Notes under the pieces: model-generated | Database searches by the model: none | The model's input: the letters and a program-made list of their open reading frames with translations, nothing else | Told to the model about the DNA's origin: nothing | Shown here: piece after piece, positions 1 to 64,000 of the stretch | How positions within the stretch are numbered: the first letter of the stretch is position 1 | How the letters are laid out: every line of letters begins with the position of its first letter | Position numbers and translations under genes: made by a program | Source of the DNA: a virus | Lineage: Duplodnaviria > Caudoviricetes | Reading direction: 5' to 3' (one strand) | IMG/VR virus record: IMGVR_UViG_3300036783_000180 | Coordinates: 64,001-128,000 of that record | Length of the DNA: 64,000 nucleotides

Positions 1-129
1 CGCTTGAGTTGGTGTAGGGCCTGCATAAATTACCGTACGGTCAGCACGAGTAAAGTTCTTTTCAGCTACACCACCCTGAATATTCTTATCATGGTAGTCC
101 CACTTTGGTACTCCAATACCGTTAGACAT
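1..129 (-). CDS. 5' part of a probable tail tube protein (runs off the window edge)
   Basis: RBS AGGTGAGG then ATG at 129 (MSNGIGVPKWDYHDKNIQGG...); lies directly after the sheath gene. Confidence 0.55.
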   Translation of the reverse strand, partial: MSNGIGVPKWDYHDKNIQGGVAEKNFTRADRTVIYAGPTPTQA

Positions 130-147
130 ATTCGGTCACCTCACCTA

Positions 148-1644
148 TTAAATTTGGATGTAAACATCTAAGTTGTTCGCAGGGTATGCAGGAGTCATTC
201 GTAAACGAGTAACTAAGTTACGTTCGTTACGACGTTCTGTTGTGCTTGTTCCGCTTTGACGCATCTGCCATCCTGTTATAACCTTGATGTCTCGTGCAAG
301 ACCTAATTCCTTACACTCTTCGATAGAACTCGTCAGCGTACCATCTAGGCGCTCCATGAACCCATCAGTGATGTTGTTTTTACCACTGTATGGTTTCAGA
401 CGATCACGAATTCGTTTTACAACTACGTCAAAGTTTTTGATCATGGAGTACTCTTGTTCCTCAGCACGTTCACTTTGCGCAGTAGTTAATTGATGACGAA
501 TTACTAAAGGTCCGTCAGTTTCCTCTTGGTACACAATAAACACACCACGTTTTGCTAACTCGTCCCATTTACGAGGACGGAATTTAGGTGTGTTAACACG
601 ATAGAATACACCTATGATTTCACGTAAGGATAATGGTTCTACAGGACCAACAACTGAATCTAAAGCTACGATAGCTGCGTTAACAAAGTAACTTGGTAGG
701 TCACTATAAACAACTCCGCCATGTAAGATATCAACAGTTTTCACACCGAAGACATTTACAATACGAGTGTTGTTTAGAGACTCTGACAATCCACCAACTT
801 TGTCAATTAACTCGTCCATGTCGTTGATGTTAGTGATTTTTCTCATATCAAATCCAGTGAATCCAACAGTCTCACGACGGTCATTCGGATTTGATATAGC
901 AGAAACGAATTCCGTTAACGCATTCGTAACATCTTGATCTTGACTCAACGGACAAATGCGGTAAGCATTGTTTTTATAGTACGCTTTTTCCATTATTTTT
1001 ATAATTTCTTTAGAAGTCGCAGCTTCACCAAAATTACGAGGAACCTCTAAATAATAGAAATACGGACAACCTAATCGGAATGCAATTTCTGCTGCAACAG
1101 CAATGTCATTTACAACTGTTTTTCCGTTCTCTTCTAAAAGGAATGGACCAAAGATTTCACGAGCATAAAAACGATCTTCCATACCAATTATACGTAAATC
1201 GAAAGCTGAATCAGATACCTCTGTACTTAATGTTACGTTGAACATTAAATCAGAGTTTTTCACCGTTTCACCAATAAATTCAACATCTACCTCTAGCACA
1301 ACGGAGTTAGAAGTAACCTTATGAATCTTTGTGATATTATAATCTTTTCCCTCTTCTAAAATAGCCTCTCCACTATCTTTCACTATAGATAATGTGTGAA
1401 GTTTAAATTCAGTATCCTTAAATACTTGTAAGTTAATAGCATTTTGTACAGATACGGAAAACTTAGTGTTAGGGAATTCTTTGTGATTCGCTTTCACGTT
1501 TTCAATTTTGATATCACGTTTTAGTGAAGTCATACCTGTTCCGATATATACCGGATGAAACTCAGTCATAGAATTAGACTGTGTTTGTGGTTGACGTTCA
1601 ATGATAACGTTAGTACCTGGTGGAGTATAATCTTTGTATGCCAC
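148..1644 (-). CDS. Tail sheath protein
   Basis: Y-x-PPG N-terminus; sheath-type C-terminus (VIRHQLTT...EYSMIKNFD...YSGKNNIT...PAYPANNLDVYI); position in module. Confidence 0.8.
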   Translation of the reverse strand: MAYKDYTPPGTNVIIERQPQTQSNSMTEFHPVYIGTGMTSLKRDIKIENVKANHKEFPNTKFSVSVQNAINLQVFKDTEFKLHTLSIVKDSGEAILEEGKDYNITKIHKVTSNSVVLEVDVEFIGETVKNSDLMFNVTLSTEVSDSAFDLRIIGMEDRFYAREIFGPFLLEENGKTVVNDIAVAAEIAFRLGCPYFYYLEVPRNFGEAATSKEIIKIMEKAYYKNNAYRICPLSQDQDVTNALTEFVSAISNPNDRRETVGFTGFDMRKITNINDMDELIDKVGGLSESLNNTRIVNVFGVKTVDILHGGVVYSDLPSYFVNAAIVALDSVVGPVEPLSLREIIGVFYRVNTPKFRPRKWDELAKRGVFIVYQEETDGPLVIRHQLTTAQSERAEEQEYSMIKNFDVVVKRIRDRLKPYSGKNNITDGFMERLDGTLTSSIEECKELGLARDIKVITGWQMRQSGTSTTERRNERNLVTRLRMTPAYPANNLDVYIQI

Positions 1645-1712
1645 TATAACTCAACTACCTTTCTCTAAAATATTTACTATTTAAATTGTAAAACACATTG
1701 GATAATAAATCA

Positions 1713-2504
1713 CTACTTATTATCCTGCTGCTTCCGCCATTCTTGGTACACTCTAATGCCAGGTGTTTGAACTTCATTGGAGAATGGTCTTTCTTCGTTG
1801 TCATCTTTTTTAATTAAATTTCCCTCTATATCGTGATAACCTGTTCTAGCTTCCTTGTCCTGCACAACAACACTAGCACCAGGAGGGCGGTATCCATGAA
1901 TTTCTTCATCAGGATCAGTCTCGATTTCAGGATTTACAATTACTTCATCCGTTTCTCCAGATGACTTTTTGTTTTCCCAAGGAACATCGATGATAAATTG
2001 GATGGTAGTTTGATAGACTTTTTTATCTTCACGATATACATCCGTTTCAGAAACTTGAGCCCCATTAATAATCAAACCAACATTACTATACATACCTTTA
2101 CAAGCGAACAAACAAATCTCTGATAATTCATCAGCTAAATCACTTGATTCTTCTTCCGTAAAGGCATGAACGATAACGACGATAGTTGGAGAAATCATTT
2201 TAAAATACTTCGTCCCTACAATTGCTCCAGTTGAATCTGTTACAAAACCAGACATATTGTTATTTAGCATATCGTTGAATCCTTTTTGGTATCCACCCGC
2301 TTTTACAATAAATCGTGGTTGTGTACCACTAACACTTGGATTTCCGTAAGACGGATAAATCATGATTTTCGTTTTCAAATCATTATCATCGTATTTGTAA
2401 GCAGGATGATTTTTATAAATCTCGTGCGTTACACTTAAAAAACGTTCTGTTATCTCTTTCTTAAATAAATTAAGTTCAGGAAATATCGTTCGTTTATTAG
2501 CCAT
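1713..2504 (-). CDS. Tail terminator / neck protein
   Basis: Start moved to ATG 2504 behind GAGGTGG; lies between neck and sheath genes. Confidence 0.55.
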   Translation of the reverse strand: MANKRTIFPELNLFKKEITERFLSVTHEIYKNHPAYKYDDNDLKTKIMIYPSYGNPSVSGTQPRFIVKAGGYQKGFNDMLNNNMSGFVTDSTGAIVGTKYFKMISPTIVVIVHAFTEEESSDLADELSEICLFACKGMYSNVGLIINGAQVSETDVYREDKKVYQTTIQFIIDVPWENKKSSGETDEVIVNPEIETDPDEEIHGYRPPGASVVVQDKEARTGYHDIEGNLIKKDDNEERPFSNEVQTPGIRVYQEWRKQQDNK

Positions 2505-3252
2505 CAAAATCCACCTCAACTTTGTAAGCAGGATCTCCCATCTCAATAGGTACCATACTTAATATCTGTCTGATTATATAACGAGACTTCGTGCGTGGGG
2601 TGACTTGAGTAACCCTGTATCTGTAATTCATCGTATCTACAATTACATCCCCCGGTGTGATTAACGGATAATTAGCTAACCAAGCATTCACAGGAGTTTT
2701 AGATACTTCGTCACTGTCTAGCATTCCTGATTCATCTACAAATGCGCTGATATCGGTAGAAATTAAAAATTCAATAGGAGGATAATATCCACCTACTATA
2801 ACTCCTGTTCCGTTACAAGTATCGCAGTCAGCAAAACGTACACGCTTCGTGATAGGATTCCAACATTCGGGACATGTCTTATCACCTTCACCGTTATCTC
2901 TACGCTTAATCAATAACGCTACAGGTGGGTTTTTCATAACACGTAGTGCAACTTTCGCTTCATGGATAACTACATTAGCGATGTTATCTTTCGGTTGATA
3001 ACGTAGTGTTTCTATATCACTTTCAGCGACTTTATTACCATTCGAATATCCTTCTACACGATAGAAGTATTTCAATGAATGATTCATAAAATTAACCTTT
3101 GTATCAACAAAATGATTCATATTAACATCTTTTGCTATTACTTCAAATTCATCTTGTGGAGAATGCGAGCGAAGTACTGTAAAAGTGTCTCCTTCTATAC
3201 CTTTCCATTCCACATACAATTCTTTAGTAGAAAGTGGTACCGTCTTAATCAC
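2497..3252 (-). CDS. Head closure / neck protein with Zn-finger insert
   Basis: CPEC...CDTCNGTG motif, ITPGDVIVD...RYRV beta-barrel motif, synteny. Confidence 0.6.
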   Translation of the reverse strand: MIKTVPLSTKELYVEWKGIEGDTFTVLRSHSPQDEFEVIAKDVNMNHFVDTKVNFMNHSLKYFYRVEGYSNGNKVAESDIETLRYQPKDNIANVVIHEAKVALRVMKNPPVALLIKRRDNGEGDKTCPECWNPITKRVRFADCDTCNGTGVIVGGYYPPIEFLISTDISAFVDESGMLDSDEVSKTPVNAWLANYPLITPGDVIVDTMNYRYRVTQVTPRTKSRYIIRQILSMVPIEMGDPAYKVEVDFDG

Positions 3253-3253
3253 A

Positions 3254-3697
3254 CTACCACCTCCAACCCATAGGACTTCCTAAACCTCTAAAACGAGGAA
3301 CTTGCCCTCTTTTAAAATCACTAAGCTTACGTAAATAGTTAACAATCTTTTGCTGCATCCAACTTTGATAATGACCAGACTTATCATTTAAATTGACAGA
3401 GAATCCTGCATCACTGTAACTAACTTGATTTCGTAAATGCAATAACCCTCTAGCTTGGAACATAAAGAGTTCAGCGCCATCTAAAAGTAAACTTGTTTTT
3501 GGGAAGTTATCTAATCTGTAATTGTTTCGTGGTTCTTCCTCATTAATATCTGAAAGTGCTTCTAGAATGTAACCTTCAAGCTGATCATCTGTAAATTCTA
3601 AATCCTCATCCAAAATATTTTTAATTGGATCAGTATCATAAATACGTAAACGAAGCCTTTTAATCAAACTTTCCATTAGTTCCGTTCTTTCAGCCAT
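3254..3697 (-). CDS. Head-tail adaptor protein
   Basis: LRLRIYD...FTDDQLEGYI helical adaptor-like motif; synteny. Confidence 0.6.
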   Translation of the reverse strand: MAERTELMESLIKRLRLRIYDTDPIKNILDEDLEFTDDQLEGYILEALSDINEEEPRNNYRLDNFPKTSLLLDGAELFMFQARGLLHLRNQVSYSDAGFSVNLNDKSGHYQSWMQQKIVNYLRKLSDFKRGQVPRFRGLGSPMGWRW

Positions 3698-3710
3698 AGT
3701 ATATCACCCC

Positions 3711-4118
3711 TTATTCTGCATCAGCAGGAGTTACTTCAAACCCAAAGTGAATTAGTACAGCATCCTTCACTTCTTGTTCTTTTGTACGGCTATGAACACC
3801 TTCTAGTTCAATTGCATTATCCTTTAAGAACTTAAGTAAATCTTTCTTACCCATGCCCTCGATTTCTTCTTTTGTTAAAGTGACAGGTTCGGCGGGCGTA
3901 ATAACTTCTTCTGTATCCTCAACCTCTTCCGCAACTACATCTTCATCAATTGAGATAGCACCTTGTTCTTTCAAGAAATACGCAGTATCTAAGTCTGCTT
4001 GTTTCTTGAATGTCACAGGTTGATTAATTCCCGGTTGCAATACCGTTCGAGCTAAAGCTAACGCAATTTTCGTTTCGTTCTTAATCCATAATGTGTGTTT
4101 GATTTTTTTATTTGCCAT
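3711..4118 (-). CDS. Hypothetical head-module protein with C-terminal HeH-like helices
   Basis: ORF with RBS GGAGGTG, first gene after the capsid terminator. Confidence 0.5.
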   Translation of the reverse strand: MANKKIKHTLWIKNETKIALALARTVLQPGINQPVTFKKQADLDTAYFLKEQGAISIDEDVVAEEVEDTEEVITPAEPVTLTKEEIEGMGKKDLLKFLKDNAIELEGVHSRTKEQEVKDAVLIHFGFEVTPADAE

Positions 4119-4149
4119 ATTAAAAACACCTCCATCGTCATTATAGCAT

Positions 4150-4188
4150 AAGAAAAAGCGAGACTCGTTAGAAGTCCCGCTTTTTCTT
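4150..4188 (-). terminator. Intrinsic terminator after the major capsid gene
   Basis: AAGAAAAAGCG...CGCTTTTTCTT inverted repeat. Confidence 0.75.
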
Positions 4189-4211
4189 TATATTATATGG
4201 AATTAGTTAAC

Positions 4212-5138
4212 TTAAGGTTTTTTAGGACCTGTAGCACCAAGTTCTAAACGAGCAACTGCTTTCGCATCGTGAATGAACATTCCGATGAACTCGTAAGCCA
4301 TTACTTCTTTATCCTTAGTTTCAGGAATACGTTGAACATCCATTGTGATGTCACGTAGGATTGGCATACGTCCAAGTACTTCTTTTGGAGAAAGACCGTA
4401 AACGTATTTCTCTTCAACGATGATACCTGTAACCATTTTAATGCCGCCCCAAATTGTAGGAAGCTCACCAGTTTCTAACACTGTACGTTGAGAAACTTCG
4501 TCAAGATCATCTTCGCCCCATAGTAAGAAGTCATCGTAAGTAGCTGGGTTCATTAAGTACGCAGCGAACGCAACGTTGTTACGAGAGAAGATTTTCTTAA
4601 CAGATAGCAAACCAGCTTTTGTGATAGCTGTTTCAGCTTGGAAAGCTTGTTGTTTTGGAGAGTTGTCGATAAGCATATTTACAACACGTAAGAATTCTTT
4701 ATCTTCAACTTCTGCCATAGCTTGTCCAGCTTTTTCTTGTGTACGACGCATTAAGTCGTAAGGTTGAGTGTCAAGATCCCATTGAGTAATCGTTAAGCGT
4801 GGTGTAGCGATTTCGTAGAAATCAACTTTAACAGTGTCGCCTTTGATGATTAAACTTGGAACTTCACCTTCACGTGGCATTACAGCAGCTGTAGCGTCAA
4901 CATCTTTAGAGTAAGTAACGTAAACCTCTTCGTTAAAACGAGTTAAGTCTTCAGGAGAAACGTCAGTTACAGTGATAACGTCACGTACGAAACCTTCGTA
5001 GTCACGAACAACTTGGATAAATTCAGGCATTTTCGTTGCCGCATAACGCTCGAATCCTTCCGATTGTTCAAGCAATTGTTTTAAGTCATATTCTTCTTCG
5101 CGCATTTCGTTACCCATGCGTGGTTCATGTAATGGCAT
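4212..5138 (-). CDS. Major capsid protein (HK97 fold)
   Basis: 308 aa; PREGEVP, YLMNPATY, YEFIGMFI motifs; highly expressed codon usage; follows scaffold and decoration genes. Confidence 0.8.
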   Translation of the reverse strand: MPLHEPRMGNEMREEEYDLKQLLEQSEGFERYAATKMPEFIQVVRDYEGFVRDVITVTDVSPEDLTRFNEEVYVTYSKDVDATAAVMPREGEVPSLIIKGDTVKVDFYEIATPRLTITQWDLDTQPYDLMRRTQEKAGQAMAEVEDKEFLRVVNMLIDNSPKQQAFQAETAITKAGLLSVKKIFSRNNVAFAAYLMNPATYDDFLLWGEDDLDEVSQRTVLETGELPTIWGGIKMVTGIIVEEKYVYGLSPKEVLGRMPILRDITMDVQRIPETKDKEVMAYEFIGMFIHDAKAVARLELGATGPKKP

Positions 5139-5171
5139 TTTAATAGCCCCTTTCTGTATCCGTTATTTTAA

Positions 5172-5618
5172 TTAGCCTTCAATACGTAGGTATTGATATT
5201 CCTGAGAAGGAATACGTGTTACAGTGCCGACAATTAAATGTGCAGCAGTTTCAGGTTTAGCAGGAACTAATAATCCACCAGCTTTTGTTGTAACAGCTTG
5301 ACCATTTTTGAATGAAGCTGTTTTATCGAATTGGTCAGTACCTAATTCGTAGTTACCTTTAAGACAAGCAATCATTCCAACGCGGCTAACGTTATCGCGA
5401 CCTTCTAAAAGTTCCATTTGTAATCCGCGACCTTTTCCAGCCCAACGTTCGTTTAATGTTGGGTATGCAGGACGAGTACCGTCAGCGTATTCCCATTCAC
5501 CTTCGTCGTTTAAGTGGAAAAACTGTCCAGCTTGGATTTCGCCTACTGTTTCGCTAACGCGGTGACCAGATAAGCGGTGTGCTTTTTGATGATAAATGTT
5601 TTGTCTATCAAGTGCCAT
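5172..5618 (-). CDS. Capsid decoration / cement protein
   Basis: 148 aa, Gly-rich beta protein immediately upstream of the capsid gene. Confidence 0.55.
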   Translation of the reverse strand: MALDRQNIYHQKAHRLSGHRVSETVGEIQAGQFFHLNDEGEWEYADGTRPAYPTLNERWAGKGRGLQMELLEGRDNVSRVGMIACLKGNYELGTDQFDKTASFKNGQAVTTKAGGLLVPAKPETAAHLIVGTVTRIPSQEYQYLRIEG

Positions 5619-5639
5619 TTTGTATATCCTCCCTTTGAT

Positions 5640-6845
5640 TTAATGTTTGTTTAATTCTCGTGCTGCTTCGCCGATAGTTTGTCCTCGTTTGGATAAACCT
5701 CTCTCGACTGGCGCTGCATAAGAATCGAATCCATTACTATTATAATCTACTAAAATGTCCAAACTTGCAAGCCCTTCTTCTTGATTCTTCGCTTGTTTGA
5801 TTAACATATTGTAAAGATTTAATACATCTTCACTAGCAGTTTTCAATTCACCCAAACGTTCGTCATATTGAGATTGCTTAATCATGCCCAATTCTAGCAT
5901 ATCGCCGATCATATCGAAAGCTACTTTTTCGCGCTCTTTTGTAAAGACTGATTCTTTATAAGAAGAAAATTCAGAAGCAGTTTTATCTAATTCTCTTCGA
6001 ACACTAGATAATTCACTTTGCACTTCCGCAGTCTTCTTACGCTCATAAGAAGCTTCCTTTCGCAATAGTTGATTCTCATTTGTTAAGCTACCAATCTCAG
6101 CAGCACTCTTTTCTAGACTGTCTTCGAGTTGGGCAATCTTGTTCATTGAAGCTTGTTTGTCCATCTCTAAAGACAAAATTTCCTCTTCTAATATACCACG
6201 AACTTCCATACCGTTGCCATTACTTTCCGCAACTTTCGTCGTTCCTGATTCCTCTTCCTCTTTTCCATACATCTTTTCACCGACATATGCAGTAGCTAAG
6301 AATGGAGATACAACCTTTGTTGTATTCGTAACAGGTCCCATTAATGAAGGTCTTCTATCTTGACCACCCGAACCTTCAAATAACTGACTCACGCTACCAT
6401 CAGGGTTAACTTTTTCACCAACTGCAACACCTCGCCCTGCTTCTCCCGTAGGAGTCGAGAAGAACTTACCCCTTGCGGTTTCAGGTGTTTTACCCGCTAA
6501 CTTTTTACCCGCCCAAGTATCAGCGGCTACTGTTTTTTCTTTTAAATACGCCATACCGTCTTTTGCTTTTTGACTGATTTTATCACCTTTAGGAAGAAAT
6601 TTTAAAGCGCCCATACCTGCATCTAGTACAAGTCCATTCGACTCTCTATCCAATTCTTCCCTCTGTATTTTTTTTATTTTTTCTGCATCATACATTCGAA
6701 CAGGACCATTCACTGCGCCTAACTCTCGTCCGTTGTTCATAACGAATTTACCCATATTCTTACCACGACTAGCCCCGCCAAAAAGCTTTCCGAAGAAAGC
6801 TTTTTTTTCTAAAAAGGCTTGGCCGCTTAAGTCTACATTACTCAT
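5640..6845 (-). CDS. Scaffold-like coiled-coil head protein with K-x-A motifs
   Basis: Long coiled coil; DKQAS, EKSAA, RKEAS, DKTAS, LKTAS. Confidence 0.55.
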   Translation of the reverse strand: MSNVDLSGQAFLEKKAFFGKLFGGASRGKNMGKFVMNNGRELGAVNGPVRMYDAEKIKKIQREELDRESNGLVLDAGMGALKFLPKGDKISQKAKDGMAYLKEKTVAADTWAGKKLAGKTPETARGKFFSTPTGEAGRGVAVGEKVNPDGSVSQLFEGSGGQDRRPSLMGPVTNTTKVVSPFLATAYVGEKMYGKEEEESGTTKVAESNGNGMEVRGILEEEILSLEMDKQASMNKIAQLEDSLEKSAAEIGSLTNENQLLRKEASYERKKTAEVQSELSSVRRELDKTASEFSSYKESVFTKEREKVAFDMIGDMLELGMIKQSQYDERLGELKTASEDVLNLYNMLIKQAKNQEEGLASLDILVDYNSNGFDSYAAPVERGLSKRGQTIGEAARELNKH

Positions 6846-6878
6846 GAGATGCGCCTCCCTTCTTTTCCCTATTATACT

Positions 6879-7562
6879 TTAGTTCAAGTATGTGCGTAAT
6901 CCATCAATTAAAACTTTAGAGTCTTTTATGTCATACGCAATAGAAGGGTTCGCTCTGTCTTTCATCAAACTTACAATCGCATCAGCGATTTTCTGTTTTG
7001 TATGAGGTCGTAACATTGTTGTTAAATCGCCAGCTTGTTTTACAATCGTTAATTTAAGACGGTCAGCTTCATAAGAACTCAACATTAATTCTTGCATCAA
7101 TCTCTCTTTAACGTATTCTAGTAAATCTTTATTACTCACTACTTTCATGTTAACCATGCCAAATGAACTCTTTAATGCATTGGGATTCGTAGAAAGTTCT
7201 GTACCCATCGCATCTACAATTCCGTCAATAATCTTACCTTGATCTCCTTGAAATCGATTTTGAATTTTCTCGGATTGCGTAATAACACGAGAAGAAAATT
7301 CATGAGCAACGCCATCAGATACACCCAATCGTTGAGCGATTAAATTTTTTGTACTGTCAAACAAATCGATACCTCTAGAAACAAAAGCTTCTTTTGTCAT
7401 AGTATTTTCACTAGCTGTTTTTTCAAGCGAGTCTGGAACTAGACTCGCTTGTTTTTCTAAATACTCTCGTAAACCTTTGTTTTCTGTATGCGATAATTTA
7501 TCTAAAGATAACTCTTCTTTCTTCGCACGATTTGACTTCATTAAAACATCATAATTTCGCAT
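6879..7562 (-). CDS. Head-associated (internal) protein
   Basis: EKQAS, EKTAS, TKEAF motifs; position in head module. Confidence 0.5.
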   Translation of the reverse strand: MRNYDVLMKSNRAKKEELSLDKLSHTENKGLREYLEKQASLVPDSLEKTASENTMTKEAFVSRGIDLFDSTKNLIAQRLGVSDGVAHEFSSRVITQSEKIQNRFQGDQGKIIDGIVDAMGTELSTNPNALKSSFGMVNMKVVSNKDLLEYVKERLMQELMLSSYEADRLKLTIVKQAGDLTTMLRPHTKQKIADAIVSLMKDRANPSIAYDIKDSKVLIDGLRTYLN

Positions 7563-10032
7563 CCATATTCACTCCATTCTGTTCTAATGTGTGTTTCACA
7601 CTCTCAGGATTTAATTGACTTTTAGGTTTAGCACCACTTGAGTTGAGAAGCTTTCCGAATACAAACGCATCTACCATTCGTCCAGGGATAGAACCTGCAA
7701 ATGATCTATTGTCAGCGATTGTATCTAAAACTAATGTGTTAAGAAAATCATTTGAAGCTTCTTTGATTTGACCATGTGTATATTCAGCCGCAGACTTTAA
7801 GAATAATCCTTTCGCATTACTCGGAAGACCTGCATGACCTAACAATTCTTTCGCTTCTTTTTCCATATTACCACTAGATAATAATGTAGCAGTTTTTAAA
7901 AGCGCCACTTCATTAGCGTTCAATCCATTTTCAGAAGCGAACTTAGTTAGGAACTCTTCGTTAAATGCGCTGAAATTACCAGAAGGATACACAGACGCTT
8001 CTTTAACTAATTCTTCGAACTCTTGCGCCGCACTCTTTGTAATAGCACTCTTCGCTTTATTAACTGCTTCAGGGAAATCTTTCATAACGACTTTACTTAC
8101 AGGCTTACCTGCAATTACGCCACCTAGTGTAAGCATTCCCGGACGGTCTGCAATGAAGTTTTCAGCATCAGATAAGTTTCTTCCGTTCTCTCGTCTGTTT
8201 TTTTCGAATGCACTAGCACCGTAAACAAGAGGGGCAGTGATACCTAGTAACTTCATTGTGCCTAGTCCACCTGCACGTTTGTTTTGAACGATACGAGCCG
8301 CTTCTTCTTGTTGTAGACGTTTACCTTCTGCAACGCCATTATTATACAATAACGCCTCATTCATACCGTTAAATGGATTAGTGAATGCGGCAGTTTTTTC
8401 TAATTCAGAATCAAGGTATTGCGCCATTTTAATTAATCGTGTTACACGAATTTTAGGACGCATATCTTGATAACTACGGTAAGCGAGTGTGCCTAAAATA
8501 TCACCTAGAGATTTAGGATTAACCATCATGTCGATATCTCGTCTTACATCGCTTCCTCCAACTAATGAATGCCCACCTGTTAGCACCGCAGCTAAACGCG
8601 GAATTAAATAATCAGCACCTTGACTACGAGATTCTAAGAATGGAGACATTTGACTACGAATGACTTTTACTACCTTCGTAGATGGGATATCATCTAAGTC
8701 ATCATGAACATTAATGCCACCCATGAATCCGAATGGATCAGAATTAAAACCTTTCATATCATGAGCAGTGCCATCATATAATTCAGTTAATCCCGATGGA
8801 TCGTTAATGTCAGGTAATTGTTCTGTAGCAAGAGAAGTTACTTTAAATGCTTTCGCTACATCAGACGGGAATACATCTTTGCTATCAGAATCCGATAAAG
8901 ATAATTCAGGTCTGTAATGAGCGTCAGTTAATCCAGAAAGAATCGTATGCAATTCACCTGGGAAGAATTCAATCCCCAATGTTTCTGCAATTACTAAGAA
9001 TGTAGAGAATACTTTATGCTCAGATAAACCTTCTTCTTCAGCTAACGATTTTAGCGTCCCTGCAATGTTCATTAACGATTCATCATCGAAACGTTTTTCT
9101 GTTAAGAATTTAACGATACGTAACATTTCTCCGCCTTTTTCCATATCCTCTTCGGTAGGAATAGAAGAAACGTTTACGATTTTACCTGTTAACTCTTTTT
9201 CTAATTCCGCTAGCTTTTGGAACATAGGGTTTGTGTGAGAAGCCACTTTTTCGATATCCCTTTGAACTAAAGGATGCAGTACTTTATCATGACTAGCCAC
9301 TTTATCCATTTCATAATCACTTAAACGAATGAAGCGAGTTTTTCCGTTTGCAGAAGCTACTTTTTGGAATGCAGTTTTAGATTGACCTTGACCAGAATCA
9401 AAAACAACTAAAGCTTTTGCAACACGCTCAGCGCCATTTAGTACCGCAGAAGAGTCGTGGAATTTCGGCTTGTGGTTAATTTCATAAACTCGTTCTCCAT
9501 TACCTAAGAACTGCATACGGTATTGTCTGATATGGTCACAGAATTCAGTTTGTTTACGAGCTTTATTACCGCAAACAGAGCAGATTGTGTAAGGCACTCG
9601 GCAACCCATAGAAACGTCAGTTAAGTATCCTTTTTCGAAACCACGCACAATTTCAGGAGCGATTTTTTTATCGATACTTTTGAAGATTTCTACACATTTT
9701 AAAACAGGGTTCCAACGAACAGAAATGATTTCACCAATTGCTTGTTCAATCTTTTTGTTTTCGTGGTTTTTAAATACATGACCATCTTTGAAAGTTTCAT
9801 ATGTGTCGATTAATTCACTTTCAGGGAAGTAGTCACCGTTTTTGTTCGGGCCATAATATTCGCCTGCACTGATAATCCGCACCCATAAGTACATGAAATC
9901 AGGATCGAACTCAAAGCCATCAGGTAAATCTACATTTGTACTTGCCACTTTTTCTAAGTGTTCAGCACTTGCTACATTGTACAATTCGTACTCAGAAATT
10001 TGAGAAGGGATTGATTTGTCAAAACCGTTCAC
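7549..10032 (-). CDS. Prohead protease fused to a long internal-head region
   Basis: Likely start GTG 10032 behind AAAGGAG; GPNKNGDYF, FKNHEN (His), DVSMGC (Ser), CSVCGN..FCDH; many K-x-A motifs. Confidence 0.65.
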   Translation of the reverse strand: MNGFDKSIPSQISEYELYNVASAEHLEKVASTNVDLPDGFEFDPDFMYLWVRIISAGEYYGPNKNGDYFPESELIDTYETFKDGHVFKNHENKKIEQAIGEIISVRWNPVLKCVEIFKSIDKKIAPEIVRGFEKGYLTDVSMGCRVPYTICSVCGNKARKQTEFCDHIRQYRMQFLGNGERVYEINHKPKFHDSSAVLNGAERVAKALVVFDSGQGQSKTAFQKVASANGKTRFIRLSDYEMDKVASHDKVLHPLVQRDIEKVASHTNPMFQKLAELEKELTGKIVNVSSIPTEEDMEKGGEMLRIVKFLTEKRFDDESLMNIAGTLKSLAEEEGLSEHKVFSTFLVIAETLGIEFFPGELHTILSGLTDAHYRPELSLSDSDSKDVFPSDVAKAFKVTSLATEQLPDINDPSGLTELYDGTAHDMKGFNSDPFGFMGGINVHDDLDDIPSTKVVKVIRSQMSPFLESRSQGADYLIPRLAAVLTGGHSLVGGSDVRRDIDMMVNPKSLGDILGTLAYRSYQDMRPKIRVTRLIKMAQYLDSELEKTAAFTNPFNGMNEALLYNNGVAEGKRLQQEEAARIVQNKRAGGLGTMKLLGITAPLVYGASAFEKNRRENGRNLSDAENFIADRPGMLTLGGVIAGKPVSKVVMKDFPEAVNKAKSAITKSAAQEFEELVKEASVYPSGNFSAFNEEFLTKFASENGLNANEVALLKTATLLSSGNMEKEAKELLGHAGLPSNAKGLFLKSAAEYTHGQIKEASNDFLNTLVLDTIADNRSFAGSIPGRMVDAFVFGKLLNSSGAKPKSQLNPESVKHTLEQNGVNMDAKL

Positions 10033-10097
10033 AGCATTCACTCCTTTATTTTGTTCTAAAAAAAGTATAGCACACGTTGTATAGCAGGAGAACAAAA

Positions 10098-10187
10098 GAA
10101 AAACCGCCCCAAAGGGCAGTTCTCATTTTAATCTGAAAAGCAAAAAAATAAAGCCACGCCCCGAAGGGCGCAGCATATGTTTTTTTA
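10098..10187 (-). terminator. Two terminator-like hairpins after ssb
   Basis: CGCCC-CAAA-GGGCA and CGCCC-CGAA-GGGCG stems next to A/T tracts. Confidence 0.55.
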
Positions 10188-10189
10188 TC

Positions 10190-10720
10190 TTAGAAAGGTA
10201 AGTCGTCATCAGAAATATCAATTGGTTGACCAACATTCTTAAATGGATCGTCGTTTTGGTTGCTACCTTGATTACCCCATTGTCCACTATTGCCTTGATT
10301 TCCTTGGTTGCCTTGGTTTCCTTGGTTGCCTTGGTTGCCCCATTGGCTACCATTATTACCTTGATTAGAAAATTGACCATTAGCACGTGATTCTGTCGTG
10401 TTACGTGGTTCTAAGAATTGCACACTCTCTGCAAGTACTTCTGTTACATATACACGCTTACCATCTTGACCATCATAGTTACGAGTTTGAAGACGACCAT
10501 CAACTCCTGCTAAACTACCTTTCTTTAGGTAATTAGCTACGTTTTCCGCTTGCTTACGCCAAATTACACAATTAATAAAATCCGCTTCACGTTCACCTTG
10601 TTGATTTGAAAACGGACGATTTACAGCTAATGTAATTGTACAAACTGCTACTCCATTAGGTGTGTAACGTAAATCAGGATCTTTCGTTAAACGCCCTACC
10701 AAAATCACTCTATTCATCAT
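10190..10720 (-). CDS. ssb: Single-stranded DNA-binding protein
   Basis: [22 protein letters not shown]...; GNQ-repeat linker; C-terminal ISDDDLPF. Confidence 0.97.
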
Positions 10721-10916
10721 AATCAATCTCTCCATTTCGCTTCTTTAGATTTGGGTACTTCTCTTTAAAGTACCTTTCGATTTCTTCTGGTGTCATATAA
10801 TACACCGTCACTTCACTTGGTAAACGATTTGTTTGTTCACCGCGCTTTTCCACACTATAAGGCTTTTTACCATAATGCGTTCTTACTTGTTTTACCATTT
10901 TTGCCACCTCCATCAT
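10710..10916 (-). CDS. Hypothetical protein
   Basis: ORF coupled to ssb. Confidence 0.55.
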
Positions 10917-10971
10917 TTAGGTTCAATTAATTATTACCATTCAAACGATAGAGGTGCAAGGAAGTATATCG

Positions 10972-11502
10972 TTATTTCTTACACCAACGATTTATTACAC
11001 CTTCAATAATTTTTACGTTTAACTCTAAATCATCAAGATCGTTATTAGGGATTAACATATCGTAATCGGTGAAGTTAGGGAATATCGCGCCATCATGCTT
11101 CACCCTTTCTCTTGCATGTTCCATGCTTCTCGTTCGAGCCATACGAGAAAAACAAATACGCGAAGGAACTTTTAAGAAAATAACATATAGGTTTCCTCTA
11201 CCTACTGTCGCTCTTAAATCCATTACTCCGTCTGGATCTACAACATACAAATCATTTGCTTCGACTTGTTCCATTGTCGCTCCATATTCATGACCAGCGA
11301 ACTCGGTATATGCAACCAAATCAAGGCGAATCTCTTCAAATTCTTCCTCTGTTACAAAAGTACGACTATCTTCGTCAGGAAAACGTCTTCCGCGTGTAGT
11401 GTAACTTTTTAATACATTGTACCCAAGATTTGTTATCCTATCCTCTAGCTCTGTTTTCCCACTTCCACTCGGTCCAACTAAACAAACAATTTTTCGAGAC
11501 AT
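10972..11502 (-). CDS. gmk: Guanylate kinase-like protein
   Basis: GPSGSGKT P-loop, SYTTR, EYG, VVDPDG. Confidence 0.85.
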   Translation of the reverse strand: MSRKIVCLVGPSGSGKTELEDRITNLGYNVLKSYTTRGRRFPDEDSRTFVTEEEFEEIRLDLVAYTEFAGHEYGATMEQVEANDLYVVDPDGVMDLRATVGRGNLYVIFLKVPSRICFSRMARTRSMEHARERVKHDGAIFPNFTDYDMLIPNNDLDDLELNVKIIEGVINRWCKK

Positions 11503-11581
11503 ACAAACACCCTTTCTCTATTTATCACTTTGCTTTTAACAATGCAAAAATTAAAATACCATTAAATAAAAATAACGAAGT

Positions 11582-12541
11582 CTAAGCTTCGTTATTTTTT
11601 CGGTATAAGTATAACTCAACATTGCCTAAACCGCGAACTTTATCTGTCCATTCGCCACGAGCACCCTCTACCGCTTCACGTACCATGTACATTTTCGCAT
11701 CCATGTTATCTAAGAAGTGCAAGAATACCGCTTCAGGCATTTGTGGTTTTTTCGGGCTACCCCACTCAGCCTTGTCATGATGACTCACAACTAAGTGCTG
11801 TAATGCTTCTTTTGTATCTTGCGGAGTATTATATTCTATCGATAGTTGTTCAATTAACATAACACCTTGTACGATGTGCCCTAACAACTTTCCGCCACTT
11901 GTATAGTTAGTAACACTACCATGTTCAGCGTCCGTTTCAGTTGTTTTTTCAATGTCGTGCAAGATAACACCTGCATATACTAGGTCTTTATTCAAGAACG
12001 GATATAAAGGTAATAGTGCATCAGCTAAACGTAACATAGATAATTCGTGGAATAATAACCCTCCGTAAATCGCATGGTGCATACCCATTGCAGCGGGATA
12101 TGTTTTTAAATCATGTTGTCGCTTCGTAACAGCTCCTGCCACAATACTACGAATGTTATCATCCTCAATATTTTTACCGAACTCAATCAATTCTTTAAAC
12201 ATATCGTCAATAGGAATTGGTGCTGATTTAATGAAATCAGCGATATTCATTTTACCCTTTGGTGCTGGTTCAATATGAGTGACCTTCAATTGAAGTTTTC
12301 CATCCCATTCATTACCTACACCAACTACACGCACAAATTTGTTTTCTAACATCGCTTTTTCGTTTTGAATTAAAGCAGCATCCCAAACTTTAGCTAAGAT
12401 TTCACCTGTACTATCTTGCAACCAAACATCAAAGTAATCAGTGTTCTTAGTTGTTTTTCCTCGTTCCAAACTCTTAATCATAAAGAATCCGTGAGCTTTT
12501 TGATTTAATTCAATATCTTTAACTTGATAATTCGCTTCCAT
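11582..12541 (-). CDS. yhaM: YhaM/Cbf1 3'-5' exoribonuclease (OB + HD)
   Basis: OB fold (LQDSTGEI..KVWD), PAA..MHHA..GGLLFH, ILHDIEK, SHH...WGSPK.P..PEA. Confidence 0.9.
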   Translation of the reverse strand: MEANYQVKDIELNQKAHGFFMIKSLERGKTTKNTDYFDVWLQDSTGEILAKVWDAALIQNEKAMLENKFVRVVGVGNEWDGKLQLKVTHIEPAPKGKMNIADFIKSAPIPIDDMFKELIEFGKNIEDDNIRSIVAGAVTKRQHDLKTYPAAMGMHHAIYGGLLFHELSMLRLADALLPLYPFLNKDLVYAGVILHDIEKTTETDAEHGSVTNYTSGGKLLGHIVQGVMLIEQLSIEYNTPQDTKEALQHLVVSHHDKAEWGSPKKPQMPEAVFLHFLDNMDAKMYMVREAVEGARGEWTDKVRGLGNVELYLYRKNNEA

Positions 12542-12552
12542 TTGATATCCCT

Positions 12553-12954
12553 CTATTTCTTGTTCTTTTTCTTCTTCTCAATCTTTACAAGTCTTACTGA
12601 TACGCCTTCTTTTTCATCTTCGTATTTATTCTTTTTATATTCATCAAAGCTATATTTACGCTCATCAATTTTCTTCATAATTACTTCCGGCTTAACGTTA
12701 TCCTCAGTAATATTTAATTGTTCCGCAACCGCTTCTTTATCCAATTTAACCGAGCGTCTATATGACTTTTCGATTTTAATATCTTTATCTTCAGTGTATG
12801 GATAGCGAACCACATCATCAGCGCTATCTTTCATTAGTTTTTCGATGATTTGTTTTTCTTGGTCAATTCGTACTCCCAAACTTTTCTTTTCTTCTGTCAT
12901 GTTAATTAATCTCTGAGCATGAAAATGTAATTTATCTTCTCCCACAAAAACCAC
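12553..12954 (-). CDS. Hypothetical protein
   Basis: ORF with RBS, first gene of the operon. Confidence 0.6.
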   Translation of the reverse strand: MVFVGEDKLHFHAQRLINMTEEKKSLGVRIDQEKQIIEKLMKDSADDVVRYPYTEDKDIKIEKSYRRSVKLDKEAVAEQLNITEDNVKPEVIMKKIDERKYSFDEYKKNKYEDEKEGVSVRLVKIEKKKKNKK

Positions 12955-13091
12955 CCTTTCAATTCGTCTGTAATTATCATACTATAAAGAAGTTCAAAGG
13001 TCTATAAATTTTTATTCATTTCTAGTTAGAAGGAAAATAGCAGATAAACAAACTCTTTTTACGAGGTGCCAACCAATAAAAATTAGGAGGA

Positions 13092-13460
13092 ATGTTTATG
13101 TTAGTTGCAATGACAACGCAAGAATCCACGGCATTTTTAATGCTAGCGGGATTCTTGCTTTCTTTTTATTTCTTAGTGATTAGAAAGGTCAACGCCAATC
13201 CAGTTATAGCAGAAGAGGTAGTAGAGGATATTAATTTCGAACACGCTCGCAAGCATAACGAGAGATTAAAACATCAACGTAAACAGACAGATGATTTAAA
13301 GGTGTCTATTTCCTTTCAGGAGGCTTCGAAAGAACCGACGAACACTATAACACCTATCAAGACTCCTAAGCATAAAATCGAGAACTACACACTTAAAGAG
13401 TACATCCAAGAAACTCGTAGATGCGAACAATTACTTTCATCATTAAGACACACTAGTTGA
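13092..13460 (+). CDS. Membrane-anchored hypothetical protein
   Basis: RBS AGGAGG; N-terminal TM helix. Confidence 0.65.
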   Translation: MFMLVAMTTQESTAFLMLAGFLLSFYFLVIRKVNANPVIAEEVVEDINFEHARKHNERLKHQRKQTDDLKVSISFQEASKEPTNTITPIKTPKHKIENYTLKEYIQETRRCEQLLSSLRHTS

Positions 13461-13523
13461 CGTGAGTAAACTTGGCACCTTGTAAAATTATCCAACACTT
13501 CTGTCATTGCGGCTAACTCTTAT

Positions 13524-13555
13524 AAACACAAGGCCTTCGGGCCTTGTGTTTTTTT
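13524..13555 (+). terminator. Intrinsic terminator (UUCG loop)
   Basis: AAACACAAGGCC-TTCG-GGCCTTGTGTTT + T tract. Confidence 0.85.
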
Positions 13556-13559
13556 CGTC

Positions 13560-13592
13560 AAAACTTGTTATAAGTAAAGTGAAGGAAGAATA
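13560..13592 (+). promoter_or_regulatory. Conserved motif AAAACTTGTTATAAGTAAAGTGAAGG, copy 1
   Basis: Near-identical copies at 16046, 16416 and 27923, each upstream of a plus-strand gene cassette. Confidence 0.7.
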
Positions 13593-13615
13593 TAAATGAA
13601 AAAGGAGAATTAGAA

Positions 13616-13840
13616 ATGAACAACACATTAAAGTTAGTAGGAAAAATCGGAGTAGGAATCGTAGGATACGTACTAGGAAGAAAAGTAATAATTAAAAGTG
13701 CAGATTATGCAGGACAAGCAATCATAGATTACATGGATAACAAAACAAAGAAAAGAGCGGAAGAACTAGCAAAGGAACAGGAAGAGTTAATTAAGGAACA
13801 CGAAGAAACAAAAGAAGATAACAAAACAGAAGCAATATAA
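13616..13840 (+). CDS. Small A-rich protein with Gly-rich hydrophobic N-terminus
   Basis: RBS AAGGAG. Confidence 0.7.
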   Translation: MNNTLKLVGKIGVGIVGYVLGRKVIIKSADYAGQAIIDYMDNKTKKRAEELAKEQEELIKEHEETKEDNKTEAI

Positions 13841-13921
13841 ATAGCAGTAACACATACGAGGAATCGTGTGTGTTATTTCACTTCCCAATAAATACAATCA
13901 GTAGAGAGAGGATAAAACAAC

Positions 13922-14560
13922 ATGTGTCAAAACCACAAAGAATTATACTTAAAAATGAAGGACGGGGAAAAAGAAACAGAGTTAAGAATCCCTTCATTCG
14001 ACGAACAAAACCAATTAGCAATCATACAAGGAGTATTTAACTTCTTTGATGTTCCTGTAGATTTTAAAGAAATGGCTGAAGTCGATATCAAAACAAGACA
14101 AGCCTATGCATCTTTCTACAACGGAAGACCAACAGAATTCACAGAGATAGGTGAGGATGTCGCATTAACAAAACCTACAACGGAATTCTCTATTAAAACC
14201 GAAGGTACAGAAGAAACATTGATTCAGGAGCAAGACCAGATACAGGAAGCGTACATTATCAAGGAAGAAGAAAAACATATCGAGGAAACAGAAAAGATAC
14301 AGGAAGAAAATGATTACATTATTACAGGAATAAAAACTATAGGCGGAAAGAAACGATATCGTTGTAGATACACTTGTCCGAAATGTGACCACAGATCAAA
14401 TCATTACGTTTTAGAAAACGAAAAAACATTATATTGTTACGAGTGCAAAAAGAAAATGGTTATAAAGACAGCAACTCCAGAGCCTTTTCCAACACAAGAT
14501 AAGTTCGGTAATTTCTTTATTGCAGGAAACAACAAACAAACAGAACCCAAGGAGGAATGA
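13922..14560 (+). CDS. Acidic protein with C-terminal Zn ribbon
   Basis: CPKC...CYEC. Confidence 0.7.
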   Translation: MCQNHKELYLKMKDGEKETELRIPSFDEQNQLAIIQGVFNFFDVPVDFKEMAEVDIKTRQAYASFYNGRPTEFTEIGEDVALTKPTTEFSIKTEGTEETLIQEQDQIQEAYIIKEEEKHIEETEKIQEENDYIITGIKTIGGKKRYRCRYTCPKCDHRSNHYVLENEKTLYCYECKKKMVIKTATPEPFPTQDKFGNFFIAGNNKQTEPKEE

Positions 14561-14563
14561 AAG

Positions 14564-14842
14564 ATGGATACATGTTTTTCGAGTCACGCATGGAATCAAT
14601 GTACAGAACGTTCAATTTTACCATTACAAGTTTCAAAGGCGATTAGTTCTTTGCAACGGAAATTAAGAGAATTAAACCCTAATGAAGAGTGTATGATAAT
14701 AGATCGGGATTCCGAAGCAAGTTATGTGTGTGCGGTTCAAGATACTGATACACCAGATAAGAAACAAGCTGTTGTAATTACAGTTATCGATAAGAAAGAA
14801 CCATTCGTAAAACATGGAACCAAGGTTCTGTATTGTGAATAA
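14564..14842 (+). CDS. DUF4258/BECR-fold-like small protein
   Basis: FSSHAWNQCTERSI...VVITVI pattern. Confidence 0.45.
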   Translation: MDTCFSSHAWNQCTERSILPLQVSKAISSLQRKLRELNPNEECMIIDRDSEASYVCAVQDTDTPDKKQAVVITVIDKKEPFVKHGTKVLYCE

Positions 14843-14878
14843 TAAAAGAGTAGCCCTTCGGGGGGCTACTCTTTTATT
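14841..14878. terminator. Bidirectional terminator between convergent genes
   Basis: AATAAAAGAGTAGCCC...GGGCTACTCTTTTATT. Confidence 0.85.
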
Positions 14879-15842
14879 TATTTCGTTTCATTTCTTCAGC
14901 TATTTTAATCAAACCAAAACTAATTTCATTCGCTTGTTGATTAAATCCCGGTTCCATTTGCGGAGGAACGTAAGGTGTAGGCATTTGAGGTTGTGGCATA
15001 TTATCCAACAATTGTTGGTCTTTCTTTTGTTGTTGCTCTTGCATCGCTTGTTGCGTACCAACTCCAACCAATCCGATGCCAGCAGTACCACGAGCCAGTC
15101 GTTGGTCCATTGTTTTTTGTTTTAAATTCTTCTCAGCAGCACGAACTTGATCATTGATTTTATTTGTAGTGTCCGATATTTTTTGACTCTCCTGTGTCAT
15201 ACGAAGAGTCTTTTCAGAAGAACGCCAGTTAGGATCTAACTTGTGAGCTGTATCGTAATAAGACCTTTGCGCTGCATCGAAACTCTTCACACCTTGTTGA
15301 TGTGTCGCACTAATATTTTTAATGTTAGCCAGTTCTTGCGTAGCCTTCTTTTTTCCTGTCCCTAATAGTCCAGCACCAAAACGTTTACCAACGTTAAGAA
15401 GACCACTTACAAAGGCTTTCTTAGGCATACCAACATTCAGTTTCTTTTCGTGCATTTCTTTATCCCAAGGACCATTCTTTTCAGTCACTTCACCAACGTA
15501 AGCTTTAATAGAATCTTCCCCTGCATGTTTGAATCCTAGTGTCCGGTGATAACCATCAGCTATTTTCAAAGTACCGTCAGGTAACTTAGTTAACACGACA
15601 GGTTCCATCGGTTTTCCATCTTTAACCGCTTGAGCAATACCTTTTACTTTATCCATTTCCCTAGCGCCACCCGGACGTTTTGCCATCTTAATATCAGCTA
15701 GAGGAACTGACTTTTGCAACGACCATTTTGCATCTTTTACCCATTGCAAACAATCAGTTGGATAATTCTCTTTCAAATAATCAAATACAGTTTGTGTTAT
15801 TTTCTGTTTTTGTTCTTCTGCAATCTTAATTAAACTCATCAT
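14874..15842 (-). CDS. ParB/Srx-domain protein with K-x-A motifs (probably packaged in the head)
   Basis: VPLADI...PVVL...IADGYHR; LIKIAEE at both ends, PKKAF. Confidence 0.6.
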   Translation of the reverse strand: MMSLIKIAEEQKQKITQTVFDYLKENYPTDCLQWVKDAKWSLQKSVPLADIKMAKRPGGAREMDKVKGIAQAVKDGKPMEPVVLTKLPDGTLKIADGYHRTLGFKHAGEDSIKAYVGEVTEKNGPWDKEMHEKKLNVGMPKKAFVSGLLNVGKRFGAGLLGTGKKKATQELANIKNISATHQQGVKSFDAAQRSYYDTAHKLDPNWRSSEKTLRMTQESQKISDTTNKINDQVRAAEKNLKQKTMDQRLARGTAGIGLVGVGTQQAMQEQQQKKDQQLLDNMPQPQMPTPYVPPQMEPGFNQQANEISFGLIKIAEEMKRNK

Positions 15843-15849
15843 CCACACC

Positions 15850-15993
15850 TCACTTAGATGGCACAACGACTGCATCTTTGTTAGCAGCAGCTATTTTTTG
15901 AGCTTCAACAAGCGGTAAGAATGATTCAATAACTTTCCCCTCTTTTACAACCTCATACATTTCTTGTTCTACTCCGTATTTCTCCATAGCCAT
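15850..15993 (-). CDS. 47-aa protein not in the ORF track (MAMEKYGVEQEMYEVV...)
   Basis: RBS GAAAGGGTG; its stop overlaps the RBS of the ParB-like gene. Confidence 0.6.
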   Translation of the reverse strand: MAMEKYGVEQEMYEVVKEGKVIESFLPLVEAQKIAAANKDAVVVPSK

Positions 15994-16045
15994 ATAAAAC
16001 ACCCTTTCTGTTAATGATTTATTTAAAGTATAACAGACACACGTT

Positions 16046-16072
16046 AAAAATAGTTATAAGTAAAATGAAAGG
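16046..16072 (+). promoter_or_regulatory. Conserved motif, copy 2 (AAAAATAGTTATAAGTAAAATGAAAGG)
   Basis: Matches copies 1, 3 and 4. Confidence 0.6.
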
Positions 16073-16082
16073 AGGGGAGAAT

Positions 16083-16403
16083 ATGGATTCCTTATTTTTA
16101 TTTTTTCTTTGCTATTGCGCTCTAGGAATATTGACAGTGAATTACATACCCAGGCAAATCGAAAAACGACTACAAGAAATATTGGTTGTGAAATCTACAC
16201 TTGTCATACAAATTAGATACGCAAAAGAATTGGATATATCCAATGAAGAAAGAAACAGGAAGATAAAGCACAAGGAGGAAATTTCAGAAGAAATAACGGC
16301 ATACAAATCTCTACTTAAAGACCTTGAAAGTAGCAAAACAATCTTCAAAATTTTTGTCTTTTGGTTTGTATATTTACCGAGAACTTTAGGTATAAAACAC
16401 TAG
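16083..16403 (+). CDS. Membrane protein
   Basis: RBS GGAGGGG before MDSLFLFF; hydrophobic ends. Confidence 0.65.
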   Translation: MDSLFLFFLCYCALGILTVNYIPRQIEKRLQEILVVKSTLVIQIRYAKELDISNEERNRKIKHKEEISEEITAYKSLLKDLESSKTIFKIFVFWFVYLPRTLGIKH

Positions 16404-16415
16404 TGTTTTATACCT

Positions 16416-16448
16416 AAAACTCGTTATAAGTAAAGTGAAGGAAGAATA
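16416..16448 (+). promoter_or_regulatory. Conserved motif, copy 3, overlapping the end of a perfect 34-bp palindrome (16385-16418)
   Basis: AAAACTCGTTATAAGTAAAGTGAAGGAAGAATA. Confidence 0.7.
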
Positions 16449-16470
16449 AAAATATGTAAGAAAAAGGAGA

Positions 16471-16836
16471 ATGAATAAAATGGCAGTAGGATTATTAACA
16501 GTAGCAGGATCGGTATACGTAGGAACAGGAATTTATAAAAGTGGAATGAAATTATATTCAGCATTAAATACTAAAAGAAATATCAAGTTAGCAGAATCAA
16601 AATTACAACAAATCGTAAATAGAACGAACGATATGGCAATTAGAGCAAGAGCACTAAAAGAAATGGATAGAACAATTCAAGAAGTAAAAGAAATATCATA
16701 TGACCCAGAATTTACACAGGAAGTATTATATGGAAGCGGAACAACAGCATTTATGAAAAACATCATAACATGGCCGGCATCAAAAGAAATGGTAGAAAAG
16801 ACAAAGGAATTTGCATACAAATACATTATTGCATAG
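16471..16836 (+). CDS. A-rich hypothetical protein with hydrophobic N-terminus
   Basis: ORF behind motif copy 3. Confidence 0.65.
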   Translation: MNKMAVGLLTVAGSVYVGTGIYKSGMKLYSALNTKRNIKLAESKLQQIVNRTNDMAIRARALKEMDRTIQEVKEISYDPEFTQEVLYGSGTTAFMKNIITWPASKEMVEKTKEFAYKYIIA

Positions 16837-16893
16837 AATAACGATAAACGTTATTCTATGCTTTTTTCGCATAAACCAAAAGGAGAGATTGAA

Positions 16894-17220
16894 ATGAATT
16901 TAAAAGAAGAAGCTTTACAGGCACTAAAATCAGATGAACAGATTGTGGCAACAGGAGTTAACTTAGAACTATTAGCAGATTTGATTGAACCTAAATTTGA
17001 ATCACCAGAAGGTTCTACTTCAGAACAAATTGAATTACAAAAAGAGAATCATCAAAAACTAATTAACTCTATTAAAGAAGCTTGGAATCCAAAATCATAT
17101 GCAGAGAACGCATATATGTTCATTACAAAAGTACAAATAGCTAAACAAGAAGGTCAAGATATTTCATGGTTAGATGCAATACCGAAATCAGAAGAGATTT
17201 TCAAAAACTTAAAACTATAG
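16894..17220 (+). CDS. Hypothetical protein
   Basis: RBS AAGGAGA before MNLKEEAL. Confidence 0.65.
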   Translation: MNLKEEALQALKSDEQIVATGVNLELLADLIEPKFESPEGSTSEQIELQKENHQKLINSIKEAWNPKSYAENAYMFITKVQIAKQEGQDISWLDAIPKSEEIFKNLKL

Positions 17221-17232
17221 GAGGTTCTTAAA

Positions 17233-17301
17233 GTGGGATGGATTATTTTTGGAGCAATTACAGGCGCAGTACTATTCACTCATCGCAAGAAAAACAAATA
17301 A
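17233..17301 (+). CDS. 22-aa hydrophobic peptide with basic tail (MGWIIFGAITGAVLFTHRKKNK)
   Basis: RBS AGGAGG, GTG start, followed by terminator 17298-17330. Confidence 0.5.
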   Translation: MGWIIFGAITGAVLFTHRKKNK

Positions 17302-17413
17302 TTGGCACCCTTCGGGGTGTCAATTATTTTTCCTCGAAATATCATTTACGATATACTATTCACTTCCTTGTGGTAAAATGAAGAAAGATTAAAATACAAA
17401 GGAGTGAATACAC

Positions 17414-18487
17414 ATGGCAAAACACCTTATTCCGAAAGACTTGGAAAACTTGCCTAATTTCCCAATCACACAAGATCAGTTACCACCCGGTAACCCAAAA
17501 TTAAATCATTGGTGGTTAGACCTTAGTACGACACCACACGCACTTTCCCGTTGGAATGGCATGAAATGGACTCCAATCGGTACTATCGGCGGTTCTGGTA
17601 ACGGAGGCGGCGGAATAGACACAGGTGCTCTTTATCAATTACAAGAGCGCATTTCTACAATCGACTCTCAAATCATCGTATTAAAGAACGATCTAGATTC
17701 TAAAGTGCCTCGTACACAATACGACGCAGAACGTGTTTCTACAGCAAACCGTATTTCTAACTTAGAATCTAAAGCTGTACAACATCTAGATATGATTAAC
17801 TTAAAGGTATCTCTAGTGGATTACCAACGAGATAAAACTAGCATCTTAGGTCGTTTAACAGCTTCAGAAGATAGAATCACTGAACACAACAACTTATTAG
17901 GAAATGTTGTACAACGTGACGTTATCATTACTACACTTAACCAATCGGCAGAAAAAGTTAAAATCAAAGGTGCTTTAGTTGACTTAACTGGACTTGTACG
18001 TCCAGAGGATTTAAAATCCACACAGTTAACAATTTCTCGTGCTGATGGTTATAACACAATCGACAAAGGTACTTTCAATTTACCGTTATACATCCCTGCC
18101 GCAGCGCCACCTAACATTTCGGATAACGTAGATATTGTAAAAGGTTTCTTCCGAACAACTTCTGCAAACAGAGAAGACGTACATGAATTAGTATTCCATC
18201 ACACTGCTCGTTACTTAAAAATCATTTTAGGTATGTATTCCGAAAATGGTGTTTCTGCAAGTATGGCAGCTGAAGAAGTTGACTCAAAAGGAACAAGAAC
18301 CGTTTTAGGTTCTAAAAACTCTGCAAACCCAAGCAAAGATTCTCCTGACGCTATAGATGGTCAAGTTTTAACAATCGACCTTGGTGCGCCGAAAGGCGTC
18401 CAAAAGAAAGTAGTCGTAACATTACGCTCTACCCTTGCAGGTAAAAATGCATACGGACGAGTTATTCAATCTTATTTAGAAGGCTAA
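17414..18487 (+). CDS. Tail fibre / receptor-binding paralogue 1
   Basis: Shared N-terminal WWLD...RWNG.KW module; coiled coil; C-terminus like paralogue 2 (..YLEG). Confidence 0.7.
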   Translation: MAKHLIPKDLENLPNFPITQDQLPPGNPKLNHWWLDLSTTPHALSRWNGMKWTPIGTIGGSGNGGGGIDTGALYQLQERISTIDSQIIVLKNDLDSKVPRTQYDAERVSTANRISNLESKAVQHLDMINLKVSLVDYQRDKTSILGRLTASEDRITEHNNLLGNVVQRDVIITTLNQSAEKVKIKGALVDLTGLVRPEDLKSTQLTISRADGYNTIDKGTFNLPLYIPAAAPPNISDNVDIVKGFFRTTSANREDVHELVFHHTARYLKIILGMYSENGVSASMAAEEVDSKGTRTVLGSKNSANPSKDSPDAIDGQVLTIDLGAPKGVQKKVVVTLRSTLAGKNAYGRVIQSYLEG

Positions 18488-18503
18488 GAAAGGACTGATC
18501 TGA

Positions 18504-20324
18504 ATGGCTAGACACATTCATTCGTTACTAGAGGATTTCCAAATCATTCACGATAAAGTTCCGCCAGCCAAACCGAGAGAAAACCTATGGTGGTGTGATA
18601 TTACCATCGAGCCTAACAGATTGTATCGTTGGGATGGAGCAAAATGGATTCCTCTAGGTTCAATCGCTGTCGGCGGTGGTAACGGTGTAGACGAAGAGAT
18701 TATCATTAGATTAGAAGATAAAATCAATAACCTACAATCTCAAATTACACTATCAGCAAAAGAAATTGCTACGAAAGTCAGCAAACAAGACTATGAAAAA
18801 GATATAAAAGGTGTTCTGCAACGTGTTACGTTAGCTGAAAGTTCTATCTCACAAACCGCTGAACAAATTAAATCTACCGTTTCCAAAGAAGTGTACGAAC
18901 GTGACCAACAAGGTGTATTACAACGTGTTAGTACGATGGAGAGCTCTATCTCACAGACCGCAGAAAGCATTAAATCTGTAGTAAAAAAAGACAACATTAT
19001 TTCCATGATTAATCAATCTGCTGAAAAAATACAAATTTCAGCAGATAAAATTTCATTCGAAGGTACAGCGATTTTTGATAACTTAGAAGGTGAAATCAAA
19101 GATCAAATGTACAAAATCGAACAAGCAGCTAACCAAGCAAAACAATTAGTTGATTTGTGGAAAGTTAGTGGTACAACTACAATTAACGGTGGTCTTATCG
19201 CATCCGATACAATTACTGCAAAAAGTTTAATGATTGGTAACTTTGAAAACTTATTCTCAAACGGTACATTAGAATTCGGTTCAAAAGGTTTCATCCTTCC
19301 TAGCCAAGCTAGAATTTTAGCAGAGAATCCTTATAGTGGTAAATACGCCATGAGGATAGGACTAAACGGTAATTTTATCGATGTAATGGATGAGAAACCT
19401 ATCAAAGTCAAAAACGGGGACAAATTCAAATACGAAGTCTACGCGCGCACAGATAAAAGCACTCTTTATGAACGAATATTCATAGCTAAGTTTTTCGATA
19501 GCAAAGGCGGTGTTACATTCCACATCGCTGCCGGAACAATTACGACTTCATACAAGAAATTCAGCGGAATATTCTCAGTTCCTGATGGTACCGTCGAAAT
19601 GACTATAGGTGTTGGAACGAGCCTTCCTTCAGGTACAACAAACTATGTTTACTTTGACAATTTGTACTGCCGCAGTATGTTAGATGGGGATACAATCATT
19701 GATGGTACTCTTTCATTTGATAAAGCAAGAGGTGGCAGCCTTATTTTAGGTGGATCAGACAACCAAAATGGAGCTATGATGATTCAAGACCAATATGGAA
19801 ACAATATTGTTTATGCAAACAAAAATGGAGTCAATATCCAAAATGGTAAATTAACTGTAGTTCGTCCCGATGGCGCTACTCTAATTCAAGACGGTATAAT
19901 GAAATATGACTTTACAGTTACTCCGCACCAACCTCCATTCCGAGGTGCAAATATCGGAATAGAAGGATGGGATTGGGTAACGACGAGCGGTTACACTGGA
20001 CCTAACGCACGTGATTACCAAGTTTGTGAGTTCTTCTCATTTAGACATACATCACGTTATATTAATTTCGAAATGGATTACAGAATGACTAAAGGTAATG
20101 GTGTATTGGTATTCACAAAAGCTGGTTACATCGATGAAAACAACAACGAGTTAACATTACGTTATATAGATTTCAAAAATACATCAGCATTACCACAAGG
20201 AACAGGTCATGTCATTTGCGACTTAGGAACACCTACTTATCAAAAGATGGGGATATATGTTGTCCTATACGCTTGGGACGGCAAAGCAAAAGCTCGTTGT
20301 ATTAGAGCATATTTGGAGGGATAA
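18504..20324 (+). CDS. Tail fibre paralogue 2 with CBM-like domain
   Basis: AESSISQTAEQIKSTV repeats; NLFSNGTLE carbohydrate-binding-like domain. Confidence 0.75.
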   Translation: MARHIHSLLEDFQIIHDKVPPAKPRENLWWCDITIEPNRLYRWDGAKWIPLGSIAVGGGNGVDEEIIIRLEDKINNLQSQITLSAKEIATKVSKQDYEKDIKGVLQRVTLAESSISQTAEQIKSTVSKEVYERDQQGVLQRVSTMESSISQTAESIKSVVKKDNIISMINQSAEKIQISADKISFEGTAIFDNLEGEIKDQMYKIEQAANQAKQLVDLWKVSGTTTINGGLIASDTITAKSLMIGNFENLFSNGTLEFGSKGFILPSQARILAENPYSGKYAMRIGLNGNFIDVMDEKPIKVKNGDKFKYEVYARTDKSTLYERIFIAKFFDSKGGVTFHIAAGTITTSYKKFSGIFSVPDGTVEMTIGVGTSLPSGTTNYVYFDNLYCRSMLDGDTIIDGTLSFDKARGGSLILGGSDNQNGAMMIQDQYGNNIVYANKNGVNIQNGKLTVVRPDGATLIQDGIMKYDFTVTPHQPPFRGANIGIEGWDWVTTSGYTGPNARDYQVCEFFSFRHTSRYINFEMDYRMTKGNGVLVFTKAGYIDENNNELTLRYIDFKNTSALPQGTGHVICDLGTPTYQKMGIYVVLYAWDGKAKARCIRAYLEG

Positions 20325-20328
20325 AAAA

Positions 20329-20667
20329 ATGAAAACAACAACTTCTTTAATGGTTGCCTTAGACGAAAACGGTCATATAATAGTAGCGCAACACGGTGAA
20401 CGTTTAGTTCTAACTCCTGGTTACAATTTAGTTTTGCATGATGTTGATATAGAGATTGCAAAAATGGCAACATTCTACAAAATTGAGATGGATGGTTTTA
20501 CACCTAAACTAGTTGCCTTAGATGGTGTAGAAATCCCTGAACAACCAGAACGTCCAAAACCACCTGTTCCTGTTGAAGAACAACTTAAAGAATTACGAGA
20601 GGAAAACCAATCTTTACAGATGGCTCTTCTCGATTTAACAGACATGTTTTATAGTTCCCAAAAATAA
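20329..20667 (+). CDS. Tail fibre assembly / XkdW-like protein
   Basis: RBS GGAGG; C-terminal VEEQLKEL...LQMALLDL coil. Confidence 0.55.
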   Translation: MKTTTSLMVALDENGHIIVAQHGERLVLTPGYNLVLHDVDIEIAKMATFYKIEMDGFTPKLVALDGVEIPEQPERPKPPVPVEEQLKELREENQSLQMALLDLTDMFYSSQK

Positions 20668-20676
20668 AATAGTAAC

Positions 20677-20710
20677 AAAAAGCGAGTGTGAATTTCACAC
20701 TCGCTTTTTT
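20677..20710 (+). terminator. Intrinsic terminator
   Basis: AAAAAGCGAGTGTGAA-T-TTCACACTCGCTTTTTT. Confidence 0.8.
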
Positions 20711-20750
20711 AATGATAAAATAGATTTATTACAACTAAGGAGTTGAAAAG

Positions 20751-23700
20751 ATGCCTAAACATTTGACGACGTTGGATGAAATATTATTTCAGTCCAATAT
20801 TTTAAAGCAACCTAACTATCCTGAAAATCCGCTTCCCAACCAGGTATGGATGGATACTAGTAAGGAACCAAATATACTATTTCGTTGGGATGGAACAAAA
20901 TGGATTCCAGTAGGTTTCCAAAAGGATGATGGCACAATTCAAATCATAGAAGATTTGAAAGACCAAATCGATAGACTTATAGATGATATCGATACAAAAG
21001 CCGACAAGGAATCAATCTTACAAAAGGTTAAAGAAATCGAAGATGATTTAGCCAAGAAAGTTGATGGTCAATTCGTTGATGGAAAGTTAATCATTGTTAA
21101 TAACGAGATTGATGCAAAGTTAAAAGATCTCGCAGCTAAATTAGATGAAAAAGTTAATGACAAAGTGTTTACAGATGAAATCACTGGAATCATCAATTCA
21201 CTTAAAGAGAAGGCTGATTTAGAATTCATCAATGGTCAACTCGTTTCTAAAGCTGACAAAGACAATACTTTCACCAAAGAGGAAACAGTCAATGCATTGA
21301 ATTCTAAAGTCAGTAAAACAGAATATACAACTGACCAGGAAGGTATTGTGAAGCAATTAACAGACCAAGAAAGTCGCGTTACGCAAACAGAAGCAGAGTT
21401 AAAAGCGACTGTTAAAAAGACTGACTACGAAGCCGACCAAAAAGGCGTAGTCAATCGTTTAACTCAAGCGGAAAGTGCTTTAACGCAAACCGCAGAACAA
21501 ATTTCTTCTACTGTTAAAAAGACCGACTATGAATTGGACAAGAAGAACATTAATGATTCTTTAGCCGGAAAAGCTGGAGCTGACGACTTAGGCTTACTAG
21601 CAGATCGCGTCACAAAGAACGAAAGTGCTATCACACAAACCGCAGAGGAAATTGCTTCTACTGTTAAGAAAACAACATACGAGAAAGATTTAAAAGATAA
21701 CAAAGTAAGAATGGACCAACTAGGTCAGGACTTAGATAACAAAGCTTCTAAGAACGACTTGAATAGCGCAGTCATTAGAATTACAGAAGCAGAAAGCTCA
21801 ATCAAACAGAATGCAGAAGAAATCACTTCTACTGTTAAGAAGACTGATTACGAAAAAGACCAACAAGGCGTTACAACTCGTCTGACAAATGCTGAAAGTA
21901 AGATTACACAACAAGCAGGACTTATCGAAAGTACCGTTACTAAAACTGAGTTGCAAGGCGAGAAAGAAGCTTTAGATAAAAAGATAAACGACAATAATAC
22001 GGCAACAACTCAACGTTTTGTTCAAGCTGAATCTCGTATCACACAAACAGAGAAAGATATCACTTCTTCTGTAAAAAAAGTTGATTACGATATTGACCAA
22101 CAAGGTGTAGTAAGTCGTTTAGATACTACCGAAAGTAAGATTAAACAAACAGAACTAGACATCACTTCAAAGGTATCTAATTCTAAGTACACACAAGACC
22201 AAACGACATTGAACACACGTGTAAGTAATGCTGAAAGTAAGATTACACAGCAAGCAGAATTAATTGAAAGTAAAGTTACAAAAACCGATTACGAAAAAGA
22301 TAAAGGGACAACACTTAGTCGTCTAACCGAAGCAGAAAGTAAGATTACGCAACAAGCAGGACTTATCGAAAGCACTGTAACTAAAACCGAATACGAAGTT
22401 AACAACAAAGCAATAAATGATAAAATCGAAGCTGTTAAAGTTCAAGCAGGTGACGGAGAAGCAATCAATACTCGTTTCGTCCAAGCCGAGTCTCGTATTA
22501 CTCAGACAGAAAAAGATATCACAACAATGGTCAAGAAGACAGCTTACGAAACTGATCAGCAAGGTGTAATTAATCGCATCAGCAAAGCAGAATCTCGACT
22601 AACTCAAACAGAGAGTGATATTACTGCTAGGGTTGTGAAGTCAGATTTTGATAACTCTATGAAGGGTAAATTAGATGTATCTACGTTCAATAGTAAGGTT
22701 GCAGAAATCAAAGCAACCACTGATTCCATTTCATCTACAGTAGGAAGTGTGAAAACTTCGTTTGAAGGAATGAAGGTTGGTGGACGTAATTTACTTATGG
22801 GCACAAAAGGAAAATCATTGTCAGTTACTAACGCCTCTACAACTCAAGCCAATATGTCATTTTCTTTTGTAAGTAACATGTACCCTGTTATTCAAGGCAG
22901 TCAATTAACACTTAGTTTAAAAGCATCTTCCAGTGGTTTTAAGAAAGGTACCGTTAACCCTTGGGTTGGAATAGAATTAGGCATTGTCTATTCTGATGGC
23001 ACTAAGGAATGGCTACCACTCAGAATACAAGATTTATTACCATCTACATCTGATTTCACAATGTATTCAACTGTCATACGACTTGCGAATAAACCAATTT
23101 CATCTATCAACACCAACACTTTAATTCGAGATTCACAAGGTACAGTAGAATTAAAAGAATGGCAAGTTGAAATGGGTAACGTTGCTACCGACTACAAACC
23201 AGCTAACGAAGAAATCGATGCTAATTTAAACGACAAAGCTAATAACTCTGATTTAGAAGCTGTAACAAAGCGTGTAACAAATACGGAATCCCGTATTACG
23301 CAAACAGAAGGCGCTATTTCTTTACGTGCAACTAAAGAAGAATTAACTACGCAAATCAATAACATCGCTGTAGGTAGTCGAAATTTAATTCAGCAATCCG
23401 ACTTTATCATTACTACTCTATGGAAAGCTTCAACCAACACAAAATTTGAAACAGGAATTATGCCTGATGGAATAATTAACGCTTTATGTTGGAATACAGG
23501 AGATGGATATTCAGAAATTAATTTCTATATAAAAAATATCGAACCAAACACAGAATATACATTGTCTTTTAATGCAGGAGGTTCTTTCCAGACATTCCTT
23601 TGGGAAAAAACAGCAGACAACAAACCGACCGCTGTTTATAAAGATAACACTGTAAAACAAAATGCACCTTTCGATATGTCTGCTATTAGAAAAACTTTTA

Positions 23701-26700
23701 CAAGGACAATTCGCACACAACCCGACACACAGATGATTCAATTCATTTTCCGTGTAACTGACGTTTCAGCTAACAAAACAGGAACATCAGGGCGAATTGC
23801 TTTGCCGAAATTAGAAAAAGGTAACGTTGCAACCGATTGGTCACAAGCTCCAGAAGATATCAACAATATGGTTAACGGTATTCAAGTTGGTGGCAACAAC
23901 ATTATCCCTAATTCCTTGTTTAAAACAAAAGGGAAGTGGAGAGATTGGGGTACTTCCGGAGGAACAAGAACTATTGGTGTCCCTGTAGATATAGCTGGTT
24001 TCAGTCACGGATTCCAATTCGACGCACCAGCAGCAGGCGAATATGGTTACGCGGTAGATAAAATTGAAGTAACTCAAGGGGAAACATACACCCTTTCAGC
24101 TTGGTTCAAATTAACAAAGGCCGGGACTGTAAAAGTTCAAGAAGGTGACACTACTATGAAGTGGACTTCTACAAACGCTACTCCCGATATTAATAAGTGG
24201 ATTAGAATTACACATACATTCGTGGCTAAAGCAAGTTCAACAAGTCTCTATTTTGGTCAAGATAGTGGATCTGTTGCGTGTGCCGGATTTGTTACTGGAG
24301 CTCAATTAGAACGAGGAAACAAAGCTACAGACTGGAGCGTATCTACTCAAGATTTAGATGATGCCATCAACGACAAAGTATCCAACGCAGAATACACAAA
24401 GAAGATATCTGAGTTAAAGGTTACAACAGATAAAATAGAAAGTTCTGTAAGCAGCACGAATCAACGTATCGATGGTATTTCTATCGGCGGAGCGAACTTG
24501 ATGGATAATACATCCAAATTCCTGGATACCCGATTGTGGACTTTAAACGGAGGAACATCATTAAAAGCAATTACACAGCAAGATGGAATTGTCGTTTTAG
24601 AAGCTGTAGGTTCTATCCAACACGGACAACAAGTTCCTGTAAAGCCTAATACCGAATATGTATTAACTACTGAAATTATGTTTTCAAAAGATACTTCACT
24701 ATCTGGCACTACTCCTGTACATTGGTGGTTAACTGATGGAGTACAAGCGAGCGGTCAATTAGGATTGCAAACTAGCAAAATCATATCACCTACAGGATCA
24801 ACCATTAAAGCAAATACATGGACGACTATATCGATAGTGATGAAATCAAAAAGTGACATAAAAGTTGGAGCGTTCTTTAAATTCTTTATTTACGGGGCGG
24901 CCCAATTAACATCAGATAATAAATATTGGTTAAAAACTGTAAAGTTCGAAGAAGGTAATATCCCAACATCTTATAGTCCTAGCGCATCCGATTCATCATA
25001 TGGTGAATTGTACGTAAGAGGTGTAGGTAACGACAGACCATCTGGAGGTAGTTCAGTATTATTAAACGGATCGGAAATTTCTAAGACAGGAAGAGGACAT
25101 AACTTAATTTGCATCAAACGAAATGATCTATCTATTGTCTCTAACGAAATATTTGATACACATTCTAATTTACAAACACCCGCTTTAATAACGAAACTGA
25201 ATTCTTTAAATGACGATGTAATTATTGTTTTAACAACTTGGGATTCAGCTTACGTCAATACCGCCCTAGCAACAGCGTTAAAACGTTTTGGTGGTTCTGG
25301 TAGAGAAGCTAATAAAATGCGTGTACCTCACGCATTCATAGGTATCGCAGGAATCGGAGAAGGTGCAGGCATTGAGTCTATGACTGATTCAGGAGCAACT
25401 GTACCACCCGCTGAAATCTCAACGAAGATCATCAACGGGATTCCGCAAGGAATTAACATTGGCGCAAGTGAAGCTTTATCAAGAGTAGCGAGTGCCGAAT
25501 CACGCATTACACAAACGGAAAAAGATATCACTCAACGAGTGACTATCACTGATTACAACGGAACAAAGTTAGTCTCTATGATTAACCAAACAGCCTCTAC
25601 TGTTATGATTGATGCGAAAAACATCAACTTAAATGGATTTCTTACAATCGGTCATTTTAGCGGTGATGTACAAAATAAAATTCAAACAGGCGTTGACGCA
25701 AAAGGTGTTGCCGACTCTGCAAAGAGTGTCGCTGATACAGCTACCAATACAATCAATAGTAACAAGGGAACTTGGGACAGAGCATCAAACATTAACTCAA
25801 ATGGCACGTTCAATACAGCTAAATTAAATGGTACATTATCTGATGCCCAAATCTCTTCTGCTAACAACTGGAATAGCGCTAAGTCTTTAATGGATTCTTG
25901 GAAATCAGGAACGACATTAATTGATGGTGGTAAAATCGCTACAAATACAATATTTGCTCAGCAGATTAATATTGGTGATTATACGAACTTATCTCAAGTT
26001 GATGAATTAAAGAATCCTAACGGAATACCTACCGCAGTCGTGAATGGAAAAAGATATTTTAAAATTGGTCCTGCCGCTTATGCGCCTTTAACTTTTGCAG
26101 ATACAACAATTCCTGAATTCAAATTAAATGACGAATACTACATCGCATTTAACGGGTACAGGGAAGCCGCTGTAACTAACGTGACTGCGATTATTAGAAT
26201 GTTCTACACAGACGGAACATGGGATAATGCAGCATCTATATCCATACTTCCAGGCACATCTGATTCTCGCGTCGCAAAAAACTTGAAAATCACAAGTGAG
26301 CCAAATAATGCAAAAACATTAAGCCGAGTGCAATTTTTCTTAGAAAAAGATAGTTCAACAAGCGGATATTATTACGTTAGGAATCTAGAATTCCGCAGAC
26401 GTTATGGTGGAGATTTAATCGTAGATGGTTCCATCACAGCTTCGCACGTCAATGTAGATAGCTTATTCGCTAGCACTGCTTTTATTAACAAATTAAAAAC
26501 ACAAAGTATCTCAGCTAGCCAAATTTCAGGCGGTACTATCGATGGTGTTACTTATACATCTAAGGGCACATCAGGCAACATACAGATCAGTAATGGAACT
26601 ATATCTATCGATAATGGCAAAACAGGAACAAGTAACATTAACGTTAAATTAGATAAAGGTGAATTAACATTCGGCAATGCTTATTCCAGCGCTAATATTC

Positions 26701-27524
26701 GATATGAATACGTCGGCGGTGCGAACTACCTAACAGTCTTATCTCAAGATGCCATGAGATTCTTTACGTTCGGTTATCAAGAATTCGAAGCGAATAAATT
26801 CACATTTAAAGGGCCGCTTCAATTATTCACAAACAACGATAACCCTGAAAAAGTTCTCGATTTCCAAGAATCAGAATCTATATTCATTGATAAATTTGGT
26901 AACTTTAGAGGTGGACCGACTTCTAGTCAATGGGCTACTTGGTCTATCAAGGATGCGGATCAACAGATTCGATTACTAATGGGTGTCGGAAAAGGAAATT
27001 CTTCTCACACTGATTACCGCGTTTACGGTGGCGCGCATCACTCGTTTTACCAAAACAATAGAAAGATAATAGGATTCTACGGAGGCAGTGATGGTACTTA
27101 CAACTCTGCTATCATAAACTTCCAAGATGAAGCTCTTATGAAGTTCCAACCCGACGGTGGAGCAGGTAAATTCCAATTCGTTAACTTGAATGGTTCCCAA
27201 TGGAAAGCTTTAGAAGCTGGTGGATTCAACAATAAATCTTCATTCATCTGGAAAACAGATATTAAAAATTATGAAGATGATGCATTATCTATTATCAAGA
27301 ATTCAGATTTAATGACATACAAATCGAAGCCAGAAGATACGGATGTTGATTTAGCTACATTAAAAACACACGTTGGCTTAATTGCTGAATTTGCACCGGA
27401 GATTGTTAGATCCGAAGGTGGATACGGTGTTGACCTTTATGCTATGATTTCTGTAGCATGGAGAGCTATTCAACAACTCGCATATAAAATTGATGGAAAA
27501 GTAAATGGAGATATCGTACAATAA
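20751..27524 (+). CDS. Giant tail fibre (2257 aa): coiled-coil repeats, several CBM-like domains, ILEI/PANDER-like domain, C-terminal peptidase S74 chaperone
   Basis: AESRITQT repeats; GGRNLL...E.GN.ATDW domains; GRGHNL...TWDS; SSFIWKTDI...DLYAMISVAWRAIQQL. Confidence 0.85.
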   Translation: MPKHLTTLDEILFQSNILKQPNYPENPLPNQVWMDTSKEPNILFRWDGTKWIPVGFQKDDGTIQIIEDLKDQIDRLIDDIDTKADKESILQKVKEIEDDLAKKVDGQFVDGKLIIVNNEIDAKLKDLAAKLDEKVNDKVFTDEITGIINSLKEKADLEFINGQLVSKADKDNTFTKEETVNALNSKVSKTEYTTDQEGIVKQLTDQESRVTQTEAELKATVKKTDYEADQKGVVNRLTQAESALTQTAEQISSTVKKTDYELDKKNINDSLAGKAGADDLGLLADRVTKNESAITQTAEEIASTVKKTTYEKDLKDNKVRMDQLGQDLDNKASKNDLNSAVIRITEAESSIKQNAEEITSTVKKTDYEKDQQGVTTRLTNAESKITQQAGLIESTVTKTELQGEKEALDKKINDNNTATTQRFVQAESRITQTEKDITSSVKKVDYDIDQQGVVSRLDTTESKIKQTELDITSKVSNSKYTQDQTTLNTRVSNAESKITQQAELIESKVTKTDYEKDKGTTLSRLTEAESKITQQAGLIESTVTKTEYEVNNKAINDKIEAVKVQAGDGEAINTRFVQAESRITQTEKDITTMVKKTAYETDQQGVINRISKAESRLTQTESDITARVVKSDFDNSMKGKLDVSTFNSKVAEIKATTDSISSTVGSVKTSFEGMKVGGRNLLMGTKGKSLSVTNASTTQANMSFSFVSNMYPVIQGSQLTLSLKASSSGFKKGTVNPWVGIELGIVYSDGTKEWLPLRIQDLLPSTSDFTMYSTVIRLANKPISSINTNTLIRDSQGTVELKEWQVEMGNVATDYKPANEEIDANLNDKANNSDLEAVTKRVTNTESRITQTEGAISLRATKEELTTQINNIAVGSRNLIQQSDFIITTLWKASTNTKFETGIMPDGIINALCWNTGDGYSEINFYIKNIEPNTEYTLSFNAGGSFQTFLWEKTADNKPTAVYKDNTVKQNAPFDMSAIRKTFTRTIRTQPDTQMIQFIFRVTDVSANKTGTSGRIALPKLEKGNVATDWSQAPEDINNMVNGIQVGGNNIIPNSLFKTKGKWRDWGTSGGTRTIGVPVDIAGFSHGFQFDAPAAGEYGYAVDKIEVTQGETYTLSAWFKLTKAGTVKVQEGDTTMKWTSTNATPDINKWIRITHTFVAKASSTSLYFGQDSGSVACAGFVTGAQLERGNKATDWSVSTQDLDDAINDKVSNAEYTKKISELKVTTDKIESSVSSTNQRIDGISIGGANLMDNTSKFLDTRLWTLNGGTSLKAITQQDGIVVLEAVGSIQHGQQVPVKPNTEYVLTTEIMFSKDTSLSGTTPVHWWLTDGVQASGQLGLQTSKIISPTGSTIKANTWTTISIVMKSKSDIKVGAFFKFFIYGAAQLTSDNKYWLKTVKFEEGNIPTSYSPSASDSSYGELYVRGVGNDRPSGGSSVLLNGSEISKTGRGHNLICIKRNDLSIVSNEIFDTHSNLQTPALITKLNSLNDDVIIVLTTWDSAYVNTALATALKRFGGSGREANKMRVPHAFIGIAGIGEGAGIESMTDSGATVPPAEISTKIINGIPQGINIGASEALSRVASAESRITQTEKDITQRVTITDYNGTKLVSMINQTASTVMIDAKNINLNGFLTIGHFSGDVQNKIQTGVDAKGVADSAKSVADTATNTINSNKGTWDRASNINSNGTFNTAKLNGTLSDAQISSANNWNSAKSLMDSWKSGTTLIDGGKIATNTIFAQQINIGDYTNLSQVDELKNPNGIPTAVVNGKRYFKIGPAAYAPLTFADTTIPEFKLNDEYYIAFNGYREAAVTNVTAIIRMFYTDGTWDNAASISILPGTSDSRVAKNLKITSEPNNAKTLSRVQFFLEKDSSTSGYYYVRNLEFRRRYGGDLIVDGSITASHVNVDSLFASTAFINKLKTQSISASQISGGTIDGVTYTSKGTSGNIQISNGTISIDNGKTGTSNINVKLDKGELTFGNAYSSANIRYEYVGGANYLTVLSQDAMRFFTFGYQEFEANKFTFKGPLQLFTNNDNPEKVLDFQESESIFIDKFGNFRGGPTSSQWATWSIKDADQQIRLLMGVGKGNSSHTDYRVYGGAHHSFYQNNRKIIGFYGGSDGTYNSAIINFQDEALMKFQPDGGAGKFQFVNLNGSQWKALEAGGFNNKSSFIWKTDIKNYEDDALSIIKNSDLMTYKSKPEDTDVDLATLKTHVGLIAEFAPEIVRSEGGYGVDLYAMISVAWRAIQQLAYKIDGKVNGDIVQ

Positions 27525-27559
27525 TACTTGTACGATATCTTCGAAAGGAGGTCGGAATG

Positions 27560-27792
27560 AAATGACTGTAAATCAAGGAGAACAGCAAGAACAAAATCCG
27601 ATGCAAGAACAGAATCCAATGCAAAATCCACAAAGCGATCAAATCTCATTAGAAGTTGTTATCCAAAAACTAGGTCAGAGAATTGGCGTTTTAACTCAAG
27701 CGAACGTTGTACAAGAAACGTTACTTGAACAAAAGGATAAGAAAATAGAAGAACTTACACATCTCTTATCATTGAAAGGAGGTGACAAATAA
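27560..27792 (+). CDS. Small coiled-coil fibre-associated protein
   Basis: AAAGGAGG RBS; QEQNPM repeats; exact start uncertain. Confidence 0.55.
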
Positions 27793-27917
27793 TGATTGAC
27801 TTCTATGCAGCTATGATTATCAAAGGTAACCGAACATTCGATGTTTGCCCGGCTCCTATCAAGCCACAAGTAAAAGAATGTTTAGTCTCTCTTGGCGTTG
27901 GACATCTTGCCGAGTAA
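27792..27917 (+). CDS. 41-aa CD1375/XkdX-like tail accessory protein not in the ORF track
   Basis: MIDFYAAMIIKGNRTFDVCPAPIKPQVKECL...; RBS AAAGGAGG. Confidence 0.7.
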   Translation: MIDFYAAMIIKGNRTFDVCPAPIKPQVKECLVSLGVGHLAE

Positions 27918-27922
27918 TATCC

Positions 27923-27984
27923 AAAACTTGTTATAAGTAAAGTGAAGGGAGTAAAGTATATTAATATACTTTACTCCCTTTTTA
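27923..27984 (+). promoter_or_regulatory. Conserved motif, copy 4, overlapping a perfect 36-bp palindromic terminator (27945-27980)
   Basis: AAAACTTGTTATAAGTAAAGTGAAGG followed by palindrome and T tract. Confidence 0.65.
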
Positions 27985-28000
27985 TATCCAGAAAGAAAGG

Positions 28001-28732
28001 ATGATTAACATGAAGAAGAAATTTCATTTATTTATCATGGTAACTATGTTCACACTCATCTCCAGTGGTCTTGAGTTAACTATATTGCATAATACTTTCA
28101 CCAGAGATAAAGCACAAGCAGAGGTAACAGAAAAATTATACAGAGAGAAAAATAGCGATCCTGTAGGAGCGTATGCAGAGCATTACAAGGACATTAGACA
28201 AATCGAATACGATGCATACCAAACCGTAAAAGAACTCACTACAAGAGATTCTAGTTACAATAATACATCTAATAAATTAAGGGAATTAGCTCAAAGTTCA
28301 AGTCGTCTATCAAGCATAATAAATAAAGATTGCGACAAAGCTTATGTCAATTACAGAAATACCGGGAACGACATTTGTTATCGATTATTGGAGTCAGCTA
28401 ATAAAATGAAGAGTGGCCTAGAATACATTTCAGAAATGGAATTAAAGACATACCCTAAAGACAATACAGTTATCATAACTTTATACGCAACAAATAAAGA
28501 TATAAAAACATCATCAGATATGGCAACTGAAGCTTTCGATATAATGAGAAGTTATGCTAACAATAATGATTTAGATATTGAAAAATATATCTCCAAGACA
28601 TATTGGGAATCAAAAGATTTATTACTTGATTTAAAAGAAAAAATAGATAAGCAGCAATTAGATCAGCAAAGACAGAAAGAACAAATCAGAGAGGATGTAT
28701 CAATATTATGGAACAGTTCGAGCACATATTAA
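28001..28732 (+). CDS. Membrane-anchored or secreted helical protein
   Basis: MKKKFHLFIMVTMF... signal/TM segment. Confidence 0.65.
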   Translation: MINMKKKFHLFIMVTMFTLISSGLELTILHNTFTRDKAQAEVTEKLYREKNSDPVGAYAEHYKDIRQIEYDAYQTVKELTTRDSSYNNTSNKLRELAQSSSRLSSIINKDCDKAYVNYRNTGNDICYRLLESANKMKSGLEYISEMELKTYPKDNTVIITLYATNKDIKTSSDMATEAFDIMRSYANNNDLDIEKYISKTYWESKDLLLDLKEKIDKQQLDQQRQKEQIREDVSILWNSSSTY

Positions 28733-29196
28733 ACAAGAATTTACTAATGGAATTAAGCAAATATAAACGATACAAAATAGTAAGAACTTTATTAGATAAC
28801 CACACTGATTTTTATGGCATGTTGAATCATATAGATAAATCAAAAACAAAATCAAATGAAACATTAATACAAATCAGCTATACAGTATACGGACGTTCTT
28901 GCAAAGAATGGATTGTTAATCAATTGTTTGATAATGGCAGAACAAAAGAAGTTGCCAATCAAATCATGAATGCGCCTATCTCTTACAAACTAGCTTATGA
29001 ACCTGATTGGCACGATACAAGTGAAATGTACTATGAAGGTGAAATAGGCTTCTCCATTTATTTAGCCATCGAAATAGAAGAAACTCACATCGTCGCATAT
29101 GCAAATCGAAACATGAGATTTGATTATGACGACCCTGCAAGTCCAATACAAACAATGTTAATAACAATGCTGGACAGAGCGCTAGAAATAAAATAG
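28708..29196 (+). CDS. Hypothetical protein
   Basis: ORF overlapping the previous gene. Confidence 0.6.
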   Translation: MEQFEHILNKNLLMELSKYKRYKIVRTLLDNHTDFYGMLNHIDKSKTKSNETLIQISYTVYGRSCKEWIVNQLFDNGRTKEVANQIMNAPISYKLAYEPDWHDTSEMYYEGEIGFSIYLAIEIEETHIVAYANRNMRFDYDDPASPIQTMLITMLDRALEIK

Positions 29197-29226
29197 GAGT
29201 GCCCCACTAGGGGCACTCCTATTTTT
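29190..29226. terminator. Bidirectional terminator
   Basis: AAAATAGGAGTGCCCC-ACTA-GGGGCACTCCTATTTT. Confidence 0.85.
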
Positions 29227-29551
29227 CTAACTTACAGCCACAAAATGCTGCAACCTTCTTCCATTTTTCTTCAGTTGTATGACCATCATAAACAGGTTCG
29301 ATTTCTTGCAATGTACCTAAATCAAAATCGTCCGGCACATGGAAATTACACGATCCACCGAATAAGGCAATCACTCGTTTCCAGCCATCCCAATTGTTTT
29401 CTGTATCGTAATACCAGCCGCATATTAAATCTTTATCTTTTACTTCACGCATTAAATTCGCAAGCAAAAGAGCAAGCATGTTTCTATCGAAATAACCGAC
29501 ATCAGCTTCTTTTTCTGGACTCATGCCATCTTTATACACTAGCATTTTCAT
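29219..29551 (-). CDS. WDGH-motif family phage protein
   Basis: Y.DRN.LA...W...W.RV...FH...YDGHTTEEK. Confidence 0.5.
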   Translation of the reverse strand: MKMLVYKDGMSPEKEADVGYFDRNMLALLLANLMREVKDKDLICGWYYDTENNWDGWKRVIALFGGSCNFHVPDDFDLGTLQEIEPVYDGHTTEEKWKKVAAFCGCKLEK

Positions 29552-29566
29552 ATCAGGTTTTTCCTC

Positions 29567-30865
29567 TCACACTTCTTTGCTAGCTACATCTTCCAGGAAC
29601 GTAGATACATTTACAAGTTCTGTATGTAACTCTTCTTTTTCAATAGTTCCCTCAGCAACTCTTCCACATAGAATAGCTACTTTATCAGCTGCATATTTCA
29701 CTTGCCCTAGTACACGAGCTTCTGTATCTTCAACCCACTCTTCACCTTCGATATATGACATAGAAACTTGTTGGTCAGTTCCTACAAAACATAATCCTAC
29801 TGCCGGAATATCACCCATATTATATTCTCTAACTTCGATTTTTTCGCTATTTTGTTCGCTTTTAAATATAGCACCTACATGAATTTCACCTTCTGTAATA
29901 CCTTTGAAAATTTCATAACGTTTCATTATTTTCTTCCTCCATTTCTTCTTTTGCCAAATATAATAGAACGTAACGTAGGTCGCTTAGATTCGACAGGCTC
30001 TCTTGTTTTCTCTAGAGCTACCATCGCTTCATTATATCTATCAGCCGCCAATTTAGAGATATGATAGATATTTGTTTCACCACGTTCTACTTCATCTAAT
30101 ATTCGAGTAGCTTCTTCGTAATTAAACATCGTTAAAAGTTGTTTAATCGCAGCATCAGTTGTTTCGTCAATATAATTATAAACTCTTTCTTGTCCAACTG
30201 CATCAGCTTTTATTTGGAACAGTTCTTCTGATAATTTATTTCTTTCGTTTTGTACATCTGCCAAATCAATTCTAAGCTGTCTATTATCCTTCTCAGACTC
30301 GTCTAGAAGTTCCACTGACATTTCCCTTCTAATCTCGCTTTGTCGGTGTAAATCAGCCAATTCCTTTCTCGTAAGGTTAGTGTATTCAATAATGCCATCA
30401 CCTTTTACAACATCACCTTTTACAAGTTGGTGAAATAATCTTTTAAGCTTGCCTACTTCCTTTGTATTGTCTTTAACTACCTTCATGATCATTGCTTCCT
30501 GGTTCATTGTTTTTTCCTCCTAAATATCATCTAAACAAATATAGACAAACCATCCCGATCGATAATGCCAATCCCATTAGATTACAGAAGATTAAAATGG
30601 CTACCCAACGTACAAGACGTTTAATCCTTGTATCTTGAAGTAAATTAACTTCCCTTTGCCCTTGAAAATTCTCGTGCAACATATCATACTCACGAGACAA
30701 AGCTTTTATCCCACTTCTGTTCTTTTCTAATTCAGAATGGACCGTTTGGAATTGCCCAATTGCCCAATCCTCATGTTTTTTTAAATCTCGTTTTGTCATC
30801 TTTTTCTCTAACGTTTCTACAACAGCTACATTCTGCGGTGCGCGTTTTTCTAAAACAGTAGTCAC
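29567..30865 (-). other. Three hypothetical CDS (29567-29926, 29926-30507, 30527-30865, the last with a C-terminal TM)
   Basis: Tightly packed ORFs with RBSs. Confidence 0.65.
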
Positions 30866-30938
30866 TTTAATTCACTCCTAACATGATATTTGATAGCTAA
30901 ATTATATCATCTTTAGAATGAATAACATTGTTAAAATC

Positions 30939-31212
30939 TTACTTTTTAGGGCCGTAAGGTACAACTTCAAAATCTTTTCGGAATTTTGTCTCAATTTCTT
31001 CTCTAATACTTTTAGGTGCATAATACCATTCTACTTCTTCATCCTTATATCTTTTTTTCGAGTTCCTTATCAGTCATCGCACCAACAATTTTTGTAATAG
31101 TTCCATTAGCCGCCCCTGGTCTTTCGAAAGCAGCTCTAAAATTGATTCCCTCACATGGAGAACTACATGGTTTCCCATTTTGATAGATTACATACACTTC
31201 TTCTCTTGCCAT
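30939..31212 (-). pseudogene. Hypothetical gene split by an extra A in an A7 run (31052-31058)
   Basis: Removing one A joins ...DKELEK to RYKDEEVEWYYAPK...PYGPKK*. Confidence 0.55.
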
Positions 31213-31231
31213 AACTTTCCCCTTTCTAAAC

Positions 31232-31948
31232 GCAAAAACCACACAGGATAATCCCATGTGGTTGATACGGTTCAGTAGATGTTATATTCGTTCAGAATAT
31301 TATTTGTTTTGTATTGAAATTAGTAAAAGTCACGGGCTTTCCACACCACATAACCTTGTGTCGCAATGTATGATCTCACTCTTACATTGCTTTGAAAACA
31401 TGAAATCGAAAAAAACATACGTGAGACATATAGACTTGGAATAGTTTTATGATTTTTATTGTCACAAAAGTTCCGTATACGTCTGTATTACTACGTAAAC
31501 AAAGGCAATCGATATCTGGGGATATACATTTTTATTTGTTTACGCAATGCTTAGTTATCAGTTATCTGGATTCATGACAATCCTCACGCAATTACAAAAG
31601 CAAAAGTCCAGTTGAACAAGTCATGTGTCCATGACTCATATCGTAGAATGGTAGACGACTCATCATTCATTTCACACACTAGTAATATGCAATAAACAAT
31701 GTCTTTTGTAATTACCCTTAAAAGGTCATGATGTGAGTTATCAAATGTATTGATAACTCACATCATGACGGAAACTGTTGGGAGTCAGTTTCCGACTGAT
31801 GATGATAGGCTGTTTCAATTTTACAAAGATAACCTTTTCCGCAAATTACCTTTGAAGCATAAAGATAAATAAAACACATTTTATTTTTTTTACAAACTAA
31901 CTAGTCAAATCGGCTTGTATTTCAAGTCGGCAAGAAGCTAACCTGTTG
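31232..31948 (-). ncRNA. Candidate large structured ncRNA (~715 nt)
   Basis: Promoter TTGCCT-17-TATACT (31983-31955), terminator 31234-31263, no credible ORF, many stems including a perfect 20-bp helix. Confidence 0.55.
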
Positions 31949-31954
31949 AAACAA

Positions 31955-31983
31955 AGTATACTATACAATCAAGTTCAAGGCAA
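31955..31983 (-). promoter_or_regulatory. Sigma-A-type promoter
   Basis: TTGCCT-N17-TATACT. Confidence 0.7.
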
Positions 31984-33976
31984 TAGCGAATTTAAAAGTT
32001 CTTTTTTATTCGTTGAATATCCATATCCGACTATCGAAATTGAATTAGAAAAATAGTGATTTAATCGATAATCATATGTACCTTGATAGTAACCCATTTT
32101 GTCTTCAATGTTCTCATACGGGTTAATGATAACTTCCACGCCTTCGTATTCTTTGTGTTGCACTGCAATGCCGATAAAAGAGCCTTCGTGTTCTAAGGCC
32201 TCTTTAAAACAGGCTTGCATTTTATTCATTTCGGTCATCCTCGTGTTTCCTCTTCCAAGTTGATGTTCTTAATTGCTTCCATCAATGATTCGTCTTGGCG
32301 TTTCAATTCTAAATGTTCATATAGTACTTCCGCCACTTGAGTTGCACAATTCTTACACAACCTTGATGTTTGTGTTGATTCAACTTTCCCTTCTTTACTT
32401 CCTAGAGAAAGTCCAAGTATCCCCGGTTCACCACAACACTTACAATTTGAATAACCTCTAATATCTTCTGTCGTTACTTTTATGATTGGTTCTGTTTTTT
32501 CGAACATTATCTATTTCCTCCACTTGTAAAAATTATTGCGCCCATAATAGCAATGAAAATCATAGCACTTCTAACGAAAAATTTAAACACAACAACAGCG
32601 CTCATCGTCATGAATGTAAACTCTAGTTTTAACCAAATCAAGAAGTTTCCAAGATAATATGTTAGTACTAGAAATAAGGCTAACCACAGTACAAATTTAA
32701 TTTTGGTCATCATACGTTATATAAACTATTGTCGCGTTCAACTTTCATACGCAATAATTCTTTAAAGAATAATTGACCACGTTCTAATTGACGATTAGCA
32801 TCGTGATACTCCGAAGCCGCATAGCAATCAGCACAGTACTCTTGAACTTTCTTGTCATAGAATTCTTTATCTTCCTTAGTCCATTTTTCTATCAGGCCAT
32901 TGTATTCTTTCTTCATAATTTCTTCTAATTTCACTTTATCTTCTTCGGAAAGCATATCACTTAAAAATTGTTCTTCACAAGAACACTGCAAATAATATAC
33001 TCTTTCGGCAATACCTTTATCAACTAAGAAATGTTCTAGCTTTTTGTAGTCACTAACAAACCTTGATATACCACCAACATATTCTCCTACTCTAAAACCA
33101 GACATTCTCTCATCTAACTTAATCTTTTGTTCCTCTGTCATAAAGTCGATTTCTTTTAGCGCAGGGAAGTTATGCACTTGTAGTAGTTCTGGATACTCTT
33201 CTAGTTTCTTTGCATCGATAATTCTATGAATGTCATACCATAGACTATCTGATTTAACATCAGATAATTTCTCGTTAAATACTTTCAGTTCTTCACGAGT
33301 GAATTGTTTCTTTAATTCCTCACGATCAATGCCAGCCACATAAAATCTTAACTCTTCGAACTTCTGTAAGATTACCTCTAGATTAATTTTCGTCATTTTC
33401 ATTCTCCTTCTCTTTCTCTTTCGCAACTTTTTCTAGTTGATCCGCTTGTCTTCTTAAGAACTCAGCTTCCGTTATTTCAACCGTAAAGTCAGGTGCTTTA
33501 CCAGGTCCTTTCGCAGCGTCAGTGATACCTTCGAAATAATACGTATGACCAACATTGTGAGCCATATGCAAATACACACCAGCATTACAGAATATTCTAG
33601 AGATACCTAGTTCTTCTGTTACATGATGCATGCGAGGGATTTCTAACTTGTGTTTCTCCACAAACGCCAACCATTTCTTATTTACATTGCTACGCACTCT
33701 CGCTTTCAAGAATCCATCTCGGTCATAATCCTTTACAAATTGATTACGCAGATGTGCTGGTGGATGAGATAACAAAAGCCTTTCTGTCACAATAGCTAAA
33801 TTCTTTTTCATCGGGCTTTCGATAATTGCTTCGATTTCTGTTTGTAACGCCCACCAATCATTCTCAAATGTAAATAAATGATGGAACAATTCATGTGCTC
33901 TTGTATCCTTTTTAACTTCAAAATATCTTTTCATTTTCTTTCTCTCCTTTTGTTTTCTTCTTTTATAATAAAACAA
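31975..33976 (-). other. Five hypothetical CDS (31975, 32235, 32507, 32710, 33383)
   Basis: Translationally coupled ORFs. Confidence 0.65.
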
Positions 33977-34004
33977 ACTCCCTTCAATTTGAAGGGAGTT
34001 TTAA

Positions 34005-34244
34005 TTAAATACCTAATTTATTTTGCAACTTACCTAAATCATAACCCGTTACAAACGTGTCATCAGGGAATACTGTTAATGGAGCTTCCATTACTCCGTA
34101 CTTATCGAACTGCTCACGGTATTCCGGTTTCTCTTCGATGTTACGTTCTTCAAATTCGATTGGGCCATCAGGAAAATTTTCCAAAGCCATCTTAAGCGCA
34201 TCGCACTTAGGGCATTTATTTTTACTGAATACTATTAATTTCAT
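34005..34244 (-). CDS. Glutaredoxin / NrdH-like redoxin
   Basis: VFSKNKCPKC...GVMEAP. Confidence 0.85.
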   Translation of the reverse strand: MKLIVFSKNKCPKCDALKMALENFPDGPIEFEERNIEEKPEYREQFDKYGVMEAPLTVFPDDTFVTGYDLGKLQNKLGI

Positions 34245-34286
34245 TCGTGTTCCTCCTATAAGTTAATTAGGAACATTATATCATCG

Positions 34287-35021
34287 TTAAACTAAAGTAA
34301 CACCAAATTTATAATCAATGAAGTACGTTTTCGCTTCTGATTTTATTTCATCAGTTAAGAACTCATCTATTTTCTTTTGAAGTTCTTTTGCATGTTTCAT
34401 TATTCTATCTTCTGCATCTTCGTGCATTTCATCAGTCGCCGCACTAATAATATCTCTAGCATCGATAGAAATATCATGTATACTTGTACCGTAAATAATT
34501 AAACAAGATAAGTCTAACTCATCTTCTCCATCTTCAATCAAATCAAGATTTCTATCCGCGATCCATTCTATTAACTCTTTAGGTTCGATAAATCTATCGT
34601 GACCTTCAATATAAAGCATTTCGAACTTTTCAAGAGCTTCTTTATAAGGTACCTTCTCAGACTTCTCAAAACGCTCTCTCTCACGTTTCGCTTCTTGCAT
34701 GTCTCTTACTGCTCTAGCTTCAGCGCAGTCGCAAACTGTACGTCCCTTCGTGATATAATCGTTACAATAGAAACAACGCTTGCGAACACCATCATAACAG
34801 TGTTTGCAAGACATAATATATTCTCTACGGAATGGGAAGAGAATTCCTTTAGGATGATTGTAACCTTGAATCCCGAACACACCTGGAGCCACACCCATTC
34901 CAGTCCCGCCACAAGTTGTGCAGATTTCTTCTAAATCATTTAGATGCTTCACCAAAGTATGTTCAAATTTAATTTTTACTTTTTCTTCTCGTAATCCGTT
35001 TTCTTCTAATGATTCTGTCAT
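34287..35021 (-). CDS. Zn-finger hypothetical protein
   Basis: CTTCGGTG, CKHC, CFYC, CDC. Confidence 0.65.
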   Translation of the reverse strand: MTESLEENGLREEKVKIKFEHTLVKHLNDLEEICTTCGGTGMGVAPGVFGIQGYNHPKGILFPFRREYIMSCKHCYDGVRKRCFYCNDYITKGRTVCDCAEARAVRDMQEAKRERERFEKSEKVPYKEALEKFEMLYIEGHDRFIEPKELIEWIADRNLDLIEDGEDELDLSCLIIYGTSIHDISIDARDIISAATDEMHEDAEDRIMKHAKELQKKIDEFLTDEIKSEAKTYFIDYKFGVTLV

Positions 35022-35659
35022 TTTAATCCCTCTTTCTTTTCTTCTAAATAACCTAAAACTTTATTTGGAGCCATACCTTTAGAACATAAACGTCTAGCTG
35101 ACCAGTAACTAACACCCAAAAAATTACACCATGTCGATAACGGTTTTAATTCGTTTTCATATTCTATTAGTTTAATGTTTCGTTTATTGATGCTTTGTTC
35201 ATCAGAGGTAGACCACTTACAATTACATGGACTATAACCTTTATTAACATCTATTCTATCAATAGTTAAACTGTCTTTATATCCATTAGACATAGACCAC
35301 ATATAGAAACTTTCAAAATCTTCCTCCCACAACCTACAAATTTTTATCCCTCTACCTCCATAATCAAGATAGTCTTTATTTTTAGGGTAATTACAACGAC
35401 TTTTCATAGCTTTATATATACGGTATATTCTAGTTTTATACAATCCGTGTTTGGTAGCTCTTTTAGTTGAGGATTCAGATAAAAAACACCCACAAGATGT
35501 AGTTCTGCCAGACCGTAAATTTCTCCCTTGTGTTGTAGTCTCTTTGCCACAATCACATTTACACTTCCACATAGCGACCCGATCTTTAGATGATCCATCC
35601 CTATATAAAACCGTTAGCCTTCCAAACTTCTGACCTTTTAAGTCTATAGCTTTACCCAA
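35018..35659 (-). CDS. HNH-family (homing) endonuclease
   Basis: DLKGQKFGRLTV, WKCKCDCG, SCGC, YGGRGI, TIDRIDVNKGYSPCNCKW. Confidence 0.85.
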   Translation of the reverse strand: MGKAIDLKGQKFGRLTVLYRDGSSKDRVAMWKCKCDCGKETTTQGRNLRSGRTTSCGCFLSESSTKRATKHGLYKTRIYRIYKAMKSRCNYPKNKDYLDYGGRGIKICRLWEEDFESFYMWSMSNGYKDSLTIDRIDVNKGYSPCNCKWSTSDEQSINKRNIKLIEYENELKPLSTWCNFLGVSYWSARRLCSKGMAPNKVLGYLEEKKEGLK

Positions 35660-35660
35660 A

Positions 35661-35966
35661 TCAAATGCCCACCCTTATAAAGTCGTCTATAAGAACGCGA
35701 CCTTGACCATATCGGAACCACGGTCCTTTCACTTTGTTCGAATACAACGTTCTAAAGAAAAACAAACGACCGCCATCTCTATGCGGTTCAAATCCAAAAA
35801 CTTTGTCTTTCCCATCATCATGAATGATTTTACAAATGGTGATTCCTGAATAATTAACAGAATCTATACCAAATGATTTCTCATCCATATTTCCTTCTTC
35901 GAACTCCTTAATTAACTCCATCTTCAATGAATTACTCATACCACAAACCTCCAATTGTTTATTCAC
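35661..35966 (-). CDS. Hypothetical protein
   Basis: ORF. Confidence 0.55.
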   Translation of the reverse strand: MNKQLEVCGMSNSLKMELIKEFEEGNMDEKSFGIDSVNYSGITICKIIHDDGKDKVFGFEPHRDGGRLFFFRTLYSNKVKGPWFRYGQGRVLIDDFIRVGI

Positions 35967-36001
35967 CTTCCTTTTAACAAACGACAGAATTCGAGGACAA
36001 T

Positions 36002-36035
36002 AAGAAAGAGTGTAGGATATCCTACACTCTTTCTT
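36002..36035 (-). terminator. Palindromic terminator after the endolysin
   Basis: AAGAAAGAGTGTAGGAT|ATCCTACACTCTTTCTT. Confidence 0.75.
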
Positions 36036-36047
36036 TAAAGATAAAAA

Positions 36048-36797
36048 TTAAACTAATTGGTACCACCATTTTTTACTGTCTAACCAATCAGTGAAACCTT
36101 TACGTTGAGCATCCGAAGTTGGATCAGTCACAACATAAACAATTCCGTCAGATTGAAGGATGAACTTACCTGTCATCTTAAGTGACAGTAAAGCACCAGC
36201 CACATCCTCCATATTAGAAGGTGCGAATCCACCTGTTTGAACTACTTTCGTAGTTGGTTCAGGAGCAACAGTACCGCCGCCGCCAACTGTTTGTCCAGTT
36301 AAAGCGTAAACGATAGAGTTAGCAATTTTATCAACATTCCACTTAGCCATATCAGCATCGTTATCGATGAATCCTAATTCGATTAAGATAGCCGGAGCTT
36401 TTGTACCTTTCAGTACAGCTAAGTCAGTACGTTGTTTTGCACCACGATTAAACCAACCAATATCTTTCGATAATTGAGCTGAAATCTTAGCAGCTAACGC
36501 TTCTTGGTCGTAGTATAAAACTTCTACACCATGAGCCGAACCGTTGTATGCATTCAAGTGGAACGAAATAACAAGGTCAACCGCATGAGAGTTACATTTA
36601 GCAACAATATTATTTAAGTTTTGAGCTTGTGTAGAACCGACTTCATCAGTGTCATCATAAACTGTATGACCTAATTGGCGTAGTTTAGCAATAACAGCAT
36701 CCTTAACTTGACGATCCATGATATGCTCTTTACGACTTCCAGAGTTAGCACCCTGTACGATTGAGTTATGTCCACCATGACAAGAATATCTAGCCAT
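36048..36797 (-). CDS. Endolysin: N-acetylmuramoyl-L-alanine amidase (Amidase_3) with C-terminal cell-wall-binding domain
   Basis: HGGH...E, ISFHLNA, GVEV, PAILIELGFIDN; C-terminal VQTGGF...WLDSKKWWY. Confidence 0.92.
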   Translation of the reverse strand: MARYSCHGGHNSIVQGANSGSRKEHIMDRQVKDAVIAKLRQLGHTVYDDTDEVGSTQAQNLNNIVAKCNSHAVDLVISFHLNAYNGSAHGVEVLYYDQEALAAKISAQLSKDIGWFNRGAKQRTDLAVLKGTKAPAILIELGFIDNDADMAKWNVDKIANSIVYALTGQTVGGGGTVAPEPTTKVVQTGGFAPSNMEDVAGALLSLKMTGKFILQSDGIVYVVTDPTSDAQRKGFTDWLDSKKWWYQLV

Positions 36798-36875
36798 TTA
36801 ACAACATCTCCTTTTTCCTAAATTTGTATTACTCATATATTATAGCACGAAAAAAGACTAGGATTCACCTAGTCT

Positions 36876-37552
36876 TTAGAAAATTAAATATCCAATAATA
36901 ATTCCAGTCATATAAAAGATTAATACAAACGAACAAAAGCCTCTCCATTCATTATGTATAATCCCAGCTATATAAATAAGACAAGTAATAAAGAACAAAG
37001 CTAAACCTACATAAGCATAATGCAAACTAATCCAAAATACAAAGATACCAAGTCCGATATTACCAAAAACTAAAATCGCTAACAAGGCACATACAAAATT
37101 AGCAACCGCATTATCTATTCCCCACACTCCTTTTTCACCTCTCGATACACAGTGCCATTGTAATCACCGTTATTTAATTTATTCATTTTAATGATAATCT
37201 TTTCGTCTCCACAGAAGCAACCATGAATTAGCATACCTTTACCTACATGCAGTAATGTATGACAGTCATATCGAATACCCAACATATCAACAACCGCATT
37301 TCTAAAAGTTTCATAAGCTCCAAATAGCCCTAGATGATCTTCATGTTTATATCCAACTTCCCAAATCGGGTGCTTTTCAAAATCTTCTTCCTTAAATGCA
37401 TCACTTAATTCGTCACGAACTAACTTCTTCCAATAACTAAATCCTTTTACTTTATCGAAGAATGTAGCAACGAGAGTGCCATCGGCACTCTCGTTATTCT
37501 CCAAGATATCCCAGCCTTCTAAGTGAGTGTTTTCTTGGATTTTATATTTCAT
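36876..37552 (-). other. Membrane protein (36876-37127) and hypothetical protein (37115-37552)
   Basis: Coupled ORFs. Confidence 0.6.
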
Positions 37553-37554
37553 TG

Positions 37555-39147
37555 TTAGTTAACTCCCACTTCATAGAATGTAATTTTATATGATAAACAT
37601 TCATTCGTTGTAGAAAGTACCTCAACAGCAAATCCCCCTAATTCCGTCTGCAAACGGAATGTCATTACAGCTCCAAAACGGGGAACTTTAGTGTAAGTGA
37701 AATCACGTTCATTAGATGCGTAACCTTCTCGCGTAAGAATATGAACAATCTCGTGTTGCAATGCAGCCATACATTCCATTTGTGGAGCTTTCGCATCTAA
37801 CACATAAGAGAATAATTTCTTGCGACCATTACGCATGAAATCTTGGCGGTGTTTATCATATATATCGTCCATTGTCACCTTACCATCTAAGCAGATATGA
37901 TTTGCACTTATAGTGATTTCTCCCGCGCCAGTTTGATTAATAACAGATTCGCAACTGTCATTACCAACTTTTGATTGAATTCTATCATCAGTTACAGTGA
38001 TTATTGACTCAGCTTTCCCTATACGATCAGTAATAGTACATTTAGCATTATCAATATTAATTTTAGATGCCGAAACCGTCGCATCCATTGGAGCACTATT
38101 GATTTGCTTAATAACATCTGCCGTTTTGTCTTCACGATTTAAATTAATCTCAACACGTTTCGCTAGTGTTTCATCATAAAATTTCGCTGCCACGCGGCCT
38201 GTTTTATTATTAATTAGTTCGTAACCTTCGACCTCGTTACCACCTTCAGCTAAAGTATAAGCGAGGTGTGTAGATTTTACTTCGCGCTTAGATTCTGTAG
38301 TAGCTACTGCAACTGGAGAAACGTTTTTTATCGCTTCTTCAAATTCTTTCTGCTCTGCTACAGTAAACAAACCACCAAATATATGAATACCTTGTTTACT
38401 AATCACAGACTTAGCTAAACCTTCATCATCGAATACCCATCTTGAATACTGCCCGTAAGATTCCGCAAACTCGTCTTCACTTAGCGTTCCAAATACACCA
38501 TCACCATATAGGACGATATAAATTCCATCAACTAAAGGTTCCCATCCAAGAGGTGTGCGCAACCAAACTTTGTTACCTTCTTCTTTATACTGCCAATTAT
38601 TAGTTCCGAAGAACTTAAAGAAATTACGCAACGTATTTCTGCCCATGTATCGTACAACAACTTTTGGCATTTCGTTCTCTTCAATTTCAATCGGTGCTTC
38701 TGGTTCGCGAGGTTTAACGAAAGCATCTTTCACAGCATTTCGTTTTTCCATTTCCGCAACATAAGCTTTGATTTGATCTATTGCTTTTTGATTTTCATTA
38801 AATCCAACTGGATCTTCTACTAATGTGAATTTCGTTCTGTTTTTGTATTTAACTGTAATCAGATTCATACCGGACATACTTGGTTCAACCTTAATATCAT
38901 CAAGCGGTACATCAATAGCTTCAATGAAGATAAAATTATTTGCAACGAAAACTTCCGAAAGACCATGGAAATAATCAGAGTACATTGTACCTCTACATTC
39001 GATTGGGGTTGCAATACCATGTTTAATAAAATCAAAAATTCTTTGAGGTTTCATTGTTTTCTCTTCACTTTTTCTTTTAAAAACAGGATAAATAATTCCA
39101 TTCAACACAACGTCATACAAATGTTTTGCTTCTTCAATTCTTGCCAT
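37555..39147 (-). CDS. Mosaic early protein with a PGDYG-like domain and tail-fibre-like segments
   Basis: LRTPLGW...DGIYIV...EFAESY; RIGKAESIITVT..RIQSKV...SVINQT..EITISANHI.LDG. Confidence 0.6.
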   Translation of the reverse strand: MARIEEAKHLYDVVLNGIIYPVFKRKSEEKTMKPQRIFDFIKHGIATPIECRGTMYSDYFHGLSEVFVANNFIFIEAIDVPLDDIKVEPSMSGMNLITVKYKNRTKFTLVEDPVGFNENQKAIDQIKAYVAEMEKRNAVKDAFVKPREPEAPIEIEENEMPKVVVRYMGRNTLRNFFKFFGTNNWQYKEEGNKVWLRTPLGWEPLVDGIYIVLYGDGVFGTLSEDEFAESYGQYSRWVFDDEGLAKSVISKQGIHIFGGLFTVAEQKEFEEAIKNVSPVAVATTESKREVKSTHLAYTLAEGGNEVEGYELINNKTGRVAAKFYDETLAKRVEINLNREDKTADVIKQINSAPMDATVSASKINIDNAKCTITDRIGKAESIITVTDDRIQSKVGNDSCESVINQTGAGEITISANHICLDGKVTMDDIYDKHRQDFMRNGRKKLFSYVLDAKAPQMECMAALQHEIVHILTREGYASNERDFTYTKVPRFGAVMTFRLQTELGGFAVEVLSTTNECLSYKITFYEVGVN

Positions 39148-39292
39148 TTTTCTCCATCTCCTTATCGTTAGTTAATACATATATATTGTCATGATTAATT
39201 CCTCTAAGTGGTGTCATACCTTCGGGCTCACGAAAAACTATTTCTGAGCCATTCGCAAAAGTTATTTTCTTTGGTTGTTTTTTCTCTTCCAC
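39134..39292 (-). CDS. 52-aa peptide not in the ORF track, resembling a large-terminase ATPase segment
   Basis: RBS GAGGTG + GTG; MEEKKQPKKITFANGSEIVFREPEGMTPLRGINHDNIYVLTNDKEMEKNGKN. Confidence 0.7.
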   Translation of the reverse strand: MEEKKQPKKITFANGSEIVFREPEGMTPLRGINHDNIYVLTNDKEMEKNGKN

Positions 39293-39316
39293 AACTATCA
39301 CCTCTCAACAATCAAA

Positions 39317-39345
39317 AGTATATCATGTTCAAAAGACTTTGAAAA
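39317..39345 (-). promoter_or_regulatory. Early promoter with TTGAACATGA-TATACT element
   Basis: Same element as the sRNA-array promoters; lies just after terminator 39354-39380. Confidence 0.7.
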
Positions 39346-39382
39346 GAAAAATAATAGTGTGCCCAAAAGGGCACACTATAGG

Positions 39383-40333
39383 TTATGAAAATATCTTAGT
39401 TAGTTTTTGCCAGAATTTTAGTGATTTCCACTCTTTATGCTTTTCCGTTGTCCACTCAGACTTAATTGCATCTCTAATTTGTTTTTCTATCTTAGCGCGA
39501 ATAGAAGAGAAATTATGATGATTTGTACCACAAACAGAAAGTGTTTTGTTAACTTGCATGAGAGCCATCCAAACCACCTTCCCACTTTCTGTTGCACCTA
39601 TAATAGTCGTGTATTTCAAGCCAGGATAATCTATTCTCACTCCATTCGCCATTACATGTTGAATTTCATAAGAACTCAATTTACTGTAGTTATCTACTAC
39701 AGTAAATTTATTCAAATCGAACATAATAGAGATATTTTTATCAGGATTCTTTAGGTGTTCTAAATCAGCTACATAAACCATATCTTTAATCTTAGTGATA
39801 CGAACGCCACCTAATTCCCACGTTTCTTTACTATTATTCTTAGAATAAGAGCCCTCAGATAGCACTTGTTCTAAAATATATCTAGGGATACCACGGCTAT
39901 TCTCGATAGGCCCATACAAAATACTTTTCTTCTTCATTTGGCTAACCTTTTCAGCTTCATTAATTAACCATGACAATTCATCGTACTTCATAAGAACAGC
40001 AGATTTATCATCAACTATATTTCCTATTTTTGATGACTCTATTTTGTCTTTAATTTTACTTAATACCTTATTTTCTTTATTGATCAATAAACCATCACTT
40101 TTTATATTCCATATCGTAATTTGATTAGGGAACCCTAAACATTCGTTGACCATTGTTTCCATGTACCTTCCAGTATGAGTGTAACCATCCACTTTATAAA
40201 CAGAGAACCCCATATCTAAACGTTCACATTTCCACTCTGTTTCCATGAGAAATATAGTCATTTCTTCTTCCGTTAAAGCAAAATTTTCTGCATTCGTCAC
40301 TTCATAAGTTTTATTTCTATATCTAACAATCAT
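39383..40333 (-). CDS. Protein with ~3 tandem BrnT/DUF4258-like domains
   Basis: LTEEEM..FL...DGYTHTGR; IPRYILEQVLSEG; LSSYEIQHVMANG...GATESGK. Confidence 0.5.
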   Translation of the reverse strand: MIVRYRNKTYEVTNAENFALTEEEMTIFLMETEWKCERLDMGFSVYKVDGYTHTGRYMETMVNECLGFPNQITIWNIKSDGLLINKENKVLSKIKDKIESSKIGNIVDDKSAVLMKYDELSWLINEAEKVSQMKKKSILYGPIENSRGIPRYILEQVLSEGSYSKNNSKETWELGGVRITKIKDMVYVADLEHLKNPDKNISIMFDLNKFTVVDNYSKLSSYEIQHVMANGVRIDYPGLKYTTIIGATESGKVVWMALMQVNKTLSVCGTNHHNFSSIRAKIEKQIRDAIKSEWTTEKHKEWKSLKFWQKLTKIFS

Positions 40334-43300
40334 ATTATAGTCCCCTCCGGAAACGACCCTTCATAATGATACCCTACAATTTCAGTCTCAGGATCGTTTA
40401 CATCATACTTGAATTCAATCCTACCATTCACCACTACGTATATAATGTTTTGTCCGTCATGTGTATTATGGATAACTTGCACAGACGATGTACCCTCAAT
40501 AGGAAATCCTTTACTTTGTTCTCCACCATCATGAGTTTTAGTAATATTTATAGATGTTTTACCCTCATAGAGATAAGGTTTACTCTTCGGACCTGTCTGT
40601 GTATATTTCACTTCTCTGCCTGAATCTAATTTAATCGTCCCTGTATGGATTTCCCCCATCTTATTCACACTCCCTATGTTCTTTCATCTTTTGAAACGTA
40701 GTATCGTACTTTACCATTATTCTATCTAAATCTTTCCTTTTAGGATTAGGGAGGGAGTCATATTCTTTCCACGCTGCACAAGATGCTTCATCGTGTTCAA
40801 CGAAAGTCCCTAGTACATAATTTTTATAAAACTTATTTTGTCCGTCGTTCGATTTCTTTCGCCCATTCAACAAATCGCTGAACTTCTCCATTCGTAACAC
40901 CCTCCGTTACAATCACACCATCAATGCATGCATACTTTTCTACTTCAACACCATTATAACTATCATTAACAAATACACTTACAATCAGATTATCCGAGAA
41001 CTGGATTAAATAAATATCCTCTCGATTATCCGGTAACTCCAAGTCAGTTTTGCCGAACTCAGACTCCGTAATATGTTCGCTAATAATTTCTAATAAATCT
41101 TCCGCTTCATCTTCACCTTTTAGAACATAAGGCACCTTCCATTCTAAGAACAACGTTCGTACGCCTTCTGATGTTTCACTTCTGGCGCCATCTACGATAC
41201 AAGCAGGGATGCATACATGCAACCCCTCCTGTTTCGCTTTCATTAATGCATTCCAACTCGCTTTTAATAATTTCATTTGTATGTTTCCCCTTCCCATTTC
41301 TTCGCTTTTTCATCGATAATTCTTATTAGCTCTTTTACTCTCTTTTGTGCTTCTGCATTCACACGTTGTTCAGGGAACACAATAATCTCATTCACTTTGA
41401 ACCCTAACTTTTCTGCATCTTGCATTGTACCAAAGAACATTTTATATACAGATTGGAATAAGACTGGATCTGTAACTTCAATGGCTAGCTCCATTTTCTT
41501 CCCTTTTTCATGCATAAAGTAATCATCAAATTGCTTATCATTTTTCGCTGTTGTTTCATATTCCTTACGAACTTCCTCAATGTTATCTGCTAACTCAACT
41601 TTCACTAAATCTTTCATTACTCATTCTCCTTTATACTCATCTACAATTCTATCAACCTGATCCACATAATCATCAGTGGTCATTTTGCCATCTAACCACA
41701 AACGACATTGCCACTTTAAGTTCGATACAGTCAGCTGTTGTTCAACATTTAATCCACAACCATCTTTAGCATTTTCCAACATATACATAATAGATTTAAA
41801 CTTCTTTACACTAATTTCGCCAATTAAAAATCTATCTTTAATCCTACGGCCGGACTTACCTAACATTAAGAAACTTTGCATTTCCTTCGTTTGATCACGC
41901 AACATATCAAATCTCAATTGCATTGCTCTTAAAGGAGATTTAAAATCACATGTATCTCTATAGCACGTTATCATATTAACGTTGTCCTCTACAGCCGCAA
42001 ACACATCCCCTCCATCACACATTAACATTTCGATATTGTTTTCTACAGCTACAAACATGTTTCCTCCGATACATTTCGGACACGTGATAAACGGAATAGT
42101 TTTGCTCATTTCGTTCTCTCTAATTCTCCAACTAGGATTTTACTTGCAGCATTTATATCAACACCCAATTCATCAGCTAAACCATGAGCCTTACCAAACA
42201 ACATACCAAGCATGAAATACTTCTTCTGCTCAGCTGTCATCGGTGTTTTAGGTTCGTCTTTGACAATCCCTAAATATCTTATGTGAACATCAACCTCACA
42301 TAATTTCCCATCAAAGAGAACTGTCGCTATTTCATCTTCGCCTACATCAAATAACAACGTTCCTCTTAGTCCGTCTTGGAAATCAGGGTGTTGATGTGTT
42401 TCAACTCGTTTACTCTTCTTATAATTAGGTCTTACTTGTGCATATACACTCATTTAAATCCTTCTCCCTTTCAAAAACATTCTTGCAAATATTTGTGCTT
42501 CTATCCGTTTTTGCCAAGGCATTAACTTAGCAAATGAATCAACCATAATGAATTCAGAGATACGAATTAATTCGTATCTCATTTTATAATTCCAAACTAA
42601 CTTATTTTCCCGAATTGGCTTCCTAATTTCAGTAAGTACAAGATTACAGAAATCCACATACTTTTGTTCGCCCATCCATTCAACTCGTCCCATACTACGT
42701 TTTGCGAAATCAGATAATCCGGAACATGACATTACTCTACTTTTCTTTACCAATCCCATTTCCAAGCCTTCTTCCCTAATCTAATTCGTAAAAACTTTGT
42801 TCCGTAGTCATCGAAGAAACAAGCGTAAAATAATTTTGAATCAAACAGGAAGAATGTGACACTTTCACACTCTTCCCTACAATCACATTTCTCATTGATT
42901 TTAAATTTCATCACCAAACACCTGCCCATTCGTATTCAATTCTATGACCATCTAAGGCTTTTTTATGTTGCCTTATTAATTCATTTGATTGCAACCTAGT
43001 TCTATTGTCATCAATATGATACATAAAGTCAGGATGGATTTCACAAATTTTAATATCGCCATTTTCTTTTGTTATATAAATACGACCAATCGAAGTAACA
43101 CCTGACCATAACTCTTTAAACGGTCCTATAGCTGGTAAGTGACTTCCTGTTCTCATTACCTTTTCAAACTCTTCAACTGGAAGGTTATACGAGCGCATGA
43201 CTTTTACCCTCCAATCATTCCGAACTCTGACCAATTCAAAGCACGTACTCTATGATAAGAACCAACCTTTCGAATCTCAACTGGATTACCTTCTGTTGTT

Positions 43301-46167
43301 TTCCCTACCCAAGACTCCTTACCTTCGATACGTTTTCCGTGCTTCTTTACAAAATTAATGTCACGCAATGTTAGTTTGTTCGTTTTCATCATTTTTCTCC
43401 TTTACCTCTATGCTCCACCCACATTTACACTCACGCTTGATTAATTCATCTGTAATCAAAAGACTACCTTCACCGTTGTTAACAGTTGTGCTACCACATT
43501 TACGGCATTCTGCATATTCCCTAATTAATTCTGCTGCTTTTATTGCATTCATACTTTTGTCACCCTCGCTGTTCCGTTTACTAACATAATTTTTTCTGTT
43601 ACAAATTCGATACTTTCAATCGAACGCATTTCATATGACTTACCAGCCTGTTTAATAATTGTCCCAGGTTTAATATCTAACGGAATGTCTACTGCTATAC
43701 TAACTGCTTGTGCTCTCTTCACAACATCCACTCCTTAGTTTATATAGAACACGTGAATACCTTGATTCCAGCACTTAACCATAAGTTCATTCATATTCAG
43801 ACCGTCAAACTTGTGGGTGTACGTTAAACTCGTGCTCCCATCATGACCTTCAAATACACCAATTAAATCGTTCGGAAGATAGTCATATTCGTACTGATCC
43901 ATTTCCTTGATAATTTCTTTTACTTTTTCAATATCTTCTTGCTTGGCAACGTAAATTTTACCGTAAGACTTTCTTCTCATTGTTTGGTTTGGAATACCGT
44001 AATCTCTCATTTCATTAACCTCTCTTCGCTTCAATAATTGTTAACTCTACAAAACCATAACCTTCATCACGACGTTCTAAATATTTCAGCATCGCTTGTT
44101 GAGCTTCCATGAATAAAAACTCATGACGATATACGTGCTCTTCATCATCACCATAACGAACTGCTAACAACTCATAACTATTATCTGTACGGATTTCTTC
44201 TAGCGGCTTCGCATGGTGCAAAATACCTGTGTCTCCCAAACAATCTAAAGCTACTTTCACCGCTTCTCTGAAGTCACCTACCACTACATCCATCTTTTCT
44301 TGACCTACATAAATTCCATGCTTTCTCATTTCTTCATCGCTCCCTTTACTGTTTCGTATGCATTTTCTTTACCTGCCGATTTACCTGCTCTGTATCCATC
44401 GTGATAATTATATTTTGAACATGGATCATCACCATGAATATCTTCGATGGCAGCTGACTTCTCTTTATGATATTTATGACGATTATCTACAAAGCGTTTT
44501 AGTTCATCAAATTGCCTTTGCTGCTGTTTGATGATTTGTACAAGTGGCGCTAACATCTGATTGATTTGCGCCAAGTGTTTATTGCCGTAATCCATGCTTA
44601 CTACATTTTTATAAATATCATTTGCCACTTCTTTCGTTAAAACCTTTAATTCTTTCTTATCTATCATTTTGCTCTTTCTCCCTTTTCTCTCTTCTCTTGT
44701 TGCACCAATAACATAGGTTAGGACCTTTATGCTTCATATTAGGTCGATAAAGAGTGACAACTTCTTTATCGCACTCTGGACATTTTTGTTTATCATACTT
44801 CATTGTCATCCGCCTTTTCTAGTTCGTATTCAGCAAACCAAGTTGCGGGATGTTCTACGATGTTGTATTGTGCTATAAGATGACTAGGACCACCCAAACT
44901 CTTCTTCGCGAACCACCAATGGTCAACCGTCACAACTTCACCTGTTTCTTTTATACGAACTCTTTCACCATCTTCAAATGCATGCGTTCGTTCTACCATT
45001 ATTTATTCACCTTCTTTCTGAAATCATAAATGAATGCTTGCATCTTCGGCTTACTGAACTTGTAGATTCTTTGGTGTTCTGAAGTCGGTCGTTGGATTCT
45101 TAGTCCGTTATCTAATAGAGATAAATAGCCATTGTTATCTAGAGGTCTATCGTAATACTCGCCATAATCACTCGATATACTGTTTTCTTCTTTAGGCGCG
45201 AAACCACTCCAAGACTTTTCAGAAACTGTCTCGATATATTCTAGTAACTCAGTGAATACATCAGGAGAGAATCGGAAATTAAATTTATATGATTCTCCGG
45301 CTTGTTCTGGATTCACCTCAAATATAACTGCTGACCTTCTATGCTTAACGATTAATTCCAATCCATCTGTACCTACGAATGTCTGCTGATTCATTTTCTC
45401 CGTCTCCTTACCAACATTTAGTATTTGCTTTAAAGTGCGTTCCGTATTCGTATTCATCGCCACCAAATTCAACGATGTTATCATTTTTGAACCCTTCGAA
45501 ATCTCGATGCCATTGGAATGTCGGGTCAAGAACTCCCTTTTGGATAAATACCTGTTTGCCTGTTGTGATTGCCGAAACAGAACGTCCATTTAATGTAGCG
45601 AAGTGCAAAGCATCTACTCTTTTGTCATCATACTTCTTTTGTGCCTTAATACCCTTTCCGTACTTATATGTAACTAATTGCTTCAACCTTCTGTGTCTCA
45701 TTCTTTTTCCTCACTTTCTTCAATATCACAACAACAATCTTCTTCTGTTTCCTTGCAGCCATCACAGAATTTTTGAACCTTAAATCCTTGAAATTCATAG
45801 ATTGGCTCTACTTGATATATTCTCTTACATCCATTGCACTCCACTTCATGAGTTCCTTCTTCCCATTCGGCATAGTTATCCTCGACACTTTCATTGCAAT
45901 GTGGGCATTGTTGAACCTTCAATAAATTCACTCTTCGTTCTCCTTTCCTTTTAAAAACTTACTCAAAGATATATGACCGAAGAACTTACCTACCAAGTGA
46001 TTATTTTCATCATACACATTAATGTGAGCATCCTCTTCCTCTAAGCCCCAACCTCTTTCGAGACATGTATGAAAATTATCCTCTCTAATACCAATCAGAA
46101 CGTTCCTTTGCATATTAGCTAATGACATCCAATCCATCTCTCCCTTCTCAGTTTTGCTTCTTACCAC
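40330..46167 (-). other. Cluster of ~20 small hypothetical early genes (several Zn-ribbon; 43361-43552 DUF3797-like)
   Basis: Densely packed overlapping ORFs with RBSs; 44999 ORF probably starts at 45394. Confidence 0.65.
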
Positions 46168-46301
46168 AGTTACAACAGTAAATAGACTTATAGTCCTGCG
46201 CTAGTTTATAACCTCTCTCACACTTATTATGACAGCATGAAGACAATGGTAAGTCTTCATGCGTCCCTTTCTTTATTGGCATATAATCATCCTTTCTATT
46301 T

Positions 46302-47489
46302 TTAATTAGCTTTAAAGTTATATAGAGGTTTAATGATATCTTTGATATCGATTATATCTTTTGTATTCTCAACAATTTCATCCATCGGCTTATATACCAT
46401 TGGCGCTTCATCCAGTGTGCTTTCCACAACAGAAGTTGTCCAAACATCAGCCATTGTGTTTTGGAAATCTTCTAGATTAAGTAACTCTTTCGCTTTCCTA
46501 CGGCTCATGATACGTCCTGCTCCATGTGGTCCAGAGAAGTTCCAATCAGGATTACCTTTACCGAACGCAATAATAGAACCGTCTCTCATATTAATTGGAA
46601 TAATTACTCGTTCATCTTTTTGGGCTGAAATTGCACCTTTACGCATAATCATATTTTCCATGTCGATATAGTTATGGATTGTAGCGAATTCATCAGTTAT
46701 CTTCCAACCCATTCTAGTAACAATTTCATTAATCATCGCTTTACGATTTAATCCTGCATAGCGTTGCGCAATTACCATATCGTTCATGTAATCTTTGAAT
46801 CCTTGACCTTCTAGATAAGCAAGTTCTTTACGAATCTTCGGTTGCTTAACCCCACGTAAAGCTTCATGGATTTCTTGCTGTCTACCTTCTCTCGTTAAGC
46901 GCTCAATGATTTCGTCTTTCGTTGACTTAACATTCATCAGTTGCTCATAAGCAAGGTTTTGATAATGTTCCGCTATTTGTTTTCCTAAGTGACGAGAACC
47001 ACTATGAATAACAATGTACACATTACCCTTAGCATCTTCATTCAGCTCAATAAAGTGATTCCCTCCACCAAGCGTACCAATACTGTTTTCAGCGCGTTGT
47101 AAATTAAACGGAGCTCTCACACTACCAAAGTCAACCATCTTTGCGAAGCCATGTGCCTTACCACGGATAGAGAATCCACTTGGCACAAACTTATAAATTG
47201 TTTCATCCAATTGGTCGAAGTTGATTTCTTCTTTCTTCTTATCGATGATAGCAACATGCATCCCGCAACCGATATCAACCCCTACGAGATTCGGGACAAT
47301 CTTATCTTGAATCGTCATTGTTGTTCCAATTGTGCATCCAGCCCCTGCATGTGTATCAGGCATAACACGAATCTTGCTACCTTTTACAAACTCTTGGTTA
47401 CATAGATCAATAATTTGACCTGCCGCAGTTTCCTCAACGTTATTAGTGAACACCTTCGCCTCATTGTATTTACCTTGTAGTTTTAACAT
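46302..47489 (-). CDS. rtcB: RtcB RNA-splicing/repair ligase
   Basis: MPDTHAG.GCTIG, VGVDIGCG, GTLGGGNHFIE, HSGSR, HNY, HGAGR, DEAP..YK. Confidence 0.95.
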   Translation of the reverse strand: MLKLQGKYNEAKVFTNNVEETAAGQIIDLCNQEFVKGSKIRVMPDTHAGAGCTIGTTMTIQDKIVPNLVGVDIGCGMHVAIIDKKKEEINFDQLDETIYKFVPSGFSIRGKAHGFAKMVDFGSVRAPFNLQRAENSIGTLGGGNHFIELNEDAKGNVYIVIHSGSRHLGKQIAEHYQNLAYEQLMNVKSTKDEIIERLTREGRQQEIHEALRGVKQPKIRKELAYLEGQGFKDYMNDMVIAQRYAGLNRKAMINEIVTRMGWKITDEFATIHNYIDMENMIMRKGAISAQKDERVIIPINMRDGSIIAFGKGNPDWNFSGPHGAGRIMSRRKAKELLNLEDFQNTMADVWTTSVVESTLDEAPMVYKPMDEIVENTKDIIDIKDIIKPLYNFKAN

Positions 47490-47523
47490 TTCTCATTTCT
47501 CCTTTTCGATTAAAATAATGTTT

Positions 47524-47929
47524 TTATTTATTTTTATTGCTCGTTTGTAACTTGATATCCGGAATAATTTCTTCTGGTCTAAACAGTACTTTGTAATGGT
47601 ATGCATCTTCATACTTAGCATCTGTTTGCTCTATGAAGTAACTCACATTATCACTTAATCCGAGGTAATGCTTCTTGTACTTCCCATCACCAGTCTTGCA
47701 AGTTACAGTTATCTTATTCCCATCACCAGCATCTAAAGCACATAATCCTTCAATGCTTAAAAGATATTTATCAGTTATACCATTGAAGAACACCACTCTT
47801 CGTTGAACCTCAAATGAATCCGCTGATTTAGATAAATTTTGTGAAACTGTATCTGCTTCTGTACTACAACCTGCTAAACCCGTTACCGCCATAATAGATA
47901 TTAAACCTGCAATTATTTTCTTTTTTCAT
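47524..47929 (-). CDS. Conserved phage lipoprotein; start codon out of frame by one A
   Basis: Lipobox LAGC; ADSFEVQRRVVFFNGITDKYLLSIEG; removing one A from the A6 run gives MKKKIIAGLISIMAV. Confidence 0.7.
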
Positions 47930-48155
47930 TTTCTGTTCCCCATTTCTTATTTTTGAATATCGTTTCAGTTTTACTAGTCTACAATTTCAACATTTACTAA
48001 ATTGTAATGAACATCACTCATTTGATCACAAATACCCTCTGTTATTCTATCAGTAATGTTTACATCATCTACATCTTCAAACATTTCCATTTCTACCATC
48101 ACTCTCACTATATTACCCATTCTTCTAGCCTCACTTTTCCAAAATAACGCTTTGG

Positions 48156-49470
48156 TTAAATTATTTTAGAATGGTCTTTGGTTAAAATACTTCCCGTCAC
48201 CTTTAACGCTGGCCATTTAGAAACAAAGCTTTTCAATGTAAAAATATAATCTTTATGTTCAATAACCTGTACAATTGGTTCTCTATTAGCATCTATCAAT
48301 ACAACAACATCATGAGTAGTTGGAGAGCTTAAAATGTCACCGAACTTAATTTTTTCACCCTTTAACGTTTGTGTATCTGTAAAAATATCCATATAATCTC
48401 CACCTACTTATATACAAAATTCAAATTTGATAAAACTCTACAAATTAACGCTTTTATTAAAAACTTACTTAGTCATATTGTGCATTTCAAAAAGATGTAC
48501 AAAAGCTTTAGCATCCTTTTCTGTAATACCGATTGAATGTGACTCTCCGTTGATTTTGAACCAAAGGAGAATCTCTCCATTTTCATTTACATTTAGTTCA
48601 TACTCAAAATTATTAATGTACATGACCATTCCCCTTCTCTACAAAATTCAAATTTTATTTTATTACTTAGCCCAATATTGTGTGTTGTCACAATTAGCAC
48701 CGCATTTTAAACAAGTGTACTTACTTCTATACGCAATCTCTTCACCATAAGTACTTTGCTCGATTTTCTTATACTTTATATCAATGCTATTACAGTACCC
48801 GCAGCTAACTACAACTACATCTTTCTTGTACTTTAGGAATCGATAGAGTATTTTAATTCTCGTCCAAAGACTATTACCATTCATCTTCATCCTCCCCTTC
48901 CAATTCAGCTAATGCTTTACACTCCAAGCACGTATGATAAATCAAATTGTTATGTTCGATTCTTTCTGTAACTGGAGCAAACCCGCACATATCACAAAAC
49001 TTTACCACCATACACTCGCCCCCTTGATTTCACTAAATGAATCTCTATTAAACCCATGTATGAATAAAAAGATGATAAGATAGATCCACATAAAAGGATG
49101 AAGTATTCTTATCTTTTCCCCATACATCCATTTCCCTGTTTTATGATCCCTTATATATTTCGGAATTGGCTTTAAGCAACCTGCATATGTTAAAAATTTA
49201 GCCCACCAAGGTACATCTTTTAACTGTTCACGCATAGTCATATGTTCATCTGTTTCTAGTTTATTGCTCATTTTCATCATCCTCAACTTTCGTAACCGTT
49301 AAGTAGTTTCTAGCTTTCTTCCTTTTTGCCAATCTCTTTTGATAGGTTGGCGTTGTATAATATTGAACCGTTTCAGGAAGTACGCCCATGTGCCTAGCGC
49401 ATTCCTGTACAGTTCCCATACATACGAACGTTTCACCTTTATAAACGACGTACTCCTTTCGGTTCACCAT
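48156..49470 (-). other. Small hypothetical early genes (48156, 48663, 49002, 49261 and short ORFs)
   Basis: ORFs with RBSs. Confidence 0.6.
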
Positions 49471-49474
49471 TTCA

Positions 49475-50215
49475 TTACCCTTTTCTTGGTTTCACAATCC
49501 CTTGCTCTCTAGCTTCTTTCAACCAGCTTGGAAATTCGTTTAGGATTTTATCTAGCAGGCCAGAGTAAGGGATATTCTTAATATCTTCTGCTCGGAAGAA
49601 GTTTGCATTATCTATAACACGACCTTCCATGGTATCTAGCTCTTCTAAGAATGGCATTGAGCTTCTACCAATCCCAACAAATTGCCAGAAGATAGGTTTG
49701 TTAGAAATCTCTCTTAGGTATGCTTTCGCTGGTCCGTGGTCATCCCAATGATTTGCACCATCCGTTACAAAGAAAACGAGTGTTGGCAGATCTTTATCAA
49801 AACCATCCGCATTCTTTCTAGCAAACAGTTTCTTGAAGAATCCTTTCTCTTCGTTTTCACTTTCTACTTTCTTCACTACCTCTTTCATAGCTGGTGTATA
49901 CCAAGTACCGCCACTGATTCGTACTTTCTTTAGGAATACATTATTCGTGAAGTTTTCAATGTTACTTTCGTTCGCTTCACCTACGTATTGCACATCGTGA
50001 TTAAATGCAAACACTTCAATTGATTTATTTGCATCCAAATTCATACCAACACCTAGTAAACGCTCAAAAGTTTGCTGCACTGTACCATTACTAAAATCAG
50101 TATCCATAGAAGGTGAAATATCCATTACACCAATCACGTTTGCTAATTCACCGAAAATCTCTTTCTTTACTAATACTACCTTCGCTTCTTTTTGTAAGTT
50201 AACCATATTTGTCAT
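49475..50215 (-). CDS. vWA domain protein (TerF/tellurite-stress type)
   Basis: MDISPSM MIDAS, GGTWY, FVTDG, PIFWQFVGIG, LEELD...R.IDNANFF. Confidence 0.85.
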   Translation of the reverse strand: MTNMVNLQKEAKVVLVKKEIFGELANVIGVMDISPSMDTDFSNGTVQQTFERLLGVGMNLDANKSIEVFAFNHDVQYVGEANESNIENFTNNVFLKKVRISGGTWYTPAMKEVVKKVESENEEKGFFKKLFARKNADGFDKDLPTLVFFVTDGANHWDDHGPAKAYLREISNKPIFWQFVGIGRSSMPFLEELDTMEGRVIDNANFFRAEDIKNIPYSGLLDKILNEFPSWLKEAREQGIVKPRKG

Positions 50216-50220
50216 CTCTC

Positions 50221-51753
50221 CTATTCTCCTTTTACTTCTTCAATTCGGTCTAACCATTTCCAGTTGATCCATGCTTTTCCGCTATCTGGTTCACCGTCTG
50301 TTTCAAAAACTTCAACACCTAAATTACCACCATTTGTTTCTATCACCATACATTTATAATCAACTACATTTTCTTCTAAATCAGTAAACTTAATTTTATA
50401 AGTCTTTCCAATTTCAAAGAATGACATCACTAGTGTCCACGGTTTAATAGATTTAGGTTCTTCCGTTTGCTCTATATGCTCTGATTTCGTGCTGATAGTA
50501 ATTGGCTCTTTTATTTCGATATCAACGATATCTAACTCAGAATCAAATCCAACAACTAATCCTTTTTGCCCTTGTCGTTTTCCAGTTAAAATTGTTGCTT
50601 CTTTGTTTACTATTACTTGTTTCATTTCCATCACTCTCCTTCTAATTCGCCTGTACCTTTACAAACATCACATTCCCAAAAATTCATAGCGCCCCAATCT
50701 AACCCAACACCTTTACCGTCACAACTGTAGCATTTTTTATCTTCTTCTACTTCTTCCACAGCAAGAGTATAACCTTCGATGTCACCATCTTGCTCCATTG
50801 AACGGAAGTAATTGTGTAGAGCATTGTTTACACAATTCTCTACACCTACTATCTCAGTTGATTCATCTTCGTATTGTTTTACATCTACAATTATCTTGAA
50901 TTCTTGCTTCATTCGTTATCATCCTCTCTCACCATATCTTCCACAAAGAACACAGGGAGATTTGCTGATGCTATATCAACCCAACCTCTAAAACCACCAC
51001 CACTTAACAACACACCGTGATTATCCATTCCCAATACTTTTAAATAGTTTTCTGAATCTGCATCTCGTGGTAATACGTCACCAATCTTATACTCATTTAA
51101 CAGGCGACCTTTCTTAGCGAATGCTGCTGCTCGTTTCGCCACCCTAATTTCATTTGGAGTAGCTACGCGCACATCTTTTAGTAACCATTCATTTGTTTGA
51201 CCAGCAATTCCAACTTGAAGTGTCGGAACATCGTCTATGTGATACAATTTTATTACTTCAGATACTTCAAATTCTTTCTCACTTACTACCTTCGTAACCC
51301 AGTCACCAATTTCGATTTCTACATAAAAATCCCATACTTCATGAGGAACTACTTTGAATGCAACATCAGTTTTGAGGTTATTATATTTCATTGAGCCATT
51401 ACTCAAGACAGTTACAAGCTTTCCAATGTCCCTTCTAATAAATTGGTCACCTTGTTTAAAGTGACCAAGCTCTATGCCGCGTAAAATTTCGCCTCTTGTT
51501 AAATTCGTTGTCTTTACTTCGCTCATCTGTCATCATCCTTTTCTAAGTCTTTTCTTGTCATCAGAACACGATTACCTGTGTATTCAGGTATTGCTTTGTC
51601 GCCTTCTTGTCTATGAACCAATACAACACAAACGAAATTACCGTGAGTCTCTTGCAATACTCCGTATATCTTTCTGTTAAGTTGCTTAAAATACGCCTTT
51701 GTTGTTCTTACCTTGTCGCCTGCTTTTAATTCATTCATTTTATCTTCACCCAA
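50221..51753 (-). other. Four hypothetical CDS (SH3/KOW-like and Zn-finger small proteins)
   Basis: Coupled ORFs. Confidence 0.6.
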
Positions 51754-52007
51754 TCATTTGCAGCTATATCACCTTTAGATGGTTGCCATCCTATGTGTAA
51801 TTGATTCGCTGTATCTTTTAATACAAAAGCACCTAAGAAAGTTGGTTCGCCTAGATACTCACCATAACCGTATTTAAGCGCTGCTGAAATTTCATGACCG
51901 CGATGATGATACACAAATTTACCTACAGGCCATTTCTTACGTTTATAAGAAGCTCCTTCTAAACCATAGTTCTGCTGCATATCCTTACGTGCTTCTTTCC
52001 ACTTCAT
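51735..52007 (-). CDS. DUF2829 / Tad2-like anti-defence protein
   Basis: N-terminal M.W.EA...R..W and C-terminal GWQPSKGDIAANDW match the DUF2829 pattern. Confidence 0.65.
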   Translation of the reverse strand: MKWKEARKDMQQNYGLEGASYKRKKWPVGKFVYHHRGHEISAALKYGYGEYLGEPTFLGAFVLKDTANQLHIGWQPSKGDIAANDWVKIK

Positions 52008-53636
52008 TCCTCATCACCTCCAAGTAAATTTGTCGTACAGAACATTTCATAAATCACAACTAACGATTCATTAGGCTCATACTCAACTTTCTTCTTAGAT
52101 ACAATATATCGATGCCCTTTGATTTTAACTTCATTACCCTTTGATAAATCAGGAAACGGATTATTACTTTCGTAACGACCAACCTCTTCGTACTCAGCAT
52201 CCCATTCCGGTAAAGCCATAAAGATAACGTTGTACCGGAATGACGGTTTGATACCTTCATTTGCGAACTTCCAATTTTCAAGTTCTTCCGGTGTAAAGAA
52301 GTAGGCTTGCGATTCACCCAATGGACCTTCAGCATACGCAAAACCTTGTTCTGCCATATATTCTTTGATAGCTTTCTTTCTTGGTCCATCTGCACTTTCC
52401 CTATATTCCTTTATTAATGCCACTCTTTCTGTTGACTGCTCTTTAGTTAATTCCATCTAGTTTCCCCTCCGGATAATAATCTTTTCTTCTTGCATGTTCA
52501 TCGCACGTATTAATCGGAATGACTCTATCGGGCTTGTCATCATCTTTAAAACGACCAAAGATAAATCCTTTGGTCGTTGCTTTCTCTTCACATGTTTTAT
52601 ATCCGCAAATACTTTTACCCTTCTCTTCACTGTTCATTAAGATCATCCTTTAATAAATCGTTAATAGATTTTGTTAGTTCATTCGTAATGCAACTACCAC
52701 AAAGATGTGCATCAATCTCAATGCCACGAATGAACATGGTTTTTACCTTCTCTGTTTCATTACAGAACTCACAATAACTACCGCCAACTTCACGCCACTC
52801 AATTGCATTTGTATCTAGTTCAGGATCCGTAACACCCGGAATTTTGTAGCCCATATGTTTTAGTTGTTTAATATACTCCGGCTTTAGTTCTCTCGTTGGT
52901 TCATTTGCCACAATTTCAAACGCTTGAACATATACCATTTGCCTACGACCGCTATCTTTAATCTTTCCTTCTCTTCTTAGTTTCTCCACTTCATAATTCA
53001 TTAAGTATTTCTGAGTAGCTATAATCGTTCTAACCTTCATACCGACTTTAACAGTTGCGCCATTAATCTTTGCATACACATCACTTTCAATTAAGTACTC
53101 TTCCGGTACATTGTGATACGTTACAAACATAGTAAAGAACTCTTCATAATCTTTGTTACGCTCTTTGCAATCTGTATATTCTAGTTCAACTAACGTTCCA
53201 TCATGCTTTTTGAACTTAATTAAATCGATACGTTCGCCATCTTTGTACTTTAATGTTCTATCGTAAATCTCAGCAACGTCAGCAATTTTAATACCTTTCC
53301 AAATCATTTCTTCTTTGTTCAATCCCATAATATTCTCGCCCTTTCTTCTACTCGTCTTTTTCTTTCAAACTTCGCTATACACGGGAACTGACAGCAAGGA
53401 ATAGATTTAGCTCCGCCACCATCCATACGTGTGACTAACTTATGCCTTGTATATTTTTCACACACTTCGCATTTTTGATAGTCTTCGTTATTCCTGAATA
53501 CACCTTCCGCATTCACTTCAATGCAGTTTATCGGAATTTCGTTGGCCGTTCTGTCTTCTATATCACTCATCATCTTCTTCATCTCTGTCATCGCATTTCG
53601 CCTCGCATTCATCACATCTGTACCGTAATTCACCAT
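52004..53636 (-). other. Four hypothetical CDS
   Basis: Coupled ORFs. Confidence 0.6.
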
Positions 53637-54135
53637 TTATCATTGTTTGAGAGTTTTGTTGATCGGTAGGGAAGCCGCAATCCATACAAGGCCTTGGACC
53701 ATCATCACGTGTTTCATCAAAGAAAACCGCATCAACCTTAACACCCTTAACTTCCTCCCGAACATCACCGAACCAAGTTGGAGTTGTCGTTTTAATATTC
53801 GTCGCGCCAATCGGGAATTGTAATGGTATATGCTTAGGCGTAAAGTTCCCTACAACTTGAACTACATCGTTTTCTGGCATACCTACATCCATTCCAATCA
53901 CTTCAACTTTTGATTCACTTGCAGTTAACATCTTTTCCAATTCCTTCATAGTTAACCTATTCACTTCATGCGGAACATCTATAACTTGATCATCTTCCAC
54001 GTGCAGGTAATATTCAGCACTGCTGCATTCTGTTAAATGGTCAATCAATTCCTCTACCGTTTTAAATCCTCCAGTGTGATAAAGGCCCGACACGATATCT
54101 CTCAATAACTCCATCTTGATTTCCACTCGTTTCAT
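53563..54135 (-). CDS. Early protein carrying terminase-like motifs and a C-terminal Zn ribbon
   Basis: VIGMDVG; LQFPIGATNI...VKGVKVDAVFFDE; CMDC..CDEC. Confidence 0.55.
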   Translation of the reverse strand: MKRVEIKMELLRDIVSGLYHTGGFKTVEELIDHLTECSSAEYYLHVEDDQVIDVPHEVNRLTMKELEKMLTASESKVEVIGMDVGMPENDVVQVVGNFTPKHIPLQFPIGATNIKTTTPTWFGDVREEVKGVKVDAVFFDETRDDGPRPCMDCGFPTDQQNSQTMINGELRYRCDECEAKCDDRDEEDDE

Positions 54136-54155
54136 TTTCCGTTCCTTCTTTCCGA

Positions 54156-54905
54156 TTAAAATAATTGTGAGTTGTTACCTGTGTTCATTCTATTCACATA
54201 AGCATTTCGTTCTCGCATCTCTCTTGCTTCTTGCACACATTCTTCGCACTCGTATGTGGATTTTTCAAATATTATTCTGTCACGCGTAATGTCCAATGGT
54301 TCAATTTTAAGTCTAAGAGTGGGAGCATTACACCCCTCGCAACAACCAAAAGGCGGCGCACTCGCTTGTATTAATTCTTCCGTTAATTCATCTTGGTCTT
54401 TACCGATAACAAGTATGGATCCATAAGTCGTTTTAATCTCAGCTTGTTTATTAATATCTAATGGTTGTAGCGCTTTGACTTCTTCAGGTGCATCATTCCA
54501 GTAAGCTCCTTTTTCATTCCAATCCCTTACTTTTACCCAAGTTTGCGCAACTCGTTGAGATATCAGAAGATGGTCCTTTTGAACGCTATTTTTAGATATC
54601 TCATCCAAATTATCTTCTTGCCACTCAAGATACTGAGATAGTTCATTCAATATTCCTTGAACAGTACGTAACAACTCTTTTGGTTCATAGTCTTTTGCGA
54701 ATATATCGCTATGATCAACAAACGCCCTATGTTCGTTCCACATCTTTATGTCTTTTAAAGTCGATTGGGCTCCTAGAAGTTTTGTTTTTGTGTATACTTT
54801 TACAGAAATAGGCAACAACGATTCTCCCTCAATATGTTCGATATACTCAACTACTCCCTCTAATTCCTTTTGTGCCTTTTTCAATAACTCTTCTGTTGGT
54901 CGCAT
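54156..54905 (-). CDS. Hypothetical protein with internal duplication and C-terminal Zn ribbon
   Basis: Two P.ELL...Q..L..L..Y.E..E helical repeats; EIKTTYGSILVIG. Confidence 0.6.
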   Translation of the reverse strand: MRPTEELLKKAQKELEGVVEYIEHIEGESLLPISVKVYTKTKLLGAQSTLKDIKMWNEHRAFVDHSDIFAKDYEPKELLRTVQGILNELSQYLEWQEDNLDEISKNSVQKDHLLISQRVAQTWVKVRDWNEKGAYWNDAPEEVKALQPLDINKQAEIKTTYGSILVIGKDQDELTEELIQASAPPFGCCEGCNAPTLRLKIEPLDITRDRIIFEKSTYECEECVQEAREMRERNAYVNRMNTGNNSQLF

Positions 54906-55055
54906 CTTTTACATCTCTCCTTCAATACACTTAATGATATAAATAATCGCCATCGCTACAAGAATCATAGCGATGAGCGAGAATACACCTAAAATACGTT
55001 CCTTCATAATCCAATCACCCCAACAACTTTATTCCTTAATTAATCCTTTTAAAAA

Positions 55056-56351
55056 TCATAGTTCCTTCTTCTTACGTAACTCATATCTAGCACCTCTCCA
55101 TTTCTTACGTCTTTCTTCGGTACTCCGGAACATGAGCATGAAATCATCAGCACTAATAATACGTCTCGGTTTATTATCGATGTAAATAATCCCCATTGTT
55201 TCAAAGCTGTTATCATCGACATAAAATTGTGCTAATACACCACAATACTTCATAACCTCACGACGTTGCTTTACCGTTTCGTTAAGCTGACTTAAATCAT
55301 CTACATCTAATACATCCTCTTTACCTAACATGAAATGGATATAGGCTGAGAAGTGATTCGAAATCATTACGCCATGCTTTGCTTTCTTTATCTTACGTCT
55401 TGGTGCATACCTCATACTCTCATCTCCGCATTTCCTGTTTTTGAATATCGCTCACCGATATCTTCAAATATCGTAAACCCTGCTTTCATACGAGTAGATG
55501 CTTCCATTTTAAACGCCATCGATTTATCATAGAATTTCATGCTCAGTCCATGCAGGTTTCTAATTCCAATCAGCCCACCTTCTTCAACTGGTCGGTCAAA
55601 TATGGTATACAGTCCCGGTGTCCCTGTTCCTACATGATGCACCAATTCATCTAGTGTCATCATGTATTCAGGCTTATCTAGTTTCAGTGCAAGTTCTCTA
55701 GCAAACGATATTCTTTTTTCGTGTGGATTTGTAATTTGGGTATCAGGCATACGAATCATATCCAAGATTAAGCATTGCAATAAACATAACCTTTCATTAT
55801 CATGCATATCATTCAATGGATCCGTCATCTTTTCCAATTGATTTACCGTTTTATATAGTAAATAGTTGTTTAATCCTATATCTCTCGCTTTTCCCAGTTC
55901 CGCATCTGTTACTTCTGTTTGCCAATTGTGAATATCATCAGTCTTCTTAACCGACATATGTATGCGGTTAATGGCAACGTAGCAATCTTCTTGCGTCATT
56001 TCGTTCATCACATGCATTATGTTTTGTAAGTACTGCAAGTCCCTAACAGAACCAAATCCTATTTTATCTGTTTTCTTTAAAGCTCCATCTTGTGTGCCGC
56101 CCATTTTCACTAATTCTACAATTCCTTTTACCTCATTCATTCCGCATTCTCCTTTACGCTATTCTCGCTATTAAACAAGTGAATCCATATCTTTTATCTT
56201 CCTTAACTTCCATCGCATCAAGAGATTTCCTTAAACTCTCGATATCAATAATAGATAAATGGTCGTGGCTATCAATCGCATCGATCGTATTTTCCACGCC
56301 CTCTACAAATTTCACATGTGCCGCTACTATTACAACGAACTTCTTCTCCAT
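55056..56351 (-). other. Three hypothetical CDS (55056, 55412, 56154)
   Basis: First genes of the operon behind promoter 56450. Confidence 0.6.
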
Positions 56352-56449
56352 GACATCACCTCACGAAAAAATTAAACAATATACTCCTGTATATTGTTAT
56401 TACTTTGCTTTTAACATACGACACCGTTCGAGTGCTTTTAACAATTCAT

Positions 56450-56479
56450 ATCATATCATGTTCAAGGAAGTTTTGACAG
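56450..56479 (-). promoter_or_regulatory. Early promoter TTGAACATGA-TATGAT for the long early operon
   Basis: Extended -10 plus conserved element. Confidence 0.65.
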
Positions 56480-56499
56480 TTCGATTCTTTTAAAATGCA

Positions 56500-56664
56500 C
56501 AAAGAAAAGGCGCACTCATAAGAGTACGCCTTTTCTCCAGCAAGAAAGATTAGATTTTAGGAATTAAAATCAATGAATGAAAGTCGATATCTGCCAAAAA
56601 GGTATTACCTTAGCAACAGAATGAAAATCTGTAGACCAGAATTTAAAGCAATTCAACAAGGATT
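56500..56664 (-). ncRNA. sRNA unit 1 (~165 nt)
   Basis: Promoter TTGACT-17-TATACT (56699-56671); terminator 56501-56536. Confidence 0.7.
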
Positions 56665-56702
56665 ACCTTAAGTATACCGATTTGGATTTTATAAGTCAAT
56701 AA

Positions 56703-56812
56703 CGAAAAAGAGCCACGCATAAGCGTAGCTCCTTCCCAACAATTGGAGTATTTCACAATGATTCAAACCGTAACAATTCGACCTTAGAACAGTAACATTG
56801 ATGAATGACAGT
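56703..56812 (-). ncRNA. sRNA unit 2 (~110 nt)
   Basis: TTGAACATGA-TATACT (-10 at 56819-24); terminator 56704-56731. Confidence 0.7.
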
Positions 56813-56993
56813 GACCTAAGTATATCATGTTCAATGTAAAAAGAAAAGACCTAATCGAATTAGGTCTTTTCTGGCGTCAGTTTTGAAACTATTCGGAGTA
56901 TGCAATTCCATAGCACTTGTACTTAAAGGTGGGAAGTCCGACTCTCCTACAAGACAAACTTCTAAAACAGTGACCTAAGTATATCATGTTCAA
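56808..56993 (+). repeat. 27-bp direct repeat ACAGTGACCTAAGTATATCATGTTCAA (56808-56834, 56967-56993)
   Basis: Exact repeat covering the promoter and 5' end of units 2 and 3; a similar ~37-bp pair at 57368 and 57710. Confidence 0.9.
56838..56971 (-). ncRNA. sRNA unit 3 (~135 nt)
   Basis: -10 at 56978-83; terminator 56838-56872. Confidence 0.7.
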
Positions 56994-56996
56994 CGC

Positions 56997-57202
56997 AAAA
57001 AGAAAACACCTAGCTTCCGTTGCTAGGTGTTTTCTGAGACTCAATATGTCTCGTAAAGGGTTGTTGGAGCCTGAAGGCTCACCGGCAATAAGGTTTATAA
57101 TTCAAAAAGGTTGAGAAAAATAAAACTAAAATTGGATTGGTATCAAACATAGACATTGTAGAGACAGATTCATAACAAAAGCAGTTAAGAAAAAGTATCA
57201 GC
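56997..57202 (-). ncRNA. sRNA unit 4 (~205 nt)
   Basis: TTTACA-17-TATAGT (57237-57209); terminator 56997-57035. Confidence 0.7.
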
Positions 57203-57248
57203 ACAATTACTATATCATGTTCAAAGTAGTTTGTAAAGTCAGAACAAT

Positions 57249-57366
57249 AAAAAAGAAGACTATGACCGCAAAGGCATAATCTTCTTCATAAAAAGGTGGT
57301 GTAACAAGCATGACTCATCAAATCTTCAAAAGCTCTCGAAACTAATGAAGGAATATCGCGTTGTGC
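57249..57366 (-). ncRNA. sRNA unit 5 (~118 nt)
   Basis: TTGCAA-17-TATATT (57401-57373); terminator 57249-57286. Confidence 0.7.
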
Positions 57367-57404
57367 ATACATAATATATCATGTTCAAGTTACTTTTGCA
57401 AATA

Positions 57405-57512
57405 GAAAAACTAAAGTCCCTAGCAATCGTGTGCTAGGGACTTTAGTACCCAAAACATATATTAAAAGGATCACCATGGAACAAAAACCACATCTTACAA
57501 CTACAGCTCGTC
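57405..57512 (-). ncRNA. sRNA unit 6 (~108 nt)
   Basis: TTGACT-17-TATTAT with TG extension (57547-57519); terminator 57405-57446. Confidence 0.7.
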
Positions 57513-57550
57513 CTAGTCATAATAACACCTTTCACAAAGTCAGTCAATAT

Positions 57551-57708
57551 AACGTAAGGAACCCTCGGTTTTCCGTGACCGAGGGTTCTAAGTAAGAAAA
57601 ATAAGCTTATAAAAAAAGAAGAAAGGAAAAATTGAACAAGCAACAAGTAATCGCCAACTCGTAATCACACTGTAGAAATCTGCGAAGCTCATAACCAGAA
57701 ATGAGCTT
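57551..57708 (-). ncRNA. sRNA unit 7 (~158 nt)
   Basis: TTGCAA-17-TATATT (57743-57715); GC-rich hairpin 57559-57588 with weak U tract. Confidence 0.65.
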
Positions 57709-57745
57709 GTACATAATATATCATGTTCAAGGAACTTTTGCAAAT

Positions 57746-57881
57746 AAAAAATAACTCCCTTTGGGAGAGGGAGTTATTTTGGGAATCTGAGGGGACTCCC
57801 TAACGCAGTAAAATAGTTACACTACAACCAGCAAGATATCACACCAAGATATCATACACCAATAAGAATTTAACAACCAGT
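57746..57881 (-). ncRNA. sRNA unit 8 (~136 nt)
   Basis: TTGATT-16-TACAAT (57915-57888); terminator 57746-57780. Confidence 0.65.
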
Positions 57882-57911
57882 GCATTTATTGTATCATGTT
57901 CATAGGAAAAA

Positions 57912-60230
57912 TCAAGTAGTTATTTTTGTCCACTTCGGTTCTCCTAAATCAGATACACCAAGTCTCCAGTAACTTCCGTCAGGAGATTGTTGCACGATTC
58001 CTTTTGTTTTATCAGCAATCATGATGTCTCCGTACACCTTGTTATCTGTTTCCGTGCTCATAAACGCAGTACCAATGCCGTCACCACTCGTAGCGAAGAT
58101 TCTATTAACACGAATTCCTTTATTTTCGTTCGTATAACCCCAAATAGTGAACTTTAGTTTATATGTTTTCGGACTACGCGTTGCAACGTGTACAGTAGAT
58201 GCACTATTCTTCGTGACCGTCGAAACATTCGTATATGGATTATCCACTTTTCCAATGACACGTTCGATTTTGATGTCCGTTGGCAGCTCTGACCAAGCAA
58301 ACATAATACCGACAGACTCTAAACTATCCAGTCCATTAGACCCAAAGTCAATTTCGATGATAGCGGGCGTTTCTTTCTTCACATCTACCCATTTACAGAA
58401 CTGTTCTCTCCGCAAGGAGAACATGCTAAAGATATTACCACCCGTTTTCGCTACGCCAAGCGAGTTCACTTTATATCGTTTGTCTGCTCCGACCAATATA
58501 TCGTCTTGATCACCAATCATTAACTTATCACCTGGTAATCTTGGCGTAAAATCAGGTAACTTACTGCCTTCAATATACGGAAGGTAGGCGCGGCCGCCAT
58601 CTTTTGTGCTTGTCATCATCACGCGAGAGATAATCACTGTATTATTCTTTAAGTTACTGCCCCAAAACTTAATCTGAACCTTTGTACATTTGTCAGCGCC
58701 AGCCCAAGCAGCACTAACAGCAATAGCTTGCGAACGATTTTGCTTCGTCCAGTGTACACCACCAACCCATTTGTTCGTAACCGCATCAAACATATCCAGT
58801 TCATAACCTTTTGGCTGACCACCCCAAGGAGATACAACAGATAAGAATGCTGCATACCAGCAAGGTTCTGTAGATAAGTCGATTTCTAACACAACTGGAT
58901 TGTCATACGTTACATTCGTCATATCAAACGTAACACCCTGCTCTGAATCAAACGAGAATAAGTAAGATAACTCACCTTCTTTGATTGGATGCGTACTCGT
59001 TTGCTTAATTGTGAACCCGCGCTGATTACCATTTACCATCCAGTCGTCTTGATTCCCTAAGAAGTTTGGCTTATACGGAATGGAAATCGGGAATGCATTG
59101 ATTCGTTTGTCAGATACGTAGTTATTCGGACTAGGGCAACTATTTAAGTATCCTCTGTCCCACCAAGATTCAGTTAGTTCTGCCGCCATAGCTGATTTCA
59201 CTTCGTTGAACTTACTTGTTTCTGTGAATTCAAAGGCTGGATTCTCTTCATTCATCTTGTGTAAATCCCAGAAGAAGCCGCTAAACCTATTCAGCGCGCT
59301 TTCGCAATAAATCATACGCTTCGTTCCTGCTTCTGCTTGGAGTTGTAATTGCGTAAAGATGTTTCCGCCCACATCACGAGGTATTTCATGCAGTCCTTCT
59401 AAGTATAATCCGTACTCAAAGTTCATTAACGTCACTTGGTGGAAGTGGTTTGCATTCACCCACGAAGGTTTTGTCTTATCTACGATAGATGGATCCACAC
59501 GAAGATGCACACCTTTCCCGATATTCGTCATTGTAATGTTATTAAAGTGAACATTGTTAATGTACGTATCAGGCTTTGTTGCTTCCATCAAGATTCCAGT
59601 ACCTTTCCATCCACTCGTTGCACGTTTCCCTTTAATATTAATGTTCTTTAGCGTATGGCTTTCCTCATAGAACTGGAACATATCTGTCGCATCGAAGTAG
59701 AAACATGCTTTTGTGAAGTCTACATTCATTTGACGTAGATCAACCGTCGCCCCTTTGATTTCTGCTTCAGGTTTCAACTGGAATATATGGTTATCGGCCA
59801 GAGGTTTGATAACTGCATTCGGCGCAAAGTCTAACACAACGCCCCTCGGAACAACAATTGTCTTAGATAATCTATATTCTCCGCCTGGAACGTACAAAGT
59901 TTTAATCGATGCGCCCCCTACTTTATCCATCGCAGTTAAAAAAGCCGATGTTTCATCACCCCTAACAGACATCGGATTAAAATCAAGTATGCTTAAGGCC
60001 CTTTCTGCCACCGTTATCGAAAGAGGTCTTGGAACTGGACCAAGGACTTCTGACGGACCTAAGTTTTTATCCAACAAATCAACTTTTTCCTTCGTTCGAT
60101 CCGCCTCGATTGTGACAGTCTTTAACTTTGCGTCCATTAGGACGCTTTGGGAATCCTCTGATTTCCCAACTTTTTCTTCCACGATATTTTCAATCATCGT
60201 GCGGTCATTTTCTGTATAATGACGTACCAT
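57912..60230 (-). CDS. Beta-helix (pectate-lyase-like) tail spike / depolymerase with C-terminal beta-sandwich domains
   Basis: SILDF...GDETSAF...LYVPGGEYRLS; Asn ladders; two related GDQDD-initiated domains; C-terminal QSPDGSYWRL.VSD.G. Confidence 0.7.
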   Translation of the reverse strand: MVRHYTENDRTMIENIVEEKVGKSEDSQSVLMDAKLKTVTIEADRTKEKVDLLDKNLGPSEVLGPVPRPLSITVAERALSILDFNPMSVRGDETSAFLTAMDKVGGASIKTLYVPGGEYRLSKTIVVPRGVVLDFAPNAVIKPLADNHIFQLKPEAEIKGATVDLRQMNVDFTKACFYFDATDMFQFYEESHTLKNINIKGKRATSGWKGTGILMEATKPDTYINNVHFNNITMTNIGKGVHLRVDPSIVDKTKPSWVNANHFHQVTLMNFEYGLYLEGLHEIPRDVGGNIFTQLQLQAEAGTKRMIYCESALNRFSGFFWDLHKMNEENPAFEFTETSKFNEVKSAMAAELTESWWDRGYLNSCPSPNNYVSDKRINAFPISIPYKPNFLGNQDDWMVNGNQRGFTIKQTSTHPIKEGELSYLFSFDSEQGVTFDMTNVTYDNPVVLEIDLSTEPCWYAAFLSVVSPWGGQPKGYELDMFDAVTNKWVGGVHWTKQNRSQAIAVSAAWAGADKCTKVQIKFWGSNLKNNTVIISRVMMTSTKDGGRAYLPYIEGSKLPDFTPRLPGDKLMIGDQDDILVGADKRYKVNSLGVAKTGGNIFSMFSLRREQFCKWVDVKKETPAIIEIDFGSNGLDSLESVGIMFAWSELPTDIKIERVIGKVDNPYTNVSTVTKNSASTVHVATRSPKTYKLKFTIWGYTNENKGIRVNRIFATSGDGIGTAFMSTETDNKVYGDIMIADKTKGIVQQSPDGSYWRLGVSDLGEPKWTKITT

Positions 60231-60298
60231 ATTTCTCCCTCCCCTCATTTCTATTATACAGAAAAGTTCTGAAATTTCTCAGTCTTTTAAACAAATAA

Positions 60299-60329
60299 AA
60301 AAAAGACTAGGTTTCCCTAGTCTTTTTTT
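60299..60329 (-). terminator. Bidirectional terminator
   Basis: AAAAAAGACTAGG-TTTC-CCTAGTCTTTTTT. Confidence 0.8.
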
Positions 60330-60336
60330 ACAACTA

Positions 60337-60906
60337 CTATCGAAGTGGAGCTGGAATGAACGCATCACTACGGAAGTCAGTGCGGTAGATTGCACGAGCA
60401 ACCTCACCACGAGATACTTGCGTAGATGGACGGAAATTACCATCCTGCTCAACATCAGTTACGATGCCATGTGTGTAGCAAGCTTTTGCGAATGATTTTG
60501 CCCAATGACCGTCAAGATCTTTGAACTCATAGCGAGTTGATTCGAAGCCAGGTTTCACACCTAATTTGTAAGCTTTCGTAATAACAGTTACTAACTCACC
60601 GCGATTTAAAACGCGTTTTGGATAGAAGTTGCCTTCTGCATCCGGAGTGAAAATACCAAGAGCAGCCAAAGCTGTAATTGGCATACGATACGGATTATCT
60701 TGCGCCACATCTTTAAATGGATTTTTGTATTCTTGAGGAATAGCTCCAATCGCATTATAAATTGCAGAAGCAAATTGTTCACGAGTAATACCATCGTAAG
60801 GACCAAACTTACCGTCTCCAGTACCGTTCATAATCCCTTTTCCCGCAACATAATCAACAAAACCAAACGCCCAATGCCCTTCAGGTACATCTGTAAAACG
60901 TGCCAT
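60337..60906 (-). CDS. S-layer homology (3x SLH) protein without signal peptide
   Basis: FTDVPEGHWA...ITREQ; FKDV...LNRGE; FKDLDGHWA...VSRGE. Confidence 0.9.
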   Translation of the reverse strand: MARFTDVPEGHWAFGFVDYVAGKGIMNGTGDGKFGPYDGITREQFASAIYNAIGAIPQEYKNPFKDVAQDNPYRMPITALAALGIFTPDAEGNFYPKRVLNRGELVTVITKAYKLGVKPGFESTRYEFKDLDGHWAKSFAKACYTHGIVTDVEQDGNFRPSTQVSRGEVARAIYRTDFRSDAFIPAPLR

Positions 60907-61011
60907 ACAACATCTCTCCCTTTGATAAAGTTTTATGTGTTCAAGCGAACACAGGAATATCTTACCATATGTTACATAGTAGAATCAATATATCTTGAAA
61001 AATAATTTTCC

Positions 61012-61055
61012 GAATAATTAAAAGACGAGGTACGTACCTCGTCTTTTAATTATTC
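61012..61055. terminator. Perfect 44-bp palindrome (terminator)
   Basis: GAATAATTAAAAGACGAGGTAC|GTACCTCGTCTTTTAATTATTC. Confidence 0.75.
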
Positions 61056-62909
61056 TTTGTTTTTATTCGTGATGAACGGTACATCAGATAACGTCTTCGA
61101 ACCAACCGGAGATTCACTCATGATAGCAGGAACACCAAGAGCAGGAAGTATCTGCATATTCAATATCGATTCAATTTTGGTCACTCGCTTCATTACATCA
61201 TCTACAGAAGAAGCATTATCTTTCACTTTATCATTTAATTCATCCAGGTATTTATGCACACTCGTAATCTTTTGATTCGCATTGTTTACCCACACATTCA
61301 CTGCATCAACTTTCTCGTTAATATCTATTGAAATCCGACTTACACCTTCCGTCAGTTCTCTCCACTGTCTAGTAAGTGTATTGTTTTCTTCTTCTAATAA
61401 ATCGAAGCGTTCCTGATCTACTTCACGTTTCGTGTTCAGTGAATTAATACTATCAACTAATTTATCTTGATTTTTATTCACAGTATTAAGGCAACCTTCC
61501 ACAAAATTTGTTTTCACTTTTAATTCTTTAACATTCTCATCTGTCTTTTTCAGTAAACGTAGCGCTTCGTTTACATCAATAAGTTCTGCTTTTTGACAGA
61601 TAAGTTTTTCTAGAACATCCAGTCGTTTATGAATTTCATCCAGTGGGTCAACCATAGTTTCTGAGTTGTTAGCAACAATATCTTCTGGTGCAAGACCATT
61701 CAGCATTTCCACTAAATCATCAGCTGGATATTCAACTGCATTCATTTTACCAATCTCGTCATCAAAATTCCTTTGCAACTTTTCTAAATGGTGTACGGTA
61801 TTGTCCATTCGATTCATCATGTCTAGCATGATTCTACTAGAGTGTAGTGCCAATCCATTTAAATTAAATCCACCACCGATATTATCTGCATACTTTTTAT
61901 TCAAATCTGTTATCCACTTTACAGATTCCGCTAGCTTTTCCGCTTGCGCTTTTTCTTCTGTTGTATCGAAGAATTTACCATCTGCTCTATCTAAAAATTG
62001 TTTCGCGTAATCTGTAGTTGTTTTCCATCCTTGCACATCTTCAGGCGCTACTTGCCACTGCGTAGGTTTATCACGTAGTTCCCAGCCAATACTTGTTTGC
62101 ACTAACTCTTTCCCTTCCGGAACATCCACATACGGAATCATATATTCATTTCCATTCACTTCGCTTTTTATATGCATTTTCCCATAAACGATATTAAGTA
62201 GCTTAAATCCATTAGGAACATCACTCTGTAAAGAAGGATTCGGTTTATTATGTAGAACCCATCCCCTTCCGCTTACTTGCACGTATTCTTGTCCTTCCGG
62301 AGCAATCGGTGGTTGATTAGATACCATTATCCCCTCATCCCCTCTCACCTTAAGAACTCCTGCATCCTCCATCTTTTGCGTAATGCCAAGAGAAGCGTTT
62401 GTTGTTTTGTTGCAGTTAATTTGCCCACCGTTAATCGTTGTCGCTTTACCAACCCCGCTACCGATTTGCGTAAGTCCATCAGCGTTATATAACGAATCTA
62501 CTTTATGTTCTAAGGTAAGAAGTTCTTTTTGCATCTTCATAAATCGATCACTGACACTGCCTATTGAATCATCTAGCACATCTTTACTTACACAATTAGA
62601 AATCGATACTTCTAAACCTTTTCGTGTTTTATCGATGAGGAACATTAATCCTTCTACGTCAGATTTATCTGCTTTTCTTTCCATAAGAGCGTTCAGATTT
62701 TCTGCTGTGTTGTGTTCAAACACTTCAAAATCTACTTTAGAAACTTTACCATCAAGACGTTCTTCCAGTTGTTGAACTTTCGCTCTTAACTCCGCATTCT
62801 CTCTAGCTGTATGATGTAATATGTCCGAGTGATTATATAACTTATCCTCTAAATCACAAACCAAAGCCGATAACTTTCTTAACTTCTTCTCCATCTTTTC
62901 TTTCTTCAT
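61050..62909 (-). CDS. Coiled-coil early protein with tail-fibre-like snippets
   Basis: KADKSDV, VSKDVLD..IGSVSDR, TTINGGQI, WQVAPEDV. Confidence 0.6.
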   Translation of the reverse strand: MKKEKMEKKLRKLSALVCDLEDKLYNHSDILHHTARENAELRAKVQQLEERLDGKVSKVDFEVFEHNTAENLNALMERKADKSDVEGLMFLIDKTRKGLEVSISNCVSKDVLDDSIGSVSDRFMKMQKELLTLEHKVDSLYNADGLTQIGSGVGKATTINGGQINCNKTTNASLGITQKMEDAGVLKVRGDEGIMVSNQPPIAPEGQEYVQVSGRGWVLHNKPNPSLQSDVPNGFKLLNIVYGKMHIKSEVNGNEYMIPYVDVPEGKELVQTSIGWELRDKPTQWQVAPEDVQGWKTTTDYAKQFLDRADGKFFDTTEEKAQAEKLAESVKWITDLNKKYADNIGGGFNLNGLALHSSRIMLDMMNRMDNTVHHLEKLQRNFDDEIGKMNAVEYPADDLVEMLNGLAPEDIVANNSETMVDPLDEIHKRLDVLEKLICQKAELIDVNEALRLLKKTDENVKELKVKTNFVEGCLNTVNKNQDKLVDSINSLNTKREVDQERFDLLEEENNTLTRQWRELTEGVSRISIDINEKVDAVNVWVNNANQKITSVHKYLDELNDKVKDNASSVDDVMKRVTKIESILNMQILPALGVPAIMSESPVGSKTLSDVPFITNKNKE

Positions 62910-62938
62910 TTTTTCCTCATCCTTCCGTATTTTATTAC

Positions 62939-64000
62939 TTATCGCACCATGCTGTTTAAAGCTTTAATGATTAAGTTTAGAACAACGTTCGCCTGTGCTA
63001 CACTTTCTACTTCTTTTCCGTCCACTAACACTTTCCCGTCATCCGTCGCTTGCACTGTTGTTGCCACTGTTCCGTCATTATTTTTCACGACGATTGTGTT
63101 TTCTTTCGGCGGTTCCACTTCACCTGAAACAGATGCATATCCTTGATACTTATCAAACAACTCGGCCATCGTCATATTATTCCATTTCGCTAATTCTTTT
63201 GCGAGAGCACATACATTACGGAAAGCCGAGCAACCCATTTCATTACATAAATAAGTTAACAAGTCTCTGTATTCATCTTCTTTCCACTCACGATTTCTAT
63301 CCCAGCAAACTAAACGTTCTCCGCCAACAGTCTTCGTATCATTTGGGTCGCCCATATTACTTCCTTCAGCCCAGCGCCAGCCGCCATGTTGCCAAAATCC
63401 GTCTTCGGTATCTCTTTCGTCTGCATCGTTGCTTAGTTTTTCAAAATCTTCTTTCGTTAATTCATACACTTTATAATCTGTATATTCATTTCCGTACGTT
63501 ATCGTTGCTTGAATCCCTAGTCGCTTCAAATCCTCTTCGATATTCCCTTGTACTAAAATCTCTACCATCATGATCATCCTTCCTAGATTAGAATATTAAA
63601 TGCCATAGCGCCCAAAACGTTCGCTTCCATTTTCCTTTTACTAACTCATATCCATCTATGTAGCACTTTCCGTTGATTGTCGTGATGTTATTACCTCTCA
63701 TCTTCTTATGAAACGGAACAACTTGACTGCCCAAAACAACAACACGTTCCTTCGAGTTAACAATGACTGTTCCGCTACAGAATGCTCCCATCTTTCTCAT
63801 CCTTCCCCGTTGTTATGACCTTGAATTTCTATAAACGCAATGTTGTTATGCGGAATAATTGTATTATTAGAAATGTATTTACCTGACTTACTATAATTAA
63901 TGTTCTGCAAGTGTTCAAAGTGCTTCAGCATTTCATCTCTGTCATCAAAGTCGTGTACACAACAGCCACCATATTTTAAATGTATAATGATTTGCATCAT
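62939..64000 (-). other. Three hypothetical CDS (62939, 63588, 63797)
   Basis: Coupled ORFs. Confidence 0.6.

Follow-up and report, generated by a model that had tools for sequence, protein, structure and literature searches.

Phage terminase is a main trigger of bacterial pattern-recognition immunity, as mediated by Avs1-3 and Upx. Avs1-3 are described as recognizing the folded ATPase through an extensive surface of complementary shape, together with ATP (PMC13601566), and Upx is modeled to thread unfolded core strands of the large terminase (TerL) by β-augmentation in a largely sequence-independent manner, with β1, β4, β5, and β6 named as the bound strands (PMC13601566). Phages also code for small, lineage-restricted proteins resembling the TerL ATPase, namely vs.8 (of T4), Ksap1, and Ksap2, which bind and activate Avs2 and are suggested by their authors to be possible antidefense proteins (PMC13601566, PMC11564622); the reason that phages carry these look-alikes is a stated open question (PMC13601566). 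A different sensed protein is imitated by DSAD1 of SPβ-like Bacillus phages, which mimics the tail tube protein and traps DSR2 (PMC10973363).

The window (the whole 64,000-nucleotide stretch analyzed here, from virus record IMGVR_UViG_3300036783_000180) codes for a 52-aa peptide, pep, that fits into this emerging group of phage-encoded terminase look-alikes (Table 1). As judged by alignment, its residues 6 to 43 copy or closely mimic, on their own, the part of the TerL ATPase that runs from the F-x-NGS-x-I hairpin to the Walker-B strand; the segment contains the hairpin KITFANGSEIVF, followed by a variable loop, by R30-G31, and by the strand NIYVL. Three TerL lineages align with it in a single register, sharing the F-x-NGS-x-I β-hairpin, the R/K-G loop, and the hydrophobic Walker-B strand that precedes the acidic pair, at 36 to 42% identity over 29 to 45 residues with one gap or none. 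In profile comparison (hhalign) of the peptide family with the phage's own GpA-type TerL family, the probability is 70% (P = 4e-5; score 34, against a maximum of 24.9 in 400 column shuffles), having risen from 46% once a diverged homologue was added; with a Terminase_3 subfamily it is 85 to 89% (P = 2e-6 to 7e-6) over 34 to 45 ungapped columns. As a natural null, 450 short six-frame segments from the same genome give maxima of 21.1 and 24.8, compared with 30.2 and 40.5 for the peptide. Pairwise blastp matches the TerLs of Bacillus phage PM1 (E = 2e-6) and PBC4 (E = 4e-6; NIYV-DE where the peptide has NIYV-LT), and within its own genome the peptide's best nonself match is the phage's own TerL. 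Look-alikes of both variants in ESM-Atlas are confined to clusters of TerL-family fragments, among them clusters of 58 to 94 residues with TerL Pfam hits, and tblastn of L010, the most diverged variant, against 50,697 phage genomes finds terminase genes only. By these comparisons, the TerL likeness of residues 6 to 43 exceeds chance.

The catalytic parts of the ATPase are missing. At the acidic Walker-B pair (D-E in the phage's own TerL and in PBC4, E-E in PM1) the peptide has L-T/T-N, and with NIYV followed by L-T-N the catalytic carboxylates are absent, as had been claimed for the DE pair. Walker A is absent as well: the alignment covers TerL residues 112 to 141 only, leaving the P-loop of the phage's own TerL (GRQVEKST, residues 40 to 47) without a counterpart. 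The R132-G133 pair of the own TerL family lies 11 residues ahead of the Walker-B Glu, and by position R30-G31 may be equivalent to the trans-arginine between α2 and β3 (R139 of P74-26; PMC5727402). AF2 models the peptide as one hairpin plus coil with no helices (pLDDT 64), predicting it to be mostly unstructured. The distance from packaging genes also holds, with the true TerL gene at genome positions 8381 to 9997, ∼93 kb off.

The small ORF translates to the peptide quoted in the original prediction. It begins with GTG (39292) in the window and with ATG at the same position in four relatives, and because of this and the Shine-Dalgarno spacing, we favor the 52-aa start over a 55-aa version from a GTG at 39301. 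The good ribosome binding site (RBS) that had been proposed is a near-perfect Shine-Dalgarno sequence, GAGAGGTGAT, conserved in relatives and separated from the start codon by 4 nt (AGTT), with 8 nt between its AGAGG core and the start. The gene is also the first ORF behind a promoter ending at 39317, as described, and this promoter and the terminator preceding it are kept in all relatives. Having an RBS, a conserved start, a conserved frame, and a dN/dS below 1, the small ORF is, on these coding features, a genuine, translated gene. The promoter contains a 16-nt box, TTGAACATGATATACT (39332-39317), of a type that recurs six times on the same strand at 56465-57730, in the six units of a putative sRNA array; the sole basis for labeling the small gene "early" is this shared sigma-A-like box, and the label is best regarded as provisional. 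Downstream, the stop codon of the small gene is 11 nt inside the gene for a 530-aa protein (p530), which has no paralogue in its own genome and whose AF2 model (pLDDT 49) is unusable. We note that the endolysin gene downstream of the unit has its own promoter, TGcTATAAT (36847-36839).

Table 1. Coordinates of features at the small-gene locus (window numbering)
Feature	Coordinates	Strand	Evidence or remarks
Rho-independent terminator of upstream 316-aa gene	39354..39379	(-)	11-bp stem, T-run; kept in L004, L005, L006, L010, and L011
Sigma-A-like promoter TTTTCA-17-TGaTATACT (TG-extended TATACT)	39317..39345	(-)	Box identical in all relatives
Lineage-specific insert, ∼146 nt (own RBS, start, 43 codons)	39164..39309	(-)	Comparison with relatives
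Shine-Dalgarno GAGAGGTGAT of small gene	39297..39306	(-)	Near-perfect; kept in relatives
Small gene, 52 aa (pep)	39134..39292	(-)	Reading frame and Shine-Dalgarno; GTG start in window, ATG in relatives
TerL-like segment, residues 6-43	39164..39277	(-)	Profile and pairwise alignments to TerL families
FANGSEI hairpin core	39239..39259	(-)	Synonymous-only change versus L010; AF2 strands 8-11 and 17-20
R30-G31	39200..39205	(-)	Aligns with invariant R132-G133 of the phage's own TerL family
RBS AAGGAGATGGAG of 530-aa gene	39152..39163	(-)	Inside small ORF; identical in relatives with and without small ORF
530-aa gene (p530)	37555..39147	(-)	Start overlaps small ORF by 14 nt
145-aa gene (p145), same unit as small gene and p530	37115..37552	(-)	Synteny kept in relatives
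83-aa hydrophobic (membrane) protein gene (p83), last gene of unit	36876..37127	(-)	
Hairpin and T-run terminator closing pep-p530-p145-p83 unit	36850..36875	(-)	Read from sequence

Much of the small gene is contributed by a lineage-specific insert that sits exactly between the promoter and the p530 RBS, where L011 has 11 unrelated bases instead; L004 also lacks the insert. The peptide ends in nine residues, KEMEKNGKN, whose codons come from the RBS/start region that p530 already had. The insert joined one sublineage of these ∼175-kb Bacillus-type phages and was then retained by purifying selection. Duplication of the neighboring 530-aa gene, suggested by a similar hairpin (KFVYENGSELSF) in the L004 homologue, is rejected (hhalign probability, 1.6%), as is a larger decayed TerL around the ORF, there being no other TerL piece flanking the small gene.

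Five variants keep the reading frame, with one two-codon in-frame indel. Relative to L010, dN/dS is ∼0.34 (range, 0.33 to 0.44; Fisher p = 0.003 to 0.01) at a dS of 0.6 to 0.7, a pattern that draws on ∼2 effective sequences and points to the purifying selection in homologues looked for in the original prediction, not to neutral decay; in the 3′ third of the ORF, which is near-identical in DNA and overlaps the p530 RBS, conservation may be partly nonprotein. Within FANGSEI, the window and L010 differ by four synonymous and no nonsynonymous changes, and the peptide sequence thus matters, not just its translation. The selected residues fall at positions conserved in TerL, and the variable loop falls where TerL has its own; since selection has retained the very residues conserved across TerL families, it is probably the resemblance to TerL that matters. 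A word-index search for homologues of the peptide returns only itself, and there are no DNA or protein matches to the locus, near or distant, in 50,697 phage genomes and no further relatives in genome and metagenome collections.

These patterns bear on a possible but on balance doubtful alternative, that pep is a co-opted TerL fragment whose likeness is no longer relevant and which persists because it serves the pep-p530-p145-p83 unit as a translated leader or accessory peptide, either tuning p530 translation via the 14-nt overlap or having an unrelated small-protein role. The layout is consistent with such a role, in that the ORF covers the p530 RBS and stops just inside p530, the insert falls precisely between promoter and RBS, the final nine residues would have arisen by accident as the frame runs on into the old leader, and relatives without the small ORF use the same promoter and RBS. 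It is harder to reconcile with selection falling on TerL-conserved positions, with the coincidence of the variable loops, or with the synonymous-only change in FANGSEI; furthermore, the leader RNA has no structure signal (no Rfam family at the gathering score; fold z-score, -0.88). Fusion of the small ORF to p530 by programmed frameshifting would require a +1 shift, has no conserved slippery site, and is rejected from sequence.

We consider it improbable that the peptide acts on terminase itself, docking on or cofolding with the TerL of a rival phage, a prophage, or its own phage to poison or time packaging, by means of a loop that may be equivalent to that of the trans-acting arginine plus its flanking strands. 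The alignment of R30-G31 with the invariant R-G of the own TerL family, presumably the P74-26 R139 position (PMC5727402), would suit this, as would the fact that the Terminase_3 and PBC4-type TerLs, from other Bacillus phages, resemble the peptide more closely than its own phage's TerL does; however, a 52-residue piece taken from buried core strands would hardly be expected to make a defined interface, and self-poisoning would be costly.

Chance or convergence, with pep a common orphan small gene that is TerL-like merely in having an NG-turn hairpin and a hydrophobic strand, likewise has a low probability. It would account for the outcome of several searches: no terminase family appears when the peptide is run against Pfam with hmmscan at E values up to 10, and PHROGs yields nothing; PF03237 and PF04466, scanned over six frames, pick up the true TerL only, or nothing; phmmer against 1.84 billion proteins returns the peptide's own cluster and ankyrin-repeat proteins (by summed repeat matches) and no TerL; and a PDB sequence search returns ankyrin repeats, again only via summed repeat matches, and no TerL. 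With a TerL HMM the peptide scores 3.0 bits, which is within noise and fifth among 1,549 six-frame segments; the p530 homologue of L004 contains a comparable hairpin; and the peptide had been picked by an earlier reader from among many ORFs and many motifs. The expectation of TerL profile similarity limited to this segment is borne out by hhalign against two TerL families and fails in plain HMMER, Pfam, and PDB searches. Arguing against chance are the common register of three TerL lineages (P = 4e-5 to 2e-6), natural-sequence nulls that lie far below the peptide, database-wide tblastn and language-model searches in which two diverged variants retrieve terminases only, and an ankyrin score that falls with the family profile. 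A match in a Cronobacter phage is antisense to an annotated gene and is therefore attributed to chance. The other "terminase snippets" that had been proposed (53563-54905) are set aside, as neither protein has Pfam support; the 53563-54135 protein, the one of these compared with a TerL profile, has no similarity to it. That pep is a recent functionless terminase relic with its decay still to come is in keeping with its patchy presence among relatives and the very few sequences known, and is very unlikely in that, across a dS of ∼0.7 to L010 with a synonymous excess, the frame, start, and RBS have all been retained, an internal TerL fragment would not carry a near-perfect RBS and start, and TerL remnants do not flank it.

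As an explanation of the whole, we tentatively prefer a selected TerL-segment gene acting as a competitive look-alike. The peptide, a predicted hairpin with a flexible strand-forming tail, would most likely compete with this part of TerL for a factor recognizing it. The leading candidate for this factor, albeit an unlikely one when taken singly, is a sensor with which the host detects the terminase ATPase core and which the peptide would occupy without triggering it; the second, for which we hold out little expectation, is the terminase ring, its own or a rival's. By analogy, sensors threading unfolded TerL strands by β-augmentation (e.g., Upx) would be more plausible targets than the folded-surface readers Avs1-3, whose recognized surface is unlikely to be reproduced because the peptide has only 52 residues and is predicted to be mostly unstructured. 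The most specific form of the competitive look-alike reading, which we rate as quite unlikely, is that pep is a minimal ligand that binds a Bacillus/Priestia terminase sensor in the host without activating it, blinding the cell to the real terminase. Its copy of the hairpin and Walker-B strand would then plug the groove that catches unfolded or nascent TerL in an Upx-like sensor, or part of an Avs pocket. Weighing against the look-alike explanation, Ksap1, Ksap2, and vs.8 are activators, not blockers, of Avs2, and each has a complete β-sheet plus helices versus a 38-residue segment; L011 and L004, which are close relatives, manage without the small gene; and AF2 gives a hairpin only, with standard family tools making no TerL call.

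The peptide is a tiny handle, easily synthesized or deleted, for asking whether terminase fragments bind, block, or trigger sensors and which TerL strands are read. If a decoy, it would be the smallest known immune decoy made from part of a sensed protein and, with the ∼60- to 90-residue TerL-fragment clusters in ESM-Atlas, could be one case of a widespread, undescribed antisensor strategy. If it has no decoy role, it still illustrates cleanly how a gene fragment, once inserted behind a promoter, has become a new small gene.

Compared with the TerL ATPase (the phage's own GpA_ATPase/Terminase_6N type, the Terminase_3 PM1 group, and the PBC4 group), the peptide has the same hairpin, variable loop, R/K-G, and Walker-B strand, but it is ∼38 residues versus a domain of >200, has no Walker A, acidic pair, or nuclease domain, and is below every Pfam threshold. 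Like vs.8, Ksap1, and Ksap2, it is small, lineage restricted, terminase-ATPase-like, and encoded away from packaging genes. Those proteins have a four- to six-stranded sheet with flanking helices, whereas the peptide corresponds to a single hairpin-loop-strand, and vs.8 keeps both Walker A and Walker B, whereas the peptide has neither Walker A nor the acidic Walker-B pair. They are demonstrated Avs2 activators, in contrast to the decoy role proposed here. With translated upstream ORFs and leader peptides, pep shares being the first ORF of its transcript, covering the next RBS, and ending 11 nt past the next start codon; it is unlike them in the selection on a TerL-like amino acid motif, and no attenuator or arrest feature is identified. 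In the working model, pep would resemble DSAD1 as a mimic of a sensed phage protein that occupies the sensor pocket without activation, although DSAD1, which imitates the tail tube protein, is folded, has a complex of solved structure, and shares no homology with the peptide. For Upx, isolated TerL core strands are the kind of ligand that the peptide could imitate.

The ORF of 52 codons is read from the sequence as originally predicted, and it is indeed the first behind a promoter-like site (see table below). It appears to form a transcription unit with p530, p145 (the 530-aa and 145-aa genes downstream), and the gene for an 83-aa membrane protein. The phage record is 175,348 bp long with 36.9% G+C, and the window covers its bases 64001-128000.

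Features of the small-gene locus, in window coordinates
Feature	Position	Strand	Remark
316-aa gene, upstream of the small ORF	39383-40333	-	ends in terminator
Terminator of 316-aa gene	39379-39354	-	11-bp stem
Promoter-like site	39345-39317	-	TTTTCA-17 nt-TG-extended TATACT
Shine-Dalgarno of small ORF	39306-39297	-	GAGAGGTGAT
Small ORF	39292-39134	-	stop 11 nt into next gene
530-aa ORF (p530)	37555-39147	-	start 39147; own RBS within small ORF
Hairpin and T-run closing the unit	36875-36850	-	stem AGACTAGG/CCTAGTCT
Promoter of endolysin gene	within 36839-36875	-	TGcTATAAT, directly after hairpin terminator; a terminator-promoter site missed by consensus scan
Endolysin gene	36048-36797	-	downstream of unit, own promoter

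The peptide belongs to a 90% cluster of five variants, with DNA from three Logan contigs (L005, L006, and L007), and a fourth contig, L010, codes for a 54-aa homologue with 69% identity; its kind is limited so far to six metagenomic contigs. The RBS is kept in all variants, a two-codon indel leaves the frame intact, and four variants have ATG at the position of the window's GTG, thus fixing the start. Compared with L010, dS is 0.6-0.7; dN/dS is 0.33-0.44, beside values of 0.10-0.19 and 0.17-0.38 for the flanking genes, and the synonymous excess is significant (Fisher p 0.003-0.01). FANGSEI has four synonymous and zero non-synonymous changes, and every one of the seven residues that follow is replaced; the 3' third is near-identical DNA overlapping the next gene's RBS and is therefore less informative on protein-level selection. 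No RNA structure signal was seen in the leader RNA. From these comparisons we conclude that this is a translated, selected small gene; its homologues show synonymous excess and a kept frame, not the neutral decay named in the original prediction as the mark of a relic, and a relic is improbable.

The phage's true large terminase (TerL) is encoded at genome positions 8381-9997, outside the window; it matches PF05876 and PF03237 and is of the lambda gpA-like type (PF05876). A named relative of this TerL, 65% identical, is encoded by a Priestia megaterium contig of 175,244 bp, which hints at the host range of the phage group. Standard searches with the peptide gave no match in Pfam or PHROGs, and phmmer against 1.84 billion representatives and the PDB returned only ankyrin repeats, because repeated xxNGxxVxxxDxxGxTPL units sum up; the ankyrin score falls when the family profile is the query. 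Scored with an HMM built on the family of the phage's TerL, the peptide gets 3.0 bits (rank 5 among 1,549 six-frame segments). Own TerL is the top non-self match within the genome, with 12/29 identities across residues 113-141 (FKNGSEIYLRN...NIRGLSIDDIFI, then DE).

Profile comparisons bear out the predicted TerL motif in two TerL families, beyond both shuffled and natural nulls. With hhalign against the own-TerL family (37-sequence alignment), the single peptide reaches 46% probability and its five-sequence family 70% (P 4e-5, score 34; maximum of 400 column shuffles, 24.9). Against Terminase_3-type TerLs (78 collected around Bacillus phage PM1), values are 85-89% and P 2-7e-6; these alignments span 34-45 columns free of gaps and keep to the same register, and 300 shuffles do not exceed 23.8. 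Natural short six-frame segments of the genome (n=450) peak at 21.1 and 24.8 on the two TerL profiles, versus 30.2 and 40.5 for the peptide. Pairwise blastp with PM1 TerL gives E 2e-6, and a tblastn search of 50,697 phage genomes with the L010 variant returned eight records, all terminase genes of Bacillus cereus PBC4-group phages, with KCQFTNGSFIQ...TIRGQRYNNIYVDE opposite KIKFANGSEIN...SIRGINFDNIYVLT. ESM Atlas feature searches with both variants found clusters of 58-94-residue proteins, and those bearing Pfam domains carry terminase families only (Terminase_3, Terminase_6N, TerL_ATPase, or GpA_ATPase), although both the scores (0.86-0.92) and the numbers of shared features fall within the tool's "lead only" range. 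The flanking proteins and DNA show no TerL likeness. Homology or very close convergence is suggested, with descent from a TerL gene the simpler account, and chance is a poor explanation. Two proteins at 53563-54905 were also said to contain terminase-like snippets, but neither matches Pfam, and the one compared (53563-54135) has no similarity to the TerL profile.

The peptide keeps the NG-turn hairpin, the R-G, and a hydrophobic strand; Walker A is missing, and L-T or T-N replaces the acidic pair, in line with the reported lack of the catalytic DE. In the own TerL family, the counterpart of its R-G is the invariant R132-G133, located 11 residues ahead of the Walker-B Glu. By position, the arginine may correspond to the trans-acting residue (arginine or lysine) that lies between alpha2 and beta3 and is R139 in phage P74-26 TerL (PMC5727402). 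AF2 without an alignment models no more than the hairpin, with strands at 8-11 and 17-20 (pLDDT 64), and by itself the peptide probably forms a hairpin that carries a flexible tail prone to strand formation.

The small ORF is absent from two relatives, L011 and the more distant L004 (a 174-kb IMG/VR contig), which share the terminator, promoter box, and p530 RBS with the window; the TerL-like part was therefore gained or lost as a piece of ~146 nt, comprising an RBS, a start, and 43 codons of its own. L011 has 11 unrelated bases in place of 39309-39164, and the peptide's last nine residues are the old p530 leader in another frame. The window and L005/L006 share ~95% identity across the terminator-promoter-ORF block but only 63% in the flanking 316-aa protein, which points to modular exchange at the terminator-promoter boundary. 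Origin from the p530 family was rejected (control score 1.6%). The block at 39309-39380, which separates the 316-aa gene from the 530-aa gene, is near-identical in L004, L005, L006, L010, and L011, and the proteins flanking it drop to 62-73% and 33% identity among relatives; it resembles a conserved boundary between modules and may be a recombination point. p530 itself belongs to no family, has no genome paralogue with E below 1e-3, and is poorly modelled by AF2; the idea that it embeds tail-fibre segments finds no support at the BLAST level. An RtcB-type tRNA-splicing ligase and an HNH endonuclease (46302-47489 and 35018-35659) lie amid small genes of the minus-strand region.

The 16-nt promoter box TTGAACATGATATACT recurs six more times on the same strand at 56465-57730, preceding short ORF-less units bounded by terminators, and the small gene's promoter is thus a member of a phage-wide class. 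The minus strand of 56400-57900 contains six to seven units in tandem, all with a hairpin terminator and the box TTGAACATGATATA[CTG]T, then 100-250 nt without an RBS-led ORF until the following terminator; they resemble a series of small RNAs, each with a separate promoter that has the same box as the small gene's.

The selected residues are those conserved in TerL, and the variable loop is also TerL's variable loop; we therefore tentatively favor a use of the likeness itself, with the peptide competing against the matching TerL segment for a factor that binds there. That it serves instead as a leader or accessory peptide, with no function related to TerL, is a doubtful but serious alternative, and action on a terminase is improbable. 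If the likeness is used, host sensors would be the leading candidate target by literature. Upx, a bacterial defence, is modelled as threading unfolded TerL ATPase core strands by beta-augmentation (PMC13601566), and DSAD1 of SPbeta-like phages traps DSR2 by mimicking the tail tube protein (PMC10973363). That the peptide is a sensor decoy is nonetheless unlikely. Against the Avs decoy first proposed, Avs2, like Avs1-4 generally, is described as recognizing the fold through a large shape-complementary pocket that also contacts ATP (PMC13601566), and the known TerL look-alikes are activators, not blockers. Those look-alikes, Ksap1 (74 aa), Ksap2, and T4 vs.8, are phage proteins of small size and lineage-restricted occurrence that resemble the TerL ATPase and occupy the pocket of Avs2; the authors who describe them suspect anti-defence proteins later recognised by the sensor (PMC11564622, PMC13601566). 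Stand-alone TerL-ATPase-like phage proteins are already known, and the peptide described here is a new, much smaller variant.

Follow-up and report, generated by a model that had tools for sequence, protein, structure and literature searches.

In the promoter-early stem-loop (PeSL) cassettes, described by Arbiol et al. (2010; PMC2839356) for the T4-type phages phi1 and RB49, a strong host-type early promoter is fused to a terminator stem-loop or overlaps with it; these short cassettes flank exchangeable ORFan cargo (PMC2839356). PeSLs bound the insertions, deletions and replacements between related phages, and are thought to stop the spill-over between early and late transcription (PMC2839356).

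Here we describe a protein-free array of 1.4 kb (56492-57915, minus strand) that heads the early genes of IMGVR_UViG_3300036783_000180, an uncultured phage of Bacillus type with a genome of 175 kb. The array can be divided into eight promoter-to-terminator units (U1 to U8). All the coordinates are those of the window, the whole 64-kb stretch of DNA analysed (positions 64,001 to 128,000 of IMGVR_UViG_3300036783_000180). As in the case of PeSL, a promoter and a terminator stem-loop are present within one short cassette, similar copies are repeated in a plastic early region, and the differences between related phages (an additional unit, U3b, and the bodies of U1) are bounded by cassettes; the statement in the preliminary description that no described system shows this layout was thus too strong. 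PeSL ends, however, in a Shine-Dalgarno sequence and a start codon, whereas in the array region only a ninth promoter leads to a gene, and the cargos of the array are eight in succession, non-coding and conserved, in an unrelated phage (Bacillus-type, with sigma-A promoters). What is new with respect to PeSL is this predicted non-coding cargo in terminator-promoter cassettes. We consider it probable (about 0.6) that the stretch, in which PeSL-like joints are repeated, represents eight small-RNA genes in a row, each transcribed as an independent non-coding unit.

The trans-acting small RNAs of RoxS/RsaE type in Firmicutes carry a sigma-A promoter, a body of 100-200 nt without ORF, a 3' intrinsic terminator and exposed pyrimidine-rich stretches. 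The array units share the promoter, size, lack of ORF, terminator and pyrimidine-rich features, but show no sequence or Rfam similarity to this type, and their pairing to translation starts stays at the level of chance. Among virulent phages, T4 produces the band C and D RNAs. Phage sRNAs also include sRNA1 and sRNA2 of PAK_P3 (PMC4933390), and non-coding transcripts of phage K are known as snc and lnc RNAs (PMC9241854). The predicted transcripts of the array resemble these RNAs, which are stand-alone intergenic non-coding transcripts of ~100-500 nt with mostly unknown function. The RNAs of T4, PAK_P3 and phage K are, however, encoded by single or paired loci, several of them tRNA-adjacent or antisense, and were found by RNA-seq, whereas the array carries eight predicted-early units head to tail, known from sequence alone, in a genome without tRNA genes. 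The host-takeover module of the large Bacillus myophage SPO1, studied by Stewart and colleagues, is a compact block of many short early units, each with its own sigma-A promoter and terminator. These units are reportedly located in the terminal redundancy, code for small proteins and are provided with ribosome-binding sites. The array is likewise a compact block of short, predicted-early units, each with its own sigma-A-type promoter and terminator, but its units lack a translatable ORF, and in a relative with terminal repeats it is located ~32 kb from the end. The early genes of SPO1 are sigma-A dependent (PMC13401047).

Organization of the array

The array lies between a late structural gene (tailspike, upstream) and early ORFans, all on the same strand, and the ninth promoter, of the same type as the unit promoters, leads to the first early protein genes. 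The predicted features are listed below, each promoter with its -35 hexamer, spacer (bp) and -10 hexamer, the end of the -10 hexamer in parentheses; TG stands for the TG-extended -10 and TGAACATGATA for the element shared by many of the promoters.

57740-57915, minus strand: unit 1; TTGATT-16-TACAAT with TG (57888), the -35 overlapping the tailspike stop codon; predicted RNA ~142 nt; terminator 57780-57748
57551-57743, minus strand: unit 2; TTGCAA-17-TATATT with TG (57715); predicted RNA ~158 nt; hairpin 57588-57559, with no adjoining U-tract
57402-57547, minus strand: unit 3; TTGACT-17-TATTAT with TG, without TGAACATGATA (57519); predicted RNA ~111 nt; terminator 57447-57410
57242-57401, minus strand: unit 4; TTGCAA-17-TATATT with TG (57373); predicted RNA ~125 nt; terminator 57289-57250
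56993-57237, minus strand: unit 5; TTTACA-17-TATAGT with TG (57209); predicted RNA ~210 nt; terminator 57035-57001
56834-57006, minus strand: unit 6; TG-extended -10 TATACT (56978); predicted RNA ~138 nt; terminator 56872-56842
56702-56847, minus strand: unit 7; TG-extended -10 TATACT (56819), overlapping the terminator tail of unit 6; predicted RNA ~111 nt; terminator 56737-56710
56492-56699, minus strand: unit 8; TTGACT-17-TATACT, without TG and without TGAACATGATA (56671); predicted RNA ~173 nt; terminator 56539-56500
56352-56479, minus strand: ninth promoter and leader; CTGTCA-18-TATGAT with TG and TGAACATGATA (56450); leader ~92 nt, preceding the first early protein gene (65 aa, 56154-56351)
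39321-39331, minus strand: the lone TGAACATGATA copy outside the array and the ninth promoter, in the gap upstream of a 530-aa early ORF

All eight head-to-tail units proposed in the preliminary description were recovered, each with a promoter, a unique non-coding body and a terminator, the modular build that it had suggested. Its assignment of sigma-A promoters with a 17-bp spacer and/or a TG-extended -10 also agrees with our analysis: TG at positions -15/-14 is present in seven of the eight unit promoters and in the ninth promoter, and a -35-like hexamer is placed at a 17-bp spacer in five units and at a 16-bp spacer in one. The terminator of one unit indeed sits beside the promoter of the next. 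At the promoters of U6 and U7 the T-tract of the preceding terminator doubles as the -35 region, and at the other joints the hairpin ends ~3 nt or less from the next -35, except for the U2 hairpin (11 nt). The claim of a Rho-independent terminator for every unit holds for the hairpins (folding energies of -15 to -27 kcal/mol) but not for the U-tract of U2, and U2 may therefore read into U3. The bodies (110-210 nt), described as U/C-rich, are rich in U (34-43%) but not in C (14-21%).

Both the promoters and the terminators are predictions at the level of consensus. By consensus scan, 17 promoter-like sites were detected in the array, 14 of them on the minus strand, against 9.1 +/- 3.3 in shuffles, together with six terminator-like sites, all on the minus strand, against 1.6 +/- 1.3. 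The genome has 23 strongest sigma-A-like sites on its minus strand, of which six fall inside the array, the densest cluster of strong promoters in this genome. The 175-kb genome has eight copies of the element TGAACATGATA, all in minus-strand orientation, and seven of these copies are located within 56454-57902; with one mismatch allowed, the nine matches observed were reached by no shuffle of the window. Six promoters of the array carry the element, as noted before; the seventh copy, just below the region then considered, is part of the promoter that leads to the first early operon coding for proteins.

The joints consist of two families of repeats (42 and 46 nt), with four copies each and 93% identity between the closest pairs. 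The duplicated promoter-5' ends had been assigned to units 2/3 and 5/7, but the actual pairs, in the order of transcription, are units 2/4 (42 nt, 93%) and units 6/7 (46 nt, 93%), the joint upstream of unit 6 matching the one between units 6 and 7 with 93% identity across 46 nt. This layout is not repeated in other large ORF-free gaps of the 175-kb genome.

The early region directly downstream of the array includes, in its version in the relatives, a Tad2-like anti-Thoeris gene; apart from this gene, the proteins of this phage clade are unannotated. No Pfam or PHROG family pointing to an RNA partner was detected among the neighbouring early proteins.

Conservation and turnover of units among related phages

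Using the flanking 242-aa protein and the tailspike, we identified four related metagenomic phages (L130, L131, L243+L129 and L133), in all of which the array is syntenic. Phages of this group are contained in the samples ERR11172844, ERR11525803, ERR11172912, SRR30397388 and SRR11833508. Its identity is as high as 93-94.5%, against 58-78% at the third codon positions of the flanking genes and 75-92% for other intergenic stretches. The bodies (93% overall) are conserved equally to the promoters; the body of unit 2 is 94-98% conserved, and in L130 and L131 U8 has a body of 99-100% identity and an unchanged terminator (100%). Judged against the third codon positions, the array sequence, bodies included, is evidently under purifying selection; a recent exchange of the segment among these phages could partly account for the high identity.

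As the preliminary description had anticipated, units are gained, lost or swapped between related phages. An extra unit, U3b, follows unit 3 in L130 and L243 and is missing from two genomes; it is inserted between the terminator tail of U3 and the -35 of U4, and flanked on either side by AGTTTTT(T)ATTT. The body of U1 exists in three versions among the relatives, replaced between a common promoter and a common terminator. The turnover of units takes place at terminator/promoter joints, which have AGTTTTT(T)ATTT and the -35 in common. A distant relative (G001/L132) carries at the same site only two non-coding units of unrelated sequence. The leader of the ninth promoter forms a conserved A/U hairpin, of which the stem is retained in L132 too, and the counterpart of the TGAACATGATA copy at 39321-39331 is located in G001 ~15 kb downstream of its array.

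Outside this group, blastn against GenBank phages gave no match to the array and none was found to the 242-aa flanking protein. In the B4-type phages, whose tailspike is the closest, the genes downstream of the tailspike are ordinary and no array is present, and a prophage homologue of the tailspike is also without array. A 14-mer from the motif was too unspecific for the scanning of IMG/VR, with nothing but scattered single matches, and a two-motif pattern gave no match; the leader-hairpin pattern matched only G001 and L134, an unrelated metagenome contig of 1.2 kb that lacks TGAACATGATA.

The turnover at joints raises an alternative, in which the DNA joints are the functional parts and the RNAs are by-products, the array being a PeSL-like stack that insulates the late tailspike operon from the early genes, loads or titrates host RNA polymerase, and provides recombination sites. 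We regard this as unlikely, but as the strongest of the competing explanations. It would fit with the joints being the repeated parts (42-46 nt at 93%), with the gain and loss of units there, with the dense cluster of strong promoters, and with the position of the array, which separates early ORFans from a late structural gene of the same strand; for PeSLs, both termination and promotion of transcription and a role in shuffling are documented (PMC2839356). For by-product spacers, however, bodies conserved like promoters and far above neutral sites are unexpected, a single terminator would suffice to insulate, and the cargo of PeSL has the Shine-Dalgarno sequence and start codon that the array units lack.

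Structure and possible targets of the predicted RNAs

In the relatives, pairing is kept in 18 of 28 variable stem pairs, five of them through double change, and is lost in the remaining ten, which lie in predicted body helices; this evidence of covariation is thin because the relatives are close. The kept pairs include an A-U to G-C compensatory change in the unit 2 hairpin, one compensatory pair in the unit 4 terminator and a change from GAGCC/GGCUC to GAGCU/AGCUC in an internal hairpin of unit 5 in L131. In unit 7 all ten variable pairs, of which seven belong to the terminator, stay paired, two through compensatory and eight through one-sided changes. After removal of the terminators, folding of the weakly structured bodies does not exceed that of shuffles (z from -1.7 to +1.6), and therefore a specific fold is without evidence.

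No known RNA family was recognized, a match to which would have spoken against the earlier proposal. The best Rfam hit to the region (E up to 10) gave 28.5 bits against a gathering threshold of 60, and on the opposite strand; nothing near threshold was detected in the whole window or in the arrays of the relatives. Neither in the window nor in the whole genome was a tRNA or tmRNA predicted by ARAGORN. No match to the bodies was found in ~490 Bacilli genomes (401 of Bacilli plus 93 of one genus), where only terminator and promoter look-alikes were detected, and the 13-mer TTGAACATGATAT is not a multi-copy signature in Bacilli.

By analogy with RoxS/RsaE, the RNAs might be antisense guides that block translation-initiation regions via pyrimidine-rich, anti-Shine-Dalgarno-like seeds. 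The motif CCTTT is indeed present in six of the eight bodies against 2.1 expected, with no shuffle as high, for a motif that was spotted before testing, and pyrimidine-rich motifs lie mostly in unpaired stretches of the predicted folds. The targets expected for such guides did not emerge in the phage genome, in an rRNA operon or in the Bacilli genomes sampled, and we hold this reading to be doubtful, somewhat less probable than that of functional DNA joints. The predicted duplexes with 120 phage translation starts are like those of dinucleotide shuffles (z from -1.5 to +1.5) and of mid-gene controls, sense and antisense matches of the units to the rest of the phage genome are no better than shuffles, with no long complementarity, and complementarity to an rRNA operon is not above shuffles. 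In addition, the C-rich loop of the U1 terminator is not retained in L131 or L243. The earlier suggestion that the bodies are guide sequences thus gained no support.

Coding potential of the array

In agreement with the preliminary description, no ORF led by a ribosome-binding site is present in the gap: a usable Shine-Dalgarno sequence is missing for any ORF in the array, and the gene caller of the contig index called no genes there, either in this phage or in any relative genome. Most ORFs of at least 15 aa are broken in a relative by indels of 1-2 nt or by loss of the start codon. The 35-aa ORF of unit 2 is frameshifted in L130, and its 51-aa ORF in both L130 and L131; in unit 4, the relatives have ATT in place of the ATG of the sole long ORF, and 2 nt are inserted in L130; and unit 5 shows 1-nt and 7-nt indels among the relatives. 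Substitutions across the array show no 3-nt periodicity. A coding role was rejected, an ORF either led by a ribosome site or conserved being absent from all eight units.

Like the small host-takeover genes of SPO1 type, the units might code for very small proteins, with a leaderless or non-canonical translation that needs no Shine-Dalgarno sequence. This could be envisaged from the ATGs right behind the -10 of U1, U2 and U4, which open frames of 22-35 aa, and from a 29-aa TTG frame of U8 that is unbroken in the relatives, but this is very improbable, given that these ATGs lie 0-2 nt past the -10 hexamer and upstream of any expected start site, that the early ATG of U1, like that of U4, is ATT in the relatives, that the U2 frames are shifted, that codon periodicity and Shine-Dalgarno sequence are lacking, and that the survival of the U8 frame is uninformative because this stretch has almost no substitutions. 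A replication origin or R-loop site was set aside by argument only, because iterons are absent and a U-rich RNA would form weak hybrids.

Proposed role of the array

By prediction, each unit has the properties of a stand-alone sRNA gene, i.e., its own promoter, a length of 50-300 nt, an intrinsic terminator and no translated ORF. With the array read as eight small-RNA genes, host RNA polymerase would fire at its strong promoters soon after infection, and eight discrete RNAs of ~110-210 nt, with predicted 5' ends ~7 nt past each -10 (near 57881, 57708, 57512, 57366, 57202, 56971, 56812 and 56664), would be released before or alongside the first early proteins; both the early timing and the RNA status of the units are inferred from sequence features. 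The predicted RNAs might act in trans on host factors, and possibly on phage factors, through base pairing over short stretches or by decoying RNA-binding proteins, and the row of terminators would also block read-through from the tailspike into the early genes. It is conceivable, as a tentative extension, that the array is the RNA counterpart of a protein host-takeover or anti-defence module, in which each unit supplies a different trans-acting early RNA (guide or decoy) against a host function or defence, and the phages re-arm by swapping units at the joints.

To our knowledge, few sRNAs are known for strictly lytic phages, and almost none with a function. In this locus, a stretch of 1.4 kb contains eight sRNA candidates that are conserved and have promoters of their own. 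If the RNAs are real, the cassette shuffling in the style of PeSL would carry RNA cargo besides ORFans, and the array would provide a compact test bed for host takeover at the RNA level in Gram-positive hosts.

Organization of the array

Nine aligned promoters were identified on the minus strand between the late tailspike gene and the first early protein genes, and each of promoters 1 to 8 is followed by a unique body and then by a hairpin (-15 to -27 kcal/mol), in good agreement with the preliminary description of eight separately promoted and terminated units. A U-tract lies directly 3' of the hairpin in seven of the eight units, and is absent at the unit 2 hairpin.

Minus-strand features of the array region (window positions; units U1 to U8 in order of transcription)
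57912-60248, minus: tailspike gene, 65% identity to the tailspikes of B. cereus phages B4, B5S and Spock
56492-57915, minus: array of units U1 to U8; the -35 of the U1 promoter, the first of the nine, contains the tailspike stop codon
Predicted RNA lengths, U1 to U8: 142, 158, 111, 125, 210, 138, 111 and 173 nt, with 34-43% U
-10 hexamers of the nine promoters in order, minus: TACAAT, TATATT, TATTAT, TATATT, TATAGT, TATACT, TATACT, TATACT, TATGAT
Downstream of the ninth promoter, minus: leader of about 92 nt, then genes for 65-aa and 242-aa proteins

Eight of the nine promoters carry TG at -15/-14, and in seven the element TGAACATGATA spans positions -23 to -11. This 11-mer has just 8 copies genome-wide, all on the minus strand; the sole copy outside the array (39321-39331, minus) lies in the gap preceding a 530-aa early ORF, and its counterpart in the distant relative G001 is located about 15 kb downstream of the array of that phage. 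Consensus scans of the array detected 17 promoter-like sites (9.1 expected from shuffles) and 6 terminator-like sites (1.6 expected), and 6 of the 23 strongest minus-strand sigma-A-like sites of the genome fall within it. The array ranks among the four largest ORF-free gaps of the genome, and its layout is not repeated in the others.

Related phages and turnover of units

DNA searches of GenBank phages and IMG/VR gave no relatives, and five relatives were found in metagenome assemblies using the 242-aa flank protein. On their contigs no genes are called in the gap 3' of the tailspike, which measures 1.66, 1.52 and 0.44 kb in L130, L131 and L132, respectively. One more contig, L243, was found as a member of the tailspike cluster and together with L129 represents a fourth phage; the unit set and order are common to L130, L131, L243 plus L129, and L133. 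The distant relative (G001/L132) has a flank protein 57% identical; its genome is complete at 174 kb and bears terminal repeats. At the equivalent site it carries two non-coding units unrelated in sequence, and after them come the final promoter and leader shared with the other phages. Since about 32 kb separate the G001 array from the end of the genome, a role of the array in DNA entry is unlikely.

The part repeated between units is a joint composed of the descending terminator arm, the T-tract and the promoter (42-46 nt, 93% identical). L130 and L243 carry an extra unit, U3b, with a TTTACA-17-TAAGAT promoter, a body of about 70 nt and its own terminator; the insertion separates the tail of the U3 terminator from the U4 -35 and has AGTTTTT(T)ATTT at each end. 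U1 occurs with three body versions between a common promoter and terminator.

An all-A/U 10-bp hairpin (ACAAUAUAC...GUAUAUUGU; 56360-56395, minus) lies in the leader that precedes the first early gene, and a U-run follows it immediately ahead of the ribosome site. In the distant relative (L132 7735-7770) the stem has the same sequence despite differing flanks, and the hairpin may act in attenuation or bind a protein. Between leader and 65-aa gene, four relatives have a 68-aa gene (L130 7575-7781, L131 7575-7781, L129 799-1005) that is absent from the present phage (at about 56352) and from G001.

Conservation and coding capacity

Over aligned positions the array is 93-94.5% identical in all three pairs, compared with 84-88% for the tailspike, 72-81% for the 242-aa gene, 58-78% for third codon positions of the flanking genes (76-78% across the 900 nt adjoining the array) and 75-92% for intergenic stretches elsewhere. 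The reading that the joints alone are functional would account for the repeated part of the array; the bodies (93%) are conserved about as well as the promoters (92%), and the U8 body plus terminator is 99-100% identical, which leaves this reading rather improbable. Pairing was retained in 18 of the 28 variable predicted pairs, 5 by double change and 13 by one-sided change, including pairs in the hairpins of U2, U4 and U7 and the internal U5 hairpin; the 10 pair-breaking changes are mainly in weak body helices. With the terminators removed, folding of the bodies does not surpass that of shuffles, and therefore the sequence and the 3' hairpins are under selection, rather than an elaborate fold.

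That the units encode peptides is very improbable: the ATGs that start the longest frames of U1, U2 and U4 are only 0-2 nt past the -10 hexamer, ahead of any expected transcription start, no ORF in the array has a Shine-Dalgarno sequence, nearly all ORFs of at least 15 aa are disrupted in one relative or more (by 1-2-nt indels, one 7-nt deletion, or ATG to ATT in U1 and U4), and the substitutions among relatives have no 3-nt periodicity. A search of Rfam with the array gave no family match.

The phage and its genomic setting

The window covers positions 64001-128000 of an IMG/VR virus record that is 175,348 bp long (36.9% G+C). Prophage proteins of B. cereus, B. albus and B. wiedmannii are 53-57% identical to the C-terminal part of the tailspike, the capsid protein has only about 28% identity to Bacillus phage G, and family searches assigned no family to the early proteins adjoining the array. 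Judged from these similarities, the phage is probably a poorly charted Bacillus-type myophage with a presumed host in the B. cereus group. Proteins with SLH cell-wall-binding domains are encoded upstream of the tailspike (60337-60906, minus; L130 1213-3496), and include an NlpC/P60 peptidase in the relatives; the nearest genomic SLH matches (about 30%) fall in Paenibacillus, which makes the assignment to the B. cereus group tentative.

The early region downstream of the array includes a 90-aa gene similar to Tad2, an anti-Thoeris sponge family (about 51735-52007, minus), and on contigs L129 to L133 also vWA-TerF-like and metallophosphatase genes (precomputed Pfam matches). The phage encodes an RtcB RNA ligase (46302-47489, minus; E 1e-66) and an OB-fold plus HD-domain protein (11582-12541, minus), and no tRNA genes were found anywhere in its genome; these two proteins may serve RNA repair against host anticodon nucleases.

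Function of the array

In T4-type phages, the promoter-early stem-loop (PeSL) cassette combines a terminator stem-loop with a strong sigma-70 early promoter; PeSLs recur in early regions that are hyperplastic, and the insertions and replacements that distinguish phi1 from RB49 have PeSLs at their borders; at its end each cassette carries a Shine-Dalgarno sequence and an ORFan start codon (PMC2839356). The array joints share the terminator-plus-promoter build, the repetition and the bounding of differences between relatives, but do not lead into an ORFan with Shine-Dalgarno sequence and start codon. The sRNAs known from lytic phages occur singly or as pairs of loci (PMC4933390, PMC9241854), whereas the array has eight units. 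It therefore appears to be a set of PeSL-like cassettes with a putative RNA cargo, a variant new relative to the PeSL.

Architecture, non-coding state, purifying selection and unit turnover are established from the sequence. Early transcription by the host sigma-A polymerase would yield eight discrete RNAs, and these would act in trans. The earlier proposal of modular non-coding cassettes is thus supported, but its idea that the bodies are guides is unsupported, no complementarity beyond controls being detected: unit matches to the rest of the phage genome were not above shuffles, duplexes with 120 phage translation starts were no stronger than shuffles or mid-gene controls, and no complementarity to an rRNA operon was found. 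The bodies were also unmatched in 401 Bacilli genomes plus 93 genomes of one genus. CCTTT occurs in six of the eight bodies (2.1 expected), a post-hoc count that gives no more than a hint of anti-Shine-Dalgarno-like seeds. We assign a probability of about 0.6 to the reading that the units are small-RNA genes functioning early in infection and organized as exchangeable cassettes.

The U2 and U4 promoters (57715-57743 and 57365-57401, minus) are TTGCAA-17-TATATT with the spacer CTTGAACATGA, and agree, spacer included and in register, at 28 of 31 positions with a promoter that precedes a 16S rRNA gene by about 225 nt in four species belonging to a single Bacilli genus, with genome sizes of 4.5-7.6 Mb (L166/L189 and L164/L183). 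The score by itself is borderline across about 490 genomes, and it is the location upstream of 16S that makes the match notable; other rRNA promoters of that Bacilli genome have TTGCAA and ACATGATAT(A/T)T in common. At a second chromosomal locus, in ten species of the same genus (L165, L167, L168), U4 is matched over 33 nt (89%) from the promoter spacer to the first transcribed bases, with a small hairpin and T-run after it; this match may be due to chance. The likeness to the 16S promoter may reflect promoter mimicry or capture, or point to the host. This likeness suggests a phage promoter design taken over from the strongest promoters of the host, which would fit RNAs needed in large amounts.

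Follow-up and report, generated by a model that had tools for sequence, protein, structure and literature searches.

Genomic setting of the locus

What is encoded in a 1.4-kb stretch without credible open reading frames (ORFs) that lies between the tailspike gene of a phage and an extended series of small genes on the minus strand? We addressed this question in a window of 64,000 nt, the whole stretch of DNA that was analysed, which comprises bases 64001–128000 of a 175,348-bp virus record rated complete by CheckV. The tailspike gene (57912–60248, minus strand) is 65% identical to the tailspike of the Bacillus cereus phages B4 and Spock, and beyond this gene hardly any isolated phage is related to the genome at the nucleotide level. 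A member of the B. cereus group is the most likely host. The stretch contains an array of putative small RNA genes, described below, that is positioned between a late gene (tailspike) and the early gene run. The early run behind the array includes a Tad2-like anti-defence gene (51735–52007) and a vWA-TerF-like gene, so that the array may plausibly have a role in host takeover or counter-defence. Phage B4 has no comparable array adjoining its related tailspike gene, the other long gaps of our genome (132416–133353 and 1–1531) contain no similar cassettes, and searches of INPHARED with the array in near and distant modes returned no match.

An array of eight promoter-body-terminator units

The array (56490–57915) consists of eight minus-strand units, which would be transcribed in the order U8 to U1. 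Every unit has a strong predicted sigma-A-type promoter, a body of 65–167 nt and a strong predicted intrinsic terminator. A ninth promoter of the same type follows them. Promoters are given as −35 hexamer, spacer length and −10 hexamer where both hexamers are present.

U8: 57740–57915, minus strand; promoter TTGATT-16-TACAAT (57915–57888), body ~57881–57781, terminator 57780–57748 plus T run
U7: 57548–57743, minus strand; promoter TTGCAA-17-TG-n-TATATT (57743–57715), body 57708–57591, hairpin 57590–57559
U6: 57402–57547, minus strand; promoter TTGACT-17-TATTAT (57547–57519), body 57512–57448, terminator 57447–57410
U5: 57245–57401, minus strand; promoter TTGCAA-17-TG-n-TATATT (57401–57373), body 57366–57291, terminator 57290–57251
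U4: 56996–57237, minus strand; promoter TTTACA-17-TG-n-TATAGT (57237–57209), body 57202–57036, terminator 57035–57001
U3: 56837–56995, minus strand; extended −10 promoter TG-n-TATACT (56983–56978), body 56971–56873, terminator 56872–56842
U2: 56703–56836, minus strand; extended −10 promoter (56824–56819), body 56812–56738, terminator 56737–56709
U1: 56490–56699, minus strand; promoter TTGACT-17-TATACT (56699–56671), body 56664–56540, terminator 56539–56500
Ninth promoter: 56450–56479, minus strand; same type, predicted to drive the early operon (65-aa gene 56351–56154 onward)

Most of the eight promoter-like sites have an extended −10 element (TG-n-TATAxT). The array contains six exact copies of the promoter core TTGAACATGATATA; U8 and the early-operon promoter have variants of it, and one additional copy elsewhere in the genome (39332–39319) likewise lies ahead of early genes. 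A simple scan of the minus strand found six terminator-like sites, as against 1.2 expected in shuffles, and two further hairpins, those of U7 and U5, were seen by eye and by folding. From these sequence signals we infer that the units are transcribed. Terminators and the promoters that follow them form composite repeats of 42–46 nt with 93% identity. These repeats are confined to promoters and terminators; no two bodies are related.

The covariance models of Rfam 15 assigned the array to no family; the best score (ncr1015, 28.5 bits vs a gathering score of 60, E = 0.39) fell on the plus strand over a terminator. Type III antitoxins (ToxI-like) and CRISPR or RNA anti-CRISPR repeats were considered and rejected, as the array has no tandem copies of one short repeat, and comparison with Bacillus plasmids carrying ToxIN gave no match. 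Predicted structure of the bodies was no better than that of shuffled sequences (z = −1.7 to +1.5).

Conservation and turnover of cassettes in relatives

Relatives of the array were obtained as syntenic Logan and JGI contigs, reached via protein searches with the neighbouring early genes; contigs L008 and L014 carry the whole array, L012 and L013 its promoter-distal part. Overall, the bodies differ from those of the window by 0–9%, with the exceptions of U6 (up to 15%) and U8 (replaced in L008). U1 is the most conserved unit with 0–1 substitution in 124 nt among four relatives, and the bodies of U1, U2 (2.7–4%), U5 (0–3.9%) and U7 (1.7–5.9%) all lie within 0–6% of the window. Divergence is 2.5–6% in U4 and 8–9% in U3. 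The body of U6 diverged by 1.5% in L008 and 15% in L014, and that of U8 by 8% in L014, while its replacement in L008 left promoter and terminator in place. Inter-unit spacers (terminator to next −35) are 7–17% and flanking genes 13–30% diverged, so the bodies are, on this sequence comparison, the best-kept part of the region. The 5' leader of the early operon (56442–56352) is also conserved (3–4% diverged vs 13–30% for the coding sequence behind it). Compensatory changes were found in the terminator stems of U7 (A-U to G-C), U5 and U2, the last with two covarying pairs and with G-U pairs that are compatible with the minus strand only, and in an inner hairpin of U4 (C-G to U-A).

Cassette content varies between relatives. 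In L014, U6 and U5 are separated by an additional cassette of ~70 nt, and the more distant L015 has just two cassettes, with unrelated bodies. Gain, loss and replacement of cassettes fall at the repeated terminator/promoter joints. A GATATC...GATATC hairpin recurs in U8, in the U8 replacement of L008 and in the extra L014 cassette.

One explanation of this architecture is that the cassettes matter mainly as joints and are akin to the promoter-early stem-loops (PeSLs), composite terminator/promoter cassettes of T4-type phages (PMC2839356, PMC4122927). Their role would be to keep the late tailspike transcript apart from the early operon, to supply this operon with read-through transcription and to provide sites of recombination, and the RNAs would have no function in trans. 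The near-identical composite repeats, the turnover exactly at these repeats and the use of the same promoter type for the early operon all agree with it. However, bodies that are better kept than spacers and flanking genes are unexpected for functionless cargo, and PeSL cassettes carry ORFs whereas those of the array carry none, so that we regard this explanation as unlikely. Eight promoted RNA genes that are better kept than the neighbouring proteins, together with the exchange of cassettes, instead point to selected RNA functions early in infection. That the array comprises eight early small non-coding RNA genes, which are under selection and behave as exchangeable cassettes, is well supported by these comparative data.

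Start-site-like sequence on the complementary strand

An earlier note had read Shine-Dalgarno (SD) strings, in five units followed by a start codon, on the strand complementary to the predicted RNAs. Its strings for U1, U2, U3, U5, U6, U7 and U8 are all present on the plus strand where it had placed them. All five SD+start motifs map towards the 3' end of the minus-strand RNA, 8–35 nt from the terminator stem, to which the earlier note had described them as usually close.

U1: 56559–56584, plus strand; AGGA-N10-ATG AAT GAA AGT, ATG at 56573, acceptable spacing (N9 in three relatives)
U2: 56745–56778, plus strand; GGAG-N9-ATG ATT CAA ACC GTA ACA ATT, ATG at 56758, realistic spacing
U5: 57291–57324, plus strand; AAAAGGTGGT-N9-ATG ACT CAT CAA ATC, ATG at 57310, realistic spacing, SD energy −11.7
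U6: 57464–57487, plus strand; AAAAGGA-N5-ATG GAA CAA AAA, ATG at 57476, N5 rare
U7: 57621–57646, plus strand; GAAAGGA-N4-TTG AAC AAG CAA CAA, TTG at 57632, N4 rare

The complement of U3 reads AAAGGTGGG at 56926, and U3 itself carries CCCACCTTT but no start-codon complement. The complement of U8 has GAGGGG at 57789, adjoining the terminator, and that of U4 lacks the SD+start pattern. The U7 motif is unchanged in both L008 and L014. L014 lacks the complement of the U6 ATG, and the other start-like motifs are kept in relatives.

The frequency of the pattern was assessed against dinucleotide shuffles with a permissive definition (AGGA, GGAG, GAGG or GGTG, then 4–10 nt, then ATG, GTG or TTG). It occurs in five of eight bodies (1.44 ± 1.02 in shuffles, P = 0.006) and in six of eight whole units (1.88 in shuffles, P = 0.002), both values being post hoc; in U8 it sits beside or inside the terminator. 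For comparison, 17% of 140-nt internal gene windows of the genome have it in antisense and 36% in sense, and it is found in the body of one of four independent cassettes of relatives. Real starts of the phage and of a B. cereus megaplasmid have a distance of 7–11 nt from AGGA to the start codon in 71% of cases; AGGA-N4 and AGGA-N5 account for 2% and 3%, respectively, which makes U7 (N4) and U6 (N5) atypical. With realistic spacing the pattern is restricted to U1, U2 and U5 (3/8 vs 1.18 ± 0.96 in shuffles, P = 0.08, post hoc). An energy-based SD test gave P between 0.02 and 0.2, with the minus strand scoring about equally. The SD+start pattern on the complement is thus only modestly above chance: it exceeds the shuffled background under permissive spacing (P = 0.006) and loses its significance under realistic spacing (P = 0.08). 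The motif segments are mostly unpaired in the predicted RNAs (unpaired probability 0.46–0.70), and the five of eight units that qualify by the permissive definition, or the three of eight by the realistic one, may thus expose a complement of SD and start codon.

Coding capacity

No ORF is conserved on either strand of the units, as relatives differ by indels. Minus-strand ORFs of the array all lack an SD, and the sole sizeable one, a 34-aa frame in U7, is frameshifted in L008. The plus-strand mini-frames opened by the start-like motifs encode 32, 9, 11, 39 and 10 aa. Their presence with SD+start in five bodies, and the perfect complementarity of the minus-strand RNA that follows by construction, would suit a type I toxin-antitoxin layout in which the mini-frames are translated and the minus RNAs are their cis-antisense regulators. 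Such a layout fails on several counts and is highly improbable. The peptides are not hydrophobic; no systematic plus-strand promoters were found, and none in register with the frames, in agreement with the earlier note, which had seen no evident promoter. The frames are likewise not conserved: L012 has a frameshift in the 32-aa frame of U1, and in L014 the U5 frame gains 2 nt and that of U6 has lost its ATG. Neither the U1 nor the U6 frame has a Pfam match, and a search of 1.84 billion proteins with the U1 frame gave two weak internal matches of low identity and no N-terminal homologue. Because the frames are broken by indels and no systematic plus-strand promoters were found, translation of the plus-strand frames in cis is unlikely, as the earlier note had also concluded.

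Search for pairing targets

Pairing with real translation starts was scanned with the last 40 nt before each terminator and, against the phage, also with full bodies. Three sets of starts were used, i.e., 246 of the phage, 307 on 400 kb of the B. cereus megaplasmid NZ_CP085502.1, and 144 of related phages and a prophage. Mean binding to the 246 phage starts was stronger than that of a unit's own shuffles only for U5 (z = −4.0) and U2 (z = −3.4). No unit had an outstanding best target among these starts with either 3' segments or full bodies. U1, U3, U4 and U7 bind starts no better than shuffles; U8 scores high yet no better than its own shuffles.

We further compared the units with true antisense copies of start sites. 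Mean binding of U5 and U8 equals that of such copies, U6 and U2 lie within one standard deviation of them, and U1, U3, U4 and U7 are 1.5–1.9 standard deviations weaker. Of all units, U5 comes closest to genuine start-site antisense sequence; U2 and U6 resemble it less, no other unit does, and nothing singles out start sites for U1, U3, U4 and U7.

U5 paired best (−30.4 kcal/mol) at the translation start of FHQ13_RS28535, which encodes a BceB-like ABC permease on NZ_CP085502.1. This value is reached by 1 of 100 shuffles, but 9% of the antisense copies made from other, unrelated starts of the phage equal it on this megaplasmid set, and the gene was therefore rejected as a specific target. Pairing of U2 with L009:6354 was rejected for the same generic anti-start-site effect, beyond which the 144 starts of related phages and the prophage yielded nothing.

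Sequence searches agreed with the pairing scans. Matches of the units to the phage genome (blastn-short) were at most 14 nt in both senses. At E ≤ 10, PLSDB gave Bacillus matches on the U1 terminator only and INPHARED gave no Bacillus phage matches; short U5 and U2 queries returned chance-level matches only, including one of 21/23 nt at E = 7. An exact 24-mer of the U5 site had 0 matches in 185,579 species genomes, and pattern scans of IMG/VR and JGI metagenomes (promoter pair, U1 25-mer) found nothing. Over the plasmid, prophage and phage starts, PLSDB, INPHARED and the phage's own genome, the pairing check proposed in the earlier note thus produced no target beyond background.

The RNAs might instead pair away from start sites, for example within coding regions, at 3' ends or on host sRNAs and tRNAs, and the start-likeness of U5, U2 and U6 would then be incidental. 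Bodies that are conserved over their full length and free of significant predicted structure would suit such pairing, as would the fact that a minority of units alone look like start-site antisense copies. The same searches speak against it, given that the phage genome has no complementarity of at least 15 nt to the units and that PLSDB and INPHARED hold no Bacillus matches apart from terminator look-alikes and the chance-level 21/23 match. We consider pairing at such other sites improbable.

Putative function of the array

The reading that we favour, with a probability of roughly 40%, is an early array of sRNA cassettes whose RNAs pair in trans, some of them occluding start sites. Each of the eight independent minus-strand genes would be expressed early from a host-type promoter (sigma-A, extended −10), and the RNAs would pair through single-stranded, pyrimidine-rich 3' parts. 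With U5, probably with U2 and U6, and possibly with U1 and U7, pairing would take place at the SD/start-codon region of an mRNA and would block ribosome binding. The targeted mRNAs would belong to the host or to other elements and not to this phage. Bodies without significant structure and mostly unpaired motif segments make base-pairing in trans a reasonable expectation; the same lack of structure, the pyrimidine tracts before the terminators and the start-likeness of U5, U2 and U6 favour mRNA pairing at or near ribosome-binding sites. A minority of the units may plausibly block start sites.

Of the features expected of trans-acting RNAs that occlude ribosome-binding sites, the array has predicted independent promoters and intrinsic terminators and no conserved ORF, while pairing with an mRNA target beyond background was found neither in the phage, megaplasmid and phage/prophage starts nor in PLSDB and INPHARED. 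The suggestion of the earlier note that the RNAs are trans-acting silencers of translation starts therefore survives in part: the units are non-coding, their bodies lack significant structure, and U5, U2 and U6 are start-like, but the searched sets hold no target beyond background. It is unusual for trans-acting sRNAs that whole bodies and not merely a seed are conserved, which is a weak argument against pairing because the relatives are close.

Whole-body conservation, with the near-invariant U1 as its clearest case, would be expected if the RNAs, instead of occluding start sites, were decoys or sponges, either for a host protein (defence sensor, nuclease or RNA-binding protein) or for host small RNAs, and if the SD+start strings were by-products of pyrimidine-rich bodies. 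Strong predicted promoters imply high abundance, the array heads an early region with a Tad2-like gene, the GATATC...GATATC hairpin is recurrent, and the SD+start pattern is weak at realistic spacing. On the other hand, the bodies are mutually unrelated and without significant predicted structure, which makes a single shared protein partner unlikely, and they resemble neither ToxI nor CRISPR repeats nor any family in Rfam. Decoys are a possible but doubtful explanation.

A bolder version of the preferred trans-pairing model is an RNA-only counter-defence arsenal, in which stand-alone antisense RNAs would each be made within minutes of infection, each cassette would silence the start of a different host defence or rival-element gene, and cassettes would be swapped at their joints to match hosts. 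We think this version quite unlikely.

Should even a single unit of the array prove to silence the start of a host or rival gene, the array would offer a simple model for RNA-based takeover or counter-defence. It would then also provide Bacillus with a natural collection of promoter-RNA-terminator parts that are strong and compact. To our knowledge, very little is known of what the small RNAs of virulent phages do, least of all where the host is Gram-positive.

Comparison with known systems

In Firmicutes, trans-acting sRNAs such as RoxS/RsaE, FsrA and the hairpins of Staphylococcus aureus RNAIII block ribosome binding via C/U-rich single-stranded motifs. The units of the array resemble them in having their own promoter, an intrinsic terminator and no ORF (all as predicted), as well as an exposed anti-SD pyrimidine tract, which reads CACCACCUUU in U5, CCCACCUUU in U3 and UCCUUUC in U7. 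The start-codon complement is present in some array units only. Unlike RoxS/RsaE, FsrA and RNAIII, the array is phage-borne and made up of eight different tandem genes, and it has no sequence or Rfam relation to them.

Among phage RNAs, the c4 antisense RNA of P1 and P7 binds around the ribosome-binding site of the ant mRNA (PMC12197685). As is proposed here for the array, a phage RNA thereby prevents translation through pairing at a ribosome-binding site. However, c4 arises by processing of a longer transcript and its target is encoded in the same operon of the phage, whereas the array consists of separate genes whose RNAs pair with no phage start beyond background. Bacillus and Gram-positive hosts are unmentioned in a 2025 review of phage sRNAs (PMC12197685). 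With the PeSLs of T4-type phages the array shares repeated joints of terminator and early promoter, a variable early region and turnover of cassettes between close relatives. It differs from them in its cargo, which is small protein genes in PeSLs and conserved non-coding bodies in the array, and the phages differ in lineage and in host, which is Gram-positive here. The array is therefore best described as a variant on known phage sRNAs and terminator/promoter cassettes.

Cassette content at a conserved locus

By sequence comparison, the array locus is conserved and its cassette content is not. The contigs L014 and L015 differ from the window in the cassettes that they carry:

L014:3424-3545, additional short cassette, placed after U6 and before U5, not in the window's array
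L015:4340-4680, two cassettes only, at the same position as the array

The extra cassette of L014, a related contig with the same units, has the promoter TTTACA-17-TG-n-TAAGAT, followed by a body of ~50 nt and a terminator. It contains a GATATCC...GGATATC hairpin, which is similar to a hairpin of U8 at 57835-57860 and to one in the cassette where the related contig L008 has its U8 replaced. The cassette bodies of L015, a more distant relative with ~66–81% identity in the flanks, are unrelated to U1–U8. In all four close relatives, the array is separated from the 65-aa gene that opens the early operon by a further gene of 68 aa. The 68-aa gene is deleted in the window (56347-56361, compared with L008:3164-3370), where the 65-aa gene now begins at the former start site.

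Nucleotide similarity of the phage to isolated phages in INPHARED was almost nil, with one 150-nt SSB match within 25 kb. The phage seems to belong to a lineage of large B. cereus-group phages that has not been described and is otherwise represented only by Logan and JGI contigs.

Promoters, operon leader and early genes

57730, 57388, 57224, 56993, 56834, 56465 and 39332, minus strand, predicted sigma-A-type promoters with a conserved spacer
56352-56442, minus strand, 5' leader of the early operon, 96–97% conserved
51735-52007, minus strand, protein with a Tad2-like domain (Thoeris anti-defence 2), downstream of the array in the early run
49475-50215, minus strand, vWA-TerF-like protein, early run downstream of the array

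The spacer of the listed promoters is conserved as TTGAACATGA upstream of the -10 element. Conservation within promoter spacers is unusual; it may mark the binding site of a phage or host regulator, or recent duplication. The genes that follow the early-operon leader diverge, but the leader is conserved, and it contains a hairpin, AACAATATAC-AGGAG-TATATTGTT, whose loop displays the SD-like AGGAG. The leader may be regulatory.

Other gene-free gaps

A 938-nt gap without genes lies outside the window (G000:C1:132416-133353, coordinates of the whole virus record). Several promoter-like sites occur on both of its strands, and a search of this gap for a cassette structure found none. Another 530 nt without genes lie at 31445-31974. 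Long ROOL/GOLLD-like RNAs are expressed by Kayvirus phages (PMC10383478).
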